A stretch of DNA of 22,102 nucleotides, taken from assembly GCA_964486045.1 (NCBI GenBank), contig CAZALK010000030.1, forward strand, positions 1 to 22,102, written 5' to 3'. Both the position numbers and the translations under genes were made by a program. The notes beneath the pieces are model-generated. The model searched no databases. It was given only the letters and a program-made list of their open reading frames with translations, and was not told where the DNA came from. Positions 1 to 22,102 of this stretch are shown in pieces. The first letter of the stretch is position 1. Each line of letters starts with the position of its first letter. Source of the stretch: an uncultured archaeon. Lineage in GTDB: Archaea; Asgardarchaeota; Lokiarchaeia; Sigyniarchaeales; SOKP01.

Positions 1-55
1 CCGTTAAATAAAATATTTTCAAACACATCTAATAATAAATTGTCCGCTAATACGA

Positions 56-844
56 TTTCATATTTTTTCTATAGTCTCATTATGTGATCTCCTCTTAGAA
101 GAATTATCAATATATAATAATCCAGAAATCCTTGAGTAACTGAATCCACTGATTGAACGACTACTAAAAATTGCTGAAGAAAATCATTCATTCTCCTTAC
201 TATCAGAAGCTTATCTACTCCAAGGTAGGGTAGCATTAATAAAATTAAATTTAGATGACGCTAGACAAAATTTAACAAAAGCTCAACAGATTGCAGATGA
301 ACACGATCTCACCTTACTTGCCCGTAAAATCTCACATGAACATGATAAGCTAATAGAAGAATTTGAAACTTGGCAAAATTACAAGAAAACCCAAATTTCT
401 ATAAAAAAACGTATCAAATTAGCTTCCATTGATGGAGTAATAGACCGTATGCAAGAAAAACGTGCTATAGACCCTCCTGAATTAGTTGATGAGCAATCTA
501 CGCTCCTATTGATCATTGCTGAAGGAGGAGTACTTATATTCTCATACCCCTTTACAGATGAATGGAAACAAGATGATTCCCTTTTTAGTAGTTTCTTGTC
601 AGCATTTACATCTTTCAGTGATGAATTCTTTTCGGAAGGGCTCGATTGGGGGAAATTCAACCAGAATACCGTACTCATGGAATCAGCTGGGGCTTAACAA
701 AAATTATCGAAATTTGCTGAAGCTATTCAAAATACCACTCCCATATGGCAAACTCTCGAAAAGTTTTATAAAACTAGCCAGACTCTTGAAATCAAGGATA
801 TGCCTCCCTTAAAGAACTTAATTACAGAAATTTTTCTCAGCTAA
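56..844 (+). pseudogene. Decayed 3' part of a TPR-like helical protein with C-terminal longin-like domain
   Basis: One frame reads ...SLCDLLLEELSIYNNPEILE*LNPLIERLLKIAEENHSFSLLSEAYLLQGRVALIKLNLDDARQNLTKAQQIADEH...LLLIIAEGGVLIFSYPF...FSSFLSAFTSFSDEFF...TVLMESAGA*QKLSKFAEAIQNTTPIWQTLEKFYKTSQ...ITEIFLS*. In-frame TAA at 137-139 and 695-697, final stop 842-844. Another in-frame TAA at 5-7 shows the 5' end is lost. The 449..697 ORF is one piece of it. The 5' boundary is approximate. Confidence 0.75.
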
Positions 845-1165
845 GAACCTTTTAAAATTAATACAATTTCAAATAGTTTTGTTCAAATTTTGAAGAATTA
901 AACTGTTATGTGAAGATAAGTTCAAGAGCTTCGGATTAAAGTATAGCCATTTTATAATAAACCTAATTAAAAACTGACAGTAAAAAAAGAACTAACCGCA
1001 GAATTTATTATTACACTATATAGATTCAACAAAATACTAATGATATTCTCAATCATTTAATTTTATTTATAATTCTTTTTGTATAGAATGTAATTTAATT
1101 AAACAAATATCTAAGCAATTTAGCCTATATTGTTATATCCGAAATAGATCAGTTATTGGTGATAA

Positions 1166-4114
1166 GTGCTGGTAAACAGAAGCATAATAAAAAAAAAATC
1201 AAGCAACCCTCGATTCTTTGAGGGGTTGGAGATCGGTTCAGTTTCTGTTAAATGGGTTCGTAGAACACAGAATGGAGAAATTATAAGTGAAGTAATACGT
1301 CATGAGGGTTCCCCAAAAGAAAAAATAAAACAAATATTCAACCGATATAATGTTGATCAAAATTCAAAAGTTGTTATAACTGGTCAAGCAACAAGCAGTT
1401 TTCTAAATTTACCATACATTTCAGAAGCGGAGTGCTTAGAAAAGGCTTTATCCTACCATAAATTGAAACCTGATATTTTATTATCGCTTGGTGGGGAAAC
1501 TTTTAGTGTCTATCCAATGAAAAAGGGTATAATAAAAAATATTATCTCTACTACTAAGTGTGCTGCGGGGACAGGTGAATTCCTTATTCAACAACTTCAA
1601 AGGATGGGAATGACCATTGAAGAAGGTATTGAGGCCAGTTTAAACGGAGAACTTACCCAATTGGCAACTAGATGCTCTGTGCACTGCAAAAGTGATTCTA
1701 CCCACAAGCTTAATAAAGGTGAATGTAAACCAGAGGATATCGCAAAAACCCTAATCCACGATTTAGCTAGTAAGGTTAGTAAAATGATTGATTCAGCCCA
1801 ATGGTCAACAAATTTAATTGTGATTTCAGGAGGAGTTGCTTTAAACAAAATATTTATTGAAAACCTGCAAGATATTCTTAGTTCATCTGAGATCAAAGTT
1901 CTTCCAGAAAGTCCTTATCTTGAAGTTTTTGGAGCTTTATTATATGCATCAGAGTTACAGGAGGAGTACCCTCTAATTGAAAAATGGTTCAAAAATTCCT
2001 CTGTTGAATTTGAAAGACATAAACCACTTAAAAATGTTGAATCCTATTTGGATTATCGTGTGAACAAGAATACCCAAGGGAAAATTAACAAAGGTGATTC
2101 TTATATCCTCGGAATAGATGCAGGATCTACTACGACTAAGGCTGTTTTATTTAATATAGTTGATGATTCAGTGGGTGCTAGTATTTATTTAAGAACCTTG
2201 GGCAATCCTGTACTAGCTACAAAACAATGTATAAAAGGTTTGTTAGAACAGCTGGGAAATAAGACTGTTAAGGTTGTCCAATGTGGAGTTACTGGATCAG
2301 CAAGAGAGATGGTTTCAGTTTACTTAGATAGTTGTCGGAGTTTTAATGAGATATTAGCTCATGCTCGAGCTGCGGTTGAAGAAGTCCCAGATGTGGATAC
2401 TGTATTTGAAATCGGTGGTCAGGATTCGAAGTTTATTTCATTTTTAAAAGGAGTTCCTATCGATTACGCTATGAATGAGGGATGCTCAGCGGGAACAGGA
2501 AGTTTTCTTGAGGAATCTGCATCAGTAGATATGGGAATTGGAGTTGAAGAAATTAGTGAAGTAGCTATGAAGAGTCTAGAACCTATCTCATTTGGTGAGA
2601 GATGTGCGGCTTTTATCAATACTGATTTAAGGAATGCACTTCAACAAGGTGCTAAACAGGAAGATGTTGTAGCAGGTCTTGTTTATTCAATTGCTGAGAA
2701 CTACATTTCTCGAATTATAGGACCTCGTCAAGTAGGTAAAAATCTCCTTTTTCTTGGGGGTGTAGCTTTAAATAGGTCAGTAGCCTTAGCTATCGCAGCT
2801 CATCTACAACAAAAAGTAATTGTTCCAGCTCATCCTGAACTAATGGGTAGTGTAGGAACTGCTCTCATGTCTCGCGATCTTTTACAAGAAGGTGTAATCT
2901 CTGAACGAGATTTTGACCTTAAGAAACTTGAATCTGGTTATATTAACCTAAGAAAAACATTTAGATGCAAATCATGTGAGAATAATTGCGAAATTCAAAA
3001 TATTTCCATAAGGGGAAAAATCTATCCGTTTGGAGGGGTGTGTTCTAAATATAGGTTACTACGCCAAAAAGGGGAAAAAATTAAAGAAGGTCAAGATTTG
3101 GTGGCGTTTCGAAATAAAATGATGTTTGAAGAGTTCGGAGTTCAAAATTTTGATAATCCGCGCGGAACGATTGGTCTTCCTATGGCACTTACAGTATATA
3201 CTTTATTCCCACTCTATGCGAAATTCATCAATGAACTTGGATTTAACGTAGAAATTTCTCACGGCTCTAACGCGGATGAGATTAAAGCCCTAGTGTCAAT
3301 CTGTTATCCTTGTGAATTAGTTCATAGAGAAGTTGATTACCTTATCAAGCGTAACGTAGATTATATTTTTATACCTCGTGAAATTGAATTTGAAATTCCT
3401 GATGGATACTTACACAGTTATACCTGTCCCTCTACAACAACTATTTCAGATGTTGTTAGTGCGCAATTTGAGGACATAAGTGAGAAGATCATTTCACCGC
3501 ATGTGGCAACTTCTAATCATTATATACAAACAACGCTTAATGAATTCGGTAGAATAGCAGTAAAAGTAGGTAGGAATTTTGAGGATGGTATAGAAGCAGG
3601 ACAAAGAGCATTTACGCATAACAATAATTTTTGGGAGAAATATCGAGAAGAAGGAGAAATTAAATTAAAAGAAATAATTAAGGAACCAAGTGTTATTATT
3701 GCAGGGAGACCATATGTCGTTTACCCACCAGAAGTCAATATCGCTCTCCCTCGAAAGATTGTCAGCAGAGGTTACAACGCAATACCAGCTGATATGTTAA
3801 ATATATTACCAGATGGAGACCATAGATATGAGAGAAATGTATGGGGTTATACTCAACAAATTGATAATGCAGTACAATATGTGAAAAATAATCCCAATTT
3901 ATACATTTGTCTTGTATCTTGTTTTTCTTGTGGTCCCGATGGTAATATGTATCATAAATTTAGGCACGATCTTTCTGGAAATACATTTTGTTACCTTGAA
4001 ATAGATTCTCATACTGCTCATGCAGGTTTTGAGACACGTGTGGGCGCGTTTCTTGATATTATTGAAGAACGACGCCTAAAAAAAGTAGAAAAATTACCAA
4101 TGCTAGTTAAGTGA
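1166..4114 (+). CDS. 2-hydroxyacyl-CoA dehydratase activase-type protein (two BadF/BadG/BcrA/BcrD ASKHA ATPase domains + DUF2229/HGD-D-like region)
   Basis: Domain 1: GLEIGSVSVK, KCAAGTG, CSVH, SGGVALN. Domain 2: GIDAGSTTTK, EIGGQDSK, CSAGTG, CAAF, LGGVALN. Linker CKSCENNC, then CYPC, YTCP, SCFSCGPD, LEIDSHTAHAGFETR. GGTGA at 1158-1162 precedes the GTG start. Confidence 0.9.
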   Translation: MLVNRSIIKKKSSNPRFFEGLEIGSVSVKWVRRTQNGEIISEVIRHEGSPKEKIKQIFNRYNVDQNSKVVITGQATSSFLNLPYISEAECLEKALSYHKLKPDILLSLGGETFSVYPMKKGIIKNIISTTKCAAGTGEFLIQQLQRMGMTIEEGIEASLNGELTQLATRCSVHCKSDSTHKLNKGECKPEDIAKTLIHDLASKVSKMIDSAQWSTNLIVISGGVALNKIFIENLQDILSSSEIKVLPESPYLEVFGALLYASELQEEYPLIEKWFKNSSVEFERHKPLKNVESYLDYRVNKNTQGKINKGDSYILGIDAGSTTTKAVLFNIVDDSVGASIYLRTLGNPVLATKQCIKGLLEQLGNKTVKVVQCGVTGSAREMVSVYLDSCRSFNEILAHARAAVEEVPDVDTVFEIGGQDSKFISFLKGVPIDYAMNEGCSAGTGSFLEESASVDMGIGVEEISEVAMKSLEPISFGERCAAFINTDLRNALQQGAKQEDVVAGLVYSIAENYISRIIGPRQVGKNLLFLGGVALNRSVALAIAAHLQQKVIVPAHPELMGSVGTALMSRDLLQEGVISERDFDLKKLESGYINLRKTFRCKSCENNCEIQNISIRGKIYPFGGVCSKYRLLRQKGEKIKEGQDLVAFRNKMMFEEFGVQNFDNPRGTIGLPMALTVYTLFPLYAKFINELGFNVEISHGSNADEIKALVSICYPCELVHREVDYLIKRNVDYIFIPREIEFEIPDGYLHSYTCPSTTTISDVVSAQFEDISEKIISPHVATSNHYIQTTLNEFGRIAVKVGRNFEDGIEAGQRAFTHNNNFWEKYREEGEIKLKEIIKEPSVIIAGRPYVVYPPEVNIALPRKIVSRGYNAIPADMLNILPDGDHRYERNVWGYTQQIDNAVQYVKNNPNLYICLVSCFSCGPDGNMYHKFRHDLSGNTFCYLEIDSHTAHAGFETRVGAFLDIIEERRLKKVEKLPMLVK

Positions 4115-4125
4115 GGGATAAAATT

Positions 4126-5529
4126 ATGATCGAAACAGAACAAACGTCTAAAAAAGTAGGGAAAATTCAGTTTTCAGAAAATTTTGAATACATGATAGAC
4201 AATAAAGGCAATAGAGTAGATTTTGATAATCCACGGATTGTATTCGTAGAACCTGCGGCTCGAAATCCATATGGAAAACGCCTTGTAATAGATTTATACA
4301 GACAACATAACAGAAATATCAGAATAAGCCAAGAAACTGATGATAATATATTACAATATGCAAAACGAGTATGCTCAGGTAGAGAATGTATTCCTAGTCT
4401 AGCAATAGCAGGAGCAATTTTAAAAGATATTAATGAATATCGAGGAAATGATGAAATTACGATTTATCGTGATCCTTTGAACCAACACGGCCCATGTCAA
4501 AACGGAGCATTCCCTGTTCTTTGGGATTTATTGTTTAAAAAACGACTAAATATAGAAAACGCGTTTTTTTGTATTGCTCCAGGTTTTAAAAATAATTACT
4601 TAGGACTAAGACCTAATATGATTTTACTGGAAAACGTAAACTTTATAATCGGACATTATCTCGTTGAGGCAAGAAATGCTCTGCAATGTGTCGCTGAAAA
4701 TAAAAATTTGGCTCTTGAGCAATTTGAAGTTATTACTGATGATTTTATTAACAATGTGAAAGAGAAAAAAAAAACACAGAGAACAGGATTGGTGAGATGG
4801 GCACGAGATGTGTCGAAAATCCCATTAAAAGCTAAAGTAGAAAACACTCCAAAAGTACTGATCTTTGGTGGTTTAAATTTATTGTTTAATCATTATCCCG
4901 TGGAGGAATATTTTCTTGAGAAAGGAATAATTGTAAAGGTTGTCGATCTTGTTGAATCATTAAACTTTATTTTATCTGAGTCAGTGTTGCGATACGGTTT
5001 TAGAAAAAGTATTCTAAGCCCAAAACAACAGTTTAAGGTAGCTTCATTAGATCCTTCTGTTGTAGAAGAAGAATATCAAGGAGATGCTGAAAAAGCAAAA
5101 CGAAGTTTAACCAAAATAGAATTTTTAGCTTCACAGTGTTTCATATTTAGAAAAATAATGAGTAAATCAGGCTTACTATTTGATCCTCATGTTGATTTTG
5201 TGGATCTCATTGAAGAGGGGAATAAATATGTAACATCAAATAGCATTACAGAAACACCAATAATTACTGGGAGATTCATTCATTCAATTAAATCAGGATT
5301 ATATGACGGATTAATCAATATGGGAGCATTTAACTGTCAACCCGCGATGAATTCACAGGCAATTATCCGTCCTTTGGCAAACAAATCTGATGTTCCATAC
5401 GCAGCAATAGATTGCGAAGGGCCTCGGATTTCAATAAATCAGCGTAGGCTTCTAGAAACAATAGCAGTCCAAGCTAAGAGAGTACGGAAAGAGAAAAATG
5501 ATAAATTAATTCAAAATAGGTTTAACTAA
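4126..5529 (+). CDS. 2-hydroxyacyl-CoA dehydratase-like (HGD-D-related) Fe-S partner of the activase
   Basis: CSGRECIP, GPCQNG, GAFNCQPA and IDCEG motifs resemble the C-terminal half of long activase-dehydratase fusions. Directly follows the activase. The ORF track starts at GTG 4111; ATG 4126 after GAGGGATAAAATT is preferred. Confidence 0.75.
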   Translation: MIETEQTSKKVGKIQFSENFEYMIDNKGNRVDFDNPRIVFVEPAARNPYGKRLVIDLYRQHNRNIRISQETDDNILQYAKRVCSGRECIPSLAIAGAILKDINEYRGNDEITIYRDPLNQHGPCQNGAFPVLWDLLFKKRLNIENAFFCIAPGFKNNYLGLRPNMILLENVNFIIGHYLVEARNALQCVAENKNLALEQFEVITDDFINNVKEKKKTQRTGLVRWARDVSKIPLKAKVENTPKVLIFGGLNLLFNHYPVEEYFLEKGIIVKVVDLVESLNFILSESVLRYGFRKSILSPKQQFKVASLDPSVVEEEYQGDAEKAKRSLTKIEFLASQCFIFRKIMSKSGLLFDPHVDFVDLIEEGNKYVTSNSITETPIITGRFIHSIKSGLYDGLINMGAFNCQPAMNSQAIIRPLANKSDVPYAAIDCEGPRISINQRRLLETIAVQAKRVRKEKNDKLIQNRFN

Positions 5530-6037
5530 CTTTTCTCTGGATCTTTCCTTTCAACCAACCGATTCTTGTTGTTTTAATATTATCAAATTGAGGAATATAG
5601 GGTTTTAAATCCAAAATGGGTGTCTTATCTAAGATGTCAATGTTTTTTACATGAATTATTTTGTTATTAATTTCGATAAGCTCTAATATCGAAATGCCTA
5701 ACGGATTTGGTCGGAAAGGAGTACGAATAGCAAATACTCCTCTTATTTCATTATCTAAAAAAGGTCTTGATTGAAGTGGAACAGGTAATTTCACCATATC
5801 AAAATAATATATACAATAGATATGAGAAAAATCGGAAAGATCTTTCAATCCAGTCTTATATTCAGGAAAAATTTCAATTGTCCCTTTCATATTTGAAATT
5901 ACTGATTGAATGGGGATCCCTTTAAGCGATTTGAAAGGAGTATGAATAATACCGATTGGTTTAAAGCAGACTTTCTCTGGGAATTTACGATCTTTAAGGT
6001 TAATAATTTCTCGATTCATGATTTTCATGATCTTCAT
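5522..6037 (-). CDS. trmO: tRNA (N6-threonylcarbamoyladenosine(37)-N6)-methyltransferase TrmO/TsaA family
   Basis: PIGIIHTPF, GLKDLSDFSH, RGVFAIRTPFRPNPLG and DILDKTPILDLKPY signature motifs. The true start may be a later Met. Its 3' end overlaps the convergent gene by 8 bp. Confidence 0.9.
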   Translation of the reverse strand: MKIMKIMNREIINLKDRKFPEKVCFKPIGIIHTPFKSLKGIPIQSVISNMKGTIEIFPEYKTGLKDLSDFSHIYCIYYFDMVKLPVPLQSRPFLDNEIRGVFAIRTPFRPNPLGISILELIEINNKIIHVKNIDILDKTPILDLKPYIPQFDNIKTTRIGWLKGKIQRKVS

Positions 6038-6118
6038 ATAACAATGATTTAAAAAAAAGATTTTCTAATAAAAAGGTCTATCCATAAGCTAGTCTAAGGT
6101 TGTAAGGATAACTAAAAT

Positions 6119-6847
6119 CTATAAAAATGGGTAAAAGAATTGCATGAAAAACTCTTTTCCTACTACGTTTCTTTCAAGGAAATCCTCTTTTAATTTTGAA
6201 TAATCATAAGGTATGTTTTTAAAATTGATATTTAGTGAATTATCGCCAATTTCCATTGTACAAAAGGAAGTCAGAGGTTGCATTGTGATGCTAATTGACC
6301 CAGGATTCACAATCGTCTTTCTTTTCCATTTAATATATAGTTGTTCATGAGAATGACCCACCAATACAATGTCAACATCTTTAGGGTAAACAGCTATAAA
6401 TTCTTCTAAAGGTTTTTCCTGGTATATTAGAAGATTATCTTGAATTGTTGTACCGGGAGTATCATAGAAATGTGAATGTATCATCAATATTTTTTTATCA
6501 TTTATAGTTAATGTTTTAAATTGAGGAGTATTAGCTATTTTATCAATTAATTCAGTATTAAGCTGATCTACAATCCAATCGCGATGAGGACCTACCCCTT
6601 CAGGCCACTCCTCTTTTCTTTTACCTAAGACAAACATTTCATTATTTCCAATAATATTTTCAAACCTTTCATCTGCGAATATAGTTTCAGCTACTTCTTT
6701 TGGATGAGGGCCAATAGAGGTAAAATCACCTAAATTTAAAATTTTATCAGCATGAAAACTTTTTTCATTATAACGGAGAAAACTCTCTAATGCATACTTA
6801 TTAGCGTGTATATCTGATATAATAGCAAGTTTAGTATGTTCTACCAT
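6119..6847 (-). CDS. Calcineurin-like metallophosphoesterase (YfcE/MJ0936-related), paralog 1
   Basis: ISDIHAN, LGDF, GNNE, IHSH, GHSH and NPGS motifs. Confidence 0.9.
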   Translation of the reverse strand: MVEHTKLAIISDIHANKYALESFLRYNEKSFHADKILNLGDFTSIGPHPKEVAETIFADERFENIIGNNEMFVLGKRKEEWPEGVGPHRDWIVDQLNTELIDKIANTPQFKTLTINDKKILMIHSHFYDTPGTTIQDNLLIYQEKPLEEFIAVYPKDVDIVLVGHSHEQLYIKWKRKTIVNPGSISITMQPLTSFCTMEIGDNSLNINFKNIPYDYSKLKEDFLERNVVGKEFFMQFFYPFL

Positions 6848-6959
6848 ATTTTATCCCTTAAATTATAATAATATGCAAAGGATTGTTTTATATTTTAATT
6901 TTTTATAAATTAAGAAAATATCACTCCATCAATCTAAAATATTTTCTGTTTGAAATGGA

Positions 6960-7688
6960 TTATAAATATGGGTAAAAATATTTAATAAGAAATTCTCTTG
7001 CCACTACTTTATTCTTTTGATAATCCTCTTTCAATTTTGAGAAGTCATAGGGGATATTTTTAAACTCAAAATTTAGGCTAGAACCATCAATTTCTAAAAA
7101 ACAGAAGGATGTTATTGGTTTCCATGTAATACTGATTGAACCAGGATTTATAATACATTTATCTTTCCATATCAAGTACAATTGTAAGTGGGAATGCCCA
7201 ACTAATACGATATCAGCATCTTTAGGGTACATAGCTAAAAATTCTTCCAGAGTCTTTCCTTGATATACAAAAAGGTTATCTTGAATGGTTGTACCTGGAG
7301 TATCATAAAAATGTGAATGGAGCATCAATACCTTTTTCCCATTAATATCTAAAGTTTTTGATGTGGGTGTATTTTCTATTTTTTCAAGAAGATCTTTTCC
7401 AATATGGTTAGCTATCCATTCATGATGAACCATCTTTTCTCTACGCCACTCATTTTTTCTTTTTCCTAGGACAATCATTTCGTTGTTTCCAATTATATTT
7501 TCAAATCGCTTATCTGTGAAAATTGTTTGCGCCACTTCTTTTGGATTAGGACCAATAGAGGTAAAATCACCTAAATTTAAAATTTTGTCAGCTTGAAAGT
7601 TTTCTTCATTATATTGAAGAAAAGAATCTAATGCATATTTATTCGCATGAATATCCGAGATAATAGCAAGTTTAGTTTTGTTTCCCAT
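6960..7688 (-). CDS. Calcineurin-like metallophosphoesterase (YfcE/MJ0936-related), paralog 2
   Basis: Same motifs and same length (242 aa) as 6119..6847, colinear without gaps. Confidence 0.9.
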   Translation of the reverse strand: MGNKTKLAIISDIHANKYALDSFLQYNEENFQADKILNLGDFTSIGPNPKEVAQTIFTDKRFENIIGNNEMIVLGKRKNEWRREKMVHHEWIANHIGKDLLEKIENTPTSKTLDINGKKVLMLHSHFYDTPGTTIQDNLFVYQGKTLEEFLAMYPKDADIVLVGHSHLQLYLIWKDKCIINPGSISITWKPITSFCFLEIDGSSLNFEFKNIPYDFSKLKEDYQKNKVVAREFLIKYFYPYL

Positions 7689-7736
7689 ATTTTATTCCCT
7701 AAAAAAGTAATAAATAGTAAAAAGAAGATTGGCTTT

Positions 7737-9233
7737 TTAATCTAATTTTTGAAGAATCTTTAGCAGAAATTTCCAAGTTTTTTCAACAGAATTGATATTT
7801 AATCTCTCATTTGGAGAATGAACATCTTTAGCTGTAGGACCAATTGCTATTGCTTCCATATTCTGATTCAAATTTATTAATAGCGTACTCTCTAAACCCC
7901 CCTGAATTAAAATGATTAAAGGATCTCTATTCGATAACTCTTTATACGCATCTTTCGCCAAATTTAGAAGTCTTGAATCATTGTTAGGTTCCCAGGCAGG
8001 ATAACTACCTGTAACACTACTATTCATTTCAAGACCAGACATTTCAAATAAAGCTAAAATTTTTTCACAAGTACTTTTATTATAATAATTATTGAAACTT
8101 CGATGCAACATCCTTATTTTAATATGTTCTTTTTCAGTTTTTATTATTCCAAGGTTGGTCGATACAAAAGCGTAAGTTTTTATCTTTGGGTGTATTGATA
8201 GTGGCCCACAAGGAAGGATAAACAGTAAGTTGAGTAGTTTTTCCTTAATTTTTTCTTGTATGATTGTATCACTATTATTATATTGTAGGATCACTGTTGA
8301 AATTTGAATATTTTTTTCGATTCCTTCATAGCTCTTTTTAATTTCAGAAAATAGGGAATTAATAATTGATTTGATTTCTGAAATTTGTTCTTCTTTCACA
8401 TATATTATTGTGTTTGCTTCCCGCGGTATTGCATTAGCAGCACCACCCCCATTGATAGAATTAATATGAATAACATAGTTTTTACTTAGCTTCCATAAAA
8501 TATGGATTAAGATTTTAATCGCATTAGCTCTTCCACGATTAATATCACCTCCAGAATGCCCCCCCATTAGACCACTCAGAGTAAGTCTCAATGGTATAAC
8601 TTTTTCCTCAATGTGAACAATCGATATTGGTTTAGTTTTTATATTAGTAATAAATCCAATACCCCCTGTACATCCGTTGGTTATCATTCCCTCTTCTCCA
8701 GAATCGAGGTTTATAAGAAGATTGCCTTCTACCATATTTTTATCAATTTCTTTTGCACCCCCTAAACGATTTTCCTCAAGAACAGTGAATAACAATTCTA
8801 TACTTAATGTTTTTAAATTTAAGGATCCATCATGAATTTTTTTCATTACTGTGAGATTATAACATATTCCAGTTCCATTATCTGCTCCTAATGTAGTCCC
8901 ATCAGCAGTTAACCATTTCTCATTATTTATTTCCACAATTTTCAAATTTAAAGGATCTTGTAAGAAATTATGCTTGACATCATTATTTTTCTCGCAAACC
9001 ATATCCATATGGCATTGTAATATTAATTTTTCCTTGACTGTTGATTTTGATGGGATAGATATAAGAAGATTTCCAATTTTATCCACTTTAGTTTTAAACC
9101 CGAACTTCTCTGCTTCGGTTTGGATAAAATTTCTTATTTTTTCTTCATATCCCGAACAATGCGGAATTTTAGAAATCTGTTCAAAATAATCCCAAAATTC
9201 CTCAGGTTTCCCCAGATCTTTTAATTTTGACAT
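7737..9233 (-). CDS. pepD: M20C family aminoacyl-histidine (beta-Ala-His) dipeptidase, PepD-like
   Basis: FEQISKIPHCSG, LQCHMDMVCEK, GTTLGADNG, EE pair (TVLEE), NLDS, GGHSG.DI..GRANA, YPAWEP and VHSPNE. Confidence 0.88.
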   Translation of the reverse strand: MSKLKDLGKPEEFWDYFEQISKIPHCSGYEEKIRNFIQTEAEKFGFKTKVDKIGNLLISIPSKSTVKEKLILQCHMDMVCEKNNDVKHNFLQDPLNLKIVEINNEKWLTADGTTLGADNGTGICYNLTVMKKIHDGSLNLKTLSIELLFTVLEENRLGGAKEIDKNMVEGNLLINLDSGEEGMITNGCTGGIGFITNIKTKPISIVHIEEKVIPLRLTLSGLMGGHSGGDINRGRANAIKILIHILWKLSKNYVIHINSINGGGAANAIPREANTIIYVKEEQISEIKSIINSLFSEIKKSYEGIEKNIQISTVILQYNNSDTIIQEKIKEKLLNLLFILPCGPLSIHPKIKTYAFVSTNLGIIKTEKEHIKIRMLHRSFNNYYNKSTCEKILALFEMSGLEMNSSVTGSYPAWEPNNDSRLLNLAKDAYKELSNRDPLIILIQGGLESTLLINLNQNMEAIAIGPTAKDVHSPNERLNINSVEKTWKFLLKILQKLD

Positions 9234-9350
9234 TCATATCACCATAAGTTGATAAATAAACTAATTGATTTATAAGAATTGCATAATAATACTCTAAATA
9301 TAATTAAATTTTAACTTTTTTATAATTAAATAATAAAAAGGTAGAAAACC

Positions 9351-9635
9351 GTGGTTGAAAATTTAAAAATTGGCTTTAGAATTGTAGGTACCATTAAAGA
9401 GGTAAAAGGAAAGTGCAATGCTGGTCATAATATTGGGGATAAATTGGAATTAAGTGGACATAACACTGGCGGATTATGTGGCTTTTTTTATCACGATATT
9501 TTCCCCTATATCATAATGCTTCAATTCGGAGGGTCATACCCTAAAGAATGGGTTGCAGATCAGGATGTTGTCGAGTTCGAATGTATGGATAAATCCAACG
9601 CTGTTAAAATAGAATTAAGAAGGATAAGAGAGTAA
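9351..9635 (+). CDS. TIGR04076-like small Cys-containing protein
   Basis: V.G.C.AGH.IGD, GLCG..YH.IFPY...LQFGG..P.W and C.D...V..EL.R pattern. GTG start. Confidence 0.75.
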   Translation: MVENLKIGFRIVGTIKEVKGKCNAGHNIGDKLELSGHNTGGLCGFFYHDIFPYIIMLQFGGSYPKEWVADQDVVEFECMDKSNAVKIELRRIRE

Positions 9636-9650
9636 CGAGGAGAATTCATA

Positions 9651-10451
9651 ATGCCCTACATTGACAATGAAGGAGTCAAAATTTATTATGAAATAGAAGG
9701 AGAAGGACCACCGGTAGTAATGATTCATGGTTTTGCATCTAGTCTTGAAGGTAACTGGAAACAAACAAATTGGGTAAAAGTACTAAAAGAAAACTATCGT
9801 CTAATACTTATAGATTGCCGAGGTCACGGGAAAAGTGATAAACCTCATGATGAGGCGAATTATGGACAAAAAATGACTGATGATGTGGTCAAACTTATGG
9901 ATCACTTGTCAGTTGAAAAAGCAAATTTCTTAGGTTATTCAATGGGCGCTTATATGACATTTCGATTATTATTAAGCAAACCTCATCTCTTTATTTCAGC
10001 AATTTTAGGTGGTTTTGTTTTGAGATTAATGCAAGATGAAAAAGAAAGATCTAATTTTAGAGAATCCACGATACGGAGAGTAGAAGCATTTAGAGCAGAA
10101 AGTATAGATGATGTTAAAGATCCTATGGCTCGTGGATTTCGACAATTTGCTGAATTGGGGGGTAATGATCTAAAAGCTTTAGCGGCTGTAACTGCTGGTG
10201 GTTTTCAAGAACGTTCTGAAGCTTTAGAATCTCCAAAACAATTAAAAGAAGCATTGAAAAAGATTGAAATACCTGTAATGACTGTTGTAGCATCAAATGA
10301 ACTTATACCCGGTGACAAAACACTAATCGCTCAATTAGTACCTAATGCATGTCACTTCCAAATCCAAGGAAGGGACCATCTTACCGTTGTCCCAGATCCT
10401 AAATTTCATATGGTTGTTAAAGCATTTTTAGGCTATATAAATAAGAAATAG
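9651..10451 (+). CDS. Alpha/beta-fold hydrolase
   Basis: HGF oxyanion motif, DCRGHGKS, nucleophile elbow GYSMG and His in GRDH. RBS GAGGAG at 9637-9642. Lies 15 bp after the previous gene, so probably an operon. Confidence 0.92.
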   Translation: MPYIDNEGVKIYYEIEGEGPPVVMIHGFASSLEGNWKQTNWVKVLKENYRLILIDCRGHGKSDKPHDEANYGQKMTDDVVKLMDHLSVEKANFLGYSMGAYMTFRLLLSKPHLFISAILGGFVLRLMQDEKERSNFRESTIRRVEAFRAESIDDVKDPMARGFRQFAELGGNDLKALAAVTAGGFQERSEALESPKQLKEALKKIEIPVMTVVASNELIPGDKTLIAQLVPNACHFQIQGRDHLTVVPDPKFHMVVKAFLGYINKK

Positions 10452-10781
10452 ATTTGAGGAGATTTATATTTTTTTTTATTGAGCAGTGGAAAAGTAAAAA
10501 GAACGAGTTTGTTATGCATATCAAGCATGTTTATTCGCGCTTCTATCTATACCCATCTCTAATTTATTTGCCTTTTTCTTCTGATAATGAAGAACTATAA
10601 AACTACTTATTAATTAGGGGTATTCCACTAAGGTTCCTGTTTACGGCAGACCTATTAATAATCCCAGAATAGAATCTATAAAATTTAAATCATCACCACA
10701 TTTTTCGGGTAATGATATAAATGGATTTATAGATCGGACTTATTATTTAAATCGATTATTGATTTAATCCAGAAAATTGGA

Positions 10782-11534
10782 TTATGATTTATGAATTTCC
10801 TTCAAATTACTCACTTTTTCTTTTTCGTGTTTTTTAATTTCTTCAAACATTTCCTTCTCCCATTTAAAAGCCTTTTTTTCTTCTTCGAGATTCAAGCTCT
10901 CTTGTTCAAATTTCTCTTTTTCTTCTTTGAATTTAAGTTTTTCTTGGTCAAATTTTTCTCTTTCTTCTTTAAATTTAAGTATTTCTTGTGCAAATTCGTC
11001 TTTTTCTTGAATTTCTGTTTCATAATTATCTAATTCTTTTGTCTCGATTCCCTTACTCACATTTTTTTTATTAAGCTCCAATTCTTCTTGCTCTTGAATG
11101 GCACTATTTTGTATTATTTCTAAAAATTTATTCTCTTCATTCACAATTGATTTTAAATTATTGGAAAATGCTAAAACAATTATTTTTCTAGCAATTTTGA
11201 TAGCTTTCTCATAATTCCCGTCAGAATGGTATCTAATTTTGAGATTCTGCAGATCGGCAATCTCTCTTCTAATTTTATTTGTTCTTTGCTCTTTTTCCTC
11301 AGAGATTTTTCCTTTGCCCGATTGTTGACTTTTTATTAGTCCACTTTGCAATTTCGCTTCTACAACACGGCTTTCTTCCCTTGCTATGTCATCGAGGTTG
11401 TCTAACTTTGAGAGGATACTGTTCTTTTTATTTCCTTCTGGAACTTCATTAGTAGTTCCCAATTTCTTTTCTTCTGATTTTTTCTCCTTTAGTTTCTTTT
11501 TCTTTTCCTTCTCTTTTTTAGTTTCAGAATTCAA
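10782..11534 (-). CDS. Hypothetical charged coiled-coil protein with central MIT/TPR-like helical module and 14-aa repeats
   Basis: Lys/Glu-rich 250-aa ORF with a central GNYEKAIKIARKIIVLA and C-terminal (EKFxQExLKFKEEx)-type repeats. The TTG start is uncertain. Confidence 0.75.
   Translation of the reverse strand: MNSETKKEKEKKKKLKEKKSEEKKLGTTNEVPEGNKKNSILSKLDNLDDIAREESRVVEAKLQSGLIKSQQSGKGKISEEKEQRTNKIRREIADLQNLKIRYHSDGNYEKAIKIARKIIVLAFSNNLKSIVNEENKFLEIIQNSAIQEQEELELNKKNVSKGIETKELDNYETEIQEKDEFAQEILKFKEEREKFDQEKLKFKEEKEKFEQESLNLEEEKKAFKWEKEMFEEIKKHEKEKVSNLKEIHKS
10878..11003. repeat. 3 x 42-bp imperfect coding tandem repeat
   Basis: Units at 10878-10919, 10920-10961 and 10962-11003 each start ttcttctt and contain tcttg..caaatt. 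Confidence 0.85.
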
Positions 11535-11817
11535 ATTTCTAATTCATTCCAGATTTTTTATGATCTCTAATTTTAATTTCTCTTTTCATCCATAATAAAA
11601 TAATGTGAATATAAAAGTTTGGTATAGTGGACATCCTCGTTGAGTTTAGCGTTAATCCAAGGGAAATTTAAAATATGGCGCCTTGAACCTAATTTGGTTC
11701 GAATTTTTAATGTAGGATTTCTAGTATCTTCACAAGTTTAAGAAGGAGGATTATAACAAGGTAAATTTATTTTTGAATAACCAATCATTTTTATTACAGA
11801 AAAAAAAATTATGTAAA

Positions 11818-12363
11818 ATGTCAAAATTTTTAGAGAACATACGGGGGAAGATTAAAAAGCTTCCTAGTTTATTAGTGAAACGCTTAATGAGCATAAACTT
11901 ATCGGGGGATCTGATAGAAATTACATTCCCTTCAATTCTTATAAGCCATACCATTAAGGGTTTTCTTGAGGATCTGATTATTAAAATAGACAATGATACT
12001 ATTTATGATATAAACATATTTCCATCTGATTTTGAGGTAAAATTCAATAATACATTATATCAGAATCAAGATTTGTCAGAAATTTATTATAGATCTTTAA
12101 AGATTGGAGATAAATTACACATCATTATTCCTAATCGATTTAGTATTTCGGTTGGAACATATAAAATCCTAATTGAAACACCCAGTTCAGGTAGGAGGAT
12201 AAGCTTTGATAGAAATATTTCTTCCTCAACAGAAAAGATCGAAGAACAAAAACCTCAACTTGTTCTTAGAGAAGTCCATAAGAGATGTGATTATTGTAGA
12301 AAAGAAATTTTGGACCCAAATCAAACCATTTGTGAATACTGTGGTTCCGAATTAGAAAATTAG
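11818..12363 (+). CDS. Hypothetical protein with C-terminal zinc ribbon
   Basis: C-terminal CDYC-x11-CEYCG with a beta-rich-looking middle. The ORF track starts at TTG 11773; ATG 11818 (MSKFLE) is preferred. Confidence 0.75.
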   Translation: MSKFLENIRGKIKKLPSLLVKRLMSINLSGDLIEITFPSILISHTIKGFLEDLIIKIDNDTIYDINIFPSDFEVKFNNTLYQNQDLSEIYYRSLKIGDKLHIIIPNRFSISVGTYKILIETPSSGRRISFDRNISSSTEKIEEQKPQLVLREVHKRCDYCRKEILDPNQTICEYCGSELEN

Positions 12364-12476
12364 TGATCTAATAACATTTTATTGAGTTTTTCCGTAGTGT
12401 TGTTTGTGATACTGATTCATTTGAAAACTTTTCCTAAATAGGTATATTTTTTATGCAATAGTATTTTTTTTTCTGT

Positions 12477-13925
12477 ATGACTTCCGAACTAACTCTTGAT
12501 CCAGAAGATTGGGAAAATTTAAAGACTTTAGGACATAAAATGCTTGATGATATGTTAGATCATCTCAGAGATATTAGAAGACACCCGGTATGGCAACAAA
12601 TACCAAAAGAAGTTAAATTAAAATTTAAAATGCCTATTCCAAACAAGTCTCAAGCTAGAGAGGAAATATATAAAGAATTCAAACAGAATATATTACCCTA
12701 TCCCTTAGGAAATATTCACCCTCGCTTTTGGGGATGGGTAGCAGGATCTGGGACACCTTTTGGGATACTGGCAGAGATGTTAACTGCTACTATGAACACA
12801 AATGTTGCTGGGGGAGAACAAATAGCCAATTATGTTGAGACTCAGGTTATAGATTGGACAAAAAAATTGCTTGGATATGATCCTAGTGCTTCTGGCTTAC
12901 TTGTATCAGGAGCTTCCATAGCAAATCTTATTGGATTAACTGTTGCTCGAAACACAAAAGCAAATTATAACATTATTAAAGACGGTGTACAACCTAGTCA
13001 AAAAAGTCTTTTATTTTATGGATCTACTGAGATGCATAGTTCAATAGATAAGGCAATACAGCTGTTAGGATTAGGACTTAATTCGCTAAAAAAAATAACT
13101 GTGAATAATAAATTTGAGATTCGATTAGATATACTTAATGATACAATAGAAGCCGATATTAAAGCAGGACATCAACCAATATGCATTATTGGGAATGCTG
13201 GTACAGTAAATACTGGATCGATTGATGATTTAAATAGCTTGGCTGAAATCGCTAAGAAATTTAATATGTGGTTTCATGTTGATGGTGCTTTTGGTGTCTG
13301 GTGCAAACTTTCTCCTCACTCAAAAAGTCTTGTAGACGGTATAGAACGTGCAAATAGTATCGCTTTTGATTTTCATAAATGGATGTATGTGAATTATGAT
13401 GTAGGGTGCATACTTGTTAGGAGTAGAAAAGATCATTATAATGCATTTAATTTTAGTGGAGACTATAATGCCCATCTAGAAAGAGGGACAGGTAGTGGTG
13501 ATGTTTGGTTCTCAAACTATGGCCCTCAACTATCTAGAGGATTTAGGGCACTAAAAATATGGATGACTTTTAAAGAAAATGGCATTAGGAAGTTAGGTAA
13601 ACTTATAGAACAAAACATTCAACAAGCTAAATATCTTTCAGATATTATTAAAAGTGCAAAAAAACTGGAGCTTCTCGCTCCAACTAGAATGAATGTAGTT
13701 AATTTTAGGTATAATGATGAATTAACTAAAGTAGGTGCTCTCAATAAGCTAAATAAAGAAATATTATATCAACTTCAAGAAAAAGGAATTGCAGTCCCGT
13801 CAAATACATTGATCAATGGAAATTTCGCAATACGAGTTGCAATTGTAAACCATAGATCCAAGCGAGAGGATTTTGAAGTATTAATCAATTCTGTTTTAGA
13901 CATTGGAGAAAAATTAGAAATTTAA
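12477..13925 (+). CDS. Group II PLP-dependent amino-acid decarboxylase (aromatic-L-amino-acid decarboxylase-like)
   Basis: HPRFWGW, SGASIAN, HSSIDKA, AGTVNTGSID, WFHVDGAFG, PLP-lysine motif DFHKW and LSRGFRALKIW. The substrate cannot be determined by eye. Confidence 0.92.
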   Translation: MTSELTLDPEDWENLKTLGHKMLDDMLDHLRDIRRHPVWQQIPKEVKLKFKMPIPNKSQAREEIYKEFKQNILPYPLGNIHPRFWGWVAGSGTPFGILAEMLTATMNTNVAGGEQIANYVETQVIDWTKKLLGYDPSASGLLVSGASIANLIGLTVARNTKANYNIIKDGVQPSQKSLLFYGSTEMHSSIDKAIQLLGLGLNSLKKITVNNKFEIRLDILNDTIEADIKAGHQPICIIGNAGTVNTGSIDDLNSLAEIAKKFNMWFHVDGAFGVWCKLSPHSKSLVDGIERANSIAFDFHKWMYVNYDVGCILVRSRKDHYNAFNFSGDYNAHLERGTGSGDVWFSNYGPQLSRGFRALKIWMTFKENGIRKLGKLIEQNIQQAKYLSDIIKSAKKLELLAPTRMNVVNFRYNDELTKVGALNKLNKEILYQLQEKGIAVPSNTLINGNFAIRVAIVNHRSKREDFEVLINSVLDIGEKLEI

Positions 13926-13964
13926 GCATTTTAGGTCTTTAATTCACTAATTAGACAATCTAAA

Positions 13965-14621
13965 GTGAACTTGGATAAATACTTTAAACTAAAAATAAAA
14001 AAATTTATAAGATTTTTTATTAAAAGAAAGAAAAGAGAAATAAATGAAGAACAGAAAAAACAGCTCCAAATTATTCTGAATAGTGCAAATCATTTGCATG
14101 AATTGATTGATGATGCGATTGATACAAGTAAAATTGAGGCCAGCAAATTAATTGTAAGAAAGGTTCAATATAATCTAGTTGAAGAAATATTCAAATTGAA
14201 AGATACGTTTAGTATTGCTACTGAACAGAAAGGGCTTCAATTTTTCATTGATGCTCCAGAATTTCTCACAATTCGGAAGGATAAAAAGAGGATAAACCAA
14301 ATTTTAGTAAATTTAATTGGGAACGCTATCAAATTTACTGAAGAAGGAAAAATATCTATAATAATTCAAAAAACTCTTGGAAATGTTGAAATTTCAGTTA
14401 AAGATACCGGTTTAGGAATTAAAAAGGAGGATTTAGTAAAATTATTCAAACCCTTTAGCCGGATTATCATACCGGGAATAATTACGGAGGGCACTGGTTT
14501 AGGTCTTTATCTCTCACAGAAGTTAGCTAATCTATTAGGTGGAGAATTGTTCGTTGAAAGTGAATTTGGGAAAGGAAGTACTTTCAAATTAGAAGTAAAA
14601 TTACTTGTTGAGAAGAATTAG
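13965..14621 (+). pseudogene. Histidine kinase C-terminal fragment (second DHp helix + HATPase_c) lacking H-box and sensor
   Basis: N box QILVNLIGNAIKFT, G1 VKDTGLGI, F box LFKPF, G2 GTGLGL and GKGSTF are present. No HE(L/I)RTP/HDxxN motif occurs upstream of EINEEQKKQL. The N-terminal ~25 codons are AT-rich and low in complexity. Confidence 0.65.
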
Positions 14622-14903
14622 GCATTATTAATAGAAATTAATAAAACAAGATTTTTTTTTCTATATCTTTATATTTTATTAGCATTTATTTCAAACCAAA
14701 ATTATTCTGATTTAGTGCATCAATTTTTCAATTTTTATATCATACACTTATGTGTGAATAGCGGTCTTCCGGGATTTTATAACATCACAGGGTTACCGTA
14801 GTCTCACACCGCACAAGATTTTACAGTAAAGTATAAAAAGAAAGTATCAAATTATCACATTATATTTTTATCCGGTGGATTAAAACTAGGAGCCACCTCA
14901 ATC

Positions 14904-16835
14904 ATGCTTGAGAAAAGAATTAAAAGTGAAGAATTATATTTAACTATACTCAAAAGTATAGGAGATGGGGTTATTGTCACAGATATTGATGCAAATATAG
15001 TTTTTATGAATAATATTGCCGAACGTTTAACAAACTGGTCAAAAAGTGAAGCTATAGATAAACCAATAGAATTAGTGTTCAATATAATTAATGAAGAAAC
15101 TTTACAATCTGTTGAAAATCCAGTTAAAAAGGTCCTTAGAGAACGTCACGTAGTTGGACTAGCAAACCACTCCATTTTAATCGGAAAAGATGGAAATGAA
15201 ACATTTATCGATGATAGTGGATCAATGGTGACGGATGAAAATGGAAACTTAATTGGGGTTGTATTAATTTTCCGTGATATAGGGCAACGCAGGAAAATTG
15301 AACAGAAACTAAAAATGAAAAGTCATAATCTAGGAGAAAGAGTTAAAGAGCTTTCATGTCTCTACAACATCTCTAGATTAGCTCAACAGACTAACCTTTC
15401 AATAGGCCAATTTTTTGAAAAAATAATAGAGTTAATTCCCCCAGCTTGGCAGTATCCAGAAATCACTTGTGTAAAAATAGTTATTAAAGAGCAGGAATTT
15501 AAATCTAAGAATTTTAGTAGCACAAGATGGGTTCAAAAATCTGATATTACAGAACATGGGAAGATTGTTGGGAATGTACAAGTGATATACTTAAAAAAAA
15601 TGCGCGAAATTGACGAAGGTCCATTCTTAAAGGAGGAAAGAAACTTAATTAATACTATATCTGAACTCTTAGGAAGATATTTCGAGCGTAAAGAAGTAGA
15701 GAAGATAGTCATAAATTCAGAAAAGAAATACAAAGATTTAAGTGAAGAAATGGAAGTGATTTTAGATCATATTCCTGGTTTAGTGTTCTATAAAGATGCT
15801 CAAAATCACTTTCTCAGAGTTAATAAATATCTTGCTGATGCACAAAACATGCCTAAAGAGGCTTTAATTGGAAAAAGCTTATTTGATCTCTATCAGAAGG
15901 AAGAAGCTCAAGCTTATTGGGATGATGATTTAGAAGTTATTAGGAGCGGGAATCCTAAATTAGATTTTGAGGAGCCATGGAATACTCCAGAAGGAGACAA
16001 ATGGGTTTCAACTAGTAAAATTCCATATAAAGATAAGGATGGCAATGTTACAGGAATTATCGGAATATCCAGCGATATCACCAAGCGTAAGAATTATGAA
16101 ATTCAATTACTGAAATCAGAGGAGAAGTATTTTGTGGCATATAATCGAGCAGAATTCTATAAAGATCTGTTTGCTCACGACATAAATAACATTCTTCAGA
16201 GTATTATAACTGCATTAGATATACAAGATATAAAATTTAAAGAATTAAAAAACCCAAAAGAATTCATTGAAATTAATAATATTATGAAAGAACAGGTTAC
16301 TAGGGGTGCAAAATTAGTTTCAAACATTCGAAAATTATCTTTAATCGAAGAAAAGGAAATAAATCTTCAAAAAACCAATTTCATTCACTTATTACAGAAG
16401 TCAATTAACTTCATAAAAAAAAGTTTTAAGCATCAAGATATTGAAATTCAAGTTAAACAAGAAGAAAATTCACAATATGTTAAAGCAAATGAATTATTGG
16501 AGGATGTTTTTGAAAATATCTTAATTAATGGAGTGAAATACATTCAAAATCCAAAAAAAGAACTTTTTGTAAGAATATCAGATGAAAAAAGAAATAATAT
16601 AGAATATGTTAGGATGGAATTTATTGATAATGGTATAGGAATTCCAGATTCAATAAAAGGAAAAATTTTTGAAAGATCATTTAATGAAGGAAGAAGTATT
16701 AGGGGTATGGGCTTAGGTTTATCTCTTGTAAAAAAGATTATTGAAACCTATAGTGGAGATGTGTGGGTTGAAAATAAAGTAGAAGAAGATCATACAAAAG
16801 GGAGTAAATTTGTAATTTTAATCCCTGTGGACTAA
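14904..16835 (+). CDS. Cytoplasmic PAS-(GAF-like)-PAS sensor histidine kinase
   Basis: PAS1 SIGDGVIVTD...MN..AE.LT.W...VLIFRDI. Middle LGERVKEL.CLY...IPPAWQYPE domain. PAS2 IPGLVFYKD...VN...ISSDIT.RK. H-box FAHDINNILQ, N box ENILINGVKY, G1 DNGIGI, G2 GMGLGL. No transmembrane stretch seen. Confidence 0.93.
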   Translation: MLEKRIKSEELYLTILKSIGDGVIVTDIDANIVFMNNIAERLTNWSKSEAIDKPIELVFNIINEETLQSVENPVKKVLRERHVVGLANHSILIGKDGNETFIDDSGSMVTDENGNLIGVVLIFRDIGQRRKIEQKLKMKSHNLGERVKELSCLYNISRLAQQTNLSIGQFFEKIIELIPPAWQYPEITCVKIVIKEQEFKSKNFSSTRWVQKSDITEHGKIVGNVQVIYLKKMREIDEGPFLKEERNLINTISELLGRYFERKEVEKIVINSEKKYKDLSEEMEVILDHIPGLVFYKDAQNHFLRVNKYLADAQNMPKEALIGKSLFDLYQKEEAQAYWDDDLEVIRSGNPKLDFEEPWNTPEGDKWVSTSKIPYKDKDGNVTGIIGISSDITKRKNYEIQLLKSEEKYFVAYNRAEFYKDLFAHDINNILQSIITALDIQDIKFKELKNPKEFIEINNIMKEQVTRGAKLVSNIRKLSLIEEKEINLQKTNFIHLLQKSINFIKKSFKHQDIEIQVKQEENSQYVKANELLEDVFENILINGVKYIQNPKKELFVRISDEKRNNIEYVRMEFIDNGIGIPDSIKGKIFERSFNEGRSIRGMGLGLSLVKKIIETYSGDVWVENKVEEDHTKGSKFVILIPVD

Positions 16836-16860
16836 ATCTAACAAAAATTAAATTTATTTT

Positions 16861-16867
16861 GAGGTGA
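16861..16867 (+). promoter_or_regulatory. Shine-Dalgarno GAGGTGA for the response regulator
   Basis: Strong archaeal-type SD 6 nt before ACG 16874. Confidence 0.75.
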
Positions 16868-16873
16868 CTTAAA

Positions 16874-17236
16874 ACGACTTCAATATTTATAGTCGAAGAC
16901 GATTTCTCACTGCAAAAATTATATACTAAAGTATTAAAGTTATCTGGTTTTGAGGTTATCGGTACTGCAAATAATGGATTAGATGCAGTTACAAAGCTTA
17001 AATCTTTTTCCAAAGAACCTGATGTTATTTTAATGGATCATAGAATGCCGATTAAAAATGGGATTGAAGCGACAAAAGAAATATTAAATTCTAACAATCA
17101 CTCAAAAATAATTTTTGCTAGCGCTGACAATTTGGTTAAGGAAATAGCTTTATCAATTGGAGCTTTTCAATTCATAGAAAAACCTTTTAAAATTCATGAA
17201 TTAGTAGAGAAAATTAAATATGTCTTAAGTTGTTGA
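16874..17236 (+). CDS. Stand-alone CheY-like response regulator (120 aa); start codon reads ACG
   Basis: The frame upstream of ORF-track Met 17033 reads (ACG)TSIFIVEDDFSLQKLYTKVLKLSGFEVIGTANNGLDAV...PDVILMDHRMPIKNG...IIFASA...GAFQFIEKPF. The acidic pocket EDD, phospho-Asp, Ser and KPF are all present. An in-frame TGA lies at 16865. Confidence 0.88.
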   Translation, partial: TTSIFIVEDDFSLQKLYTKVLKLSGFEVIGTANNGLDAVTKLKSFSKEPDVILMDHRMPIKNGIEATKEILNSNNHSKIIFASADNLVKEIALSIGAFQFIEKPFKIHELVEKIKYVLSC

Positions 17237-17298
17237 TGTAGCAAAATTATAATTAAATTTGTTTCCAACATTAGGATTTCTTTTTTCAAATGAAATTA

Positions 17299-18258
17299 TC
17301 ATGACTTCTTCTTTATGAATTTATTTAATTTGCGAGTGTATGTTTCGATAGTCTCATAATATTGAAGTTCAGATGCTAGATCAATTATAGAATAACACAA
17401 TTCAGCAGCCCGTTCATAATCCTTATTTTTAGAGCTAATATTGACAGATTTTATTAAACTACCAAGTTTTTCTTTTTTTTTATCTATAAGTTCAACACTT
17501 TTTTGCAGAATTGTACTTACATCTGCATTATGTATGTTTATCAAAACTGTTTCAATTTCCGTAGCTAATTCATATATTCTGACAGGGTCTTCTATATCCC
17601 AATTTAAATAGATAGGTAAACTAGCGTACAATTTTAATAAATCATTATTAAATAATACCAAGACTTTGGCAGGGATATCTAAAATAGGGCGCTCGGGGTA
17701 TTTGTAAAAATTAATTCCTATAATAAAATGATCTTCAAGAGTAATAGATAAATAGATTTTGGCATTTGAGACAGATTCTATAAATTCTGTTTGAAAGTAA
17801 TACATTAAATCCTTTGCTTCTTCTGCGATTAGTATTTCCTTATCAACAAGCTCAGAAGTGCTAACTTCTACCTTTGTAGGTCCATCTTCTTTTGGAATAG
17901 ATTCTTTTTCTATTTGAGTAGATTCGTCTTCTAATTGAGTAGGTTCTTCTTCTAATTGAGTATGTGCTTCTTCTAATTGAGGATCAATTTCTTCAATTGA
18001 AAGGGACTCTTCAATTTTTTGAAAGGAAGTCTCTTTCTCACGTGGAGATTTCTTGAATTCCGTTTCTTCTTTTATTTCAGCAATTTGTTGTAAAATATTT
18101 CTTAATTCTTCTTCTAGCACAGTTTTTTGAGTTTTAAATTCCTCCAAAGAAATTGCTGATCTTGCTAATTTCCCCTTAATACCTTGTATGTCTATAACAA
18201 TCTCCTTTATCCTAATTTTTAACTCGTTGATCTTTTCTAATAATTGTTGTTCACTCAT
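17299..18258 (-). CDS. Hypothetical: N-terminal coiled coil, acidic repeat linker, UEV/E2-fold-like domain, C-terminal MIT/TPR-like helices
   Basis: 319-aa ORF 6 bp downstream of the degenerate actin-like gene, with a GGAGA SD inside that gene's end. Central IGINFYKYPERP...LPIYLNWDIEDP..IYEL pattern. The CDS is secure; the domain calls are tentative. Confidence 0.7.
   Translation of the reverse strand: MSEQQLLEKINELKIRIKEIVIDIQGIKGKLARSAISLEEFKTQKTVLEEELRNILQQIAEIKEETEFKKSPREKETSFQKIEESLSIEEIDPQLEEAHTQLEEEPTQLEDESTQIEKESIPKEDGPTKVEVSTSELVDKEILIAEEAKDLMYYFQTEFIESVSNAKIYLSITLEDHFIIGINFYKYPERPILDIPAKVLVLFNNDLLKLYASLPIYLNWDIEDPVRIYELATEIETVLINIHNADVSTILQKSVELIDKKKEKLGSLIKSVNISSKNKDYERAAELCYSIIDLASELQYYETIETYTRKLNKFIKKKS
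17898..17981. repeat. 4 x 21-bp imperfect coding tandem repeat
   Basis: tagattctttttctatttgag / tagattcgtcttctaattgag / taggttcttcttctaattgag / tatgtgcttcttctaattgag, encoding QLEEAHT-QLEEEPT-QLEDEST-QIEKES on the minus strand. Confidence 0.92.
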
Positions 18259-18264
18259 TCTATA

Positions 18265-19305
18265 CTAATCTCCGATTTCTAACTTCTTTTTTGCTAGGGA
18301 TTCAAATCCAATTGCATTAGAGAAGATTGGATCTTTAACTTTAACAATTTTATCAAGCTCAAGAGGGTCAATTAAATTTTGTTCTAAGATTAGCATTTCA
18401 ATTTCGGTCCAAAAAAGCTTCATAGCTTCCCCCGTTATAATGTAATACTCAATATTTGCATCTAATGGTAGCTTATTTAATACAGAGACTAAATTATCAA
18501 CAATTTCTTGTGAAATTTGGCGCATATAATGCTCCTTTAATTTCCCTATATTATAAGATTTTCCAGATAGAATAACATAGCCTTTATTTCCTCTAATATT
18601 TTCTAATATTTCATGAGGATTTATGATTATACCTGTTTTTTGTTGAAGTGCGATTGCGATTTTGTTTGATAAAACAAATAACGATGCGTTAGTTAAGTTA
18701 CGAGAGGCGTTTCTAATTAATTTCCCTTCAAAAATTGTTAATATTTCTGTTAACAAATCGAGTGAAATTACTATTGCGTCTATGGCTGTACCTGTTTCAG
18801 AACTAGAAATAACTTGATAATAAGTTCCATAACTTTCCGGCATTACTAATACTTGTTTGATTGAAATCTTTTTCTCCATAATTTCTTTAGTAGCGTCATT
18901 TATCACTTTAATTTTAAAATCTCCTTTTAGTTTGGAACTCAGATATTTCATTTTCTCGATACTTGTGGAAATTGGAGTCCCAATTCCTAAAATTATATCT
19001 TCTTGTTCCTCTTTTAATAATAAAGGTAAGACAGCTTTAATCAATAAAAATATATCTTCAGTCCTCTTCAAATTTCCTTGGTTCAGAACAAAATTCTTAA
19101 TATCACTTTGAGTTCTCGCTAATTCTCCTACATAGTATTCCTCTTCTTTATCCACAATAATTAAATTGTTTTCCCAACTTTTATCTGTAGTCAATTCGCC
19201 CCAACCAACAGGATTGCTGTTCCCAATAACATTTGGAATTGATAATTTTTTCTTATTAAAAGAGAATTTAATCTCTCCTCCGATATCAATCCCTATTGCT
19301 TTCAT
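18265..19305 (-). CDS. ParM/StbA-like actin-fold protein with degenerate nucleotide-binding motifs
   Basis: GIDIGGEIK, YVGELA, GTP, VMPESYG, IITGEA and SNAIGF. Colinear with 19462..20487, but the phosphate-2 motif is replaced by ISLDLLTE. Confidence 0.85.
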   Translation of the reverse strand: MKAIGIDIGGEIKFSFNKKKLSIPNVIGNSNPVGWGELTTDKSWENNLIIVDKEEEYYVGELARTQSDIKNFVLNQGNLKRTEDIFLLIKAVLPLLLKEEQEDIILGIGTPISTSIEKMKYLSSKLKGDFKIKVINDATKEIMEKKISIKQVLVMPESYGTYYQVISSSETGTAIDAIVISLDLLTEILTIFEGKLIRNASRNLTNASLFVLSNKIAIALQQKTGIIINPHEILENIRGNKGYVILSGKSYNIGKLKEHYMRQISQEIVDNLVSVLNKLPLDANIEYYIITGEAMKLFWTEIEMLILEQNLIDPLELDKIVKVKDPIFSNAIGFESLAKKKLEIGD

Positions 19306-19385
19306 GATCGAATCAATAATAATTATTTTTTTGAGTTATCTTAAAGTAAAAACCTAAAAATGCAAAACGAAATTAATAATTTGGC

Positions 19386-19393
19386 TATATAAA
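19386..19393. promoter_or_regulatory. Candidate TATA box in the divergent 156-bp intergenic region
   Basis: TATATAAA on + and TTTATATA on -, near the middle of the spacer. The AT-rich background weakens the call. Confidence 0.4.
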
Positions 19394-19461
19394 ACTATAA
19401 AATTATTACATTAAAATTAGCAGTATTTGAAAATAAAAAAGAAAATTAAAGTGAATTAAAT

Positions 19462-20487
19462 ATGATTCTACCTGTAGGAATAGATTTAGGAACATCTACA
19501 ATCAAATTATCATGCTTAGGAACAGAATTTCTAATTCCTTCGCTTATCGGGGAGGCTAACCCGGGGTGGTCTGGTGGCACTCTAGATACTTCATTAGAAA
19601 ATAATTTAGTGCTCATTGACGGGCGAGAGGAGTGGTATGTTGGCGAATTAGCTCGAACTCAATCTGAAGTAAAACGTGCTCTAGCAAGTGATGGTCAAAT
19701 GAAATCTGCTGAAGAAACCTTTTTAGCCCTAAAAGCGGCCTTATCATTAATTATTGCTGAGGATGATCAAGACGTTGTTATGGCAACAGGTGTACCAGTT
19801 GCTACTTCTTTAGAAGTTATGAAAAATTTGAGTCGAATGTTAAAAGGAAACCTCGAAATAAATGTCAGGAATGACGCAACGGAAAAAACTCAACGAATAA
19901 ATTGCAATATTACAAAATGTTTAGTTCTCCCAGAGCCTTACGGGACTTATTACTCAACTTTAAAAGAAAGAGGCGAAGATGAAGCTGTTGATACAGTATT
20001 AATTGATATTGGACATGGAAGTACGGATATTTTAACAATGTATGCTGGACGCCCAATGCGTACCGCGAGTGGCTCTTTAAGAGAGGCTACAGATACTCTT
20101 ACGAACCGTATTGCTGCTAAACTTCAGGAAAAGACCAATATGATTGTTAAACCTTTTGATTTAATGACAACAATTCAAAAACAGAAAGAAACCGTAATGT
20201 TAGGAGGACAGACGTACTCCATCAAGGCGATAAAAGATCATTTTTCAGCAGTGATCGCTAAAGTCATGGTAGATGAGGTTATGCGACTAATTGCCACATT
20301 GCCACCTGATGCATTTGTTGAATATTACATAATATGCGGCGGTGGTGCTTATTCTTTCGGAGATGCAATAAAAAAAGCTTTAATAGATGGGAAATTAGTT
20401 AGTAGTCCGGAGGCTGTTGTGATTCCAGATGATCCTGTAATGTCAAACGCAAAAGGATTCGAGTTAATTTCCAAATCTCAAAACTAA
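19462..20487 (+). CDS. ParM/StbA-like actin-fold ATPase with intact motifs
   Basis: Phosphate-1 GIDLGTSTIK, YVGELA, TGVP, connect-1 VLPEPYG (catalytic Glu position), phosphate-2 LIDIGHGSTD, adenosine ICGGGA and connect-2 DPVMSNAKGF. Confidence 0.92.
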   Translation: MILPVGIDLGTSTIKLSCLGTEFLIPSLIGEANPGWSGGTLDTSLENNLVLIDGREEWYVGELARTQSEVKRALASDGQMKSAEETFLALKAALSLIIAEDDQDVVMATGVPVATSLEVMKNLSRMLKGNLEINVRNDATEKTQRINCNITKCLVLPEPYGTYYSTLKERGEDEAVDTVLIDIGHGSTDILTMYAGRPMRTASGSLREATDTLTNRIAAKLQEKTNMIVKPFDLMTTIQKQKETVMLGGQTYSIKAIKDHFSAVIAKVMVDEVMRLIATLPPDAFVEYYIICGGGAYSFGDAIKKALIDGKLVSSPEAVVIPDDPVMSNAKGFELISKSQN

Positions 20488-20488
20488 A

Positions 20489-20507
20489 TTTTTTTTCCTA
20501 TTTTTTT
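20489..20507 (+). terminator. Candidate oligo-T terminator after the actin-like ATPase
   Basis: T8-ccta-T7 immediately after the TAA stop. Confidence 0.45.
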
Positions 20508-20630
20508 ATAATTCTTGAATTTAAAAAAAAAGATAAATAATAATTTTATCATTATCTTATAGAGATTTTAATTTTTGGATTAATAAACGATAGTAATCCC
20601 ATTATTACAATTAAAATTTGGAAGATTAAT

Positions 20631-21911
20631 GTGGATGAAAAATCACCTAAAAAAGAAATAGATGAGCTTGAAGATACTGTTAAAGGTATATTAGGTAAAT
20701 ATTCTAATGTAGATTCTTCCAGCGACATTGAAGTAGTTGATCCATTGTCGAGTCTAGATAACTTAGTAAAAGGTGCGTTAACAGAATTAACAGAATTAGA
20801 AGGAGATATATTAGATCTGATAAAACCTTCATCAGAAACAGGACTTAACAATCAAGAAAACAACGTAATTATGGCTGTTAGACGCTTTCAAAATGCGATG
20901 AAAGTAGCTTTATTTGATGGTGCCAGCAAAAGAGATTTAAATCTATTTGAAGAATCTTTTAATTTTTATATCAATGCAATTGAATTAATATCCTCTACAG
21001 GAAACCAAGGAGAAATCGAACAGGTGAAAAGTGAATTTGCTCAGGCTCTGCTTAAGATTGCTTCATTAGGCGATCAAATTAGAGATGAAGCATTTAATCC
21101 GTTTCTTGTAAAAACCTTCCAAACCTTAGCCGAGATTTATGATAGTTTTAAAGACTATAAGATAAGTATTTCATATCATACCAAAGCAGGAAATATATTG
21201 ATAAAGGACCCTAACCTCGTGATTCAAGCAAATTTAGAATATCTTTCTGCTATTATAGGTCATCTTATAATCAATGAAATCGAAAAAGCCCAAAAAATCT
21301 CATTACTCATAAAAATTAAACCTGTTAAGATGGTGGCAGATGAGATATTCTCATGTTTGAATGAAAAAAATCCTACACCTATTGATAAATCTAAAAGTAG
21401 AGTAGAAGCATTGGGGGCTCAGAGAAGAATTACAGTTAGAAATGTAGTATCTTTACTCAAAACTTTTAAATCTAAGCTAAGTGGAGCAACAAAACCTTCC
21501 CCTGTAGAAGAATTAGATGTACCCGTAGCAGCGATTCCGTTATCAAATGAGAAAGTTACAGCCATTAAAGATTCAGTTTCAAAAGGTATTCTTCAATTTC
21601 AATCGGCTCACCCGAATCTAAATGTTCCCGTTGCTCACATTGATACCAGTTCCATTGTGTCTGAATTAAAACAAGCCATTTCTGAGGGAATTAGTAAAGA
21701 AATAAGATCGGTGTCTGATGAAATAGTTGCTAAAATTTTGAAAAACATGCCTAGTGGAGGTTTGACAACCTCAAGACCAAGATCAGCTGGTCCGATTTCA
21801 GATGAAGGCGCTCCAGATATCGAAGTTGTTGAAGGCGGTTTACCTCCTGGAGAAAAACCTAAACGTCCAAAATTAGACGATATGTTGGACTCGGTAATAG
21901 TAAGTGAATAG
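20631..21911 (+). CDS. Hypothetical: acidic N-terminus, TPR/alpha-SNAP-like helical core, oligomerisation-like helix, Pro-rich tail with terminal amphipathic peptide
   Basis: 426-aa ORF with GTG start. FEESFNFYINAIEL and LAEIYDSFKDYKISISYHTKAG...ANLEYLSA helical repeats. The tail is GLPPGEKPKRPKLDDMLDSVIVSE. The CDS is secure; the domain calls are tentative. Confidence 0.7.
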   Translation: MDEKSPKKEIDELEDTVKGILGKYSNVDSSSDIEVVDPLSSLDNLVKGALTELTELEGDILDLIKPSSETGLNNQENNVIMAVRRFQNAMKVALFDGASKRDLNLFEESFNFYINAIELISSTGNQGEIEQVKSEFAQALLKIASLGDQIRDEAFNPFLVKTFQTLAEIYDSFKDYKISISYHTKAGNILIKDPNLVIQANLEYLSAIIGHLIINEIEKAQKISLLIKIKPVKMVADEIFSCLNEKNPTPIDKSKSRVEALGAQRRITVRNVVSLLKTFKSKLSGATKPSPVEELDVPVAAIPLSNEKVTAIKDSVSKGILQFQSAHPNLNVPVAHIDTSSIVSELKQAISEGISKEIRSVSDEIVAKILKNMPSGGLTTSRPRSAGPISDEGAPDIEVVEGGLPPGEKPKRPKLDDMLDSVIVSE

Positions 21912-22102
21912 CTGATAGCGTCAAGGTTGATTTAAACTAAAGAGTCTTGATCCCGCGGATGAGTGAGAAAAACTTCTAAAATTAATTCGCTGTAATTGGA
22001 GAGTTATAAAATGCTTGAGTCAAAGAAATTTCTAATCAACTTTTTTGAAATCTTTGAGCACGTTCTCATAAACTAATGATATTCTTGAATTCTTGAAGCA
22101 TG

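Follow-up and report, generated by a model that had tools for sequence, protein, structure and literature searches.

A divergent four-gene locus of a Promethearchaeia genome encoding a ParM/Alp-type actin, its pseudo-ATPase paralogue and two candidate adaptors

Gene order, spacers and chromosomal setting

We examined a four-gene locus within a 22,102-nucleotide stretch of DNA (the window) from a Promethearchaeia (Loki-type) genome. Open reading frames were found in the order A<-B | C->D: gene A (17299–18258, minus strand, 319 aa) and gene B (18265–19305, minus strand, 346 aa) are separated by 6 bp, gene C (19462–20487, plus strand, 341 aa) and gene D (20631–21911, plus strand, 426 aa, GTG start) by 143 bp, and 156 bp lie between the divergent B and C. 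This arrangement, proposed in an earlier sequence-only reading, is real and not a chance occurrence; it recurs in about 12 other assemblies, and the same layout was seen at loci L002, L035, L037–L039, L075–L077, L096 and L097. The symmetry ascribed to it applies to the gene positions, which mirror each other, but not to the outer genes themselves, as there is no homology between A and D. All four genes were under purifying selection, with dN/dS ranging from 0.11 to 0.24 (A 0.23, B 0.15, C 0.11, D 0.24). Relaxed selection within the genus was considered and rejected, as the dN/dS of 0.25–0.34 obtained against a near strain equalled that of flanking genes of comparable divergence.

The divergent B|C spacer (19306–19461, no strand assigned; 156 bp) is AT-rich and without an iteron array, and spacers at orthologous loci were not conserved; seeming inverted repeats between B and C reflected merely the paralogy of the two genes. 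The C–D spacer (20488–20630, plus strand; 143 bp) holds a T8 tract (20489–20496) and a T7 tract, together a terminator candidate, so that D may have a transcript of its own or be less strongly transcribed. Some relatives carry extra genes inserted between C and D. Promoter and terminator scans of the locus, made with bacterial models on an archaeal host, gave results at chance level only. ORF, repeat and neighbourhood checks bore out what had been read from the sequence: no small ribbon-helix-helix (RHH) gene lies among or adjoining the four ORFs; the intergenic scan for iterons or parC found no array, the sole repeat family at the locus being a 21-nt coding repeat within the acidic linker of A; and no plasmid, viral or mobile genes were found in the flanks of the loci examined.

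The view that the module is chromosomal, syntenic and not of ParMRC type was likewise upheld: the layout recurs across genomes with chromosomal flanks, composition is typical and the B and C trees are congruent; housekeeping genes flank the module in other genomes, and the same neighbourhood was also found on a 184-kb contig. The actin family is patchy (14 of the 161 genomes of the class), and orthologues of A and D track it. It was absent from all 53 congeners, and the module is thus dispensable; in one congener the same flanking genes still surround remnants of A and D left by deletion. Both pairs were deleted together in genome G229; in G126 the A–B and C–D pairs are placed on separate contigs, and B was not detected in G127. 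In G281 an A-like gene directly precedes D, with both actins elsewhere. Helarchaeota-type genomes and family f4 have the module in split form.

The four proteins

Judged by profile matches and motifs, C is an intact ParM/Alp-type actin-fold ATPase belonging to an Asgard-wide clade. It matched Pfam ALP_N (65.7 bits) and MreB-like_C (44.3 bits), its nucleotide motifs (DLGTSTIK, DIGHGSTD and GGGA) are intact, and its PDB profile match was to pCBH ParM (E 2e-16). Its nearest solved relatives are pCBH ParM and Dh-cParM1, and it is 25–30% identical to ParM relatives, on a long branch. The score against PF00022 (Actin), 18.8 bits, fell below the cut-off of 27, and at least five separate PF00022 genes (true actins) are encoded elsewhere in the same genome; the score against NF052678 (CorM/FcmB), 34.9 bits with a cut-off of 300, gave no CorM orthology. 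The clade was found in 68 of 400 Asgard genomes and is monophyletic (100/99), with B and C subtrees that mirror each other within it. Database labels of its members read only "ParM/StbA family" or hypothetical, and a literature search found no paper on this ParM-derived Asgard actin clade.

B also passes Pfam ALP_N, is 39% identical to C and, from its motifs, is a conserved pseudo-ATPase paralogue of C that is degenerate in every orthologue. The phosphate-1, phosphate-2 and adenosine motifs are missing, with DIG-GxIK, SLDL-LTE and TGEA in their place; this loss is common to all 12 B sequences compared, and B orthologues in family f4 show another pattern of degeneration, without the catalytic Glu. 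The first Asp and the connect-1 Glu are kept, and given these some residual nucleotide binding by B is possible. With subdomains assigned by the order of motifs, segment analysis found subdomain IB to be the best kept in B (49% B–C identity) and the end of the groove helix to be lost (14% B–C and 33% B–B identity). Conservation of B exceeded that of C only at residues 297–321, where a B-specific acidic helix, W-x-EIE-x3-LE (18355–18411, minus strand; B residues 299–317), follows the adenosine motif and forms the predicted A-binding site.

The earlier suggestion that A is the adaptor of the pseudo-actin passed complex prediction: the B–A model scored 0.71 and the best control 0.07, where the score mark for such models is reached by 58 of 80 solved pairs and by 2 of 110 mismatched pairs. 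At least 24% of contacts were shared between runs, and partner pLDDT was at least 67. In the model, the N-terminal helical hairpin of A (18055–18258, minus strand; residues 1–68), the predicted B-binding element, lies upon exactly the acidic helix that segment analysis marks as B-specific, and the A residues at the interface (K14, V21, L52, R53, L56 and I59) are invariant. The modelling thus supports A as an adaptor of B held by this hairpin, which A' paralogues adjoining B also have. The hairpin resembles the ESCRT-I steadiness box and the CdvA hairpin (6vme, rmsd 1.1 A; 2p22, Z 9.7; CdvA, Z 10.7), a common shape in which many unrelated hairpins tie with these; the PF09454 (steadiness box) HMM gave no match on A.

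Beyond the hairpin, A has a disordered acidic linker (17860–18054, minus strand; residues 69–133; pLDDT <50) that carries the 21-nt (7-aa) repeat and whose length in orthologues ranges from about 10 to 65 aa, an E2/RWD-fold domain (17521–17859, minus strand; residues 134–246) with a YPxxP motif, without a conserved Cys and non-catalytic, and a MIT/TPR-like three-helix bundle (17302–17502, minus strand; residues 253–319) of generic helical shape. By VIA, the E2/RWD domain matched VPS37A UEV (Z 9.9, rmsd 2.8, 101 aligned), E2 (Z 9.3) and GCN2 RWD (Z 9.1); its closest kin is a Loki-wide tandem-RWD plus Zn-finger family and not Vps23, and segment analysis found the domain conserved among orthologues. 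The bundle matched calpain-7 MIT (Z 10.5) and the archaeal Vps4 MIT domain 2w2u (Z 9.8, rmsd 0.9) by the same means, with Z scores that for helical bundles here fall in the generic range. Neither A nor D could be placed in a family by Pfam, NCBIfam or per-member scans, and an ESM Atlas feature search with A 135–319 was blank. A histone-fold or coiled-coil assignment of A was rejected, the matches being below cut-off.

D begins with an acidic stretch (residues 1–70, with 18 D/E and 7 K/R), of which the first 38 residues are poorly conserved. This is followed by a SNAP/TPR-like helical solenoid (20844–21485, plus strand; residues 72–285), all-helical in fold, without RHH and presumed to bind cargo. 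The solenoid matched alpha-SNAP with a Foldseek E of 6e-4 and gamma-SNAP by VIA (Z 14.7, rmsd 3.6, 190 aligned, a score close to what helical repeats generally give); the Atlas value was 0.88, and Pfam SNAP matched none of the 37 members scanned. A conserved amphipathic helix (21639–21746, plus strand; residues 337–372), with a hydrophobic period of about 3.9 residues, is a candidate right-handed (VASP-TD-like) oligomerisation coil; its sole PDB match (E 1.9) was to the N-terminal tag on a recombinant construct, which we take to be VASP-TD. The domain guesses of the sequence-only reading therefore stood at the level of fold for the E2/RWD and MIT-like parts of A and the SNAP-like part of D, but the VASP-TD likeness is weak.

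The C-terminal tail of D (21813–21908, plus strand; residues 395–426; P-x-I...RPKLDDMLDSVIVSE-COOH) is its most conserved segment, near-invariant, and a candidate actin-groove-binding peptide. In a Heimdall-group family an RHH-like adaptor directly follows the same actin in 12 of 12 genomes, and the tail of this adaptor aligned with that of D (hhalign 91.6%, E 8e-7); a third case of the D-type tail was found at locus L095, and in the reverse search, where the Heimdall tail HMM was run against the proteome of this genome, D ranked first, though with an E of only 0.16. Because D shares this tail with the ParR-like adaptor that Heimdall-group genomes encode next to the same actin, D is probably a replacement of ParR, rather than the system being ParR-less. 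The phrase "without ParR" in the original description thus holds for the RHH DNA-binding domain, which is lacking, but not for the tail, which is that of an Asgard ParR-like adaptor elsewhere. That the Heimdall adaptor is of RHH type was judged by eye, its Pfam and PDB searches being blank, and HMM and PDB searches likewise did not confirm RHH for small genes that lie next to outgroup Alps (L080, L081). The Heimdall adaptor profile gave no match in this genome, and most Asgard carriers of C had no adaptor detected nearby.

Proposed mechanism and its alternatives

We give an even chance to the reading that a domesticated ParM/ParR-type machine has here become a cytoskeletal tether that is encoded on the chromosome and holds protein cargo. 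C would form an ATP-driven polar filament, as its intact motifs and family suggest. D would oligomerise through its right-handed coil and dock several flexible C-terminal tails in the IA/IIA groove of C, as ParR tails dock in their actin, and would track, stabilise or trim filament ends while linking them to what the SNAP-like solenoid binds; the homology of the tail makes this step likely. Tail-in-groove binding has precedents in arcadin-2 (PMC5173319) and CorR (10.1101/2025.06.27.661541), and it may also bring about depolymerisation instead of tracking. B would be an Arp-like, non-hydrolysing subunit; since its IB face is kept and its groove is lost, it may be able to join the end of a C filament and not be extended, acting as a cap or seed, a step that we favour only slightly. 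The N-terminal hairpin of A very probably grips B, as modelled, and would anchor that filament end, with the RWD and MIT-like domains joining it to a putative protein target.

In a version that builds on the sequence-only reading, the module would couple a filament to membrane remodelling of ESCRT type or to ubiquitin signals; A would be a permuted ESCRT-I-like subunit, and D a SNAP-like factor in membrane traffic. A does join three ESCRT-protein shapes (steadiness-box-like hairpin, UEV-like and MIT-like), the top fold matches of D are alpha- and gamma-SNAP, and ubiquitin-like genes and a weak Vps23-core match occur elsewhere in the genome. We nonetheless consider this improbable, as the hairpin is unmatched by PF09454 and predicted to be occupied by B, the RWD domain is nearest to the tandem-RWD family, the helical-bundle scores are generic, no ESCRT, ubiquitin or AAA genes were found in any locus examined, and none of the four proteins has a clear transmembrane segment.

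Arcadin-2 and Cb-cParR depolymerise their actins, and the module could serve regulation only, D being an arcadin-2-like sequestering or depolymerising factor and B–A a monomer sink or co-polymer modulator, with no tethering. The possible separate transcription of D, and a weak arcadin-2 HMM match on D (E 0.069, not significant), agree with this, but it leaves the conserved solenoid and coil of D and the conserved RWD domain of A unexplained, and we assign it a low probability. Oligomeric tails, as in ParR and VASP, also usually bind ends avidly.

Nor do we think it likely that the module segregates a chromosome or replicon by protein bridging, with the C filament pushing DNA via B–A (hairpin plus RWD, in the manner of kinetochore RWD linkers) or D and an unlinked DNA-binding protein. 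No DNA-binding domain was found in A or D, both of which are net acidic, there is no parC, and the module has been lost from most lineages, as would hardly be expected if it served an essential chromosome function. The ParM ancestry of C and the persistence of RHH-like adaptors next to this actin in the Heimdall group speak for segregation, as does the RWD domain, a kinetochore linker module for which Asgard RWD-like domains have been proposed as a source (PMC6601020). A Zwint cluster among weak Atlas rows also points this way, but its TM of 0.31 is below significance.

That A–B and C–D are functionally separate, and adjacent only through local duplication of C to give B, is very improbable. 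The different contigs of G126 and the missing B of G127 would fit, and duplication often leaves a divergent layout behind; however, the pairs co-occur in nearly all carriers, were lost jointly in G229 and are mixed in G281 (A-like gene before D), and B retains a C-like IB segment. That the locus is a partition cassette of a plasmid or provirus, or that the contig was mis-binned, may largely be dismissed: the window is a whole 22-kb contig (C30), its bin shows 7.8% contamination and the actin is missing from all congeners, but contamination was rejected by composition (tetranucleotide distance at the 52nd percentile, typical GC), by the neighbourhood on the 184-kb contig and by the congener's deletion scars, housekeeping genes flank the module elsewhere, viral scans with B and C (which reach close relatives only) gave no match, and the best plasmid matches were about 27% identical.

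Known systems and meaning for Asgard archaea

In eukaryotes, degenerate actin paralogues (Arp11/Arp1 in dynactin, Arp2/3) cap or seed filaments and are held by adaptors, and Ena/VASP proteins oligomerise and carry their actin-binding tails on flexible linkers. The likeness of B to eukaryotic Arps is by analogy only, as B stems from the ParM-like Asgard clade and not from actin/Arp. The closest precedent for the proposed tether is CorMR of multicellular cyanobacteria (10.1101/2025.06.27.661541; PDB 9rmi; NCBIfam FcmB), which, like C–D, has a chromosomal, vertically kept ParM-derived actin and a non-DNA-binding adaptor in which the C-terminal helix that fits the actin pocket is retained (that of D being a candidate). 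CorMR differs in its independent origin (the FcmB score of C is far below cut-off), in the RHH core and N-terminal amphipathic membrane helix of CorR, where D has a SNAP-like solenoid, an acidic N-terminal stretch and no RHH, and in lacking both the pseudo-ATPase paralogue and the RWD adaptor. Type II ParMRC (R1, pSK41, pCBH) and chromosomal cParMR (Dh-cParM1, Cb-cParM; PMC12270681) share the ALP_N fold and intact motifs with C, and ParR has an oligomer helix, linker and terminal peptide, to which the candidate coil, linker and tail of D would correspond; the RHH ParR, parC and mobile location of ParMRC are all missing from the present module, which, unlike ParMRC, includes a second, degenerate actin that has an adaptor to itself.

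Crenactin–arcadin-2 (PMC5173319) is similarly an archaeal actin cluster whose partner has a conserved C-terminal peptide behind an unconserved linker; the arcadin-2 peptide binds the crenactin groove, whereas groove binding by the D tail is a candidate only, and crenactin is eukaryote-like where C is ParM-like. A shares a Cys-less E2 fold with Asgard UEV-Vps23/ESCRT-I (10.1101/2023.07.25.550441; PMC10936438) and FANCL-like tandem-RWD proteins, and its hairpin has the shape of the ESCRT-I steadiness box. The order in Vps23/TSG101 (UEV, coiled coil, steadiness box) is reversed in A (hairpin, linker, RWD, MIT-like), with the MIT-like bundle added, and, unlike ESCRT-I gene clusters, A adjoins no ubiquitin or ESCRT genes. 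Lokiactin and the Asgard ARPs (PMC9834061) are, like C, chromosomal Asgard actin-fold proteins, on a different branch.

Work on the Asgard cytoskeleton has so far centred on Lokiactin and ARPs, and the clade of C is separate and ParM-derived. In Promethearchaeia this actin appears to have gained a dedicated pseudo-ATPase paralogue and adaptors of RWD, MIT-like and SNAP-like folds, and such a division of labour is not known to us from any other prokaryotic Alp system. Beside CorMR, it would be a second case of a partition motor repurposed, and the ParR-like earlier state looks to be still present in Heimdall-group genomes. As the four proteins are small and without clear membrane segments, and two predicted interfaces are given to the residue, in vitro tests are feasible. 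The most far-reaching reading of the locus, rather unlikely in its full form, is that Asgard archaea evolved a second actin cytoskeleton, derived from plasmid-type ParM and independent of Lokiactin, in which a dead subunit resembles an Arp, a multivalent end factor resembles VASP, and an RWD/MIT adaptor joins filament ends to the ESCRT/ubiquitin machinery or to chromatin; if true, prokaryotes would have a counterpart to the attachment of filament ends seen in dynactin or at kinetochores.

The actins C and B and the predicted B-A contact

We examined the four genes lying in the order A<-B|C->D at 17299-21911, and reading of the ORFs and sequence bore out the four ORFs, the intergenic gaps and the T tract described by the sequence-only reading. 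B and C are both ALP_N proteins (39% mutual identity). C, the ParM/Alp-type actin, has the phosphate-1, connect-1, phosphate-2, adenosine and connect-2 motifs; in B one residue is deleted in each of two phosphate loops, the phosphate-2 D-x-G is gone and TGE replaces GGG. This degeneration is common to 12 of 12 B sequences compared, f4 family B orthologues have degenerated otherwise, by loss of the catalytic Glu, and the B branch of the tree runs parallel to the C branch, which together argue for B being an old duplicate maintained in an inactive state. Purifying selection acts on each of the four genes. With subdomains placed by motif order, B keeps IB best and has lost the conserved end of a helix that in C lines the groove. 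A third actin paralogue in the Heimdall-group family f18 (L066:6360-7463, L072:6401-7462), with PVCYG instead of PEPYG and the catalytic Glu lost, is predicted to be a second, independent pseudo-ATPase; by eye, it adjoins a row of MoxR-like AAA genes.

The model of A (pLDDT 80) begins with a hairpin (1-68); a disordered acidic linker connects this to an E2/RWD-fold domain (134-246), and an MIT-like bundle (253-319) comes last. The likely source of the RWD domain is its kin, a class-wide protein of FANCL-like layout in which RWD/E2-like repeats stand in tandem ahead of a C-terminal Cys/His zinc finger (G000:C1:892641-894314, L061:2590-3969); the f4 A-like protein retains further RWD-like repeats and a zinc finger. 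In paralogues of A adjoining B (L036:5345-6604, L076:3634-4866, L077:3882-5153, L096:1752-2993), the hairpin and first RWD helix are fused to an unrelated beta-rich/helical region of about 330 aa matching no Pfam family; since these paralogues keep the hairpin and exchange the C-terminal domains, the hairpin is the likely B-facing part. The full-length B + A complex model passed at 0.71 (best control, 0.07); 58/80 solved pairs and 2/110 mismatched ones attain this mark, a rough guide here since our own alignments were used. Contact agreement was at least 24% and partner pLDDT at least 67. The confident interface sets A 11-60, including the invariant K14, L52 and L56, against B 300-322, the only segment in which B is the better conserved of the two actins (59% vs 54% in C), and unlike C there (22%). 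PDB searches returned no complex resembling B-A, making it less likely that the prediction reproduces a known structure, and the modeling supports a predicted binding of A to B.

Most B orthologues have no in-frame ATG, GTG or TTG and begin instead at an apparent ATT, ATA or ATC (L001, L002, L009, L049, L077, L096, L097, L012, L013, L040, L042), usually behind a Shine-Dalgarno-like GGTG(A) motif; an in-frame stop excludes any canonical start in several, and gene callers shortened these orthologues. The window copy has an ATG one codon downstream. The non-canonical starts of the other orthologues would fit a low, cap-like stoichiometry. The response-regulator gene beside A (16859-17236) seems to extend beyond the 67 aa of the ORF that begins at ATG; its open frame continues upstream as far as GGTGA near 16864, and it may likewise have a non-canonical start.

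Gene D and its terminal peptide

The D model (pLDDT 74) has a helical solenoid at residues 72-285 that in fold comparison best matched alpha-SNAP and gamma-SNAP, with no Pfam SNAP match; a conserved helix of 3.9-residue period (337-372) is followed by a Pro/Gly linker, and the C-terminal tail is the most conserved part (0.88). The tail HMM also matched the C-terminal end of a 230-aa protein that is not otherwise related to D and whose gene immediately follows that of the same actin in 12/12 genomes of a Heimdall-group family; this protein was not found in this class (profile comparison of the tails 91.6%, E 8e-7). In a third lineage the tail recurs on a small protein of similar kind, whose gene lies two genes from that of the actin. 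One terminal peptide thus appears to accompany this actin clade on differing scaffolds. By eye, the small tail-bearing proteins have a ParR-like strand-helix-helix core, which database searches did not confirm. By the precedent of ParR, CorR and arcadin-2, the tail would be a groove-binding element and D a ParR replacement, with a protein-binding solenoid in place of the DNA-binding domain. The sequence-only reading of a module without ParR therefore stands as to the locus, where no RHH gene is present, and gives way in that the D tail also ends a ParR-like adaptor of the same actin elsewhere. In f18 the genes after the actin encode the RHH-like adaptor with the tail, a helical Zn-ribbon protein of 372 aa and a small GTPase (L065:3599-7310); in f13 a small GTPase lies immediately upstream of the actin (L054:5380-6138).

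Proposed mode of action

C would form a filament with D as multivalent end factor. B, with IB retained and the groove helix end lost, could dock at the filament end and be unable to take the next subunit or the D tail; A, bound to the B IIA helix, would anchor it, so that B-A would serve as cap and anchor and the cargo would be protein. We favor this reading, at about an even chance, from the subdomain pattern of B, the placement of A on B and the start codons fitting low stoichiometry. There is a small chance that the module is purely regulatory. Coupling of the filament to ESCRT-type membrane remodeling or ubiquitin signals, which the domains of A bring to mind, is unlikely; the module is not ESCRT-I, nor is it Lokiactin, and the ordinary actins and ubiquitin-like genes of this genome are located away from it. 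Segregation of DNA through protein bridges is likewise unlikely. Neither a small RHH gene among or beside the four ORFs, nor a repeat array in the intergenic spacers, nor mobile genes around the module were found, in agreement with the sequence-only reading.

Distribution, loss and relation to known systems

The C family occurs in 68/400 Asgard genomes, is near-universal in several families (29/31, 12/12, 6/7 and 5/5 genomes), and forms a single clade (100/99) on a long branch away from other ParM-like Alps. Among relatives with solved structures, pCBH ParM and Dh-cParM1 come nearest to it; plasmid ParMs are about 26% identical. Orthologues of A, B and D were found in this class only. Relatives of this genome carry the labels Promethearchaeota and Helarchaeota. 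The actins of the module occur in 14/161 genomes of the class and 0/53 congeners; D was found in nearly all 14 carriers and, outside these, only once in divergent form and twice as a broken remnant. The four-gene order recurs in L002, L035-L040, L049, L075-L077, L096 and L097, at times interrupted by other genes or joined by another A-like gene. The flanks are chromosomal (DUF362, FtsJ-like, RadB-like, TrkA, PAS kinases); in the window, two tandem metallophosphoesterase paralogues (242 aa) lie at 6119-7688. G126, of Helarchaeota type, has C-D and B-A apart, and G281 has an A-like gene ahead of D and both actins elsewhere. That A-B and C-D are two independent pairs is quite improbable.

Deletion scars are present in two congeners (G229, L055:7270-10430; G226, L056:7908-9232). 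In G229, remnants of D (121 bp) and A (94 bp), at 83-84% identity, lie on either side of an inserted thiolase-containing metabolic cassette. The G229 remnants sit among the same flanking genes as in the window. Together with the composition of contig C30 (22,102 nt, all of it the window), which is typical of the 5.2-Mb genome, and with its 184-kb twin, they show C30 to be native and the four genes to be lost together, and make a mobile element or contaminant exceedingly improbable. A, B and D differ from the near-identical strain L075 at 4-11% of synonymous sites, and C and most flanking genes at no more than 1%, suggesting recent recombination or diversifying exchange of the accessory genes. 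P0077, a divergent clade member (L094:5001-6038), adjoins rve integrase and GvpL/F genes on a metagenome contig, possibly through transfer outside the module.

The module resembles ParM/ParR in its way of working and is nearest in this to the cyanobacterial CorMR, yet it is not CorMR; having no RHH gene, parC or mobility it falls outside ParMRC, as was claimed. No description of this actin clade was found in the literature covered, which took in few subscription journals, and the module is apparently undescribed in print. The module is real and conserved and, with the function proposed here, would be a variant of the repurposed ParM systems.

Follow-up and report, generated by a model that had tools for sequence, protein, structure and literature searches.

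Duplicated actins have been specialised in eukaryotes as a nucleator, a cap or a nucleotide-free scaffold, as seen in the Arps (Arp2/3, dynactin Arp11 and Arp7/Arp9), and work on the Asgard cytoskeleton centres on Lokiactin and tubulins. The top matches of the locus described here, in both sequence and structure, were ParMRC and the chromosomal cParMs (Dh-cParM1, pCBH ParM and pSK41 ParM; PMC12270681) together with archaeal Ta0583, all of which share the same ALP_N/MreB-like_C fold. As in ParMRC, an actin gene (A) is followed by a downstream partner gene (D) whose product ends in a conserved, helix-like C-terminal tail. CorMR of cyanobacteria is a chromosomal ParM-type actin system that was repurposed away from DNA segregation, like the Asgard cassette, and its adaptor binds via a C-terminal helix to which the tail of D is comparable (bioRxiv 10.1101/2025.06.27.661541). 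MamK and Mad28, like A and its paralogue B, are two co-occurring prokaryotic actins, one of which carries Ser in place of the P2 Asp, and the two cross-interact (PMC10653835). Mad28 is about 16% identical to MamK, retains the P2 glycines and the adenosine GG and polymerises (PMC10653835). In the present study, we analysed a window of 22,102 nucleotides (the whole stretch of DNA) in which A and B are neighbours and each has its own partner gene.

Results

Locus and host genome

The features of the locus are listed in Table 1. As the sequence-only reading had described, A and B were placed head-to-head across 156 bp, and neither contained an internal stop in the list of window ORFs. The two proteins aligned from end to end with 134 of 340 positions identical (39%, E 1e-86), and all of the shared blocks named in that reading were present in the alignment. 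In a search of the host, a Lokiarchaeia genome, A and B were the only two genes of this type, and several Pfam Actin matches were detected elsewhere in the genome, on contigs other than that of the window. Because the relatives are labelled Promethearchaeota, Lokiarchaeota or Helarchaeota and the genome contains these Pfam Actin matches, the Asgard origin of the host, suspected earlier, was supported.

Table 1. Positions of the genes, domains and loops of the cassette in the window.
Feature	Position	Strand	Description
A	19462..20487	+	341 aa; intact ParM/Ta0583-like actin-fold ATPase (ALP_N + MreB-like_C); Asgard-wide family
B	18265..19305	-	346 aa; paralogue of A; nucleotide pocket rebuilt; probable pseudo-ATPase
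Spacer between B and A	19306..19461	.	156 bp; AT-rich; divergent; contains the ribosome-binding region of B
C	17299..18258	-	319 aa; partner gene 6 bp downstream of B
D	20631..21911	+	426 aa; partner gene downstream of A
C, E2/UEV-like domain	17524..17841	-	Without cysteine; indirect profile assignment
B, phosphate-1 loop DIGGEIK	19267..19287	-	One residue short; Asp7 and Lys13 retained, Thr-Ser gone
B, phosphate-2 loop SLDLLTE	18745..18765	-	Ser replaces Asp and Asp replaces Gly; shorter by one residue; no Ser/Thr hydroxyl at its usual position
B, adenosine loop TGEAM	18421..18435	-	Gly to Glu
D, C-terminal tail RPKLDDMLDSVIVSE	21864..21908	+	Near-invariant; 15 residues

Mis-binning of the contig (C30) was considered, as these actins occurred in 0/53 of the other genomes of the genus. 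It was rejected because the GC content (0.316) fits the genome, because an independent assembly is syntenic and 98.6% identical, and because a genome of the same genus (G022) has the flanking genes together with relics of C and D. The flank of one locus (L071) matched contig C6 of genome G000 only weakly (93.8%). The cassette was flanked by metabolic and signalling genes. Among other genes of the window, two tandem paralogues (6119-6847 and 6960-7688) each encode a calcineurin-like metallophosphoesterase of 242 aa. A PAS-PAS kinase is flanked by a histidine-kinase fragment with HisKA and HATPase only (13965-14621, 218 aa) and a partial response regulator (17033-17236, 67 aa), both of which look truncated.

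Family and fold of A and B

Both A and B exceeded the cut-off of Pfam ALP_N (PF17989), and A, not B, exceeded that of PF21522. The motifs P1, connect-1, P2 and adenosine were intact in A and invariant across 172 A-type sequences. The AlphaFold models were confident (pLDDT of 90.0 and 89.3 for the two actins; about 90 for B), and the model of B was predicted to have a complete four-subdomain actin fold. The best structural matches of both models were Dh-cParM1, Ta0583, pCBH ParM and CorM (TM 0.72-0.77), and the same four were the nearest solved relatives by sequence. With Pfam Actin, A scored 18.8 bits, under the cut-off of 27, and B gave no match; the identity of A and B to actin structures was 12-16%. 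These results placed A and B outside the Lokiactin/eukaryote-type actins and the Arps, in a ParM-like lineage, as the sequence-only reading had held. In the ESM Atlas, a 61-member cluster of 414-aa proteins matched the model of B at TM 0.93, far closer than other ParM clusters; this cluster is mostly bacterial, with Myxococcota the commonest, and is a lead on the origin of the family.

Nucleotide pocket of B

We compared the nucleotide-contacting loops of the two paralogues. P1 reads DLGTSTIK in A and DIG-GEIK in B, P2 reads DIGHGSTD in A and SLDL-LTE in B, and the adenosine loop reads CGGGA in A and TGEAM in B. Four changes were present in 73/73 distinct homologues of B: the P2 Asp was replaced by Ser, Thr or Cys; the P2 Gly was replaced by Asp; one residue of the P2 loop was deleted; and the second adenosine Gly was replaced by Glu. 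All four sites were canonical in 172/172 A-type proteins. Among distant ParM-like proteins, P2 was canonical in 123-125/125, and the adenosine Gly was present in 120/120 aligned sequences. In motif terms, the Asp and both Gly of P2 (D-x-G-x-G/x-T) were absent from every one of the 73 B proteins, and the adenosine G-G was replaced by G-E in all of them. A total of 12 fixed differences separated A from B, half of which fell within the P2 and adenosine loops, and Asp183, Thr186 and Glu187 were invariant among B homologues.

The alteration of the three loops reported from the sequence alone was thus found as described, but the catalytic residues were not all gone. B retains Asp7 and Lys13 of P1 and Glu157 of connect-1; among its homologues, the P1 Asp was kept in 63/63, the Lys in 63/64, and connect-1 was Glu in 68 and Gln in 5 of 73. 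Since these residues are retained, the pocket was rebuilt and not erased.

Previous studies have reported that mutation of the P2 Asp inactivates ParM (D170A), AlfA, Alp7A and AlpC (PMC5539076). In Kar2 G246D, equivalent to BiP G226D, a Gly to Asp exchange impairs ATP binding (PMC2797226), and our own motif alignment suggested that this site corresponds to the Gly that is Asp in P2 of B. Judged by these known mutants, B is very likely to be ATPase-dead, and it probably binds ATP poorly or not at all. As the new Asp and Glu are invariant in B, they may well have a function of their own; together with Lys13 they might, for instance, hold the empty cleft shut.

Selection, phylogeny and residue conservation of B

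The dN/dS of B was 0.06-0.18 in informative pairs (dS 0.1-0.8), with one pair at 0.27 and two pairs of very similar sequences at about 0.33 as exceptions, and the protein rate of B was about 1.4 times that of A. In two quick trees, which carried SH-aLRT support only, had an uncertain root and were built without named ParM, MreB or crenactin sequences, B formed a single clade (SH-aLRT 99) nested in the Asgard family. This clade splits into a Hel-type and a Loki-type branch, and it held when the motif columns were removed. The fixation of the changes in 73/73 homologues, a dN/dS well under 1, the single old clade formed by B and the conservation of the pair show that B is selectively remodelled and kept by selection, not decaying. 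Selective change had been proposed from the sequence alone, with dN/dS and the conservation of the pair across genomes named as the measures to compare; both bore out the proposal.

The residues invariant in A were unevenly retained by B: 11/14 in subdomain IB but only 4/9 in each of the cleft helix, the IIA loop region and subdomain IIB. E272, R275, P282 and D283, all invariant in A, were not retained. With the faces of B assigned from secondary structure and by analogy with actin, not from coordinates, this pattern gave a weak hint that one filament face may be retained.

The sister clade of B (support 93-95) is the second paralogue of another family (L008, L012 and L013, of genomes G041, G043 and G039; P0192). 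This paralogue retains the phosphate-loop Asp and Gly, has Gly for the connect-1 Glu and Asp for the adenosine Gly, starts with ATG and is unlinked from A. It possibly took an alternative route to inactivity. Further long-branch Asgard paralogues (P0073, P0190 and P0191) carry Ser or Asp in place of the connect-1 Glu; loss of activity in a copy may have occurred repeatedly.

Start codons and spacer

Within 14 codons of the P1 motif, 29/37 B loci had no ATG. In 14/37, an in-frame stop lies upstream and no ATG, GTG or TTG follows before the P1 motif; first-strand translation in these loci must therefore start at ATT, ATC or ATA. Such starts were usually preceded by a GGTGA-like site. By the same count, a start other than ATG/GTG/TTG was forced in 0/78 A loci, and ATG was the start of cassette A in 26/27 and of C in 34/40. 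The B of the window has an ATG directly after an ATC, where most relatives have only ATT, ATC or ATA. The loci in these counts are kin, not independent, and no p-value is claimed. As a consequence of the missing ATG starts, many database entries of B are cut to about 297-310 aa.

Because the weak start was kept across both orders, it suggests that B may be made in small amounts. The sequence-only reading had listed nucleator, capper and co-polymer partner as roles for B; since the starts are mostly non-ATG, a 1:1 co-polymer is disfavoured, and the start pattern would favour a scarce regulator or end factor. No parC-like repeats or iterons were found in six loci, and a spacer search in nine loci found no conserved motif.

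Partner genes and cassette architecture

Beyond what had been noted from the sequence, a conserved partner gene accompanies each actin: C goes with B, and D goes with A. The four genes form a conserved cassette, C-B / A-D, in Loki- and Helarchaeales loci. Where the contig reached far enough, C lay behind B in the same orientation, once with a 1.5-kb insert, and D stood behind A in nearly every locus of sufficient length. The A-B geometry was more variable than that of B-C, as the two actins were in tandem in L093, L095 and L099, separated by a 2.5-kb insert in L079 and on separate contigs in G056. B was thus linked more tightly to C than to A.

C consists of a conserved N-terminal helical hairpin (aa 1-65), an acidic linker, a Cys-less E2/UEV/RWD-like domain (aa 140-245) and a helical-repeat tail. 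By HH-align, this domain matched a Loki UBC/RWD-RING protein at 99.7% (domain 2 of that protein) and 85.8% (domain 1), and domain 1 in turn matches Pfam UQ_con at E 6e-11. By this indirect chain of profiles, the domain appears to be E2/UEV-like. The catalytic cysteine of E2 is absent, as aa 140-245 of the window C contain no Cys. When C itself was searched against Pfam and PDB profiles, only generic helical matches came up, and an Atlas feature search with C returned nothing. The acidic linker (aa about 90-125; gene at 17299-18258) contains a 21-bp tandem repeat, of which the near-identical L071 has five copies, and its length varies widely among relatives. In three loci (L073:9933-11162, L080 and L143:5902-7140), a second, longer copy of C lies in tandem behind the first. 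A widespread Loki protein (G000:C1:892641-894311; L149:2142-3812) combines a tandem array of several UBC/RWD-like domains with a RING-like finger at its C-terminus, and it probably accounts for most of the class-wide matches to the C profile (98/161 genomes).

The body of D is helical and TPR/SNAP-like; the SNAP and TPR leads of the Atlas feature search were all below 0.9. No DNA-binding family (RHH/HTH) was matched by C or D, and none was found in the cassette. By analogy with the tails of ParR and CorR, the tail of D is a candidate actin-cleft-binding helix. In another Asgard family, a protein encoded behind A-type genes has a D-like tail at its C-terminus and is otherwise unrelated; this recurrence speaks for a pairing of the tail with A of the kind known from ParR or CorR. 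In L075, L117, L119 and L172 (Heimdallarchaeota by record name), an A-type gene is followed by a D-like-tail protein of 220-240 aa, a zinc-ribbon protein and a small GTPase. In the sister family, a C-like gene (with extra RWD and zinc-finger parts) and a D-like gene are adjacent (L148 and L151), and the two actins are elsewhere. A three-chain complex prediction of A, C and B, with B as the partner, scored 0.53; the control in which A was replaced also scored 0.53.

Distribution and inheritance

A-type genes were found in 68/400 Asgard genomes and were nearly universal in some families (29/31, 12/12, 6/7 and 5/5). B was found in 10 genomes, each of which had A (10/10), and more than 50 genomes had A-type genes without B. 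The distribution was patchy, with 14/161 genomes in the class and none of the 53 other genomes of the window's genus, and the B clade spans Loki- and Helarchaeales. Genomes of family f18 have about three A-type copies each.

Two genomes of the same genus have lost the actins. G022 keeps the flanking genes and broken relics of C and D (L147:4307-4432 and 7293-7358), and in G111 there remains an ORF of 99 aa that covers only the tail of D (L146:5963-6259). Relics at the syntenic spot indicate loss, not mobility. As these genomes keep flanking genes or relics, the cassette is an old one that is inherited vertically and has been lost many times, and the window contig fits its genome.

Discussion

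With the fold, the fixed pocket changes, the purifying selection, the conservation of the cassette and the start-codon asymmetry as observations, we infer a mechanism in which the cassette would be a filament module of four chromosomal genes that descends from a ParM-like actin and is not essential. A would form an ATP-driven polymer, and D would hold or feed its filament through the C-terminal tail, as ParR and CorR do, with a TPR/SNAP-like body instead of a DNA-binding domain. B would have been duplicated before the Loki-/Helarchaeales split and would have lost its ATPase via the fixed loop changes, which put Asp and Glu where Gly lined the phosphate and adenosine sites. B, whose weak non-AUG start would keep its amount low, would bind C and work with it at an end of the A filament as a cap, nucleator or anchor, tying this end to the E2/UEV-like domain of C and its protein cargo. 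We put forward this reading, an ATP-driven A filament held by the tail of D and capped, seeded or anchored by scarce B with C, as tentative, at somewhat less than an even chance. Against the end-binding role, Mad28 forms filaments despite carrying the Asp-to-Ser change in P2 that B has, and it was polymerised with ATP-gamma-S (PMC10653835), B retains Asp7, Lys13 and Glu157, and A-B adjacency is looser than that of B-C. In addition, the window's own B has an ATG, and low abundance would follow from the weak start by inference only.

The near-absolute B-C linkage, together with the varying A-B orientation and distance, also suits a rather unlikely alternative in which B, dead and unable to polymerise, would serve as a scaffold together with C, away from the filament of A, with no more than co-regulation between A-D and B-C; B might, for example, join C in a complex for ubiquitin-like sorting or soak up the tail of D. 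The adjacent C-like and D-like genes of the sister family, with its two actins elsewhere, and the many A-type genes that work without B point the same way. However, no genome among the ten with B lacked A, and B retains subdomain IB loop residues common to A, which a free scaffold need not keep.

It is more doubtful still that B polymerises, alone or with A, into a stable filament that would be nucleotide-independent or nucleotide-binding only. Mad28 beside MamK offers the precedent, with a P2 Asp to Ser change, filaments and cross-interaction with MamK (PMC10653835), and the complete four-subdomain fold of B (pLDDT 90) with its retained P1 Asp/Lys and connect-1 Glu is consistent with it. Mad28, however, has the P2 glycines and the adenosine GG, where B has Asp and Glu and both phosphate loops shortened; the non-AUG starts argue against an abundant polymer, and the loss of E272, R275, P282 and D283 likewise counts against it.

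It is very improbable that the cassette is a ParMRC-like DNA partition system serving the chromosome or an integrated element, in which B would have an accessory part. The nearest structures are ParMs and Ta0583, the tail of D is ParR-like and the distribution is patchy, but the cassette has no RHH/HTH gene, C and D have no DNA-binding family match, six loci have no iterons, the flanks are metabolic and signalling genes, and the syntenic relics of C and D in the same genus indicate loss, not mobility. That B is a decaying duplicate is scarcely credible, as its fixed substitutions and the purifying selection on it refute this. In favour of decay, B evolves about 1.4 times faster than A, the two closest pairs have a dN/dS of about 0.33 and most related genomes have lost the cassette; against it, identical replacements occur in 73/73 homologues across two orders, dN/dS is 0.06-0.18 elsewhere, the frames are full-length and the fold is confident.

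Significance and comparison with known systems

The cassette is a second Asgard actin system beside Lokiactin, with the working copy in 68/400 genomes. A literature search, whose coverage left out most subscription journals, found no description of an Asgard ParM-like actin module, which is apparently undescribed. B is a natural, selection-maintained experiment in turning an actin into a dedicated regulator, the step that yielded the eukaryotic Arps. Since A and B are still 39% identical and the sister family has an intermediate form, the path from enzyme to pseudo-enzyme could be reconstituted with four purified proteins. The cassette is dispensable and patchy, and it is not ancestral to eukaryotic actin. 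An independent prokaryotic actin/Arp division of labour is an unlikely outcome on present evidence; in it, a ParM-type duplicate of the Loki/Hel lineages would have become a nucleotide-free, low-dose (non-AUG) end factor coupling a filament to an E2/UEV-like protein. If true, it would mean a second, non-Lokiactin cytoskeleton linked to ubiquitin-type sorting.

Compared with ParMRC, cParM and Ta0583, the Asgard pair is only about 20-27% identical. Unlike ParMRC, the cassette is without an RHH ParR (the neighbours are of 319 and 426 aa) and without parC, and it has a second, pocket-rebuilt actin and TPR/SNAP-like and E2/UEV-like partners; it is therefore not a ParMRC member. In CorMR, the adaptor CorR is homologous to ParR and carries a membrane helix, and MinC is the regulator, both unlike the Asgard cassette; no pseudo-actin paralogue is seen in the passages of the preprint considered here (bioRxiv 10.1101/2025.06.27.661541), and the origins of the two systems are independent. 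In contrast to Mad28, B is a 39% paralogue with acidic residues at the P2 and adenosine sites and has its own partner gene. The eukaryote-type actins of the host are separate genes on other contigs. Finally, the actin/Arp pairing, for which we cite Arp2/3 (PMC12050087), is a working analogy, and the Arps share with B no homology beyond the fold.
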